Assembly: GCF_963921235.1 (NCBI RefSeq)
Contig: NC_086108.1
Span: 88,104,001-88,168,000 of the forward strand
Reading direction: 5' to 3'
Length of the DNA: 64,000 nucleotides
Source of the DNA: Mobula hypostoma
Lineage: Eukaryota
The notes beneath the pieces were generated by a model that ran no database searches, had not been told where the DNA came from, and saw only the letters and a program-made list of their open reading frames with translations. Within the stretch, counting starts at the first letter, position 1. Each line of letters begins with the position of its first letter. Both the position numbers and the translations under genes were made by a program. Below, one piece after another: positions 1 to 64,000 of this stretch.

Positions 1-249
1 CACTGAGCTTCATATCATTAACAATTTTAGATGAATTACACATAATTCCTCTCATACAAATACTTACATAGGATGGGAACAGATATGACTCCAGTAAAAA
101 TCCATACAGTGCCCCCTTATTCACAACCTTCTAATTTACAAATGACCCATTTATGTTTACTCTGTTTTCTGTCTGGGAAATTAATCACTTATCTACACCA
201 GTATCCTAATCTCAATACTCTGTCCTCCAACTTTGCTTAATAATCTCGT

Positions 250-720
250 GTAATTACTAAAATTTCCCCAAAATTCCAAAAGAACCCCACATAAATTGGT
301 TTAAACTCAGCTGTACTGCTCGTTACTACATTCAGGCAAGTCAGATTTGATTTTCCTTTCACAAATCTGTTAACTCTCCTCATTCCTATCATTATGTTCT
401 ACAAATCCTTTCACCATTTCCTTCATAATAGATTCCAGCATTTCCCTACTACTGATGGCTACTGATTGGTCTATAAGTTTGTATTTTCTCCCACCTTCCC
501 TGCTGTTGTTACCTTTAAATTTGTGGGAACCATTCTAGAATCAAAATAATTTTGGAAGATGACAACTAGTGTCTGTATTACCTCAACCCAACTCCTCAAA
601 GGCTAGTATACAGGTCATCACGTCCTGGGAATTTATCAGCTTTCAGTTCCACCAATTCCTCCAATATTAAGTTTTACTAATCTTTGAAATCCTCATTCAT
701 TCTAGACCTGTGGTTCCCAA
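250..720 (-). mobile_element. Old CR1 LINE fragment (RT region)
   Basis: Degenerate tttccctactactgat...ggtctataa and ggaaccattctagaatc resemble the CR1 copies at 37.9-38.1 kb and 57.4-57.5 kb. Confidence 0.5.
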
Positions 721-2022
721 CTAGTAAGCTTTTTGTGTGAATCCTGATGCAGAGTTCTGACCTGAAACTTTGACAGTTCCTTCCCCCACACCCCACAGAT
801 GTTGCTTGGCCCTCTGAGTTTCTCAGGCAGATTATGTGCAGCTCCAGATTCTGCCCATCTGCAGTCCCTTGTATCTCCAAACTTCCTGTGTGCACTTCCA
901 TGCAGTCAGACAAAAATATTTGTTTCATTCCTCTTCACATTTCATGCTCAGGTTTGGTCAACCCAAGGAAGGAAATACTTATGACTGACGGTGCGCAACA
1001 AAGATTAATTAAGATTGATCCTTGGCTTAAATGGCTTGTTGTATGACTTGGAAGACATATAGGTTAAGCATACAGGGTTTAAAGTTTGATGATCTTATCT
1101 ATGCTGCTAGTTACAATGTTTTGATTAGTTAAATCTGTTTTTCTTTTCATAAACTTATTTTAATAGCTGAGTGTAGATGGACCAAAAAGCAAGTTAAAAA
1201 CAAATGATCTGAAATATAAATGAAAGGAAAAAATGCAAATGTTCTGTTATGGACAATTATTTTAAAGTATCAGATGTAGATTACTAATGCAGCATCTATT
1301 GACAGTTAACCTGTTGACTTTGCAGATTTTGTCATTTGTTTACCTATTGCTGCAATATTAGCCAGCGTTATAGAGAACACATTGTTCAGCATGTGGGAGA
1401 GGACAGGTAACTAGGAAATAACTGAGAAAGGGACTGATGGGTATGCTCCAATGGACTCCATAGAGCAAATGGGTTTCTGGGATATATGGAAATATGAGAC
1501 CTATCATAGATTAGATGACTGAGAAGAAACCAAGCAAAGTCTGAATCTGAGGGATTATCTTGCATTTGGGGTTGATGTGACAAGGCTTGGGGCTCATGAT
1601 GCAGGAAAACAAAACCACCGAAAACTACAGGTGAGTGTGTGAAAGATTTTAAAAAAAGTGAGATTAAGATAGGATTAGAGTAAAATGAGCTGTTAATGAT
1701 TGGTGTGGATTTAATGGAACAAAGAGCCTGATTCCATGCTCTTGTGGCTTTGTGACTCGAACTCTCCGCAGTCTTATTACTATATTATGTAAAAACTTTA
1801 TACAGGGCTTGAAAAGGTATGTGCAACAATGATTTCTTTTCTTGCGGCTGTTTTGAAAAACTCCTTGAAAAATATATAAATGGAGCACTTTTGTTCATAC
1901 AGTTGAACCCAAAAATATAAAAACTTTTAATCATAATCATTCCTGACCTGTGAGCAACCCAGTCTTTATTGGCTGAAAACAGTTTTTTAACAAATATAGA
2001 GAACTACGTTGTAAATAATTAC

Positions 2023-2270
2023 GGGGGCAGCATGGTAGTGTAGTGGTTAGCACAACAGGTTACAGCACAGGAGACCTGGGTTCAATTCCCATCACTGCCT
2101 GTAAGGAGTTTGTGCTCCAGTGTCCTCCTACAGTCCAAAGACCTACCAGTTGATTTGTCATTGTAAATTGCCTCATGATTAGGCTAGGATTAAATTGGGG
2201 ATTGCCTGGTGGCGTGGATCCAAAGGGCCAGAAAGGCTGATACCACACTGTCTCAATATATAAAATAAAA
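2023..2270 (+). mobile_element. tRNA-derived SINE (V-SINE/HE1-like)
   Basis: A-box tggtagtgtagtgg, B-box ggttcaattcc, core ...gtaaggagtttg...cagtccaaagac, LINE-like tail and A-rich end. Confidence 0.75.
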
Positions 2271-3496
2271 AAAATACAGAAACTGTATGCAGTTTTATAA
2301 ATTATAAAGGGCATTTAAATTATCTTTCACACCATTCTCTGTAAACTCTATAGTCTACTGTGCATGAAAATCCCAGGAGATCAACAGTTTTGGAGCTACT
2401 TAAAGCACCTCATCTGGTTCCAATCATTCCATGGTCAAAGTCACTGCTATCACCATTCTTCCCCATTCTGATGTCTAGTCTGAACAACAACCGAATCTCT
2501 TGACCATGTCTACATGCATTTAAGTAGAGTTGCTGCTGCGTGATTGGCTGATTAGATATTTGCATTAATGAGGTGTATTGGTGTACCTAATAAAGTGGCA
2601 ACTGAGTGGAAGTGCAGGGAAAAAAAAACTATTGGAGAAATCAGAGGTTCAGGCAGCATCTTCGGAGGAAAATGGACAGTCAACATATCAGGTTGAGACC
2701 TGTGCATTGTCGTGGGTAGATCCACAGCTTTGTTCATACTTCAACTGTTTCTCCAGCCTCTAGCAGCCTCTGTCATTGAAAGTATGAAAAACCTGTGAAC
2801 AGTCCTGTTGTTAATTTCACCAACCACCATGAGGCTATCAGCATTACACGGAACTTCTGCAATATTCAACTAAAGGAGACCTTAAAAGGAGTGCAGTACT
2901 GTATTGGCATTACTATATTAATCGTTTTTGCAACTTTAAACTTATTAAAAATCAGATTTTATCCAACTTAATCAAAGGAAAACTGTTTAAACAATTAGCT
3001 TTTATTAAACATGATTTTATTTAAAATGTTAAATTCAGTTTTCTTGTACTATGAAAGAAATAGCAAGCCTAGGGATAGGTACCTCACATGGTCTCGTCCA
3101 TCATTTACATAAAACTCCTATCTTTATGAAATATACTAATTTATTCAATTATAACATTTGGGCATCACCAAGAGGCCAGCGTTTACCGACCATCCCAAAT
3201 CTCCCATGAACTTAATGGCAATCCAAACTGTCTTTAGGGCAGATAAAAAATAAACCATTTTGTTCTGGGTCTGGTGTCACAAATAAGCTAAAGTTTATAG
3301 GAACTGGTAGCCCAGATGAGTTTTTATAGATGACAATTCTGGTTTTAAAATTCTAGAGTTTATTTAATTAACTTATTTTAAATTCCTCTGCTGCCCTGTT
3401 GAGATTTGAGCTCATGTTTCTTGATCGTCTGTCTAGTTTCGATAGGGCTACTGGACCAAATATGCTGCCGTTTGCCAAATTCAAGAAGAAACTTAC

Positions 3497-3652
3497 CTCG
3501 GACTATAAGTCTGAAGAAGGCACCTTGTAGAATATTGCCACTGAGTACTGTTGTGCTATAAACACAGGTGTGAGATGAACTCGCATTTTCAAACTCCAAG
3601 GGAACAGTCCCATTTTTTATTTCATTGGTGTGGATTGTACTCACGTAGCTAC
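3497..3652 (-). CDS. TIE1: TIE1 exon 4 (C-half of Ig2)
   Basis: Acceptor cttgttttcttag, donor gtaagt; 156 nt, phase 1-1; GSYVSTIHTNEIKNGTVPLEFENASSSHTCVYSTTVLSGNILQGAFFRLIVR, starting GSY and ending AFFRLIVR as in TIE1. Confidence 0.92.
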
Positions 3653-3799
3653 CTAAGAAAACAAGATGTCACACACTGTGAGACATCGCTCCAGAATTTC
3701 ATCAAGAAAAATGTAAATAGGAACAAGGAGACAGAATCAGAAAGGCAAATGTACAATTATTTAGAAATGCAGGAATCGGCTGAAATTAGAAATCTAAGG

Positions 3800-4090
3800 T
3801 TGACTCCAATTCCTCTTTCAGCCCTTTACCTTTTCCATTTATCACCTCCCAGCTTTTCACGTCACTCCACCCACCGCACCCATCCACCCACTTTCTCCCT
3901 CACTGCTTTCACCTATCACCTGCCAGCTTGTACTCCTTCCCCTTCCCCCACCTCCTTATTCGGGCTTCTTCCCCCTTCCAGTCCCGATGAAGGGTCTCGG
4001 CCCAAGACGCCGACTCTTTATTCCCCTCTATAGACACTGCCTAACCAGCTGCGTTCCTCCAGCATTTTGTGTACGTTGCTAAGATTCCTG
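3800..4090 (+). mobile_element. Penelope-like pseudo-LTR fragment
   Basis: Pyrimidine-rich tract then cagtcccgatgaagggtctcggccc...ctgcgttcctccagcatttt, shared with the other PLE ends here. Confidence 0.75.
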
Positions 4091-4389
4091 TAGCTCTCTT
4101 TCTACTATATTGGGTGGTACATATCACCAGTAATAAGAGACAATCTCTTTTAATTGTTCTAAAAGAGATTGATAAACCAGTGCCTACTCTCAAGAATGCA
4201 ACACCTATCACATGCTACATGTTGACATGTCATGCCTCATTACTGCATTCATAATTACCGTCCAAACTCCACACAGGCATGCCCCTCGTGCAGACATCAA
4301 GCTGAGCTCCTTCCAACACCTTCAGCAGGGCACTCACTCCTGCAGGAAAGTCCGACAATGAAGCAAACAGGAAGGTTCAAGTCACTCAC

Positions 4390-4500
4390 CATTGCATTTC
4401 AACATGACATCCTCGTTTAACAAATTCTGCTTCTGCACTTGAAGGAAAGCAGTTTCGCCCCTGTTCACTGTGGTTGTGAGTCTGTTAGGGTAGAAATCAG
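4390..4500 (-). CDS. TIE1: TIE1 exon 3 (N-half of Ig2)
   Basis: Acceptor ctctgactttccag, donor gtgagt; 111 nt, phase 1-1; ADFYPNRLTTTVNRGETAFLQVQKQNLLNEDVMLKCN aligns without gaps to recalled TIE1 AHLLPDKVTHTVNKGDTAVLSARVHKEKQTDVIWKSN. Confidence 0.92.
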
Positions 4501-5851
4501 CTGGAAAGTCAGAGCAAAACAACTTTAATACCAAAGTAACGAGTGGAAAGTTTAGAGAATGACAAGTTTCATTTCATATATGTTTTAACACTACAAAATC
4601 TACCAAGATATTTCAACGGAGCAATATCAAATCTGGCACAGTCACAGAATGAAATAACATTGAATCAGACCAAAAGCTTGTTGAAAAGATGGGTTCAAGA
4701 GGCAGCCTCAAAAAGAGGAAGGAGAGATACAGAGGTTAAGAAGTGCATTCTACAATTTAGGGCCATAATGTTCGAAGGAAAGGCCATTGATGAAGGACTC
4801 TGGGAAAGATCAAGAGCTTGAAAGGGAAGGAAGTATTTTGGTTTGAGCACTGAAGAAGATAACAGGCTTTGTGGGGGTGGTTAGTCTATTGAGGAACTTG
4901 AAAAGTGAAGATTTTTAATTCGAGTAGGTGTTTAATGAGAACCAAATATAGATCATGAAGCTTGGAGTAGAAGAGCGACCACAATGGTATTGAAGATGTT
5001 GTCAGGTAGGGAAATTTCAGAAGCTTCCAAATACTGACACATTCAAAGAATGTGAGGGGTAGTTACAAAATGTAAAACAACTTGAGGCGGAGAAGGAGTT
5101 AGCAAATATAGACACCATTAGTGAGGGAGGCTCGGGGATTACCTGCAATGGACAGATGATTTGTAGAATTTAGGAAAATATCAAGCATTGGCACACCTAC
5201 AAATGGGATTAGGAAATTCCCAGACACACCTCATGAAGTCAAAGAAACCTAGCAACAGTCATTAGACAGTTTACCAAACAATGACCTACCTCATGGTGGA
5301 ATTACCAAACACTGGCATATTAGCAATGAAGGTGATGGAGAAATGAACACAGCAACATTTTGTGATAGAGTTACAGAGCTAACTAGTCATGGGGGTAGGG
5401 AGTTACCACACACTGGTACACCTAGCAAAAGAAGTGCGGAAGTTTGCAAACACAGGCTCTGCTGGTTATATTGGTTAATCTTTTACCAAACGTAGTTAGT
5501 GATGTCCTCGGTTTGCTTATGAAATTTGGTTCTGAAGAAGTTGTTCAACAAAATCTGAAAGTATTATAGTGCTGCCTCCTCACCGTTCTAGTGACATATG
5601 ATCCTGACCTTTGGTACTGTCTCTATGGAGTTTGCACATTCTCTCTTTGATTATGTTTATTATGGTTGTTCATGTTTCTTTGCATATCCCAAAGATATGT
5701 CCACTGTAAATGACCCCTTAATGGGGACATGTAGCAGCAAAATGAAAGAGCAGCTTTACGGCATATGAGGCAAAATAAGGCAGGAGTGCAAGGAAAGACT
5801 GAGACTGATGGGATTGCTCTGCTGGGAACCGGAACAAAGCAGATGTAGAAC

Positions 5852-6217
5852 AATTTGACAAGGTGCCACACCTCAGGCTGCTTAACAAGATACAAGCCCA
5901 TGGTATTACAGGAAAGACTCCAGCATGGATAAAGCAGTGGCTGATTGGCTGGAGGCAAAGAGTGGGAATGAAGGGAGCCTTTTCTGGCTGGCTGCTGGTG
6001 ACTTTAGTGTTCCACAGAGGTCTGGTTGGGACCAATTCTTTTTATATTGTAAGTCAATGATTTGGATGATGGAATTGATGGCTTTTTTTGCAAAGTTTGC
6101 AGATGATACGAAGATAGGTAGAGGGGCAGGTAGTTTTGTGAAAGTAGAGAGGCTACAGAAGGACTTAGATTAGGAGAATAGACAAAAAAATGGCAGATGG
6201 AATACAGTGTTGGAACA
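5852..6217 (+). mobile_element. CR1 LINE RT fragment
   Basis: Translates to VPHLRLLNKIQAHGI...RQRVG and KFADDTKIG (CR1 RT). Confidence 0.85.
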
Positions 6218-7336
6218 ATGCACAACACGCTGGAGGAACTCAGGTTGGGCAGCATCCGTGGAAATGAACAGTCAACGTTTCGGGCTGAGACCCTTCGTCA
6301 GGACTGAAGAGGGAGGGGGCAGGGGCCCTATAAAGAAGGTGGGGGGGAGGGTGGGAAGGAGAAGGCTGGTAGGTGCCAGGTGAAAAACCAGTAAGGGGAA
6401 AGATCAAGGGGTGGGGGAGGGGATAGGCAGGAAAGGTGAAGAAGGAATAGGGGAAATCACAATGGGTAGTAGAAGGAGGCAGAACCATGAGGGAGGTATT
6501 AGGCAGCTGGAGGAGGGGACAGAGTGAAACTGGGATGGGGGAAGGGAGGGGAAGGGAATTACCGGAAGTTGGAGAATTCAATGTTCATTCCAGGGGCTGG
6601 AGACTATCCAGATGGTACATGAGGTGTTGCTCCTCCAACCTGAGTTTGGCCTCATCATGGCAGTACAGGAGGCCATGTATGGACATATCTGAATGGGAAT
6701 GTGAAGTAGAGTTGAAGTGGGTGGCAACCCGGATGCTCCCAGGATGAGGCTTTCTGTTCCAGGACATCTCAAATGTCCTCTTTCTTCGTGGTTTCCCTTC
6801 TAACGTCATCAATGATGCCCTCACCCGCATCTCCTCCATTTCCCGCACTTCGGCCCTCACCCCATCCTCCCGTCACCACAACAGGGACAGAGTTCCCCTT
6901 GTCCTCAACTACCACCCCACCGGCCTCTGGATCCAGCACATTATCCTTCGCAACTTCTGACACCTTCAACAGGACCCCACCACTAAGCACATCTTTCCCT
7001 CTCTACCCAGCTCCACTTTCTGCAGGGATCGTTCCCTCTGCGACTCCTGGTCCACACGTCCCTCTCCATGGATCTCCCACCCACCACTTATCCCTGTAAG
7101 CGCAAGTGCTCTACCTGTCCCTACACCTCCTCCCATGCCACCATTCAGGGCCCCAAACAGTCCTTCCAGGTGAGGCAACACTTCACTTGTGAGCCTTTTG
7201 GGGTCATTTATTGCATCCGGTGCTCCCGGTGCGGCCTCCTCTACATCAGTGAGACCCGACGCAGATTGGGGGACCGCTTCATCGAGCACCTCCGCTCCGT
7301 CCGCCACAACAGATAGGATCTCCCAGTTGCCACCCA
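6218..7336. mobile_element. Penelope-like element with internal inversion
   Basis: Minus part 6218-6730: pLTR + GIY-YIG C-terminus (VATHFNSTSHSHSDMSIHGLL...RLEEQHL); plus part 6733-7336: CEPFGVIYCIRCSRCGLLYISETRRRLGDRFIEH. Confidence 0.9.
6269..6306 (-). ncRNA. Minimal hammerhead ribozyme motif (PLE pLTR), intact core
   Basis: cagtc-CTGACGA-a-gggt ctca gccc-GAAA-c-GTT-gactg: stem I cagtc/gactg, stem II gggt/gccc, NUH = GUU. Confidence 0.75.
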
Positions 7337-8564
7337 TGAGGAAATGGCAGAGCAGACTCGATGGGCCAAATGGCCTAATTCTGCTCCTGGAGCAGAATTC
7401 TGAAGAGGTTGAGGTTTCTCCTCATACATGAGATGGTTATGGTGTTGAGTGGAGGGTTTTGCCAGGGTTTGTAGCGGGCAGATTCATTAGCAGCATTCAA
7501 AAGAGAGCTGGATTAAAATCTGGAAAAAAATAGGTTTCTCAGGCCTTGTGAAGGGAATAGAGAAATAGAATTAGGATTTCTCATACAAAGAGCTGGTACG
7601 ACATTGATAGCTTTTCATTTGTAATCATTCTGTGATTCTGAAATACTGCCACAAAGGCTTTGTGAGTTAAATACCAGCCTGCTTAAATGCAATCCAGTTT
7701 ATTCTGTCTGTGCTTCCTGCTGCCTTGGGAAAGTAACCAACAGTCAAAGACACCTCCCATCCCAGTCATTCTCTCTCCTCCCCCTCATTGGGCAGAAGAA
7801 GCAGAGACATCTCCCACCCCAGTTATTTTCTCTTCTCCCTTCCCTTTTGGGCAGAAGATACAGAAGGCTGAAAGAAAAATGCCCTACCATGCTAAAGGGC
7901 AACTTCTGTCTGTGTTATGGACTGTTGTATGGGCCTCTAATATGATAAACGTGAATTCTTGCTCTCTCATTCAGCCAAGTCTTGGGGCTTGCAGTTAACT
8001 TGTCCACCTGAACTACAGTTTTTCTGTAACAGCAACAGGTATTGCTACATCCTGCATTGTTATTGCTTTTGCCTTTATAATGCCTCGATGTATATACGTC
8101 TGCCTGGATGGCATGCAAAACGAAGTTTTTCAATCTTTCTTGGTACATATGAAAATAACAACCCATTTACCAATTACTGGATGCCAATCAGACGGCTTCC
8201 TTATGGTTCAATGTTTTATTTTGTCAAGCTGTATGAGGTCATTAAATTACTGTGGGGGAAACTGGTTGTGGGAGGGGGTACAGAGCAGGGAGTAAATGGA
8301 TAGGCAGCTTGCTATTAAAGAATTCTAATATCTGCAATGAAATTGAATTTCAGATGTTAAGCATGAAGTAATCATCATATTATTACATTTGTTGAGTGAC
8401 CCTCCAGACAAATCTCGACTTTAGGCTGTGATTTTCATGAGTGATTTTGGTGTCTAACTCATTTCTGCTCTTTGGTGAAATTGAAGGTTCTGGCAAGAAA
8501 ACTAAAATTGAAGGTGGTTGTCAGCAAATTCATCCCTGGTTCACAGCACTTAACTAACTAGGCC

Positions 8565-8870
8565 GTCTGGTGGTCGAGCCACTGGCTGACAGTGCCAGAA
8601 ACCAGGGTTGAACCCTGACCTCGGGTACTGTCTGTGTGGAGCATGCATATTCTTCATAAGACTGTGTGTGTTTCCTACAGGATGTTCCAGGTTTCTCTCA
8701 TGTTCCAGTGAGGTACAGATGGAAAAGCTAAATAGCCCCTGAGTGTGCAGGCAAATGGTAGAATCTGGTGGGAGTTGATGAGAAGGTAAATTGACTTAAA
8801 AACTGGGATTAATCTAGGATTAGAATATCTAGGTGCTGGATGGTTGACAGGCCAAGGGGCCTTGTTGCAT
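8565..8870 (+). mobile_element. Decayed tRNA/V-domain SINE
   Basis: B-box-like gggttgaaccc then tgtctgtgtggagcatgcatattct...tgttccaggtttctctca. Confidence 0.6.
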
Positions 8871-9013
8871 GCTGAACTTCTCTCAGAGCCTAACGAGACA
8901 GTCACGTACTCATGCACTCATGCCGAATGCAAAACAATGGTGTAGCATATTGGCTCCAGCAACAAGATTAATATCACCCCTGTTTTTGTCATGTCAGTGA
9001 TTGTAAAGACTAC

Positions 9014-9307
9014 CTTTAACGCTGTTAATAATTGTCACAACATGTGTTTTCTCCATTTGCCGTCTTGCTTCACAGTAGTAGATGCCCATCTGTTCCCATT
9101 CCTTACAGAAGCATCTCCCCAGAACACGATTGTGCTTCTTCGGGTCTCGGTTATAGTGAAACTTGTTTTGAGTCACTTTAATTATCGAACTATCCTTTTC
9201 CATTTTAAGTTCCAATCCATCTGGGTGACGCTCACCAGACACACAAGAGAGGGGAAACTCATTCTTAGAATTGAGGTCGGTGATTAGGTAGACGTCTAAA
9301 ATTGCTC
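9014..9307 (-). CDS. TIE1: TIE1 exon 2 (Ig-like domain 1)
   Basis: Acceptor tttctttttccttcattcag; 294 nt, phase 1-1; GAILDVYLITDLNSKNEFPLSCVSGERHPDGLELKMEKDSSIIKV...MGIYYCEARRQMEKTHVVTIINSVK, matching TIE1 motifs CVSGE, LEKD..I and G.(F/Y).C; donor AAG|gtagtc. Confidence 0.9.
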
Positions 9308-9429
9308 CTGAATGAAGGAAAAAGAAACACAGAACAGAATAATTTTAGAATCTGAAATTCACCCCAAAGTTCTTTGGAATTTCAGATCCTATACTGTATA
9401 CACACACTCTGATATAAATGTACCTTTGA

Positions 9430-11920
9430 ACAGAGTCATAGAACTCTACAGCACAGAACAGACCTTCTAGCCCATCTAGGCCATGCCAAACTCGTAATTT
9501 ACCTATCCCAATCTGCAGTTGGACCATAGCCCTTCATACCTCCCCTATCTAAATTTCTCTTAAATTTTGAAATCGTAATCTAATTCCCCACTTCCACTGG
9601 CAGCTCATTCTACACGCTCCCCTGTCTCCGAGTGAAGAAGTTCCCCCTTAAGCAGTTCACCTTTCACCCTTACCCCATGACCTCTAGCTCTAATCACACC
9701 CAACCTCAGTGGAAAAAAGCCAGTTTATGTTTACACTATCCACAGTAATCCCCTTATTATTTTGAACACCTCTATCAAATCTCCTTTCATTCTCCTACAA
9801 TCTAGAGCACAAAGTTCTAACCTACAACTCAGGTCCTCAAGATTGGGCAATGATTTTCTAAATTTTCTCTGCACTCTTTCAATCTTATTGATATCTTTCC
9901 TGTAGAACTGCATGCAATACTTCAAATTAGGCCTCACCAATGTCTTGTACAATTTCAACATAACATCCCAACTCAGTACATTGATTAATGAAAGCCAAAG
10001 TGTCAAGAGCTTTCTTTATGATGTTATCTAGTTGTGACATCACTTTCAAGGAATCACGGCTCTGTATTCCCAGATCCCTCTGTTCTACTGCATTTCTTAG
10101 TGCCCTACTGCTTACCATGCAAGACCCACCCTGATGGGTCCTCCCAAAGTGCGACGCCTCAAACTTGTCTGCATTAAGTTCTATCTGCCATTTTTTAGCT
10201 CATTTTTCCAGTTGCTCCAGATCCTGCTGCAAGCTTTGATAGTCTTCCTCACTGTTCACTACACCCCCAATCTTGGTGCCATCTGCAAATTTGCTGATCC
10301 AGTTTTCTACGTTTTCATCCAGATCACAAACAACAACGGACCTAGCACCTATCTCTGCAGCACTCCACCAGTCACAGGTCTCCAGACAGAGAGGCAACCA
10401 TCTACTACCACTCCCTGGCTTCTCCTGCGAAACCAATGTTTAATCCAACTCACTGTGAATGCCTAGCAACTGAACTTTTTGACCAACGTTCCATGCAGCA
10501 CCTTGTCAAAGGCCTCGATAAAATCCCTGTAGACAACATCCACTGCTTTGCCTTCGTCCACTTTCCTGGTAATTTCCTCGAAAAACTCTGTAAGATTGGT
10601 TAGACACAATTTACACAAAGTTATGTTGACTATCCTTATTCAGTCTCTGTCTATCCAAATACTTATACACCAGGTCCTTTAGAATACCTTTCAATAACTT
10701 ACCTACTACTAACGTCAGGTTCACTGGCCTATAATTTCCTCACTTATTCTTAAGGATTTATTTGAATAATGAAACAACATTAGCTATCTCCCAATCCTCC
10801 AGCGCCTCAACCAGCAGTAAGGACATTTTAAATATCTCTGCTAGAGCTCCTTCAATTTTTGCACTAGCCTCCCACAGGGTGCAAGAGAACACCTTGTCAG
10901 GCCCTTGCTATCTTTTTTGCTCTTAGTATCTCAGTAAAGCCCTACGGATTCTCCTTCATCTTGTCTACTAGAACAACCTCACGCCTTCTTTTAATCCTCC
11001 TGATCTCCTTCATAAGTGTTGTCTTCCATTTCTTATACTCCTCAAGTACCTTATTTGCTCCTTCCTGCATATACCTGCTATGCATCTTGTTTTTCTTAAC
11101 CAGGGTTTTAATATCTCTTGAAAAACAAGGTTCCCTAAACCCATTGTCCTTGTCCTTTATTCTGACATAAACAAGCAAACCATGTACTCTCAAAATTTCA
11201 TTTTTGAACGCCTCCCACTTATCAAGTACTGTACGTCTTTGTCAGAAAACAACCTGTCCCAGTCCACCCTTGCCAGATCGCATTTCATATCATCAAAATG
11301 GGCCTTTCTTCAATTTAGGATCTCAACCCAAAGATCAGGCCCATCCTTCTCCATAATTATCTTGAAGCTAATATCAGTATGATCACTAGATGCAAAGTGT
11401 TCCCCTACACAAACTGCTGTCACATGCCATCTTATTCCCAAAAAGGAAATCGCACTCTCTCTTGTTGGGACCTCCATGTGTTGATTCAGGAAGCTTTCCT
11501 GGACACATTTGGCAAACTCTATCCCACCCAGCCCTTTTACAGTAAGCGGGTCTCAGTCAATATGTGGAAAGTTAAAATGACCTACTATTACAAACCTTAC
11601 CTCCTCGCAACAGTCTGTGATCTCTCTACAAATTTGCTCCTCTAAATCCCGCAGACTGTTGGGTGGTCTATAATAATATCCCATTCATGTGGACATCCCT
11701 TTCTTAGTCCTCACTTACACCCATAATACCTCACTAGACGAGTTTTTCAGTCTGTCCTAACGGAGCACTGCCGTGACATTTTCCCTGACTAGTAACCTCA
11801 CCCCTCCTCCTTTAATCCCTCTTGCTATCACGTCTAGAGCAACGGGTTTCCAGAACACTGATCTGCCAGTCCTGCCCCTTCTGCAACCAAATCTGACTAA
11901 TGGCTACAATATCATAATTC
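9430..11920 (-). mobile_element. CR1 LINE, decayed ORF2 (APE + RT + 3' tail)
   Basis: Fragments ISKFADGTKIGGVVNSEEDYQSLQQDL, LYKTLVRPNL, IERVQRKF, KMKENP; CR1 tail near 9430-9480. Confidence 0.9.
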
Positions 11921-12689
11921 CACATTTTACTCATAAAATACTGTATAATATGTAGCTGTAAGCACTGTTCTAATACTATAAGGAGCTATGCACACTGGAA
12001 ACACAATTAAAATGTAGGTATCCAATCACAAGCGAGAGAAAATCTGCAGATGCTGGAAATCCAAGCAACACACGCAAAATGCTGGAGGATTGCTCTGCTG
12101 TCGGAAAGGAGAGAATGCCTTTTGATTGCTGGGGAGATCACTCCACTATTGGAGAGGGTGGAGGCTGCCGCTGTGCCTGGAGAATGTTTTCTGCATTTTG
12201 TATGTGGATTTGGACTTTAGAGCTTTTTTCAGTCTTATAGTTTTTTTTAAATATTCTGTGTTTTTTTTGTCTGATCTTTCTTGTTTTTTGTGTGCGGGGA
12301 AGGGGTATGGGGGGGGTCAATGCGCTTGCTGAGTTTTCTTTTTGTTGTGCGGGGAGGAGCGATTAGGGTGGTTGACTGGGCTGCCTTTCTTTCCTTTCTT
12401 AATTTTATGGTTATCTGAAATTCCTCTTCTCCAGAATTGTATACTTTGATAATAAATTAACCTTTGAACCTTAGAGACTACCCTCAACCAATCTAGACAC
12501 TGAATTTAAATAAGATCACGTTGTTCTCAGCCCAGTTCTCCTTGTAAACGTTGGGGAACGGTATCTCGTTTGAATAGTTAAGCAGCAGTCTGACATAGGA
12601 ATCGTACCTTAAGGAATCTTTGGCATTATCTTAGGCTACCTCCTGTTTCACTGGCAAAACACAGCAATGAGAAGGGAAGGCACTGTAGT

Positions 12690-14560
12690 AGGGTGAAGAG
12701 AAGCCCCCTTGGAATCCTAAACAATGTCTCCAGGTTCCATGGTATTTCAAGGCATCAGATCAAATACTGACAAGGAAGCCTCTTCCTGATTACCACCAAT
12801 CATCCTTCCTTGAGTAATGAATGCACCTAGATGTGGAATAACACTGAGAGTACCCAGGGCAACAGTATGCACTCTTGGTGGGGGAGCCGCAATGTTCCAC
12901 GGTGTACACATCACCAAGGATCTCGCGTGGTCTGTACATACCGGCTGTGTGGTGAAAAAGGCACAACAGTGCTTCTTTCATCTCAGACGGTTGAAGAAGT
13001 TTGGCATGGGTCCTCAAATCCTAAGGACTTTCTACAGGGGCACAATTGAGAGCATCCTGACTGGCTGCATCACTGCCTGGTAAGGGAACTGTACTTCCCT
13101 TAAACGCAGGATTCTGCAGAGAGTGGTGCGGACAGCCCGGCGCATCTGTCAATGTGAACTTCCCACTATTCAGTTCATTTACAGCGACAGGTGCATGAAA
13201 AGGGCCCGAAGGATCATTGGGGACCCGAGCCACCCCAACCACAAACCGTTCCAGCTGCTATCATCTGGGAAACGGTACCGCAGCATAAAAGCCAGGACCA
13301 ACAGGCTCCGGGACAGCTTCTTCCACCAGGCCATCAGACTGATTAATTCATGCTGATACAATTGTATTGCTATGCTACATTGACTGTCCTGTAATACATA
13401 CCATTTATTACTATAAATTGCACATTTAGACGGAGATGTAACGTAAAGATTTTTACTCATGTACAAGAAATAAAGTCAATTCAATTCACTTACAGTGGCT
13501 TGATATCACCACCACAGATCCCATCTGTGTTCTGAAGGTCATTGCTGTCTGACTGCTTCTGCAGCAGATGGTGAGTGAACCAATACAAGGGATATATGTG
13601 TGATAAAGTCCCATCTCCACATGGAGGACAGCCTCCTCTTTGTAATGTGGGTACTATAGTTTTGCTAACAGGGATAGACCCAGAAGAGATCAGGCAGCTC
13701 AAAACTGGCATCTGTGAGTTGCTATGGACCATCACTGTCAGCAGCCGTAACGACGGCCATTACAAAGTGAAGTCTCATGACCCAGCAGATTCCTCATTCT
13801 ATTTACAAATAAGCCGGAAATGCAGAAAATGTGTGGAAGTACTCGTTAGGATTATCATGGTAAGTATTTAAAAAATGATGGGAATGAAAATGCTATTTAA
13901 AAATTAGGAGAAGCCAAGGGAAGCGACGGTCTCGACATGTGCATCAAACTTCCAGAATCAGCCCAGGACCATTTGTGGAATTAATGGGAATTTGCCTGTT
14001 TTCACTTCGATCAATCAACAGAATCTCCTGCCGGTGGATGAGACTGCTGCGCGGAGAATTGTTGGAGGCAAACCACCGTCGTCCATCCCGACACACACAC
14101 ATATCAGCCTAGCTGCAATACAGAACAACTTGAAACATATAAAGCATGAAATGGATAGAGTGAAGCAATTTCACAACCATCAGATTAGATCATAGGTCTT
14201 TAGGCAGGAAAGCTGGTGGACAATTAAACTTCCAAAAGGGAGGAAGAAGTTCCAAGAATATCCTCATTCCAAAACGATAGTAGAGGCTAAAGAGGAGCTG
14301 GAAATGCCTATTTGATAATTCATCTCAGCTTTCTCCTGAGATTCCTATGAGCCAAAGTGAGATCAAGCCATGGCTGAGAGCACTAGATATGGAAAGGTTT
14401 TGGAGCTGGACGTATTCTGAACTGTAGTGCAGAAGACCTGCAATTAGAACCAGCTATGCCACCATCCCAGATGTTCCTGTACAATTATAACCCTGTCAAT
14501 GTGAAATATATCCCAGCTCTGTGCTATTCTCAGGAACAATCCAATTAATTGACACCTGAT
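12690..14560 (+). mobile_element. Very old CR1/L2-group LINE remnant interrupted by Rex1
   Basis: Degenerate endonuclease-region similarity on both sides of the Rex1 insertion; a related RT piece lies at about 20770-21600. Confidence 0.45.
12890..13488 (+). mobile_element. Rex1/Babar LINE 3' fragment
   Basis: VVKKAQQCFFHLRRLKKFG...TIESILTGCITAW and RYRSIKARTNRLRDSFFHQAIRL; ends aataaagtcaattcaattca. Confidence 0.9.
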
Positions 14561-15039
14561 CAGTTTACTCTCTATCACCAGCATAGTTACGTAAGTCATT
14601 AAGACAGTGCTATCAAGCAGTTGTGGTTATGAACTGGGTTCTGCCAGCACCATTTGGCTCCAGATCTTATCATAACCTTGGTACAAATATACACTATATT
14701 AAAGATGTACATTCTAAAGGTGAAGTGAGAGTGATAACTCTTAAATCAAGGTGTCGTTTGAGTGTGACATCACGGTGCCTTGGTAAAACTGACGGCAATG
14801 GGCATCCATCATGAAGGCCCCCACCACCCAGGACATACCTTCTTCTCATTGCTGCCATCGGAGAGGAAGTGAAGGAGCCAGAAAGCATATACTCAACATT
14901 TTAGGAACAGCTTCTTCCTCTCCCCTATCTGATTTCCAAACATGAACACCAACTCATTATTGTTTGCTCTATTTTTGCACTACTTATTTTTTATATATGT
15001 ATTTCTTTTATAATTTAATTTATATATTGCACTGTACTT

Positions 15040-16690
15040 TGAGTTAGTGAACTATGTCATGTTCAAGAACTCATCAGAAGATCAGAACGAGTACACCACT
15101 GTTGTCACAGAGTTTATAAAAAAAAGTTGTAGATGAGTGTGTTGGCACAAGATCATTCAGAATCTTCCCCAACCAGAAGCCATGAGATCAGAAATCTTCC
15201 AGGAGCCAGATCAGTGGTGTTCAGGTCTGGCGATCAAGCAAAATACAAGAGGTTTAGGTATGACCTCCAGAAAGTCATTGCACATGCAAAGTGGCAATTC
15301 TGAACCAAACCTGAAACAACAAGGTTTCGCTCACAGATGAGCTTAATGCCCTTTATGCTTGCACATGGAGGCGTCTTCTTGATCCCCCACGGCCCCCAAT
15401 GACCCCATGATGTCAGCCTCTGAGGCCAACGTAGGAGCATCCTTCGGAAGGGTGGACCCATGGAAAAATTTCAGCCCAGATGGGATACCTGGTCAAGTAT
15501 TAAATACCTGTGCTGATCAACTGGCTGGAGCGATGACTGAGATCTTTAACCCCACGCTTCGGCAGTCTGTGGTATCCATCTGCTTCAAGCAGGCTTCAAT
15601 TATATCGATGCCCAAGAAGAATGTGGTGACCTTCTTCAATGATTATCATCCAGTAGTACTTGCATCCACTGTGATGAAGTGTTTGAGAAGTTGGTGATGA
15701 AATATATCAACTCCTGTCTGAGAAGCAACTTGGATGCACTCCAATATGCCTACCATAACAAAAGCTCAGTGGCAGATGCCATTTCATTGGCACTTCATTC
15801 AAACCTGGAACATCGGGACAGTGAAGCTGCATACATCAGTATGCTCTTCACTGACTACAGCTCATCATTCAGTACTATTATTACCTCTAAACTAATCAGT
15901 TAGTTCCAAGATCTGGGCCTGAATACCCCCCTGTGCAACTGGATCTTCAATATCCTCACTTACAGATCTCAGTCAGTTCGGATTGGCAACAACATCTCCT
16001 CCTCAATCATCACCAGCACAGTTGCAACACAAGGCTGTGTGATTAGCCCCCCTGGTCAACTCGCTTTACACTTACGACTGTGAACTGAGCACAGCTCCAC
16101 TATCATATTTAAGTTTGCTGATGACACCACTGTTGTTGGCTGAATTAAAGGTAGTGACAAGTCAGCATATAGGAGGGAGAGTGAAAATCTGCCTGAGTGA
16201 TGACACAACAACAATCTCTCAGTCAACGCTAGCAACACCAAGGAGATGATTATTGGCTTCAAAAGAAGGAAACCGGAGGTCCACCAGCCACCTCACTGCG
16301 GACTCAGAGGTGCAGAGTGTCAACAACTATAAATTTCTTGGTGTTAACTTTTCAGAAGCCTATAAAAGGTAGTGGATACAGCCCAGTCTATCAGGGGTAA
16401 TGCCCTCTCCACCATTGAGCACATCTACATGGCGTGCTGTCACAGGAAAGCAGCATCCAACATCAAGGATCCCCACCATCCAAGGCCCTGCTCTTCTTGC
16501 TACTACCATAGGGAAGACCTCAATGTCACTCACCCCAACACTGAACTGTTCCCACAATCCATGGACTCACTTTCAAGGAGTCTTCATCTCATTCTTAGAT
16601 TTTAATTGCTCATTTATTTATTATTATTACTTTTTTTTGCATTTTCTTCTTGTTTTTTGCACATTGGCCAGTAAAGTTGAATGAAGTTAT
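15040..16690 (+). mobile_element. Rex1/Babar LINE RT region, decayed
   Basis: PDGIPGQVLNTCADQLAG, NDYHPVVL, LDALQYAY...DAISLALH...MLFTDYSS, KFADDTTVVG. Confidence 0.9.
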
Positions 16691-16929
16691 CCTCACTGGT
16701 TCAAAAGTCTGATGGTTGAGGAGTAATAACTGTTCCTGAACCTGGCGGTGAGCGTCCTGAGGCTCGTGTACCTTCTCCCTGATGGCAGCAGGACAAGAGC
16801 CCATAATCTGGGTGGTGAGGGGGTTCCTGATGATGCTCTCCAAAGCCAGCGCTCTGTGTAGATGAGCTCAGTGGAGGGAAGAGGACTTTATTGGGGATGA
16901 AATTGGCCCTTTGATCTACAAATCTGTAC

Positions 16930-17640
16930 TGACATAAGACAATTAAAACAAATCCTATCCACTGATTCATGGTCCACACCCTCCATCCCCTGCCTGATCA
17001 TGTTCCCATCTCAATGCCTCTTAAATAAAACTATCATATCTGCTTCGACCAGCTCCCCTAGAGTATATTCCAGATACCTGCCACTCCGTGCAAAAAAAGA
17101 TTTGCCTTGTATAACTCTTAAACGTTTTTCCTCTCACTTTAAATACATACCCTTAAGAATTAGATATTCTGGACCTGGGAACAAGATACTGGCTGTCAAC
17201 TTCATCTCTGCCTCTCATAATATTATAAATTTCTATCAGCTCACCCAGAAGCCTTTGATGCTCCAGAGAAATCAATCCAAGTTTGTCCAACCTTTCCTTA
17301 TAGCTAACGCTCATTAATTCTGATGACCCTCTTATGCACCTCATCCAAATCCTCCACAATCTTCTTGTAGCATGGCAACCAAAACTGATAATGTGGCTTC
17401 ACCTAAGTTTTATGCAGCTATATCATAACATCCCAACTTTTATGCTTAACATCTGACTGATGAAGGCAAATATGTTGTATGCCTTCTTTGCCATCCTTGT
17501 GTTGCCATTTTCAGGGATCTATGGATTTGTTTCCTAAGATCCCCAAGTACATCAATGCCCCCGATAGCTGTATCATGTCCTGTGTATTTTCCTCTTACTG
17601 TATATCTGACTTCCCAAAGTCCAACACCTCACACTTAGAG
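16930..17640 (-). mobile_element. CR1 LINE 3' fragment
   Basis: SYKERLDKLGLISLEHQRLLGELIEIYNIMRG. Confidence 0.8.
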
Positions 17641-18039
17641 TCATAGAGCAATCTGTCTGTCTAGGTACCATATCTGATACGGACTTTGGTGACCATGGTT
17701 TTCCATATAGATCTATCCTTCGTTTTTTGGATGAATTTCCAGAATTTCCAATTCCATAGAGCAATACTGCATGGCTATAGGTTATTTAGTCCAGCAAATC
17801 CGTGGCGCTTATCCAGTTAGTCCCAATTCCTTGTCTTTGGTCCATATCCCTCTCAGCCCAACACATCCATATACCTATCCAAGTACTTATCAGACTGCCG
17901 GAAAATGACACTAAACTGGTAGTAACGGGAGAGAAAGAAATAGCTTAAATAATTAATAATTCAGCTTAATAATTAAACTTAATTAATCAAGAAGATTCAA
18001 GAAATTCAAGAGATTTCAATAAGTCCAAGCATGTTGGGG

Positions 18040-20110
18040 AGCAAAGATGAGTGTAGCTGCTATTACTAAGGAGAAGGTGCTTGGGAAGCTGAGTGGTCTG
18101 AAGGTAGGTAAATGACCTAAGCAAGATGGACTATACCCAACGTTCTGAAAGAGGTAGCTGAAGACACTGTGAGGGCGTTAGTAGTGACCTTTCAAGAATC
18201 ACTAGATTCTGGAATGGTTCCAGACAAATGGAAAATCAGAATCAGGTTTAATATCACAGCTATATGTTGTGAAACTTGTTAACTTTGTGGCAGCAGTACA
18301 ATGCAATACATTCAGAAATGGGATGGCAGAGGGGAAGAACCTGCTCCTGAATCATTGAGCGTGCCTTCAGGCTTCTGTACCTCTTTCTGATGGGAGCAAT
18401 GAGAAGAAGGCATGTCCTGCATGGTGGATGTCCTTAATGATGGACGCAGCCTTTCTGAGGCACTGCTCCTTGAAGCTGACCTGGATACTATGGAGGCCAG
18501 TGCCCATAATGGATCTGGCTACTCTCTACAGCTTACTTCGATCCTGTGTCAGATGCAGCCAGTTAGAACGCTCTCCACAGTACATCTGTAGAAATTTGCA
18601 AGTGTTTTTGGTGACGTGCCAAATCTCACTCTCTCCTCTTCTGATCCCTCTCTGAGGACTGACGTGTGTTCCCTCATCTTACCCTTTCTGAAGTCCACAA
18701 TCAGTTCTTTGGTGTTACTGATGAGTGCAAGGTTGCTTCTGTGACATCACTCAATAGCTGATATAGCTCGCTCCTGTACACCCTCTCGTCACCATCTGAG
18801 AATCTGCCAGCAATGGTTGTATCATCAGCAAATATATGGGTGGTGTTTGAGCTGTGCCTTACTACACAATCACAGGTGTAGAGAGAGTAGAGTAGTGGAC
18901 TAAGCACACATCCCTGAGGTTGATTGTCAGTGAGGTGAAAAGTGTAAAAATGTCATTCCACTCTTGAAGGAGGGAGGGAGGGAGGGAGGGAGGGAGGCAA
19001 AAGACAGGACACTTTAGGTCAGTTAGAATGACCTCAGTGATTGAGAAAATGTTGCAGTCCATTATTGAGGATGAGGTTCTGGGGTACTTGGAAGCACATG
19101 ATAAAAAAAATAGTCTGAAGTCAGCATGGTTTCTTTAGGGGAATTTGTCTGACAAATATGTTGGAATTCTTTGAGGAAATAACAGGAAAGATAGTAGCAT
19201 GGATAAAAGATTGGCTGACTGGCAGGAGGGAAAGAGTAAGAAAAAAGGCGGGCCTTTTCTGGTTGGCTGCTGGCGACTGGTGGTCGATGTTGGGACCACG
19301 TCTTTTCACATAAATGTCAATGATATGGATGATGGGATTGATGGCTTTGTGGCCAAATTTGGGGATGATACGAAGAGGGACGGGTAGTGCTGAGGAAGCA
19401 AGGAGTCTGCAGAAGGACTTAGACAGATTCGAATGGGTAAAGAAATAGCAGATGAAATACAGTGTAGGGAAGTGTATGATCACGTACTTTGGTAGAAAGA
19501 ATAAAAGCATAGACCGATTTTACAACAGGAAAAAACTAAAAATATCAGAAATCAGAGGCATTGGTCAGACCATACTTGGAGGATTGTGAGCAGTTTTGAA
19601 TTCTATCTACGACAGTATGAGCTGAAACAGGAGAAGATTCACAAGAATGATCCTGGGAATGACAGGGTTAGCGTATGTAGAGAGTTTGATGGCCCTGGGC
19701 CTGTACTTGCTGAAGCTTAGAAGTATCAGGGGAATCTCATTGAAACCTGTCAAATATTGAAAGGCCTAGATAGAATAGAAATAGAGAGGATGATGCCTAT
19801 ATTGGTGGAGTTTAGGACCAGAGAACACAGTCAAAATAGAAGGATGTCCTTTTAGAACAGCAATGAGGGGAACTTCTTTAGCCAGAGAGTGGTGAATTTG
19901 TGGAGTTATTGCCACAGGTGCCTGTGGAGGCCAAATCATTGGTGGTACGTAAAGTGGTGGTTAATAGTTTCTTAATTAGTATGGGTGTCAAAGGTTATGG
20001 GGAGAAGGTGAGAGAATGGGGTTAAACAGATAATAAATCAGCCACAGTGGAATGGCAAAGCAGACTCAAGGGGCCGAATGGCTTAATTTTGCTGCTACAT
20101 CTTATGGTCA
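18040..20110 (+). mobile_element. CR1 LINE RT/3' fragment with nested minus-strand Rex1 (about 18236-18935)
   Basis: INVNDMDDGIDGFVAKFGDDTK and CR1 tail; nested LSPLLYSLYTCDC...IFADDTTI on the minus strand. Confidence 0.85.
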
Positions 20111-22829
20111 CTGCATGAAAAAGTTTCTTCTCAGGCCCTATTTAAATCTCTCCTCTCACACTAAAATGTACGTTCCCTAGTTTTGAACTCCCCTATTGTG
20201 GGGAAAAGACTGTTGCCGTCTACTCTACCCAAGTCTCTCATAATTGTAAGCATTTGTGTAAGATCACCCCTCATCATCTCACAGTTATGTGTGTTTAATT
20301 CCAATTGCCATTCTTCAGCCTAGTTCCCTAACTCGTCTGGGTTAAAAAGCATTTGCCAGTTCTCTAGCCATTTTTTCCAACTGATCTATATTCTGCTCAG
20401 TCCTTTGACAATCTTTCCAACTATCCACAGTTCACTCATTTTTACAATCAGAATCAGGTTTATGTACTGTAAGTTGTAGCAGTACAGTTGCAAGAAAAAA
20501 AAACTACAAGTTACTAAACTAGATAAGACATAATGTGAATCACAAGGTATTGGCCAATTTTGAAATCTCATGGCAGAAGGGAAGGAGCTGTTCCTAAAAC
20601 ATTTATCGTGAGTCTTCAGACTACCATATCTCTTTCTGAATGAAGCAATGGGAGGAGGGCGTATGGCAGATGGTGAGGATCTCTAATGATGGACGCTGCC
20701 TCCTGAAGATGTCCTTCATGGTGGGGAAGCTAGTGCCTGCGATGGAACTTTCATGTGGTCTGCATGCTTACTAATCAGCTCATCCACAATTTTGACTGCC
20801 ATTTATAGATATTGTGATGAGCTTATGACCTGGTAAGTGAAAAGTAACATTGGCTCCAAAAGAGTGCCAGGCAATGGAAATCTCTAACCTAGGTACACGC
20901 TGTCATCACTACTGGAATTCCACACCATTAATACCTGTGGGTCAGCATTGTCCAGAAACCTGGATGGACCAGCCACTTAACCATACATGTAGGTCAGAGG
21001 CTGGATAATCCATTTCAAATTACTCATTTCTTGACGTTCTAAAGTCTTTCCAACAAGCGCAAGACACAGGTTAAGAGTCTGATGGAACACTTTGCAATTG
21101 GCTGCATGAGAACAGTTCCAACTGCTCCCAACTTCATCCAGGACAAAGTAACCTGCTTGACTGGCAACCCATCCACAACCTATACATTCATTCTCTCCTT
21201 TACAAGTTGTTACCATGTTTATCGTCCACAAAATTCACTGCAATTACTCACCCAGGCTATGCGATAGTCCTGCCCAGATGCACAAACCCTGTGATCAAAT
21301 AGGAAAAGGACTGCAGGTGCATGGGAACCTTACAGACTGCTGTCCAAGTCAGATATCATCCTGACCTGGAGATATGTTTTTGGTCATTTGCCACTGCTGG
21401 GTACGACCCCTGGAGCTTGCTGCAAACTGCCATCTACATCTTGACCTGGAGATATGTTATTGGTCATTTGCCATTGCTGGGTCTAACTCCTTGAGCTTGC
21501 TGCACAAGAGCACTGTGTGAGTGCTTTCACAAGCAAAAGTTTAAGAAGGTAGCTCACCACCACATTATCCAGGACAGTGGGATAATAAATAATAACCAAC
21601 CATGTCCAATCTCAAAAATAATATATAAAAAGGTGCTCGATTTGAATGTCACGTTCTGCTCAATTCCCAGCAGGGATAACAACTCTTTTCAATTTATTTT
21701 GCAAATACTCAGTTCAAAACCCAGATGTGCGAGTTTTAAAATTCATAAGATTCTGAGTTTGTCATAACTGTGTAACTTATCATGATTCCCCCATGTTTCC
21801 TGTACATTTTGTATGGATTTGAACTGTAGATGTCATTGATGCATTTAGATTCTATTAACATTTATGCAAGTTCTTTAATAAAAGCTGATACTGAGATAAC
21901 TGAGACAGATAAGGCACGCAACAGAAGTTTGATCAAGGGGCAGTTGCGGAGGAGTGGCTCAGAGGAAAATTGTTGGCATGAGAGATCAAGAGGGTGAGGG
22001 AAGAAGTTCCAAAGAGTAGGAGCTTGTAAGCAGAGGGATGAATACCCATGAGTGTAAAGCAATAAAATATGGCAAGGGAAAAGTATTTCTGGTTAACTAA
22101 CTGCAATAGCAACTCAATTACTCTTCACAGATGCTGCATGATCTCCTGGGTGTTTCCAGCTTTCACTATTCTTCTGATTTCCAGCAAATTTGCTTATTTT
22201 TATTGTTTGCATGATTTGCTTTTTTTTCTGCACACTGGATGTTTGACTGTCTTTTTAAGAAACATGGAGTCTATTGGGTTTCTTTTCCTGGTGGCTGCCT
22301 GTAAGGAGACGTATCTCAAGGCTGTATAAAGTATACATACTTCAATCATTGAACTATGAACTGCTGTGCACCACGTCTCATGGTTCTGAAGCATTCTTTC
22401 CCTTTTCTTTCTCTCTCACTGCCAGCACCAAGTGCAGTCCCAGATAACTTTGGTTTCTAATATATCAATATTCCCTTCATTCTTACCAACTCTACCTTTC
22501 TAGCCCTAAAGAATGGTCATTAACTTGAAATGTTAATCTTGTTCCTCTCATCACAGATGCTGCCTACTTGCTGAGTGTTTCGAGCAATTTATGTTTTAGT
22601 TTTAATACATAACCAGGTGTCATATTCAAGTGTTGGGGGCAGAACTGTCATTCACTGATCATCTATGCCATGGACCTTGCTGTCTGCTGGGACGCTGGCT
22701 CTCGGTTTATTGATTTGGCCTAGGGCAGCAGTGCACAGCATGCCAGAATCTTCCCAGTGCATGTGGCCATCTACACAGGCAGCATGACTTTGAATTCCAG
22801 TGGATTATCAAAGCAACCGTTGAAATTCC

Positions 22830-23340
22830 AAGACCATAACATGAAGCAGTAGAAATAGGCCATTCAACTCTCCCAGTCTGTTCTGCCATTCAATTGTGGA
22901 TGACTTTTTTTCCCTCAAACTCATTAGCCTGGCTTCTCCCTATGACACTTAACCTCCTTACTAAATAAGAACCTATCAATCTCTACCTTAAAAGATGTGG
23001 CCTCTAGAGCTGTCGGTGGCAACATAGATTCACCAATCTCTGGTTGAACAAATTCCTCCTCACCTCAGTTCTAAAGGGATATCCCTTTATTCTGAGGTTA
23101 TGTCCTATGGTCTTAGACTTCCAAAAATGGAAAGATCCTCTTTATGTCCACTATATCGAGACCTTTCAGTAGTTAGTAGGTTTCAACAAGATTCCTCCTC
23201 ATACTCCATCAAGTACAGGCTTAGAGGCATCACATGCTTCTTATATTTTAAGCCTTGCTTTTTCCGGAATCATTTTTGTGAACGTTCTCCAGGGCTGGTA
23301 CATCTTTCCTTAGATACAGGGCCCAACGTTGCTCACAACA
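22830..23340 (-). mobile_element. CR1 3' fragment
   Basis: aagaccataac...gcagtagaaataggccattc tail and ORF2 C-terminal region similar to 56035-56600. Confidence 0.75.
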
Positions 23341-23524
23341 TCAGTATCTTTGACTCTGAATGTGTTACAAATTAAAAATATAGACAGAAAGCTAAAGCTT
23401 GATCAAAAAATGTGACAATATTAAATACTAAAAACAACTTTAAGCACTTAAATCCATTGAATTAAATTAAATACAACTTTTGTCTCGGTACCCGATTTCT
23501 TCCATTCATTCCTATGGATTTGCT

Positions 23525-23905
23525 TTACTTAACATATAAAATTACAAAAGGAATAGATAAGGTAGAGGCAGGAAAGCTGTTCCCACTGGTTGTTGAGACT
23601 AGAACTAGGGGACATAGCCTCAAGATTTGGGGAAGTAGATTTAGGATGGAGACGAGGGGGAACTGCTTTTCCCAGAGTGGTGAATCGTGTGGCATACTCT
23701 GCCCAATGAAGCAGTGGAGGCTACCTCAGTAAATATATTTAAGACAAGGTTGGATAAATTTTTGCATTGTAGGGTAATCAAGGGTTATCGGGAAAAGGCA
23801 GGCAGGTGGAGATGAGTCCATGGCCAGATCAACCACGATCTTATTGAATGGCAGAGCAGACTTCATGGGCCAGATGGCCTACTCCTGCTCCTATTTCTTA
23901 TATTC
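23525..23905 (+). mobile_element. CR1 3' fragment
   Basis: TYKITKGIDKVEAGKLFPLVVETRTRGHSLKI; tail gggccagatggcctactcctgctcctatttctta. Confidence 0.85.
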
Positions 23906-24211
23906 TTAAACTGGATTTAATCTGGTCTAGATTCAGCATGTTGATTTTCACTGCCTGACAACTGGGGAGCTCTGTAGAGGCTGGTATTGCCCTGCTGGTC
24001 CCAGATGGAGTCCTCCAACATAGCACAGCACAGGAGTCCTGCCGCTGACAGTCTGTTGAGTGGAAAGCAATGCTACTGTGGAATGGCTCGGTTACAGCAG
24101 TTCCCAGCAACAGATCCTTGTGAGGTTTCAGTGAGTTATACTTGATGATCCCTTACATCTAGGTTCCATTAGGGTTCATGTTGCATTATGGTTACTGCCC
24201 TTAATTGCTTC

Positions 24212-24390
24212 AGACACAAATTGCTGGAGGAACTCAGCAGGCCTGGCAGCATCTATGGAAAAGAGGGGTCTTGGCCCGAAACGTTACTCGTTTACTCCTT
24301 CTCACACATGCTACCTGGCCTGCTGAGTTCCTCCAGCATTTCGGGGGTGTTGCTTAGGATTTCCAGCATCTATAGATTCGCTTGTGTTTG
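24212..24390. mobile_element. Short fold-back PLE pLTR remnant
   Basis: tgctggaggaactcagcaggcc...ggcctgctgagttcctccagca inverted arms. Confidence 0.75.
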
Positions 24391-24679
24391 GGATTGCTTC
24401 AGGTTTTGCTTTGCTCTCAGAACATGCTGACCCAGGACATGTTCTCTTCATAATACCACCATCAAAGAGATGGTACAGGAGCTTCAAAGCTCACAGTCAG
24501 TGTTTTACGAACAGCTTCTTTCTCTCCGCCATCGGATTTCTGAATGGCCAATAAACCAACCCATGAACTACTTAATTTAAAAATTTTAAATACATTTCTT
24601 TTGTCATTTATAGCAGTTATGTGTATTGTATTGTACTGCTGCCGTAAAACAACAAATTTCAATACGTTCCATGAGGGAA

Positions 24680-27135
24680 ATGTGAAGAATATCCTTCACC
24701 ATTCCCTCCAAACTTCCCCTTTCTGAGGCAGAACATTTTGTCCTCAACAAGCACCTTTCCTTTGTCCCCTTCGCCTGCACATCACTGAGTTCCACACCCG
24801 CCACAATGTCGAGCTCTTCTTCTGTTGCCTCCGTCTCCAAGCCTACTTCTTTGGCAAGGATTCCACACGCTGCACTGATGATGCCTTTTCCCCATCTTCA
24901 TCCCTCCTCCTCCTCTTGGATATTCTGCTCTGGATCTTTTCATCTCGAATTGCAGACGCTACATCAACCGTCTTGACTTCAGTACTCCTTCCTCCTCCTT
25001 GAACCTTGCCCCCTTTGGATCATTGTCCTCCACTCTCTGCACAGTCCTGAGCTTATCATGAAACCCACAGATAAAGGATGTATTGTTGTGCTACACTGAC
25101 CTCTACCCTGCTGAGGCCCGGTGGCAACTCTCAGACACCTCCTCATAACTACCCCTTGAAGAGGACCTCACTTTGTACCATCTGAAAACTGCCTCCAACA
25201 CTATCGCCGACCTCATCAACTCTGGAGAACTCCCAACCACTGCTACCAAACTCATAGTTCCCTTACTCCGCACTGCTCACTTCTACCTCCTACCCAAGAT
25301 CCATAAACCAGACTGTCTGGGTAGGCCCATTGTCTCTGCTTGCTCCTACACAACTGAAATCGTGTCTTCATACCTCGATTCCATTCTATCCCCCTTGGTT
25401 CAGTTCCTTCCCACCTACATCTGTGACACCTCTCATGCTCTTGATCTCCTCAGTAACTTTAAGTTCACTGAGCCTGACCACCAGATTTTCAGCATGGATG
25501 TTCAGTCTCTATACAGTTTTATCCCTCATCAGGAAGGCCTCAAAGTTCTCCGCTCCTTTCTTAACAAAAGAAACACCCAATTCCCCTCTGCCAACCCCGT
25601 CCTCTGTCTGGCGGAATTGACCCTCACCCTCAACTGTTTATCCTTTGGCCACTCCCACTTTCTCCAGACTAGAGGGGTGTCCATGGTCACCCACATTGTC
25701 CCAGCTATGCCTGCCTCCTTGTTGGCTATGTAGAACAGTCCATGTTCAAAGACCTTCGCGGTAGTACTCCCCAAATCTTCCTCCGCTACACTGACAACTG
25801 CACTGGACCTAAGGTCAAGTTTATCAACTTTGCCTCTAACGTCCATTCTGCCCTTAAATTCACTTGGTTAATTTCTGACAACTTTCTCCTCTTTCTCTAA
25901 CTTTCAGTCTCCATCTCTGGAGACAATCTGTCAACCAATATCTTTCATAAACCTACTGATTCTTACAGTTGTCCTCACTAGATCTTTTCCCCACCCTGTC
26001 TCCTGTAAAAATATTATTTCCTTTATTCTGTTCCTTCGCCTCAGCAGCATCTGTTCCCAGGCTGTGGCCTTACTTTTCAGGACATCAGAGATGTTCTCCT
26101 TCTTCAAAGGACGGTGTTTCCCTTCCTCCATTGATGCCGTCCTCATCTGCGTCTCCTCCACTTCCCAAGCATCCAGACTCACCCCATTATCCTGCAGCCT
26201 TAAAGATGATAAAGAGTTCTTGTGCTTATCTATCAATATATCATCTACAACTTCTACATCTCCATAGGGATCCTACCACTGAACATATCTTTACCTCCAC
26301 TGCCTCTCCGGTATCCATAGAGATCACTCCCTCTGTAATTCTCTTGTCGATTTGTCCCTCTCCACTAATTCTCCCCCCCCCCCCCCCCCCGGGCACTTAC
26401 CTCTGCAAGCATCCAAAGTGCCTCACCTGCCCTTTCACCTCTTCCTTGACCTCCATTCAGGGGCCCACGCAGCCCTTCCAGGTGAGGCAACACTTCACCT
26501 GCGTATCTGCTGGGGTTGTCTATTGTGTCTGGTGCTCCCAATGTGTTCCCCTCTACACTGGTGAGACCCGTCATAAATTGGAGGACTGCTCATCAAGCAC
26601 CTCTGCTCCATCTGCCAAAAGCAGAATTTCCTAGTGGCCAAACATTTTAATTCCGATTCCCATCCCCATTCTGACATGTCAGTCCATGGCCTCCTCTTGT
26701 GCCAAGATGAGGCCACCCTCAGGGTGAAGAAGCAACTGCTTATATTCCATCTGGGTAGCCTCATATGGCATGAATATTGATTTCTTGTTCCAGTAAAAAA
26801 AAATCCCTCCCCCTCCCTCCTCTTCTATTCTCCACTCCAGTCTTTTACCTCTTCTCACCTGCCTATCACTTAAGTCCCCTCCTCCTATCCTTTCTCCTAC
26901 GGTCCACTCTTCTCTCCTATTAGATTCTTTCTTCTCCACCCCTTTACCTTTCCCATCCACTTGGCTTCACCTATCACCTTCCAGCTAGCCTCCTACCCCT
27001 TCCCCTACCTTTTTACTCTGGTGTCTTCCCCCCTCCATTCCAGTCCTGAAGAATGCCGCTTGACCTGCTGAGTTATTCCAGAATTTTGAGTGTTTCTTTT
27101 GATTTCCAGCGTCTGCAGACTTTCTTGTATTTAAT
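24680..27135 (+). mobile_element. Near-full-length Penelope-like element (RT + GIY-YIG + pLTR), decayed
   Basis: FYLLPKIHKPDCLGRPIVS, MDVQSLY..IPH, QTRGVSM; CVSAGVVYCVWCSQC..LYTGETR; pLTR at 26790-27135. Confidence 0.92.
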
Positions 27136-27289
27136 ATGTCAGTGATATTAAATCTGATTCTGATGTTTTCTGACAATTTAACTTGCACTCTTGTTGATAG
27201 AAAGGCTTCCTCCTTAAGGCTGTGCGATGCATACAGCAGATATACATCTACAGACTTACCTGAACGAGCCTTCTGTTCCGGTAACATAG

Positions 27290-27703
27290 AATTCTCCAAC
27301 TTCCGGTAATTCCCTCCCCCTCCCTTCCTCTATTCCTATGACACTCTTCCCCCTCCCCCAGCTGCCTATCACCTCCCTCATGGTTCCGCCTCCTTCTACT
27401 ACCCATTGTGTTTTCCCCTATTCCTTCTTCACCTTTCCTGCCTGTCACCTCCCTGCTTCCACTCCCCCACCCCTTTATCTTTCCCCTTACTGGTTTTTCA
27501 CCTGGAACCTACCAGCCTTCTCCTTCCCACTCTCCCCCCACCCTCTTTACAGGGCCTCTGCCCCTTCCCTCTACAGACCTGACGAAGGATTCCGGCCCGA
27601 AACGTCGACTCATCGTTTCCATGGATGCTGCCTGACCTGCTGAGTTCCTCCAGCGTGCTGTGAGTGTTGCTTTGACCCCAGCATCTGCAGGTTATTTTGT
27701 GTT
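27290..27703 (+). mobile_element. PLE pseudo-LTR (same subfamily as 6218-6580)
   Basis: Close reverse complement of 6218-6580; contains CTGACGA...GAAAcGTC at 27574-27611. Confidence 0.85.
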
Positions 27704-29467
27704 TAGGAATATTTGACTGACCTATCTATAATATCCCTTCGAAAGAAGCATGGCTTCCTGGTTGAGGCTTACTTAGTATCTCACTGATGCCATTCCGAAA
27801 GGAACTGTCTGGTCCGTGCTCTGTTTATGTTTGTTGGAAAGTCTGTGACCCTCAGGTCACTAAGGCTATGACTGAACACACAGTTGGAGGAACACATCCT
27901 GTCCCATTGTCTACGGTCTCATTGTCTTTCAGTGTCACTGTGAATAAAGGACTGGACCTAAAAACTTAAGTCAACTTTGTTGATGTTTGTTCTATGCTAA
28001 AACAATGTAAAACCATTCTTACAGTGGAGTAAACATGAACTCGGAGGATCTTCTTCCAATTTATCTTGCCATCAGTCAGGCCCCTGGTAGTCCCTTCAAA
28101 CCATCTTCCGATTAACTTTTTCCTTTCCAATGCTAGTCATGACTGTTCCATTATATACTGCATTACCCACTCAGTCCTACATTTTACCCTCCCTCTGGCT
28201 CTGCTGTCACTCACATTGCCCTCAACCCTCCAGCCACTTCTTCTCCCTTCCAAAGTCGGTGGGGAAGAGTATACATTTTTCTTCCCTTCCTCTTCAAAGA
28301 AAAAAAGAATCAAAACTGCAGATGCTGGAATCATAAAAGAACAGAAAATGCTGGAGATACAGTACTCAGCAAGTCTGGCAGCACCAATGGAAGGAGACCC
28401 AGGGTTATCATTTCAACTTCAAAACCCATGTAAGACATTCTGACCTGAAACATTAACACTGGTTTGCTTTCCACAGAGGTTGCTTGACCTGTTTAGGTTA
28501 GTGATGACCATGCTGAATGGCAAAGCACCCTTGATGGGGTGATGGCCTGATCCTACTCCTATTTACATGCATTTCTCTTGTTTGTGCTTTGTTCTCATCT
28601 TGATTTCCAACATTTTCTGGTGTTTTTTGTTCTCTCTTTCCATTCTGCCCGGAATAAGATATCTATTGTGAGTTAGCTCTGGCCTAGTTACTTCTTTCTG
28701 CTTCTCTTTTGCCCTCTGTCACAGTTTGGGACAGCAAAAGATGCCTCATAATCAGTTTGCATCGACAGAAACAATCACGGAACTTGCCGGAGTCACTGGA
28801 TATTTGGCTTCAGGCTTCACATGTTTTGGAAGTACCAAACTGCGGACTCCACCTGAACTTCCACGAGCAGGGAATTTTAATTTCACACTTCCGATTCCTA
28901 GGTAAATCCTAGGGTTGGGGCCCATTTCCTGAGGGAGGACAGTAGTTGTGAAAGGGAGAGATTGATTTGGTGTTGGCTGAACGAGTATTCTGTTCACCCT
29001 CATCCCACACTCGTCCTAGGTACGTACATAGTTAGAGCTACAAGAGACTACGGATCCTTGAACCTGGAGCAAAAAGCGAACTGCTGGAGTAACTCAGTGA
29101 GTCGGGCAGCAGCCGTGGAGAAACCACCCCAGCTGAAGTGTCTTGACCTTGAGGGAGAGCCGGCATACCACTTCCCTCTGCAAATGGTGCCTGACCCACT
29201 GAGTTCCCCTATTAATTTGTTATTTGCACATTTACATGGGCTCCCAGTAGCCCCCTTTAAGAACCCCCTTACTTCAGGATAATTCAGGCAAACAATATGA
29301 AATGATGGTTTTTCAATGCTGTAGTGCAAAAAAGTTGGCTTTTCAATATGGGACCAACAAAAGTGACAAGAAAGAGCATAAAAGGTTGATCCTATGGATA
29401 TTCAAGGCCAGAGTGATAGGGAGTGGTCAGTGGAATAGGAGCCAATAAATTATGGTGAGAGAAGTCA

Positions 29468-30066
29468 TTATAGAAACACAGAAAAGCTACAGCACAATAC
29501 AGGCCCTTCAGCCCAAAAAGCTGTGCCGAACATGTCCTTACCTTAGAAATTAGGGCATTAAAGGTTATGGTGAGAAGGCGGGGGAATGGGACTAAATGGG
29601 AGAATGGATCAGCTCATGATAAAATGGCGGAGCAGACTCGATGGGCTGAATGGCCGATTTCTGCTCCTTTGTCTTATGGAAATTACCTAGGGTTAACCAT
29701 AGCCCTCTATTTTTCTAAGCTCCATGTACCGTTCCAGGAGTCTCTTAAAAGACCCTATCATTTCCGCCTCCACCACTGTCGCTGGTAGCCCATTCCATGC
29801 TCTCATCCCGCACTGCGTAAAAAAACTTACCCCTGACATCTCCTCTGTACCTACTTCCAAGCATCTTAAAACTGTATCCTCTCATGCTAGCCAATTCAGC
29901 CCTGGGGAAAAGCCTCTGACTATCCACACAATCAATGCCTCTGATTATCTTGTACACCTTTATCAGGAAACCTCTCATTCTCTGTCGCTCCAAGGAGAAA
30001 AGGCCGAGTTCAATCAACCTATTCTCATAAGGCATGCTCCCCAAACCAGGCAACATCCTTGTAAAT
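29468..30066 (-). mobile_element. CR1 3' fragment with nested plus-strand CR1 tail (29553-29678)
   Basis: MLPGLGSMPYENRLIELGLFSLERQRMRG; nested piece flanked by gaaatta at 29546-29552 and 29679-29685. Confidence 0.88.
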
Positions 30067-30555
30067 TATGACAGGAAGCAGAAGGATGAAGGGGTACATG
30101 AGACTTCAATAGCTATTATAGAACCATATAGCACAGAGATGTGCCCTTTTGACCCAGCTTGTTCATGCCAACTGTGATGCCTATCTACACTAATCCAATT
30201 TGCCTGCATTAGGCTCATATCCCCCTATCCTATCCAAATATCTTTTAAAGGTTGTAATTGTACCTGCCTCCCCCATCTCAACCAACAGCTCATTCCAGAT
30301 ATTCACCCTCATCTCTGTGTGAAAAACCTGCCTCTCAGATCTCTTTTAAATTTCTCCCCTATTACTTTAAACCCATGTCCTCTGGTTCTGGTCTCCCCTG
30401 CCCTGGGGTAAAGATTCCGCCTCTCAAAACTTTATAAGGCTACCCCTCGGTCACCTATCTAATTTAGAAGTCCCAACCACTTAAAACATTTGTAAGGGGA
30501 AAGTGAAATTCATTATGGTGTAAGAATAGCAGCAACTGGATGTGTAGACTCATAC

Positions 30556-30980
30556 AAGTCAAGTCACTTTTTATTGCCACTTCAACCTTAACTGCTGGTA
30601 CAGTACACAGTAAAAATGAGACAACGTTTTTCAGGACCATGGTGCTACAGGAAACAATACAAAAACTACACTGAACTATGTAAAACAACACAAAAACTAC
30701 TCTAGACTACAGACCTACCCAGGATTGCATAAAGTGGACAAAACAGTGCAGGCATTACAATAGATAATAAACAAGACAATAGGCACAGTAGAGGGCGGTA
30801 GGTTGGTGTCAGTCCAGGCTCTGGGTATTGAGGAGTCTGATGGCTTGGGGGAAGAAACTGTTACATAGTCTGGTTGTGACAGCCTGAATGCTTTGGTGCC
30901 TTTTGCCAGATAGTAGGAGGGAGAAGAGTTTGTATGAGGGGTGTGTGGGGTCCTTCATAATGCTGTTTGCTTTACGGATG
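30556..30980 (-). mobile_element. Rex1 3' fragment
   Basis: KANSIMKDPTHPSYKLFSLLLSGKR...RLCNSFFPQAIRLLN; tail aataaaaagtgacttgacttg. Confidence 0.85.
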
Positions 30981-31229
30981 CCCCTTTGGCCCAAATGGTC
31001 CATCCTGACCCTTCTAAGCTAGTCCCATTTGCCCACATTAGGCTCATATTCCTCTGAGCCTTAGCTATTCATGTAGCTCTCTGAGTACCTTTTAAATAGT
31101 CTCAATTTACTTACCTCCAACACTTCCCCTGGATCTCACTTGCCCAGAATTACCTGGAAACTGATTTTTTTGTTTGTTTTACATTTGGTAAGCTGTTGGC
31201 TGGGGAAGGAGGGTACCTGGCTGGTGTTG

Positions 31230-31530
31230 CAATACTTGTAAGTAGATTTGCTGCCCTACAGCTCTAGCAACCCAGATTCAATCCTGACCTTTGTTGCTGG
31301 CTGTGTTGAGTTTGACCTCTCTCCCTCCGGGTGCTCCAGTTTCCACCTATATTCCAAATACATGTGGATTGGTAGGTTAATTGGGAGATTGCCCCAAGTG
31401 AGTGAGAGTGTATGGGTAGAGTTGATGGGAATTTGGGAGAATAAAATGGGATTAATGTGGAATTAGTGTAGCTAGATATTTGATGGTCAGCACAGATTCA
31501 GTGGGTCAAGGGAGCTTTTTTTTAATGCTG
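31230..31530 (+). mobile_element. Decayed V-domain SINE
   Basis: gattcaatcctgacc, ctgtgttgagtttg, ctccgggtgctccagtttcc. Confidence 0.6.
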
Positions 31531-32169
31531 AGTGATTTGATATTTCTGGGATAAATCACATCTTTCAGATTTAAATAAGACATAAATAATGTGAGGGAAT
31601 AATGTGACTGTCAAAAAAGCCAGATAAGACCATAAGATATAGGAGCAGAATTAGGCCACTTGGCCCATCGAGTCTGCTTCACCATTTCATCATGTCTAAA
31701 TTTGGCATGGAATAGAAGGGCTGAAGGGCCTGTTTCTACACAGTAGTGCTCAATGATTCTAAAAAGGTTACCAAATTTAAGCATGAGACAATAGCAAAAC
31801 GGACACTTTAAACATTGATTTGGATTATATGGCAAAAATTGTGAACACTAATTACAAAGTGAAATGTATATTTCTTTTAGTTCTCAAAAATATTTGGCAA
31901 CCCACAATGGACCATATTCCTTTTAAATTTATCAGCATTCATCTGTGCACAAAGTGAAAACAATGTTCCATATTTAAAGTGCCACAGAGCTAACATCATT
32001 AGTCCTGTCAATACTTTATCAGGCAGACACTGCAGTGGGTGAAGTTCCAGGATCAAATTAAGGACACACAGTAAAAGAGCAGGATTAGACTATTCATCCC
32101 ATTAAATTTACTCCATGCAATTTGATGAACAAGATATTCATGTCATGTTGTTGGATGGCCTTAAAGTCT

Positions 32170-32430
32170 ATTGGTTGTAGGTAGAAGATGATGACACATC
32201 ACAATGGCAGTGAAGGCAGAAGAAGGCTTCAGCAGTGAAGAGTTGAGTCATCTTGCATTCCATGCCATTGAACCTTGACCTTGACACTGTCAAGGACCGT
32301 GTGATGGCCGGCCATACATCGGCCTCTCCACATTAAACAAAGTCACACACAGGTGTTCTCCGATAAGGGAATTGACCCAACTCCTTTGGAGAGCGTTATA
32401 CTCGACTCAAGTGCTCACACTGCTATACTC
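32170..32430 (+). mobile_element. 5'-truncated relative of the RTE-derived short element at 50733-51170
   Basis: agaagatgatgacacatcacaatggcagtgaagg and ttaaacaaagtc..cacagg.gttctcc match the reverse complement of 50840-51010. Confidence 0.7.
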
Positions 32431-33259
32431 ACATGAGACCGTAAGATATAGGAGAGGAATTCTGCCAGAGAGTCAGCTCTCTCATTCAATCAGACTGATT
32501 TTTTTTTCAAACCGCATTCTTCTACCTTCTCCCTATAACTCTTAATTATATTACCAGTCAAGAACTTATTAATCCCTGCCTTAAGTACATACAATGATTT
32601 TACCTCTACTACCCTTTGTGACAAAGAATTCCATGGATTCATCAGAATCAGAATCAGGTTTATTATCACCGGCATGTGTCATGAAATCTGTTAACTTATC
32701 TCTGGGTCCTCTCCTCCTTCCCTTTCTCCTATGGCCCACTCTCCTCTCCTACCAGATTCCTTCTTCTTCAGTCCTTTATCTTTCTAACCCGCCTGGTTGC
32801 ACCCATCATCTTCTAGCTATCTTCTTCCACACCCCCCACCTTTTTATTCTGGCATCTTCCCCCTTCCTTTCCAGTCCTGAAGGGTCTCAAGCTGAAATGC
32901 CAACTGTTTATTTATTTCCATAGATGCTGCCTGACCTGCAGAGTTCCTCCAATATTTTGTGTGTTACACTATATAATTGAGTTATTATCAAAATATCAAT
33001 ATAAGTAACTGAATAATGTGGAAGGAATTGCTCAGAGGCAGACACACAGAAATAGCATACTGTTGGACTATTATAGTGTGGTCTACAGTACTGAAGAACT
33101 TCACGGAAAAGTTTTGAAAAACATTTTTAACAAGTGTTTTGAGAGCTTTTGTATTCAAGCATTGCTGCAGATCAATTCATTGACATGGCTCAGAATATTC
33201 AGCAGATAACGTAACTCCCAAGACCTAAAAAGCAAAGTCTGAAAACCCTTTTGGGTGGT

Positions 33260-33985
33260 AGAACATAGAACATAACTGCACAGTATATGTCTGTCAGCCC
33301 ATGAAGTTGTGCCAAGCTTTTAAAGATCTATCTAATCCACATACCCCTCCATTTTTCTTTCATCCATTGCTAAGAGTCTTTTCAATGTCCCGAATATATC
33401 AGCCTCTACCATCACCCCTGGCAGCATGTACCATACACCTAGCATTCTCTGTGTAAAAAAAAAACCTACGCTTGAAATCGTTAGATTTATGCCCCCTCGT
33501 ATAAGCCATTTCTGCCCTGGGAGAAAGGCACTGGATGTCCACTCTATCTGTGCCTCTTATCATCTTGTACACCTCTATCATGTCACATCTCATCATCTTT
33601 CACTCCAGAAAGAAACCCTAGCTCGTTCAATGTACAAAAGATATCTGGTCTAATCCAGGCAGCATCCTAGTAAATTTCCCCTCTAAAGCTTCCACATCTT
33701 TCCTATGATGAGGCCACCAGAAATGAACACAATACTTCAAGTGTTGTCTAACCAGAGTTTTATAAAGCTGCAATATTACCTCATAGTTCTTGAACTCGAT
33801 CCTCTGACTGATGATGTGCCATATGAAGAGACCGTATCTCCTTAACCACTCAATCAACTTGAGATGCAATTTGGAAGGATCTTGGCTGTGGACCCCAAGA
33901 TCCCTCTGTTCCTCACACTGTTAATAATTCTGTCTTTAACCCTCTATTCTGCCTTCAAGTTCGACCTTCCAAACTGCTGTAATGC
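33260..33985 (-). mobile_element. CR1 3' fragment
   Basis: LQLYKTLVRQHLKYCVHFW, DMIEVYKMIRG. Confidence 0.85.
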
Positions 33986-34124
33986 CAGATGTGTGGAGGA
34001 CATGATGTAATATAGAATGTCAAATGGCTGGAATCGCCAACCCTTCAGCTTTGATGTAACCTTTGGAAATGTCAGCATCTTAAATAGGATACAAATGTTT
34101 TTATGATAACCTGATTCATTAATT

Positions 34125-35025
34125 TTTGTGTGGCACAAGAGGGGTCTATGGGCTCACATGTCGGAATGGGAATGGGAATTGGAATTAAAATGTTTGGACA
34201 CTGGGAAGTTCCACATTTGGTGAATGAGCAGAGGTGCAGAAGCGGTCCCCAATTTATGGCAGGTCTCACCAAAGTGGAGGAGGCCACACTGGGCACACTA
34301 GATGACCCCAGCAGATTTGCAGGTGAAGTTTGACCACACCTAGAAGGACTGTGTGGGGTACTGAACGGAGGTGAGGGAGAAGTGAATGGGCAGGTGTAGC
34401 ACTTTGGCCATTTGCAGGGATAAGTGAGAGGAACAAATGGACAAGGGAATCAGGGAGGGGGCAATCCTTGCGGAAAGCGGAGAGATGGGTGGAGATAAAG
34501 ATATGTCTGGTGGTAGGATCCCTTTGGAGCTGGCAGAAGTTGCAGAGAATCATGAGGCTTGTGGATGGTAGGTAATGGACAGGGGGAACTCTATTGCTGT
34601 TAAGGCAGCGGGAAGATGGAGTGCATGTGGATGTCCAAAAAGTGGAGAGATACGGTTTAGGGCAGCATCAATGGTGTTTGAAGGGAAATCCGGTCCTTTG
34701 TGGAAGGAGGACATTTCTCATGTCCTGGAAAGGAAAACCACACAGGAACAGATGCGGCAAAGATGAGAGAACTGAGAAAAAGGAACAACATTTTTATAGA
34801 AGTGGGAAGAGATATTGTCAAGATAATTGTGGGAACTGATAGATTTATAAAAAATGTTGGTCAACAGTTTGTCTTCAGAGATGGAGACAGAGAGATCAAG
34901 AAAGGGGAGAGAGGTGTCGGAAATGGACCAGGTGAATTTAAGGGCAGAGTGGAAAGTTGATGAAATTGACGAGTTTAGCACGGGTGCATGAAGCAGCACC
35001 AATGTAGCTGTCAATGTAGTGGTGT
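34125..35025 (-). mobile_element. Penelope-like element fragment
   Basis: FHSALKFTWSISDTSLPFLDLSVSI and GIY-YIG-region remnants. Confidence 0.85.
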
Positions 35026-35229
35026 TTCCAGCAAAATTCCGATTGCTTAGTTGTCAACAAGGAACATTTTTTTTTATTACTAATTGCTTCCTAATTTATT
35101 TTCTCTTAGTGGACCCTTTGGTCAGATTTGCTGTGAATGACCTTAATTAGCAGGCATACTCAATTAAGTTAGTGGTCAAAGCGTGCCAACGTTACTCCAG
35201 TGGTTTATGTACTTCAGGACAGACTTCAC

Positions 35230-36460
35230 ACAGCCAGATTAGGAAACAAAAATTGCCCGCGAGCACACTTCCTACTGTGCCTGCACCACTGAGTAGTCAC
35301 CTATAGAGGGGGCATCTCTCTGTGGTACAGTACCTGTGTTCTGGCCGTCTTTAAAAATATACTTTATAATTACTGAACTAACAGTTAAAATAAACAAAAC
35401 TCGCAGGCACAGCCTCCTATTTTGTTTTCTCTAGAAGAAATACTTCCTAATAACGTCCCTCTAAAACTTTGCACCTTCAGTTTTCCACAGCTATAATCTG
35501 GTAGACGACTGTGCGCGCAATAGCAGCTTTATGCAGACCTGTTGGAATATTTAATTTCCAAATAGCGCGAGTCTCGAACAAGAGACCCGACGGCTTTTAA
35601 CCCGTCCACCGGAACTTTAAAGCTAACCCGTCTTTACTTACAAAAAATACGATAAAATAATTTTGCTTGAAATACATCAAAAACATTGAAACTAATATTT
35701 TTACTCTTTGGAAGACTTACCCGTTATGTGAAAAGAAAGTGCCAACCTGTAGAGATGGAACAAAATCATTCTGCGTTGTAACATGCCGAAAGAATATCCA
35801 GGCGTTTTGAATCAAATCCTGATGGAAAAATCCTAGTGATTCCAGCAAAAATACCGTTTGCCGAGTTTTCCTCTCTCCGCCCGAGAACCTCGCCTTGAAG
35901 TAGTTACTTTAATTAAGACTAGTTAAAACGAGTCTCTTTTGGATTGATATCTCTAGCAATGAGATTTATTTCCATTTTGAGAGTTATTTTTTTCTTTGTC
36001 CCCTTTGCTTCTCTTCGCCGAAGTTTCTGAACTGAGAGCACAGAGAGGAAAAGCGTCACTTGTACTAATGAATCGGGGTGATTCACGAGAACAGGAGTTG
36101 TTATCACATTAGATCCGCCCGGAACATCACTGGAATACCCACTCCCCAACTCTACAATTGTTTCACAGCCAAAAAAACACTTCATTGCCCAGTCATTACT
36201 CAATTTTAATGTGACATCTATTTAAAATTACACATCAACCGGAATTATTGGTCTATTAATAACACCTCAATACAAGAAATTAAAGGCGGGATGTTGCGCT
36301 GGCCATAGAGCATTCCTTTTCCACATGGTTTTTAACTTGCCCATCCACAGCTGTAGGACATTATTTGAAAACCGGCTATCGCCGTCTCCCCGATACCATG
36401 GTACCCGGCAAAACACAAACACTTCGAACTGCATCAGGATTTTCACCTTATTACTCTTGA
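35230..36460 (-). promoter_or_regulatory. Putative TIE1 promoter / 5' UTR / start of intron 1
   Basis: Non-repetitive stretch with visibly more CpG (gcgcgc, tagcgcga, ccgccc, cgccg) than the flanks, surrounding exon 1; several ETS-type CCGGAA cores (about 35609, 36119, 36239). Confidence 0.55.
35721..35784 (-). CDS. TIE1: TIE1 exon 1 (start codon + signal peptide)
   Basis: Minus strand ggcATG at 35784 reads MLQRRMILFHLYRLALSFHIT+G, then donor GTAAGT (phase 1); joins in frame to exon 2 giving ...HITGAILDV, comparable to TIE1 ...VGAAVDL; lies in unique CpG-richer DNA. Confidence 0.8.
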
Positions 36461-36660
36461 ATAGCATTTAAGTAACATTGAATATAAGCAGGCTTTTCCC
36501 ACGGAGGTTGGGAGAGACTTGAACTAGATGTCATGGGTTAAGGGTGAAAGGTCAAATATTTAAAGGGAAAGTGAGGGTAATCTTTTTCACTCAGTGGATG
36601 CAGAGAGTGTGGAACCAGCTGCTAGTGGAGGTGGTTAATGTGAATTCGATTTCAACATTG

Positions 36661-39600
36661 AGAAACATGGAAAACCTAAAGCACAATACAGGCCCTTTGG
36701 CCCACAAAGTTGTGCTGAACATGTCCCTGCCTTAGAAATTACTAGGCTTACCCATAGCCCTCTATTTTTCTAAGCTCCATGTACCTATCCAAAAGTCTCT
36801 TAAAAGACCCTATTGTATCTGCCTCCACCACCATTGCCAGCAGCCCATTCCACGCACTCACCACTCTCTGCGTAAAAAACTGAACTCTGACATCTTCTCT
36901 GTACCTACTTCCCAGCACCTTAAACCTCTGCCCTCTTGTGGCAACCATTTCAGCCCTGGGACAAAGCCTCTGACTAGCCACATGATCAATGCCCCTCATC
37001 ATCTTATACACCTCTATTAGGTTACCTCTCATCCTCCGTCGCTCCAAGGAGAAAAGGCCAAGTTCACTCCACCTGTTTTCATAAGGCATACTCCTCAATC
37101 AAAGCAACATCCTTGAAAGTCTCCTCTGCACCCTTTCTATAGTTTTCACATCCTTCCTGTAATGAGGCGACCAGAACCGAGCACAAGTGGGTCTGACCAG
37201 GGTCCTATACATCTGTAACATTACCTTTTGGCTCCTAAATTCAATTCCACAATTGATGGAGGCCAATATACCGTATGCCTTCTTAACCACAGAGTCAACC
37301 TGCGCAGCTGCTTTGAGTGTCCTATGGACTCAGACCCCAAGATCCCTCTGATCCTCCACACTGCCAAAAGTCTTACCATTAATGCTGTATTCTGCCACCG
37401 TATTTGCTATACTTATCTGGGTTGAACTCCATCTGCCACTTCTCAGCCCAGTTTTGCATCCTATCAATGTTCCGCTGCAACCTCTAACAGCCCTCCACAC
37501 TATTCACAACACCGTCAACCTTTGTGTCATCAGCAAATTTACTAACCCATCCCTCCACTTCCTCATCCAGCTCTTTTATAAAAATCATGAAGAGTAAGGG
37601 TCCCAGAACAGATCCCTGGGGCACACCACTGGTCACCGACCTCCATGCAGAATACGACCAATCTACAACCACTCTTTGCCTTCTGTGAGACAAAGCAAGG
37701 TCCACTTGGATCCCATGCCTCCTTACTTTCTCAATAAGCCTTGCATGGGGTACATTATCAAATACCCTGCTGAAATCCATATACACTACATCTACTGCTC
37801 TTCCTTCATCAATGTGTTTGGTGACATCCTCAAGAAATTCAATTAGGCTCGAAAGGCATGACCTGCCCTTGACAAAGCCATGATGACTATTCCTAATCAT
37901 ATTATACCTCTCCAAATGTTCATAAATCCTGCCTCTCAGGATCTTCTCCATCAACTTACCAGCCACTGAAGTAAGACTTACTGGTCTATAATTTCCTGGG
38001 CTATCCCTACTCCCTTTCTTCAATAAGGGAACAACATCCGCAATCCTCCAATCCCCCGGAAACTCTCCCGTCCCCATTGATGATGCAAAGATCATCTCTA
38101 GAGGCTCAGAAATCTCCTCCCTCACTTCCCACAGTAGCCTGAGGTACATCTCATCCAGTCCCGGCAACTTATCCAACTTGATGCCTTCCAAAAGCTCCAG
38201 CACATCCACTTTCTTAATATCTAAATGCTCAAGCTTTTCAGTCCACTGCAAGTCATTACTACAATTACCAAGATCCTTTTCCATAGTGAATACTGAAGTG
38301 AAGTATTCATTAAGTACCTCTGCTATATCCTCCAGTTCCATACGCACTTTCCCACTGTCACACTTGATAGGTCCTATTCTTTTACGTCTTATCCTCTTGC
38401 TCTTCACATACTTGTAGAATGTCTTGGGGTTTTCCTTAATCCTGCCTGCCAAGGCCTTCTCATAGCCTCTTCTGGCTCTCCTAATTTCCTTCTTAAACTC
38501 CTTCCTGGTAGCCTTATAATCTTCTGGATCTCTAACATTACCTAGCTCTCTGAACCTTTCGTAAGCTTTTCTTTTCTTCTTGACTAGATTTACTACAGCC
38601 TTTGTACAACACAGTTCCTGTACTCTACCATAACTTCCCTGTCTCATCGGAACGTACCTATGCAGAACTCCACACAAATATCCCCTGAACATTTGCCACA
38701 TTTCTTCCATACTTTTCCCTGAGAACATCTGTTCCCAATTTAAGTTCCTGCCTGATAGCCTCATAATTCCGCTTACTCCAATTATACGCTTTTCTAACTC
38801 GTCTGTTCCTACCTCTCTCCAATGCTATTGTAAAGGAGATGGAATTATGATCACTATATCCAAAATCCTCTCCCACTGAGAGATCTGGCACCTGACCAGG
38901 TTCATTTCCCAACACCAAATCAAATACAGTCTCTTCTCTTGTATGCTTATCTACATATTGTGTCAGGAAACCTTCCTGAACACACCTAACAAACTCCACC
39001 CCATCTAAACCCCTTGCTCTAGGGAGATGCCAATCTATATTTGGGAAATTAAAATCTCCCATCATGACAACTCTGTTATTATTACACCTTTCCAGGATCT
39101 ATTTCCCTATCGGCTCCTCGATATCCTTGTTACTATTGGGTGGCCTATAAAAAACACCCAGTAGAGTTATTGACCCCTTCCTGTTCCTAACCTCCACCAA
39201 CAGAGACTCCATAGACAATCCCTCCATGGCATCCATCTTTTCTGCAGCCGTGACACTATCTCTGATCGACAGTGCCACACCCCCACCTCTTTTGCCTCCC
39301 TCCCTGTCCTTTCTGAAACATCTAAAACCTGGCACTCAAGTAACCATTCCTGTCCCTGAGCCATCCAAGTCTCTGTAATAGCCACCACATCATAGCTCCA
39401 AGTACTGATCCACGCTCTAAGCTCATCCACTTTGTTCACAATACTCCTTGCATTAAAATAGACACATCTCAAACCATCAGTCTGAGCGCTTCCCTTCTCT
39501 ATCATCTGCCTATCTTCCCTCACACACTGCCTCCAAGCTTTCTCTACTTGTGAGCCAACCGTCTCTTCCCCAGCCTCTTCAGTTCGGTTCCCAGCCCCCC

Positions 39601-39885
39601 ACCAATTCTAGTTTAAACTCTCCCCAGTAGCGGACCTCCCCGCCAGGATATTGGTCCCCCTGGGATTCAAGTGGAACCCGTCCTGTTTGTGCAGGTCACA
39701 CCTGCCCCAAAAGAGGTCCCAATGATACAGAAATCTGAATCCCTGCCCTCTGCTCCAATCCCTCAGCCACACATTTATCCTCCATCTCATTCTATTCCTA
39801 TACTCACTGTCACATGGCACAGGCAGTAATCTGGAGATTACTACCTTCGCGGTCCTGTTTCTCAAATTCCTTCCTAACTCCCTTC
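36661..39885 (-). mobile_element. CR1 LINE, near-complete ORF2 plus ORF1 esterase C-terminus
   Basis: APE YFNARSI, ITETW, GDFNFP, SDH; RT ORF of 426 aa with [29 protein letters not shown]1 DGFHLNPRG (SGNH block V); several frameshifts. Confidence 0.95.
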
Positions 39886-40479
39886 AAAGTACATATCTTA
39901 GAGTATGTATACTTCATACAATTTTGAGATTTGTCTCCTTACAGGCAGCCACAAAACAAAGAAACCCAAGCAGAACCCATTAAAACAAAAGCAGGTCACC
40001 AAACACCCAGTGTGCAGAGAGGAAAGACAACAGATTGTGCGAACATAAAAGCGAGCAAATGGCATTTAGAACTGCAGATCACAAAAATGAGTCCACAGCC
40101 CACTCAGAAGCAATTGGATGCAGGCCACAGCCTCAGTTCAGTGCAAAGACGAGTAAACCTTGTGGGGCAGTGAGCTGAAGTGGAATTAATAAAAATAGAG
40201 TTAGAGGTTAAGGTACAGATGTGGAATAAATTGTGCATAAATACATATACCTGTATAGCAGCATGTGTTATACAAATGTGTTAAACAGCCTTATACAAAG
40301 TTATATTAAAGTGTTTACAGTGCAATCTTTTATTTATTATTTTCAATTTCTTACTCTAGAGAAAGAGACCATTCTGCCCTTCAAGTCAATCGCACATGTC
40401 CCACTCCCCCCACTTATTTCCTTGCACCTATTTTCTATCACATAGCCATTAATCCACTGGCCAGTCTCCTGTTGCCCAC

Positions 40480-40680
40480 CCCTCACTAAGGTTAATTAAA
40501 CTAACTACTAAAACATCTTTGGGATGTGGGGAAAACTGGAACAGCCCGAGGAAACCCATGTTGTCACCGAAAGAAGGTGCAAATTTTGCCGGGGTAGTTC
40601 CTGAGGTCAGGATCAACTCTGGGTCACTGGCACTAAGGCAGCATCCCTAACTGCCACAATATTGTGCCAACTCTTCCCAA
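40480..40680 (-). mobile_element. Decayed tRNA/V-domain SINE
   Basis: tctttgggatgtggggaaaactggaacagcccgaggaaacccatg is the reverse complement of the V-domain core. Confidence 0.65.
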
Positions 40681-41514
40681 ACCTTAAACTTTCTCAACCC
40701 AATGAACAAAATCCACTTGTTTCTGCTTATTGGAGACCGACCAGATGTTTTGAAAGACAAAGCCGTGGAGAGATGGATCATAATCAGCCATTAATCAAAT
40801 TGGGTGCTTTTTTAATGATCCATGAGGAACCAAGGTAATGTAACCAATGCTAAGATGTCTCTCTTATCATGAAAATGAGCCTGGCTCTTGGTAGGTGGGT
40901 GATGCCTTCAGATAGCTAGAGTTCAAGATCAGTCATGATTGCTTCATACTCTCAACTGTATTTAAAATCCTTCTCACTATGCAATTGGTGAATTTTGATA
41001 AGAATGGTGGCCACAGGGGTGGCGTGAGTATGAAGGCATTGCTTATTGCTGTCAGGGCAATGTTCACCAGCATGTGTGAGACTAGAGCTCAGTTCTCATC
41101 TGCAGTTTACCATCACTTAGTTCATCTCTGGAAAAAGGTGAGGGGGTAGTGGTGGGATGGAGTACCAAGGTGTTCTAATGAGCTTGTTTAAAATTGGAAT
41201 CTACTATACATCCATGTTAGACCCTTGATTGGACCTCTGATATGATGAAGATGTGCTCTTGATATCTCAGTCTATCTTGTCTTGACACTTGTTGGTCTAA
41301 CTGAACTTGCTCTGTAACTGAAACACAGTGTTCTCCTTTCTATTATTGTTTTTTTCCTTTTGTACTATCTTGATATACTTAAGTTTGGAATGATTTGCCT
41401 GGATGACATGAAACCCAAAGCTTTCCACTGTATCTCAGTACATATGACAATAGTAAGCACATACAGACCGATTTGACAACAATCCAATCAATTGGCATAA
41501 ATGTATAATGCAGG

Positions 41515-42420
41515 TTATGTAGATGGTGACAAGGTGACGTACAGGAGTGAGATCGATCAGCTAGCTGAGTAGTGTTGCAATATCAACCTTGCAATCAATG
41601 TCAGTAAGACCAAAAAACTGATGATGGACTTCATGAAAGTGCAAGTCAGGTGAACACGTCAGTCCTCATTAAGGGGCCAATAATGGAAAGAGTGAGTAGT
41701 TGCAATTTCCTGGGCGCCAACATCTCAGAGGATCTATCTTGGGCCAACCATACTGATGCAACCATAAGGAAGGTACACCAGCAGCTATACTTCATCATGG
41801 GTTTGAGGAGATTTGGTATGTCACCAAAGACTGTAGCAAATTTCTGCTGATGTATCATGGAGAGCATTCTGGCTGATTACACCACCATTTGGTATGGAGG
41901 CTCCAATGCACAGGATCAAAAAACTTACAATAAGTTACAAAAAGAAATATATCAAACATAAGCAATTAGTGTAAGAAGAGAGCAAAATATTGAGATAGGG
42001 TTCATGGGTTCATGGACCCGTCCAGAGGGTTGTGGACTCAGCCTACTCCACCATGGGCACTGACCTCCTTAACGTCGAGGACATCTTCAAAACTGGTGCC
42101 TCAGGATGGTGGCATCTGTCATTAAGGACCCTCACCATGCAGGACATGCCCTCTTCAAATTGCTACCAACAAGGAGGAGGCACGGGAGCTAAGGACACAC
42201 ACTCAACATTTTAAGAACAGACTCTTCACCTTCACGATCAGACTGATGAACCCGTGAAAATACCTCACTAATTTGCTCTCTTCTTTGCACTATTTCTTTA
42301 TTTTTTATATTGCTTGTGGTAACTTATAGTAATATTTAATGTATTGCATTGTAACATCGCTGCAAAGCAACAGATTTCATGACATATTTCAGTGTTAATA
42401 AACCTGATTCTGATTCTGAT
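41515..42420 (+). mobile_element. Rex1 3' fragment(s)
   Basis: ERVSSCNFLGANISEDLSW...QQLYFIMGLRRFGM; tail aataaacctgattctgattctgat. Confidence 0.85.
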
Positions 42421-45163
42421 TATAATTTGGTCAATGCTCGTGTATTTTGTGTCTCATTTATACTGACTAATTGAATTGTTTTGCCCACTAAATAACTTCC
42501 CATGGTGTTTTCTAGATGTTGGACCTGCCTAATGTTATTCCTGCCTATTGTTAGGAGGAATTATCAGTGTAATAAGTATTTTGGGATGTGGAAGTCACAA
42601 TGCATCAATGCAGTACTGCACTGATAGTAAATATAGGCTCATATTAGAATGTTTGCATAAGAAGTATCAAGTGGTCAGAATTTGCTTGCCATTTCAGTTA
42701 TCGAAATGCCATAGAATTTCCTCTTCTATGGTTCAATGCTGATGGGGAGGGTACAGTTAAGTACTCTGTGACCCTTTTAACTCATTTAATGTTGTCTTCT
42801 GATGCAGGTCATTATGTACTTTACAGCAAACAATAAAAGCCCTTATATTAAACCCTGGCCTTGTCGCTGTTGAAATGTTTTAAGGCTCTCACATTTTGTG
42901 AACAATGTCATGAAAATAAACATTATGATAATTTCGTGATGTTTACATATCTGTTTATGACAACATTACTTGTAGTAGCAAACCAGTGAATAAAATGCTT
43001 TCATTGCCCGGTACTGTGATAAATCAGTGTCAGAGCTTGACCGTGGAAAATGTTAATTTTCTCAGCCAATGTCTCTGTGCACAGGAAGGAATTTGCACAG
43101 GAAATAGTCGCAGAAACAATCAGCACAGAGTATCAATTTTAGTCAGGACTGGAGATAGCCCTGTGGAAGGAAGTGTCAACTTGGCATGGGTCTTTGGATT
43201 GGGTGGGTTAGCAGAACTGGATGCTGGGATAGAGGAAATACTAATGCTGAGTGAACAGAAACAGTCAATCTTTTGACTTAATTTATTGCTTTTAGAAATA
43301 TAATTTCTACTGACATTATTGTGCTTATATTTCCTATACATGTCCCAGAGGAGAAGATATTAAATAGAACAGTATAGACCCTTTGGCCCAGGATGTTGTC
43401 ACCATCTATCTATGTATACCTACTCCATGATCAATCAAACTCTTCTCACCTACATGGCCCATAACTCACCATTTTTCTTACATCCATGCAAGAGTTTCTT
43501 AAATGTACAGAGTGTATTTCTCTGTGTAAAAAGCCTGCCTCTGACATCTCCCCTAAGTTTTTCTCCACTGGCCTAAAACTGATGTCCTCTGGTATTAGCT
43601 TTTGCCACCCTGGGAGAAGGGCACTGCTTATCTACTCTGTCTATGTCTCTCAGAATGTTATACCTCACTTTCAATTCCCCTCTCATACTCCTTCGCTCCA
43701 AAGAGAAAAGCCCTAGCTTGCTCAACCTTTTATCTGAAGTCTTGAACAAGATTGGTAGATTCAGAGTATATTCCCAAAAATGAAGAACATCATTGTCTTT
43801 CCCATTTATTTATAAAGCATCAGCCTAAGTATTAGGCTGTTATTCCACATACTAAATGGTGCTAAGTTATTCATTCATACTTAATTCCATTGTTTCTTAA
43901 GTAATTCTCAAGTTAGGGGATTTGTCCTCTTAGCAAATATCAAGTACTGTATCTTAGCTGCGAAAAGCTCAGAAGTAAAATATCAGTGAACTGTTTTATA
44001 GGATTTGTTCAATATCAGAAGATCACAATTCTTTTGGTGGCTTCATTTTTTAACAGTGTGATATCCAGTTATTTATTTACTTAACTGTGATTTTAATTAT
44101 ATCCAATTTCAAATCTGAATACCAACACTGGCAGAAAAGAACATTTATTTCAATGCATAAAGCACATTTCAAGGTTGGATCACAACAAACAAAAATCCAT
44201 GGTGAGTAAAGGCCGGGACAGCAAAGGTTTTCAAGTTAAGCATTCAGAGAAAACTAAGACCCTGAATGGTTAATACAACAAATACTTCCTCAGATGTCAT
44301 ATCCATTTGGAAAAATATTGTCTCTTATTTAAAGAGATACATGTGCTTGCAAAATATTTGTACAATTGTGATAATCATCCTCCAAGTGTTTTTTGCCCTC
44401 CTTGATGTACTGCACACCATAATCAGGTCTTTTTTCTTTTTTCTACATCTCTCATTTAGCCTCTGCTTCTACTGGGCTCTCTCAACTCTCCACAATTCTA
44501 ATGTGAAAATGAAAGAACATATTTATTTATTTATTTATTTTTATCTTTCCATTCCTGCTATCAGGAAGAAAGTACAGGGGTCTCAGGACTCACACCACCA
44601 GGTTCAGGAACAATTACCACTACTCAACCATGAGCAAAGTGATAACTTCACTCACTCCATCACTGAAATGTTCCCACAACCAATGGACCCACTTTCAAAG
44701 ACTCTTCACTTCACATTCTCGATATTTATTGCTTATTTATTGATTATTATTATTTCTTTTGTTTTGTTTGTATTTGCAATGCTTGTTGTCTTTTGCACAC
44801 TGATTGAACCTCCAAGTTGATGTGGTCTTTCATTGATTCTATTATGGTTATTATTTTATTATGGATTTACTTTGCATGCACGCAAGAAAATGAATCTTAG
44901 GGATGTATATGGTGACGTACATATATGTACTTAGATAATAAATTTACTTTGAACTCTGAGTCCTTCTTGGGACAATTGTCTTTTAATACTTAAACATTTG
45001 TCATCAACAAAATGTCTTTTCTACAATACAGCATAATACTTTATGTACAGAGTAGTAATTTAGCCCTTTTGAAATGTCATTCATTTAGAGAATTATTGTC
45101 AACATTTAACAGAATTTATATATATAGTGTGCATACATGAATCTTTTATATATAAATAACAGG

Positions 45164-47785
45164 AACAAGAGAAAATCTGCAGATGCTGGAAATCCGAGCG
45201 ACACACACAAAATGCTGGAGGAGCTCAGCAGGCCAGGCAGCATCTATAGAAAAAAGTAAAGTCAACGTTTAGGGCCGAAACCCTTCGGCAGGACTGGAGA
45301 GAAAAAGCTGAGGATTAGAGTTAAAAGGTGGGGGGAGGGGAGAGGGAACCAGCAGATGATAGGTGAAACCTGGATGGAAAGGGATGAAATAAAGAACTGG
45401 GAAGTTGATTGATGAGATGACGTGAGAGAAGGAAAAGGGGATGGAAAATGGAAGGGGCGTGTGTTGGGGGGCATTACGGGAAGTTTGAGAAATTGATGTT
45501 CATGCCATCAGGTTGGAGGCTACCCAAATGGAATATAAGGTGTTGTTCCTCCAACCTAAGTGTGGCCTCATCGCGACAGTGGAGGACGCCATGGATGGAC
45601 ATATCGGAATGGGAATGGGAAGTGGAATTAAAATGGGTGGCCTCTGGGATATCCCGCTGGTTCTGGCAGATAGAGAGTAGATGCTCAGTGAAGCACCTAT
45701 CACTCCACCAGCCTTTGCGTCCAGCACATAATTCTCTGAAACGTCCACCACCTCCAATGGGATCCCACAACCAAACACATCTTTCCCTCCCCCCACTTTC
45801 TGCTTTCCGCAGGGATCGTTCCTGTATGACTCGCTTGTCCATTCGTCTCTCCTCACTGATCTCCCTCCTGGCACTTACCCTTGCAAGCCGAACAAGCACT
45901 ACACCTCCTCCCTCACTACCATTCAGTGCCCTTCACCTGTGAGTCTGTTGGGGTTACTTACTGTGTTTGGTGCTCCCAGTGTGGCCTTCTGTATATTGAT
46001 AAGACCTGATGTAGAATGGGAGACCGTTTCCCCGAGCATCTATGCTCCGTCTGCCAGAACCAGCGGGATTTCCCAGAGGCCACACATTTTAATTCCAATT
46101 CCCATTCCCATTCTGATATGTTCATCCATGTCCTAGAAAATCATAGATTTTATGTAGAAATGATGGAATTAAGAGTAGGTGGCGTCCACAAAAGAACGGA
46201 CCATGACAGGGATCAGTCCTGGCACCTCTACTATTTAACGTTTACAAAAATGACCAACCAACCTTTCCTAACACATGCAGGTTTATCTATGCAGTTGACC
46301 TATACATAGCAACACAAGCTAACTCCTTCCAAGAAGCTGAAGTACGACTTCCAGCAGTCCTCGAAGCAATGAAGCAGTATTATGAAAAATGGTCTCTGAA
46401 CCCAAATCCATCAAAAACTCAAGTGTGTGCGTTCCAGCTGAGGAATCGAGAAGCAGCTCAGAAATGCAAGATCTTCTGATGTGGGAAGGAGCTCAAACAC
46501 CATCCAACTCTAGTTTACCTGGGTGTGACACTGGATAGGACGCTCTCATTTGCCACCCACATCCAAAAACTCCGAGGGAAAGTTAGCTCTCGCAATTCTC
46601 TCTTGAAAAAATTAGAATACTGTGCACCTGTGTGGGGCAGATCAGCACACGCGAAGAAAATAGACCCGTTGCTTAATGAAGTCTGCCCAATAATCACGGG
46701 CACACTGCGCCCCACACTCACTAACATCATTTACAGACTTGCAGGCATTGCTCCCCCAGAGATCCAAAGACACACTACAACAAAAATTGAAAAAGGTAAA
46801 CAGAACTCGGATCCACGGTGCCCACTACATCATCATGTGCCAGTTTCCAACCGCCTAAAATCGAGAAAAAGCTTTGCTACAGTGGGGGAACTACCGCACG
46901 GAACATCCCCCCAAACATACAGGATTGACCTCTGGCAACAAACAGAAGCCAAAACCCCACCAAACAATACAGTGCAAGACCCCACAGGAATGCTACCAGA
47001 CGGGGCACTGCTTGACAGACGGAAGTGGTGCACCCTTGGCAGAGCGAGAGCGGGAGTTTGTAGGACGGGAGACAATATGGTGAAGTGCGGTTTAAAGACC
47101 AGAGAATCCTGTGAGTGTGGCGAAAGGGTGCAGAACATTGAACACGTTCTGTGCAACTGCCCACTCTCACCTGATTTAGCTGACACTGACCTGCTCAATA
47201 TCAACCAGACAATACCAGAGTGGCTGGCTGTCTGGTGTGACAAGCTATGATGATGATCCATGGCTTCCTCCACTGTCGTGATGAGGCCACACTTAGGCTG
47301 GAGGAACGACAGCTTATATTCTGTTCTGATGGCATGAACATAGATTTCTCAAACTTCCGATAAATGCCACCCCTCCCCCGCCATTCTCTAATCCTATTTC
47401 CCTCTCCCTCCTATCTTCTTACTTGCCCATAACCTCTCTCTAGTGCTTCTCCTCATTCCTTTTCTTCCATGATCTTCTACCCTTTCCTATCTGACTCCCC
47501 CTTCCCTTGCCCTTGATTTCTTTCATTGATTTCTCAAACTTCTGGTAATGCCCCCTCTCCTTTTCCATTTCCCATCCCCTTTTCCCTCTCTCACCTCATC
47601 TCACCACTCAGCATCCCAGCTCTTTATTTCATCCCTCGCCCTCCAGGTTTCACCTATCACCTGGTGGTTTTCTCTCCCCTCTCCCCACCTTTTAACTCTG
47701 CTCCTCAGCTTTTTCCCTCCGGTCCTGCCGAAGGGTTTTGTTCTGAAATGTTGACTGTACTTTTTCCATAGATGCCACCTGGCTT
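45164..47785. mobile_element. Inverted Penelope-like element interrupted by a Vingi-like LINE
   Basis: Minus pLTR + GIY-YIG end at 45164-45696; plus-strand PLE at 45697-46130 resumes at 47256 and ends in a pLTR. Confidence 0.85.
46135..47255 (+). mobile_element. Vingi/Ingi-group LINE 3' fragment
   Basis: YLGVTLDRTLSF, EYCAPVWGRSAHAKKID..LNE.C.IITGTLRPT, LAGIAPP, C-terminal CECG...EHVLCNC; (TGA)n tail; atccatg duplicated at 46124-46130 and 47256-47262. Confidence 0.75.
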
Positions 47786-49020
47786 GTATAAATAACAGGA
47801 GTCCTGTTCATTCTGATTAGAAATACTGTTAGTTGAGGCTAAATGGAATGAAATACAGTACAGCAATGGCAAACTGATCCACAATCCTGAAGGTGGATTT
47901 TTAGACTGAACATTAATAACATAAAGTGTGAAATACTCCTTTACTTTTGTTCTATTAAAATAATGCTTCATTCTTTAGAGTACAATAGGAAGCAGGACCA
48001 ACTGTATATGGAGCTATTTTATGATAATGTTACATTGTTTATCTTTTACATAATTTGCAACCATCCTCTCAACTACCATGACTCTAGTCCCTGAAATACC
48101 TTTCATAATTCTTTTTCCATTCCTTTGCTTTTTCTTAGCAGCTACAGATACAATTGTGCTTCTGCTCATCTACCGTCAGAAGCATTACCAGGACAAGAGC
48201 TAATGTAAGTCAGAAAGTGGTGCTCGGTGAATAGAGCTTTGTGTGAGTCGGGAAACAGGAAGACAAGGTTTGGATAAACAAGAGTGTCGTGGAAGGTCTG
48301 GAGAATAACTGAGTCCAGAGACATGTAAGAGGATCCCAGCAGCTGAGTGGAGAGAAGCAGAGTCTTAGTAACGGAAGTGACATACATTTGGAAAATCACC
48401 TATAGGATCAAATTAGAGAACAAGGCTGCAAAAGTTCAGTCCCAAACAGATGCAAGGAAAAGGGACACAATTTTGTTTTCACTGAATAATTAACTAAAAA
48501 AACCCCATATAATAATATAGCACAAAGAGGGTTAATTTACAACAAATATCTTAAAAGTGTCTTTCCTATTTTGGAGTGGTTAGTAGAGTCAGAATCAGCT
48601 GTAATATCACTGACATATGCCATGAAATTTGTTGTTCAGTGACAGCAGTACAGTGGGATACATGAAACAAAATTAAATAGTGCAAAAAGAGATCGATAAA
48701 TAGTGAGATAGTGTTCATGGGTTGGCCCTTTGTCCATTCAGAAATCTGATAGTAGAGGGGAAGAAGTTGTTCATAAATCATTGAGTATATGTCTTCAGGC
48801 TCATGCAGCACCTCCCAGATGGCATGAATGAAAAGAAGGCAGATACTAGTAACAAAAGACATGTGTCATAATAAACATCTCTGGCTCATTTGCTGCACTA
48901 TACAACCTTTTACAGAACTGAATGAAGTATTTTGAAGCTGATAAACTCAAAATGATTTTCTTGTTTTCAGTTTCTCATCCCTTATAAGGCATATCTTATA
49001 AATGATCCCTTATAAACGTG

Positions 49021-49955
49021 CAGACATGAGGAAATCTGCAGATGCTGGAAATCCAAGCAACACACACAAAAATTGCTGGTGAATGCAGCAGGCCAGGCAG
49101 CATCTCTAGGAGGTGGTACAGTCGACATTTCGTGTCGGGACCCTTCGTCTGGACTAACTGAAAGAAGAGATAGTAAGAGATTTGAAAGTGGGAGGAGGAG
49201 GGGGAGATCTGAAATGATAGGAGAAGACAGGAGGGGAGGGATGGATCTAAGAGCTGGAGAAGGGAGAGGATCATGGGACAGGAAGCCTGGGGAGAAGGAG
49301 AACGGGGTAGTGGAGCCTGGAGGGTGGAGAGCAGGCAAGGAGTTATAGTCCGCCAGAGAAAGCAGGATCTCCCAGTGGCCAAACATTTTAATTCCAATTC
49401 CCATTCCCATTCTGATATGTCTATCCACGGCCTCCTCTACTGTCAAGGTGAAGCCACACTCAAGTTGGAGGAACAACACCTTGTATTCTGTCTGGGTAGC
49501 CTCCAACCTGATGGTGTGAATATTGACTTTTCTAACTTCTGTTAATGCCCCTCCTCCCCTTCACACCCCATCCCTTATTTATTTATTTAATATATTTTTA
49601 ATATATTTTTTATTTTCCCCCCCTTTTTCCCTCTCTCTCTTTTTTCTCTCTCTGTCCCTCTCACTATAACTCCTTGCCTGCTCTCCACCCTCAAGGCTCC
49701 CCTCCCCCCTTCTCTTTCTCCCCAGGCTTCCTGTCCCATGATCCTCTCCCTTCTCCAGCTCTTAGCTCCATCCCTCCCCCTCCTGTCTTCTCCTATCATT
49801 TTGTATCTCCCCCTCCCCCTCCCACTTTCAAATCTCTTTCTATCTCTTCTTTCAGTTAGCCCTGACGAAGGGTCCCGGACCAAAACGTCGACTGTACCTC
49901 TTCCTATAGATGCTGCCTGGCCTGCTGCGTTCGCCAGCATTTTGTGTGTGTGTTG
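49021..49955. mobile_element. Penelope-like insertion with inverted pLTRs and 12-bp TSD
   Basis: cttataaacgtg at 49009-49020 and 49956-49967; arms about 49055-49349 and 49662-49955 are reverse complements; central DLPVAKHFNSNSHSHSDMSIHGLL. Confidence 0.92.
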
Positions 49956-50732
49956 CTTATAAACGTGGTCTGTTTGACAGTTCAGCCATTGTTACTTCTT
50001 TTACCATTGGTTAATCACTCCCACAGAGACTGAGGCATACACCAAAAGCATAAATTACCTTTCAACTAACCACATGTTAATGATTCCTTACCCTGAATAA
50101 AACCAATAAGAAAGTTACTTCTTAATTGTTTCACTTGATATATCTGAATGTAGTTAATATTGTTTAAAAAAGAGAGCAAGCATAAAAACAGTAACTCAAA
50201 GCCAGTCAGCTTAAGTCTTGTTACTGAAAATACCTTTAGAAACACTAATCCGTGACCTGCTAAGTCACCTGCATGAAAAGGATTGTTAGCAAGCCTGCCT
50301 GGATTTATTAAAAGCAAATAATTTTTAACCAGTTTGATAGATTTTTAGATGAGCTATTGGGGTTGAGTACAATGCAATAGATTTGGTTTATATGGACCAA
50401 AAAGGATTTTGACATAATGCTGCACAATAGATTTATCAACAAACTGCAGAGTTATCAATCGATTTATCAATAAGCTGTAGAACATTGCATAAAAGGAATA
50501 TAGATAACATAGTAATGAAGTTAGATGAGTAACAGATAAGAAAACGTTGCAATGTGGGATTGTATTTCAGACTGGTGGAAGATGAGTGGTGCTGTTTCTC
50601 AGAGATTGTTGTTGCTTTTTGTTCTCTATTAACACCTGGACCGAGGAGACCCCAAATTTCTAAATTTTGTAGATGATAAAAAGTGTTGACAGTATTACGA
50701 ACTGCAAGGGGAATAGTGATACACTACAGCAG

Positions 50733-51170
50733 AATGGCACTAATGCGATCACCCTGGTTGAGTGTAATGTTCTCCTAAGGAGCTGTCTGCGGGTGGGTCC
50801 TCATCTAGCTGTAGAGGTCATTTTGGGACTCGCACATTAATGGAGAACTCCTGTGCAGGACTTTGTTTAACATGGGGAGGATGAAGCATGGGAAATGACC
50901 TCACAGCCTTTGACAGATCCAGTTGCACGGAATACAGGATGATTGAAGACCCTTCACCACAGCTGTTTTCCTCCACCTTCACTGCCGTTGTGATGTGTCA
51001 TCATCTTCTGCCAGCTCCACCATTGAGGTCTTGGTTAGATCACAGTTGGTCTGGAACCTCCCTCTTGATCTTACCACTATGGCTGGCCCCTACTCCAGAC
51101 GGTATTGCTCTTGGAATCTCAGGGACTCTCAAGCCTCTCCACCGTGACAAGGTGCCAACCCCTGGAGAAG
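50733..51170 (-). mobile_element. RTE-derived non-autonomous short element
   Basis: 5' end cttctcc...caccttgtcacggtggagaggcttg typical of RTE/Ingi-type 5' termini; 3' part reads CESQNDLYS*MRTH, like the RTE C-terminal RIGLxSHxRTH; imperfect TSD acagcag 50726-50732 / acagtag 51171-51177. Confidence 0.7.
51097..51170 (-). ncRNA. HDV-like ribozyme fold (probably decayed)
   Basis: P1 CTTCTCC/GGAGAGG, P3 ACC/GGT with loop TTGTCAC, P4 CTTG-a-GAGTC/GATTC-CAAG, J4/2 AG-C-AAT, imperfect P2 GGTTGGC/ACCGTCT. Confidence 0.6.
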
Positions 51171-51926
51171 ACAGTAGGACATAAGCAGACTGGTGTAATG
51201 GGCAGATGCCAAGCAGGTGAAGCCTAATGCAGAGGACTGTGAAGTGATGCATTTTGTAGGTAAAGTAGCAGAGAAATACTGAATAAATGGTTTATGAAGA
51301 TAGAAATAAATAGCAGAATATGTGCATAAATCATTGAAAATTGTCAAGCAGGCTCAGAAGGTGGTTGTTACTGTCAGAGGGTATACAGACGTTTGTGCAT
51401 CATCTATTGATGCATGGAGTATAAGAGCAATTGTTTTGCTAGGCCAGTCTAGCCTCAAAAGAGGCATTGTGTCAGGTCTGATTGCCATTTCAAAAGAAGA
51501 TATGTAGGCATTTGGGGAGATCTAGAAAAGATTCACAGGATCAGACCCTGGATTGAGGGACTGTAATCACAAGGACAGGAGCGGAACAGTTTTCCTTGGA
51601 GAAGGGCGAAAAAACAATATAAAATAATGAGGTTCTGGACAGAGAATATAAGTAGGAAGTTGTTCCTTTTAGTGGAGGAGGTCAACAATTTGAAGTCACA
51701 GGTATATAACCAAAGGAGAAGAGAATAAGAGTGTCATAAGCAAAAATACTTTTAGGTACTATGTGGAATCTGGAATCTAGGAACTAGAATGCAATGCCTA
51801 AAGATGTGATGGAGGGAGGTTCCACTGTATTCAAGAGCGAACTGAATAAATACATGGTGGAGAAAAATTTGCAGGGTTCCAGTAAGGGTTTGCTAGGTGG
51901 AATTAGAAAATTGCTCCTGTGGAGAG

Positions 51927-52776
51927 TGTTACGTACCCCATAACTGGGTTGCCAAAGCAGCAGAAATGGATCACTCAGTTGGAGTCTGAATTACTAGAAC
52001 TAAGAAAGTGTTATTAAAGGAACAAGCAACACAGTCCTCTAATCAAAAGGATAATGAATGCAACAGTTCAGCAATGATAAACATACATTTACACAGAATT
52101 CAGATAACAGGATCAATCAAGCTCTATCGTTGTCTAGGGGTAAATGACCAGTTTCAAAATGACGCAAAGTTCAGTTCAATTTAGTTCAGTTCAGTTCGCA
52201 GTAATCGCTGCCGTGGCGATGGACAGTGTGGGGGAAGGAGAGAGAGAGCAAAAACGAATGAATATTCAAGGCTTCCACACAGACCTTCGCAGTCAGCTTT
52301 CGGGCGAGTCCTTTGTGATGTCATCTGAGGTCACCGACCGTGACCCCTCCGTTTCCAGATACGATCGTTTCCCTGCGCTGAACCTGGCACCCAGGCAAGG
52401 ATGGACACACACCAGGTTCCCGCCGATCGTGCCTTTCCACCCTGTGCGCTTATGGCCCGGTACTTCCTACCGACTTGTGAGAGATGCACCGCTTCCAGGG
52501 TCTTGTTACCTCGGGTGTCGTGTGTGTCCTGCCTTAGTGAACCTGTCCCTTTTAATCCCCCTGCTGGGGTATCGCCTGTCCATCACTTCAAACAGTTCAG
52601 TGTTCAAAGGGGGAGCCGATCTTGACAGCTCTCCTTCCTTCATTAACATTTCCAAATGCTGCTCCATTGTTTTCCTTATCTCTCTCTCTCCTGAAGACAG
52701 GTGGCAGACCAACTGCTGATTCCACGGGTGCCAGCACAGGACACATACATCTTAATCTATGTGTATTCTTGTCACA
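51927..52776. mobile_element. Solo LTR, 850 bp
   Basis: Starts tgttacg, ends gtcaca; 4-bp TSD agag at 51923-51926 and 52777-52780; interrupts a CR1 tail. Confidence 0.8.
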
Positions 52777-54495
52777 AGAGCCAGTACAGACATGCTGGGC
52801 CAAGTGGTTTCTTTCTGTGTTCTATCCATTCTATGGCCTATGATATAGGGCAGAAAATCATCAATGAAAACCATCTAGCTACTCTCAAGAATTAAAATAT
52901 ACCAAGTAGGTTGTGTTTCAGTTGGCTCAGAGTTATCAGTCATCCAGAATCTGACTTAATCATGTGCCAATGTAAAAAGCATTGTAAGTCTCTCCTTTTA
53001 GATAACCCCACCAGCTCTCCTGTGTTTAATTCTAACTTTCTGTGGACTTGCTCTGCACTCCCTTCACTACCACTCTCAGATGCAATTGGGATGTTTCTGC
53101 ATGTTAAAGTTGCCACATAAATTCAACTCAATTTTGTTCTTACATAAGTGAAAGACAATATTCAATACTCAGGTGATATCCAAAAATTCTTTGCTATCTC
53201 ACCTGTAATTCAATGTCAATTGTCTCTGTTAGATTGGGAGCACAGAGAGAAAAATGCTAATTAAATAATTGGTTCAGTAATTTAGGAGTCAGATAAAGAC
53301 ATCAGAATGTAATCAATTGTGATTCTTCTTTTACTGGCAAGTAGTTCACATTCCCAGACAAGTAGCTCACATTTGTCCCTAACTTCCCCTGTAACCTATT
53401 CTTCCCTTTGAGAATGACTTACTTTTTGTTCTGGTTTCAATGGGTTCTGAGGTAGCTAAAGAGGCCAATGTGGGGGACAAGCATCAACAGTTTCTTTTGT
53501 CTGCAGACTCATGTACAGGTAGGACCTGGGGGTCAGTGGATGGGGAAATTTTTTTGTACCTTTTCTGATTCATGGCAAAACTGTCACCATCTTAGACTCT
53601 AGGAGCAGTAATTCCAATCTTTTCCAGAGATCCGGCCACTATTGTGACTGCAATCTGACAGTCTGCCAGTAGGAAGGGAGGAGACGTACATGCATAAAAC
53701 TAGAGTTTTTATATCACTATCCTTAGCCCACAAAGGCATGCTTTTCACACTGACTTAACAAGAATTGTACAGAGCAAATTAGAAGACTGAATAAATGGAT
53801 TAGGATGGATAACTATCAGGATCATTATTCAGTTTGTAATTTTGGAAATCTAAATATCATATCTTAATCTGCAATTCATTTCCTGGTAATATATTAAATT
53901 CATTTTTATCTTTATTCGACATAAAGTCAGGGGTCCAACTGAAGCTGAACTGAATATGTTGAGAACAAAATATCACTGGCCATTGACTAAAAAAAAAGGC
54001 TTTTCCCCAAACTGATCTGTAGGAACAGAAGCCTCTGCAGAACATAGGTCATTGTATAAAACTGTATTCCATCAGGATTAACCTCCCATCATATGGTAAG
54101 CCTCTTACAATATCTGCCTTCAATAGAATTAACTTCCCGTTATACATTGAGCCTGTTAGAATATCAGCACTGTGTCGGGATTAATCTCCCTCGACACATT
54201 AGCTCTTTTCTAATCTTGTATTTCACAGCATATAAGTAATAATATAGTGAAAGTCCTGATGTAGAGTTTAAGCCCGAAACACTAATAATTCCTTTCCTCC
54301 CACAGATGCTGCTTGACTTGCTGAGTTCCATCAACAGATTGTTTGTTGGTCCAGGTGCCCGCAACTCCAGTTTCTTGTGTCTCTCTCAGAATGCGCTTTA
54401 CATCAGCCTTCCTATAGAATAGTGCCAACAATGCACATAATATCTGTTGTACTAGATCAAGCTTGAATAACCAAAAACTGGAGTATAGTCAGATT

Positions 54496-54722
54496 ACACA
54501 CATCAAAGTTGCTGGTGAACGCAGCAGGCCAGGCAGCATCTCTAAGAAGAGGTACAGTTGACGTTTCGGGCCGAGACCCTTCGGTTAGTCCTGACGAAGG
54601 GTCTCGGCCCGAAACATCGACTGTACCTCTTCCTAGAGGTGCTGCCTGGCCTGCTGCGTTCACCAACAACTTTGATGTGTGTTGCTTGAATTTCCAACAT
54701 CTGCAGAATTCCTGTTGTTCGC
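54496..54722. mobile_element. Fold-back PLE mini-insertion with 13-bp TSD
   Basis: gtatagtcagatt at 54483-54495 and 54723-54735; 88-nt inverted arms 54496-54583 and 54595-54682. Confidence 0.92.
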
Positions 54723-55149
54723 GTATAGTCAGATTGTTCTTTATCCAACAGTTTAATCCCCACCACACTTGCTCATGGAGCCAGAGATTCTTATTCATAT
54801 TTCCTCTATAGGATGAATGTGCAGGCAGCTCGGACAAAAGAAAAATAGATACAATGGATTCCCTTTCCATCTCTCTTCATGCCACGGAAGCAAGATGGAC
54901 ATGAAGAATACCAACAGGCAAGGAAGATATTCTGTACACTGGAAGCACGGAAGCAAAAGGCAGTAAACAGGAAGATGATCTCAATGGAATGTAAATTTCC
55001 TTTATCTCAGTGTCACACATTGGTACAGTAGCATTTCTTGTTGCTCATTGTGCTTATTTTTCGTTCTTCAGTTGTGACTAATGATGATGTCACTGTGTTT
55101 CATTGTGTTTTCTATGATGTCCATTTTCCTGGTCGCGTTTCCCAAGTGC

Positions 55150-55995
55150 ACCAAGAGTTTGGCAGCAAGGGGTGCAAGGAGTCTGTAGAAGGGCCTGGAG
55201 AAATTAGGAGAAGGGGCAAGGAAGTGGCAGATGGAACACAGTGTAGGGAAGTGTATGCTCATGCACTTTGGTAGGAGGAATAAAGGCACAGGCCATTTTC
55301 TAAACAGGAAGCAAAGTCAGAAACTGTGGTGCAGGGGGACTTGGGAGCCCTTGTGCAGGATTCCCTGAAGGTTAACTTCCAGGTTGAGTCAGTAGCAGGG
55401 AAGGCAAATGCAATGTTAAAATTCATTTTGAGGGAACCAGAATTTAAAAGCAAGGATGTAATGATGAAAATTTATAAGGCATTCGTCAAACCTCATTTTG
55501 AGTAATGTGATCACTTCTGCGCTCCTTACTGGAAAAAAAGATGGTAATGGAGAGGCTCCAAAGAAGGTTCATGAGAAAGGCCCCAGGAATGAAAGAGCTA
55601 ATGCATGAGGAGCATTTGAAAGATCAAGACCTCTTCGAAACTGAATGAATATTGAAAGCCCTAGACAGGGGGATGTGGAGAAAATGTTTCCAATAGTGGG
55701 AGAGTGTAGGACCAGAGGGCACAGACTCAGAATAGAAGCACACCCCTTTAGAACAGAGAGGAAGAGGAATTTTGTAAGCCAGAGGGTGGTGAATTTATGG
55801 GATTCATTGCCGCAGATGGCTACGGAATCCAAGTTATCAGGTTTATTTAAAACGGAGGTTGATAGGTTCTAAGGTAAGGGGAGAAGGCAGAAGAATAGTA
55901 TTGAGGGGAAAAATAAATCAGCCGTTATTTAATGGCAAAGCAGACTCAATGAGTTGAATGGTTAATTCTGTTCCTATGTCTTATGGTCTTATGGA
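55150..55995 (+). mobile_element. CR1 3' fragment
   Basis: DVEKMFPIVGECRTRGHRLRI...VSQRVVNLWDSLP; tail tcttatggtcttatgg. Confidence 0.85.
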
Positions 55996-56034
55996 TCTGA
56001 GCTGTGTCTAGGCCATATAAGACTATAAGACCAC

Positions 56035-59000
56035 AAACCGTAAAACATAGGAGCAGAATTAGGCCATTTGGCCATTCGAGTCTGCTCCTCCAATTCATCA
56101 CAGCTGATCCATTTGTCTTCTCAGCCCCAATCTCTTGCCTTCTCCCTGTATCTCTTTATGCCCTTACAAATCAAGGATCTTCAACCTCTGCCTTAAATAT
56201 ACATGAAGACTTGGCCTCCACAGCTATCTGCGGCAACAAATTCCACAAACTCACCGCTCTCTGGCTAAAGAAATTCCTCCTCATCTCTGTTATAAAAGGA
56301 CACCCCTCTATTCTGGGGCTGTATCCTCTGGTCCTAGACTCTTCATCACAGGAAACATCCTCTCTACACCCACTCTATCAAGGTCTTTCATCATTCGATA
56401 GGTTTCAATGTGGTTACATTTCATTCTTCTGACTTCCAGGGAATACAGGCCCGGAGTCATCAAACACACTTCTAATGACTAGCTGTTCAAACCTAGAATC
56501 ATTTTTTGTGAACCTCCTTTGAACTCTCTGCAGTTTCAGAACATCCTTTCTAAGATAAGAGGCCCAAAACTGCTCACAATACTCCAAGTGAGAACTTGCC
56601 AGTGCTTTATAAAGTCTCAACATTACATCCGTGCTGTTATATTCTAGTCCTCTTGAAATGAACACGAACATTGCATTTGCCTTCCTCACCACGGACTCAA
56701 CCTACAAATTAACCTTTATGGAATGCTACACAAGGACTCCCTAGTCCCTTTGCAACTCAGCTCTTTGTATTTTCTCTCCATTTAGGAAACAGTCTCACCT
56801 TTCATTTCTTTACCAAAGTGCACAAACATATACTTCCTGACCATATACTTCCAACTACCACTTCTTTGCCCATTCTCCTAATCTGTCTAGGTCCTTCTGT
56901 AGCCTCTCTACTTCCTCCAAACTACCTGCTCCCCTACCTATCTTGATATCATCAGCAAACTTTGCAACAGAGCCATAAATTCCATCATCCAAATCATTAG
57001 TAGATAACGTAAAAAATAATTCGTCCCAACACAGACACCTATGGAACACCACTAGTCACTGGCAGTCAACCAGAAAAGGCTTCCTTTATTCCCACTCTTT
57101 GCCTCCTGCCAATCAGCCACTGCTTTATCCATGCTACAATCTTTCCTGCAATATTATGGGTTTGTAGTTTATTAAGCAGACTCATGTGTGGCACTTTGTC
57201 AAAGGCCTTCTGAAAATCCAAATACACAACATCAACTGATTCTCCTTTGTCTATCCTGCTTGGTATTTCATCAAATAATTCCAATAAGTTTGTCAGTCCA
57301 AATTTTCCCTTGAGGAAACCATGCTGACTACAAGCTAGTTTATCATATGTCTCCACGTACACAAAACTATTTCTTTAGAAATCATTTTCAACATCTTCCC
57401 AATCACTGAGGTCAGAATAACTGGCCTGTTATTTCTTTTCTTCTGCCTCTCTCCCTTTTTGAAGAGTGGAGTTACATTTGCAAAACTCCCAATCTTCCAG
57501 AACCATTCCAGAACCTAGTGATTCTTGAAAGATGATTAGCAAAGCCTTCACAATCTCTTCATCCACTTCTTTCAGAACCCCAGGTGACTTATCTACTGTT
57601 GGACCTTTCAGTGTCCCAAGAATCTTCTCTCTAGTAAAGGTAACTTCATGCACTCCATGACACCTGGCACTTTCACCATAATGCTAGTGTCTTCCACAGT
57701 GAAGACTGGTGCAAAATACTTATTCAGTTTCTCCGCCATTCCATTGTCCCCCATTACGACCTCTCCAGCATCATTTTCCAGCAGTCCAATATCGACTCTT
57801 GCCTCCTTTTTGGTATCCTCTTTTATATTATTAGCTAGCTTGCTTTTGTACACCATCTTTACCTTCTTAATGACTTTTCAGTTGCCTTCCATTGGTATTT
57901 GAAAGCTTCCCAATCCTCTAACTTCCCACTAATGTTTGCTCTATTATAAAATTTTGCTCTGTTATATGCCTTCTCTTTGGCTTTTATGTTGGCTGTGACT
58001 TCCCTTGTTATCCATGGTTGTGTCATTTTGCCTTTAGAATACTTCTTCCTTTTTGGGTCGTATATTCTGCACTCCTTTGAGGGAGTGCAGCGTAGGTTCA
58101 CAAGGTTAATTCCCGGGATGGCGGGACTGTCGTATGTTGAAAGATTGGAGCGACTAGGCTTGTATACTCTGGAATTTAGAAGGCTGAGAGGGGATCTTAT
58201 TGAAACATATAAGATTATTAAGGGATTGGACACGCTGGAGGCAGGAAGCATGTTCCCGCTGATGGTTGAGTCCAGAACCAGAGGCCATAGTTTAAGAATA
58301 AGGGGTAGGCCAATTAGAACGGAGTTGAGGAAAAACTTTTTCATCCAGAGAGTGGTGGATATATGGAATGCTCCACCCCAGAAGGCTGTGGAGGCCAAGT
58401 CGCTGGATGCTTTCAGAAAAGAGATGGATAGAGTTCTTAAAGATAGCGGAATCAAAGGTTATGGGGATAAGGCAGGAACTGGATACGGATTGTGGATGAT
58501 CAGCCATGATCACAGTGAATTGTGGTGCTGGCTCGAAGGGCTGAATGGCCTACTCCTGCACCTATTGTCTATTGCCTATTGTCTATTGTATATATCCTGT
58601 GTCTTCCAAGTTGCTTCCAGAAACTCCAGCCATTGCTGCTCTGCTATTATCCCTACTGGTGTTCTTTTCCAATCAATTCTGGCCAACTCCTCTCCCATGC
58701 CTCTGTAATTCCCTTTACTCCACTGTAATACTGATACCTCAGACTTTCATCTCAGGGTGACTTTGATCATATAATGACTACTTACTCCTAGTGGGCTCAA
58801 CCACGAGCTGCTCGAGAGAACCACCTTGTAGGCATTCTAGAAATTCCCCCTCTTGGACTCCAGCTTCAACTTGATTTTCCCAACATACCTTCATATTGAA
58901 ATCCCCTGTGACTATTGCAAAACTGGCCTTTTGACATGCATTTTCTATCTCCTCTTGTAACTTTTAGGCCACATCCTTACTAATGTTTGGGGGATTGTAT

Positions 59001-60310
59001 GTAACTCCTGTCAGCATCTTTTTACCCTTGCATTTCCTTAGCTCTATCCGCAGTGATTCAACATCTTCCGAACCTTTGTCACCTCTCTCTAATGATTTCA
59101 TATTTTACTAACAGAGCAGCCCCACCCTCTGTGCCTTCCTGCCTGTCCTTTCGATACAAGGTGTGTCTTTGGACATTAAGCTCCCAACTGTAATATTCTT
59201 TGAGCCATGATTCTGTGATGCCTACAATGTCATACCTGCCAATCTGCAACTGTACTACAAGTTCATCTATCTTAATCCGTATACTATGCGCATTCAAATA
59301 TTACATCTTAATTCCTGTATTCACTTTTTTCGGTTTCTCCATTTTTTATATTTCAACTCATCTTGTTGACTGCAATTTTGTCCTATCATCAGCCTCTGCT
59401 TGCTAGGAGTCTCTCTACACATTGCCTCTGCTTGAAAATCATCAACTTCATCTTCAGCACTATCACTCTGGTTCTGATCCCCGCCCACCCCCCCCCCCAC
59501 CAAATTAGTTTAAACCCACCCAAACAACTCTAGCCAACCTGTCTGCAAGGATGTTGGTCCCCTCGGGTTCAGGTGTAACTCTTCCCTTTTGTATAGGTAA
59601 TACCTTCCCCAGAAGAGATCCCAAAGGTCCAGAAATCCGAAGCCCTGCCCTCTGCACTGGTTCTTCAGGCAAACATTCATCTGCGAAATCATCCTACTCT
59701 CTCTGATGCACGTCACAGGCAGCAATCCAGAGATTATTACGATGGAGGGCCTGTTTCTCAGCTTTCAACCTAGCTCCCTAAAATCTCTCTTCAGGACCCC
59801 CTCACCTTGTCACCTATGTTATTGGTGCCAATACATACAAAGACTTCTGGCTGCTCACCCTCACCCTTGAGAATTCCATGGACCTGATCTGAGAAATCCC
59901 TGATCCTGGCACCAGGGAGGCAACATACCATCCGGATATCTCTATTGCACCCACAGAACATTGTCTCTGTTCCTCTGACTATGGAATCTCCTATCGACAC
60001 TGCGCCCTCTTCACCTCTCTGCTCTTCTGAGCCACAGCACCAGACTCAGTGCCAGAGACCCAGGTCACTGTGCTTCCCCCAGGGAGGTCATCCCCGTCAA
60101 TAGTATCTAAAGTTAAATATTATGATTGAGGGGAATGGCCACTTGTGCATTTTTCCTCTTTCTCCTGACAGTCACCCAATTACCCGTCTCCTGACACCCT
60201 TTGGTGACTACTTCCCTGTAGCTCCTGTCTATCACCTCCTTATTCTCCCGTATGAGTCAAAGGTCATTGAGCTCCAGCTCCAGTTCCTTAATACGTTCTC
60301 TCAGGTGTAT
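56035..60310 (-). mobile_element. Near-full-length decayed CR1 (ORF1 SGNH esterase + ORF2)
   Basis: ORF1 IGDSIVRG...CLPGARI...IGTNN and ELHLNPRG; APE NAHSIRIK...ITESW; RT DVVYLDFQKAFDKVPH, KFADDIK. Confidence 0.93.
58066..58587 (+). mobile_element. Younger CR1 3' fragment nested in the older CR1
   Basis: Uninterrupted EGVQRRFTRLIPGM...RRLRGDLIETYKIIKG; (ctattg)n-type tail; gtatat at 58060-58065 and 58588-58593. Confidence 0.9.
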
Positions 60311-60670
60311 GAGGGGAATCTTCTTTCCCTGAAGAACATTAATAAACTAGATAGTTCTTTATAGCCATTCAGCAGCAACAATGATCTTGCTGTACTGTGG
60401 GTTCAAGGATTGTCAGGTTTATAGGTTCACTCGGCCAGCAGAGTGGCACATTTAGTGGAGCAACTGTCTCATACTACCGGAGGCTTGAGTGCTGTCTGTG
60501 TGAAGTATGCATGTGAACATTGAATATAGATCAGTTCAGCACAGAAATGGCTCTTCAGCTCACAGTGCTGTGCCAAACTAATTAAACTATTAATTAAACA
60601 CCTAACTAAACTAATTTCTTTTCAAGATTCAAGATTCGAGATTCAAATTTATTCAAGATTCATGATTCAA

Positions 60671-62361
60671 TGTGACAATGGGGGGCATTGGGAACTGACC
60701 CAAATGCAAGACACAGACACTGAAGTACAAGGAACAGAACTTGAATAGAGTTGGGATGTGACAGGATACAGACAAGGAGCAGAGACAAGAACGCAGACTT
60801 GGGCTTGGACCCTGAGCCAGAGACTGGACAAGGACCCTGAACCTGGATCTTGCCTCGGGCTCCGGCCCCAGATCTAGGCAAGGACATGACATGACTGCAG
60901 GACTGGAGGCTGGGGTCTTGAGGCTTGAGCTTGGAGACAGGCTGTAGCAGCGACACCCGATGCATCAACATCACGTCTGCTAAGAGAGCCGCACGTCCCT
61001 GAACCAGAACCCTACGCCGGAGATCTCGGGAAGTGCCAGGCTTTTCTGCTGCAATGCTCCTTGGTGTTTGAGCAGCAGCCATCCACGTACGCCACGGACA
61101 AGTCTAAGATAGCTTACATTATGGGATTGTTGTGAGGAAATGCTTTAGCGTGGGCCACCGTGATTTGAGATAATCAGCCAGAGATCTGCTCTTCCTTGCC
61201 CACCTTCATCTCAGAAATAAGGAAAGTTTTTGAACATCCTGTCCGCGGTAAAGATGCTGCTAAGTGGCTACTCATCCTCCATTAAGGCTCACGCAGTGTT
61301 GCCGAATACTCCATGGTGTTCTGGCCGACTCGGGCTGGAATGATGAGGCACTCCAGGAGGTATTCCGGCAAGGCCCCTGTGACAAGGTAAAGGACGAGTT
61401 GGCGGCTAGGGATGACACTAACAGCCTGGATTCATTGATCTCCCTAGCCACCAGGCTGGACAACCGACTCCGAGAACATCAGAGGGAGAGAACTGGTCGT
61501 CCAACTCCTTTGGCCACCCCACGGCACGCTTTACCATCTACTACCAGTCCTAACCTCTCTCCTCCTCCTGCTTCTAGAATAGCATCTGGCCTGGCTGTTT
61601 CCACCACCCCGGGAGAGGAACCAATGCAGCTGGGACGGAGCCGTCTTTCTCTCACAGAGCGTCTCCGGAGATTAAGAGCAGGGGATTGTTTCTATTGCGG
61701 TCAGTCTGGCCATTTTCATGCTACCTGTTCCTTTCGGCCAAAAGGGAAGGCTCACCAGTAGAAAGGGGGACCTTGGTGAGTCAGACCACATTCCCTTCTG
61801 TCCCCCAATCCCGGATGCAAATCCAACCCACTGTAAGCTACAACCAACAGACCCTGTCCTTGTCTGCCTTGATAGGTTCCTGTGCTGAGGGGAATCTGTT
61901 GGATGAAAATCTAGCTTCCTAAGCCAGAATTCCTTGGGAGCCGTTGAGTACCCCTCTGGAAGCCTGGGCACTGGACAGAAGACTTCTGGCCTGAGTCACT
62001 CACTGTACCCCACCAATGTCTTTGGTTCTCTCTGGGAACCATCAGGAACAGGTACAATTTAATTTAATCTCCTCTCCTCAAGCTCCAATAATTCTTGGGT
62101 ACCCCTGGTTAAGCCGCCATAACCCTTACATTGATTGGTCCATCCTTGTGAAATACTTCGTTGTCTTGTCCGATTAGAACCGTTAGTTCTAAGTTTAGTT
62201 CCAAGTTCAGCTCTAGTTTCCAGATAGTCCCTGTAAATCCCGTCTCCTTGTCAAGATTCCTCCGGGTTGCTGTTCTACATCTACATCTACGCCAGCATCC
62301 CCAATTCAGTCGACTTGCCGGTGTCCTGCACTTGGGTTCTCCTCAGTCACCCCGTGCAACA
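60671..62361 (+). mobile_element. Ty3/Gypsy (Sushi/PEG10-like) gag-protease remnant between LTR pieces
   Basis: [42 protein letters not shown] knuckle [14 protein letters not shown], protease-like ALIGSCAEGN and ILGYPWL..HNP.IDW; TG...CA termini with TSD ttcaa at 60666-60670 and 62362-62366. Confidence 0.88.
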
Positions 62362-62599
62362 TTCAAATTTATTTATCAACTGTACTTCAAAACATACATT
62401 GAAATATATCATTTGTATTAACAACTAACATACCCAAGGTGTGCTGTTGGTGGACTGCAAGTGTCACCATACATTCTGGTGTCAACATAACATACTCAGA
62501 TTGCTCGGCAGAATAACAAAGAGAAAAAAAAACTGAACATAACAAGCGATACACCAAAAACATCAAAACAAGCTGCAGGAGATTATTAGATCTCATTCC

Positions 62600-63575
62600 T
62601 GTCATGGTCCAGTCCGTGAGGTCCGCATTCTGGTTCCCGGTCTGGTCCATCGATCTTTGTTCCAGGTTTTCTTGTTTTCTCCCTTGTTCTGTTGGGAGCC
62701 TTAATTGAGGCAACTTATTCTCATTTCACTCTGGCACATAATACCTCTGCAAACCAGGGATTGTTGGCTGCACTGTTCCCTTCCTTCTGAAACCTTCGCC
62801 TGAAACCTCATCAGTATCCTCGTCAATTTCAATTGCCGGAGTGAGACCAGAGCATCGCCACGCCAAGATAAGGAACTATCTATTGTTGAGTTTTGAACTG
62901 TCTCTTTGTGCCCCAGTGTTTAGTGTCCATGTCAAAGAAGAGTCCTGGCCCTTTGTCCTGTGCTCCCCAAGGAGGGGTCCCGGCTCTGTGTTCTGTGTTC
63001 TGTGTTCCGGTGCTCAAATCCAAGGCTCTGTGTTCCTGTGTTCCTGTGTTCCAAGTTCAAGTCCAGGCGTCATGTTCCAGCTCTATCCAAGTCTGAGCTT
63101 CATGTCCTTGCCCAGCCTAGGAGTACCTCACCCAGCCCAATGCTGGAGTTCCCTCATCCTGTGCAAGCCACATCCAAGAACCTCGTCCAGTTCATGTGCT
63201 AGTCCTGTGCAGGAGTTCCATGTCCTGTCCTGTGGCCACGTCGTGTCCTTGCCAAGATCCTAGTCCCAAGTCCTAGCCTAGGCCTGGATTCAGGCTCCGA
63301 GTCCCAACCAAGACCCAGGTTCCGGGTCCTTGTCCAGACTCTGGTTTTGGAGTTCCGAGTTCCTAGTCTAGCTCCTCGTTCCACATCCAGGTCCTGTGCT
63401 TCTAGCCCAAGTCCTAGCCCAGGCCCTGAATCCTAGTCTCGTCCAGGGTCTGTGTCAATGTCCAGCGTCGTTTCTTCCTTGCTCACCTTGCTATCTCAAT
63501 AACCCTAGTCCTGTTCCTAGTACTTCAGTGTCTGTGTCTTGCACTTGGATCTGCCATCAATGCCCACTTGTAACA
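62600..63575 (+). mobile_element. Solo Gypsy-type LTR, 976 bp
   Basis: tgtcatgg...tgtaaca with 5-bp TSD attcc at 62595-62599 and 63576-63580; its 3' end matches the reverse complement of 60671-60900. Confidence 0.88.
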
Positions 63576-64000
63576 ATTCCTCCTGCCGGCAGAGTCCTCC
63601 AAAACCTGCTAACAACTCACTGACTGGGGGCACCAGTCCTTGTCCGTGCTGTTCTGCTGGCCCAATATCCGATACCCGACCACAGGTGTCCCACGTCTGC
63701 GTCACTGGCCTTCAAATGCAGTGTAGAGGCTTAGACTCTGACCTAATCTAAAAGACAACTAAATATGAGCCGTGACCCAACAGAGATAGAAACTCAGCGC
63801 CAACACACCCTCCACAATGTTCTTATCTTCCTGAACATATGTACAAGCCTATGTACAAGCCTCTTAAATGCCTATAGTCATAGAGCAATACAGCATGTTT
63901 AACGCCCTTCCGCCCAGCAATGTTGCCTTTCCATCCTGTCCCAATTTCCAGTGGCCTGTATCCCTCTAAGCTCTGTCCCGTTGATTTTACCCCCCTCACC

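Follow-up and report, generated by a model that had tools for sequence, protein, structure and literature searches.

RTE-clade retrotransposons have been described that carry HDV-like ribozymes at their 5' ends (Ruminski et al. 2011, as cited in PMC5786205, PMC6765202 and PMC3774820). According to the citing papers, these ribozymes form a double pseudoknot at the exact 5' end of the RTE, cleave at the junction and are proposed to release the element from a co-transcript, and the locus that we analysed shares the fold, the position and the predicted cleavage site. The mosquito RTE ribozyme drz-Agam-2-1 carries an extra domain in J1/2 (PMC4908430), whereas the copy studied here (copy A) has a short J1/2 and an extra domain in P4. 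Ribozymes kept by short non-autonomous derivatives are represented by Pr77/L1TcRz of L1Tc and NARTc (PMC3185411) and by the R2 SIDEs (cited in PMC6765202), which resemble our element in the cut at C1 and the single-pair P1.1; in contrast to the 134-150 bases and RTE affiliation found here, Pr77 has 77 bases, a short P4 and a place in the Ingi/L1Tc group (PMC3185411). The bipartite build itself, a 5' UTR joined to a 3' end with no ORF and no tRNA head, is that of RTESINE1/2, WALLSI3, RTE-N2_Lch and RTE1-N1_LA (Kojima 2018, PMC5786205). Kojima proposed a ribozyme to explain why bipartite elements keep their true 5' end (PMC5786205); the middle and tail motifs of the copy A family were not found in the searched parts of the supplement of that paper.

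The window, by which we mean the whole 64-kb stretch of DNA that was analysed, is repeat-rich animal DNA with no tRNA and no Rfam match, and we take its repeats to resemble those of cartilaginous fish. An earlier note on this DNA had described a 438-base RTE-derived element headed by a compact HDV-like fold of 74 bases. We drew the evidence on the family from contigs of sequencing runs, from a second copy in the window (copy B) and from relatives found by pattern, which amounted to at least 87 loci in metagenome contigs and one locus in viral contigs. The search pattern fixed P3, L3 and the 3' strand of P1, and the P1 5' strand was not part of it. Exact-pattern scans with window-specific motifs gave no match in viral, metagenome or genome contigs. 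The element and its surroundings are laid out as follows.

50733-51170 (3' end approximate), minus strand: bipartite non-autonomous RTE-type element, copy A (run-contig depth and alignment with the relative L077)
50838-51036, minus strand: rest of the RTE 5' UTR, common to copy B (local alignment with L077 4394-4178, score 117, 0/200 shuffles)
50733-50837, minus strand: RTE 3' part, with a remnant of the last ORF codons (about 50837-50775), the 3' UTR and a decayed tail (L077 match and translation)
51171-51177, minus strand: candidate target-site duplication, 5' copy, weak (6/7 identical to 50732-50726)
50726-50732, minus strand: candidate target-site duplication, 3' copy, weak (extended to 7/8 in the orthologue from run X5)
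32174-32421, plus strand: copy B, a 5'-truncated member of the same family in the short junction form, without ribozyme (alignment)

We aligned 3,235 contigs of an own-species run (X1, which may be the source sample) on 781 bases covering copy A. Depth, which is not a copy number, rose from about 8-12 in the flanks to hundreds to thousands between bins 50722-50748 and 51154-51180, that is, to hundreds to thousands of times flank depth, and runs X5, X9 and X13 gave the same profile. The length of 438 bases is plausible, but run-contig depth places the 3' end of copy A only to about 50733-50748. At the other end, depth in the own species fell from 744 to 11.7 in the next bin, which locates the boundary only within bin 51154-51180. 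That P1 begins at the element boundary was supported by two multi-copy families of relatives, in which the boundary lies at P1 base 1 or 2: conservation dropped to background, from 100% to 50% just upstream of P1 in one (8 flanks) and from 86% to 43% one base inside P1 in the other (28 flanks). The 6/7 target duplication was absent from the 25 best duplication candidates, and the 3' tail is decayed; a better-scoring 13-base duplication (51185 / 50581) was rejected since the shared depth stops at about 50733 and about 51180. In X5 both copy A junctions, and in X9 the 5' one, were crossed by contigs with about 2-3% differences, so the insertion predates the split of the organisms concerned. Copy B was 68% identical to copy A over 184 columns (nhmmer E 4e-23).

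Other retrotransposon-like features were found in the window. A 256-codon open frame at 46480-47250 (plus strand) had no Pfam match and presumably resembles the C-terminal part of an Ingi/Vingi-type retrotransposon protein; we considered a link between copy A and this frame and dropped it, as there was no DNA match and no tblastn match to L077. A 446-codon reverse-transcriptase frame at 37412-38824 (minus strand) was weakly matched by RTE proteins, and we assume it to be of the CR1 type. Near-adjacent inverted repeats of Penelope-like ends lie at 49055-49958 and 54496-54682, with arms of 182 and 117 bases at 90-95% and one 88-base pair only 11 bases apart. The frames at 61264-61922 presumably resemble the end of gag, zinc knuckle included, and the beginning of pol of an LTR retrotransposon.

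The bipartite reading of copy A was confirmed by the full-length relative L077, a decayed element with endonuclease and reverse-transcriptase remnants. Its protein pieces matched the RTE-type loci L055 (which we take to be Rex3/Expander-like) and L023, and not the CR1-like or Ingi-like frames of the window. From 51170 to 50840, copy A aligned with the L077 5' UTR (228/329 aligned bases identical), past which it jumps about 3.2 kb to the last ORF codons and 3' UTR. The best L077 match of this 3' part (995-929, ORF end and 3' UTR) was modest, with a score of 45 reached by 2/200 shuffles, and neither the tail alone nor the tail of copy B matched L077 significantly. We looked for a Pol III head in copy A and found no tRNA, no Rfam head and no B box, with one stray A-box-like match. 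On this comparison, copy A is the 5' UTR of an RTE joined to its 3' end, with the ORF deleted.

Copy A does not have the common junction. In copy B, as in most copies, the joint lies about 45-50 bases further along, and most copies lack these bases; the common junction links 50784/50788 to 50837, with 62-89 loose ends at 50837 in three runs, and few other contigs lie over 50803-50829. We weighed the possibility that copy A is a one-off internal deletion of a full-length RTE, made by a template jump during reverse transcription or a later deletion, and not a member of a mobilised short subfamily. The extra ORF-end bases (about 45-50) would fit this, the few contigs over 50803-50829 could derive from the 3' ends of full-length elements, and of the other contigs seen, the only one to span this region (X13 record 9, with 5 differences in 173) may be the orthologue. 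The 5' break point at about 50838 is, however, common to copy A, copy B and the common form. This speaks for descent from one short ancestor or for a site prone to breakage, and we consider a one-off origin doubtful.

The ribozyme that we predict at the head of copy A is composed of the following parts, with HDV numbering (U20, G25, C75) after PMC13635239.

51037-51170, minus strand: HDV-like ribozyme, revised extent 134 bases, predicted cut 5' of C51170 (model R1 and pair counts)
51164-51170, minus strand: P1 5' strand (7/7 pairs, supported by relatives)
51154-51161, minus strand: P2 5' strand, after a 2-base J1/2 (distal partner in relatives)
51141-51153, minus strand: P3, 51153-51151 with 51143-51141, and L3, 51150-51144 (sequence)
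51134-51140, minus strand: P1 3' strand (sequence pairing)
51132-51133, minus strand: J1/4, in which C51133 pairs with G51148 (P1.1, by covariation) and U51132 likely faces U51149 (by analogy, PMC13635239)
51052-51131, minus strand: long branched P4 arm, inside which C51107 pairs with G51070 (covarying helices)
51046-51051, minus strand: J4/2 with the candidate catalytic C51049 in C-N-A-A (conservation)
51037-51045, minus strand: P2 3' strand with one bulged base, 51044 (pair counts)

The 5' half of the fold stands as first described. CTTCTCC at 51170-51164 forms 7/7 pairs with 51140-51134, one of them G-U, and the ACC/GGT of P3 closing a 7-base loop is present. The head alone was not beyond chance in the window copy as a single sequence (folding z = 0.46), and a P1+P3 descriptor gave two matches in the window against 0-3 in each of ten shuffles. 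Among the relatives listed, full 7/7 pairing of P1 recurred in 55/87 rows compared to 4 at a control position, and in 21/33 dereplicated heads compared to 2/33, and this recurrence indicates that the P1 of the window is real. P1 counts from a 24-row table (A4) were left unused, as they are biased by the choice of starts. As in HDV-like ribozymes, P1 has 6-7 bp and begins at the first base.

To place P2, we took the seven bases before P3 and sought their best partner in each head; among the relatives listed, 73/90 rows were long enough, yielding 31 heads. In 21/31 heads the P2 5' strand found its best partner 95-140 bases further downstream, and in 1/31 at the site proposed in the earlier note. 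For the window's own row the search picked a distal site that is not homologous, which we attribute to the weak P2 of the window copy. In the relatives, the distal strand follows a conserved C-N-A-A junction; as P2 in copy A closes at 51045-51037 directly after C-N-A-A, the candidate catalytic C is 51049. The own-family P2 score at the distal site was 13.0, against 8.9 +/- 3.1 across families, compared to 8.0 against 7.4 +/- 2.8 at the site first proposed. In some heads the P2 5' strand also seemed by eye to pair with the 5' strand of P4; this partner scored best in 2/31, and the idea was dropped.

The revised structure was examined on the 31 dereplicated heads (A2), where 83.7% of cells were paired (28-44% in slid controls), 0/500 shuffles reached its pairing or covariation, and 14/19 pairs had changed on both sides, including all 8 pairs of P2. 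For A4 (24 rows) we left out the window and ten A2 heads that were truncated, deleted, minimal or without P1 (L004, L024, L038, L057, L066, L070, L078, L080, L086 and L088), together with the candidates L049, L076 and L081, and added L006, L065, L069 and L084. A model-free helix scan of A4 ranked P2 first, with at least two Watson-Crick types in 7/7 pairs, and the full structure with the branched P4 was 87.1% paired, with 26/34 pairs changed on both sides. The shuffle tests are inflated by the shared ancestry of the relatives, so the counts are not probabilities, and P3, L3 and the P1 3' strand cannot covary in these tests because the search pattern fixed them. The P1.1 that was called not obvious proved to be one covarying pair, G51148-C51133, formed by the third loop base and the base after P1, both left free by the pattern: 70 rows had G-C, 18 A-U, 2 G-U and none A-C, making 88/90 Watson-Crick. 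A tested HDV-like ribozyme also has a P1.1 of one Watson-Crick and one pyrimidine pair (PMC13635239). The equivalent of C51049 was C in 25/31 rows of A2, and in A4 the junction read C in 23, A in 24 and A in 24 of 24 rows with N free; the G25-equivalent was G in 24/31 rows of A2, at a position where the pattern allowed G or A only. At the family level, P2 stacks on a 3-bp P3 and its 3' strand comes directly after J4/2, P1.1 lies between L3 and J1/4, and the candidate catalytic C is first in J4/2, followed by N-A, as in HDV-like ribozymes.

The 3' half of the compact fold did not hold up in the same tests. Its P2 was 50% paired on the 31 aligned heads, with one pair broken in 25/31, and its structure as a whole was 69.7% paired and was reached by 64, 275, 135, 432 and 156 of 500 shuffles on five measures, the 156/500 being its covariation score. 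The covariation check that the earlier note had suggested for P1-P4, run on 31 related heads, thus favoured the longer fold (0/500) over the P2 and P4 originally drawn (64/500). The 9-bp hairpin and C51107 do exist: the hairpin forms in the window's own minimum-energy single-strand fold, pairing in its first four pairs reaches 92%, mostly through G-U, and C51107 is about as conserved as C51049 (C in 29/31 rows of A2 against 25/31). They are, on our reading, neither P4 nor the catalytic base. C51107 pairs with G51070 inside the branched P4 arm, as C-G in 22/24 rows of A4, the segment that holds it is absent from viral minimal forms, and the compact fold was no better than shuffles on any of the five measures. 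We regard it as highly improbable that the 74-base fold with C51107 is the active ribozyme. The corrected fold moves the base to be mutated from 51107 to 51049 and doubles the length of the assay construct: a C-to-U change at 51107 would alter the wrong base for a control, the candidate catalytic base being 51049, and a 74-base construct would be inadequate because J4/2 and the 3' strand of P2 are missing from it.

An independent measure came from model R1, which was built from A4 with the window left out. R1 matched the window at 51171-51033 with 73 bits (E about 2e-19, rough), the next match having 12 bits, and this extent, with the P2 3' strand at 51045-51037, replaces the 74-base size. The head of copy A is thus predicted to be an HDV-like ribozyme of about 134 bases. 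Copy B gave no match to R1. Energy-based folding was less informative: on A2, RNAalifold, which cannot represent pseudoknots, recovered the basal stem of P4 and P3 with a competing extension, and not P2. With the P1 5' strand removed, energy alone gave the revised structure in the L084 head, and P2 did not form in the L065 and L055 heads or the window copy. Rfam, at its gathering threshold, reported no ribozyme family in the window, L055, L065, L077 or L088. A twister reading of the P4 arm (Perere-3 type) was set aside, as there was no Rfam twister match and the covarying helices stand in HDV order.

Copy A itself is damaged. C51049 is intact; at the G25-equivalent position, where relatives mostly have G, copy A has A51145 and so lacks the U20-G25 combination, and no cleavage could be observed within 60 s when a tested HDV-like ribozyme carried G25A (PMC13635239). 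This weighs against the activity of copy A, not against the family. P2 of copy A keeps 6/8 pairs, 4 of them G-U, with the top two broken, and its P4 side hairpin has lost about 11-12 bases between 51092 and 51091 relative to L077 and R1; the alignments of other copies stop at 51089-51090, near this deletion. In own-species contigs, the majority letters differ from copy A at 51045, 51044 and 51037, and the majority letters of the runs restore the top C-G and end G-C pairs of P2. No other letter was found at 51155 or 51145 in any run among the rows listed, so the whole family may have the G-G mismatch that lies near the P2 top. With an A at the G25 position, a broken P2 top and a deletion of about 12 bases, copy A is likely dead and likely no longer cuts, in agreement with the earlier suspicion that this copy had lost function.

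Taken together, copy A is very probably a decayed, short bipartite RTE element headed by a predicted 134-base HDV-like ribozyme, for which we infer cleavage; the fold, RTE origin, bipartite build, high copy number and damage come from comparison of sequences. In intact ancestors, the ribozyme likely cut the element RNA free at base 1, 5' of C51170, with C51049 presumably acting as general acid together with a Mg ion. The RNA would have been supplied by read-through transcription and released from host transcripts, and an RTE endonuclease/reverse transcriptase acting in trans would have copied it via the 3' tail.

An alternative is that the ribozyme is genuine in the parent RTE and a passenger in the short family. 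The family would then have spread from a Pol II promoter inside the 5' UTR, and the head would have been retained for promoter function or for protein binding. Pr77 combines promoter and ribozyme activity (PMC3185411), and Kojima expects Pol II transcription of bipartite LINEs (PMC5786205). Head depth is about one-eighth of the peak at 50992-51018, copy B is without a head, and no correcting letter was seen at 51155 among the rows listed. Low head depth is, however, also expected from 5' truncation and from copy A's own deletion. Moreover, C-A-A-A is retained by the majority letters of four runs, which also repair P2 at its top and end pairs, and no alternative letter was found at 51049 among the rows listed. 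We consider the passenger explanation unlikely.

The relatives place this head on RTE elements. Of 39 loci with at least 800 bases downstream, 24 showed same-strand similarity to RTE-type endonuclease/reverse transcriptase (3 of these being queries or a near-identical copy), and relatives gave Pfam RVT_1 and endonuclease matches. L077, the closest relative among those listed, has T at the catalytic position. In the supplement of PMC5786205, the consensus 5' ends of RTE-3_Crp and RTE-7_PM match the ribozyme head by eye, and the elephant element RTE1-N1_LA (PMC5786205, by eye) has P3 changed to AGT/ACT and a P2 strand right after C-TAA. By eye in the same supplement, Dong-2_Lch and R4-1B_AC of the R4 clade carry the same 5' stretch as RTE heads, which suggests head exchange, and the tRNA-headed SINE2-1_EC carries the stretch with P1 and P3 apparently damaged. 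Two ribozyme heads stand in tandem, 158 bases apart, in L001 (804-984, minus strand).

In the viral locus L088, R1 made four 61-base matches that skip about 92 model positions, the whole of the P4 arm. These copies keep P1, P2, P3 and a C-N-R-A junction, with compensatory changes in P1, P2 and P3 (one in P3). They lie on the minus strand at 4482-4542, 5999-6060, 6453-6513 and 3743-3804, four within 3 kb and mostly between genes, on a viral contig with prokaryotic-virus-like frames, and each copy follows a T run. L088 contained no tRNA, and Rfam missed its ribozyme copies. The minimal delta-like/theta ribozymes (bioRxiv 10.1101/2023.06.13.544163) have the same build as these P4-less copies; they differ from the window ribozyme, which has a long P4, and the L088 copies have no tRNA nearby. 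A looser viral pattern gave mostly chance matches, with 1/60 distinct sequences passing the P1 and P2 test. A recurring viral motif in L091, L105, L104, L094 and about 60 of at least 120 loci has 7/7 P1 pairs and the same P3, L3 and J1/4; it has only 2-3/6 P2 pairs in the tested register, and no tRNA was found in the 8 loci tested.

A broader and more tentative proposal is that an undescribed delta ribozyme subclass, with a C1-G start, a purine-pyrimidine P1.1, a bulged P2 and a P4 arm of about 95 bases with a three-way junction, heads RTEs across many animals, is shared with R4/Dong heads and has relatives without P4 in viruses of prokaryotes. The conserved P4 arm might then be a second functional module, such as a 5' binding site for an RTE protein or a translation-start element. 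No description of a branched-P4 RTE ribozyme was found in the literature searched, which did not include Ruminski et al. 2011, the paper most likely to contain one; as evidence of novelty this is weak.

Ribozyme-headed RTEs and bipartite RTEs are already known, and the copy A locus itself changes little. RNA gene-writing systems also employ RTE 5' UTRs as templates (PMC13708176), and a map of the helices would aid the interpretation of UTR variants there. For the family, the motif heads many RTE families and is missed by Rfam, which makes Kojima's idea directly testable with model R1: bipartite RTEs would be expected to keep the ribozyme, and Pol III SINEs that incorporate the same 5' UTR to break it.
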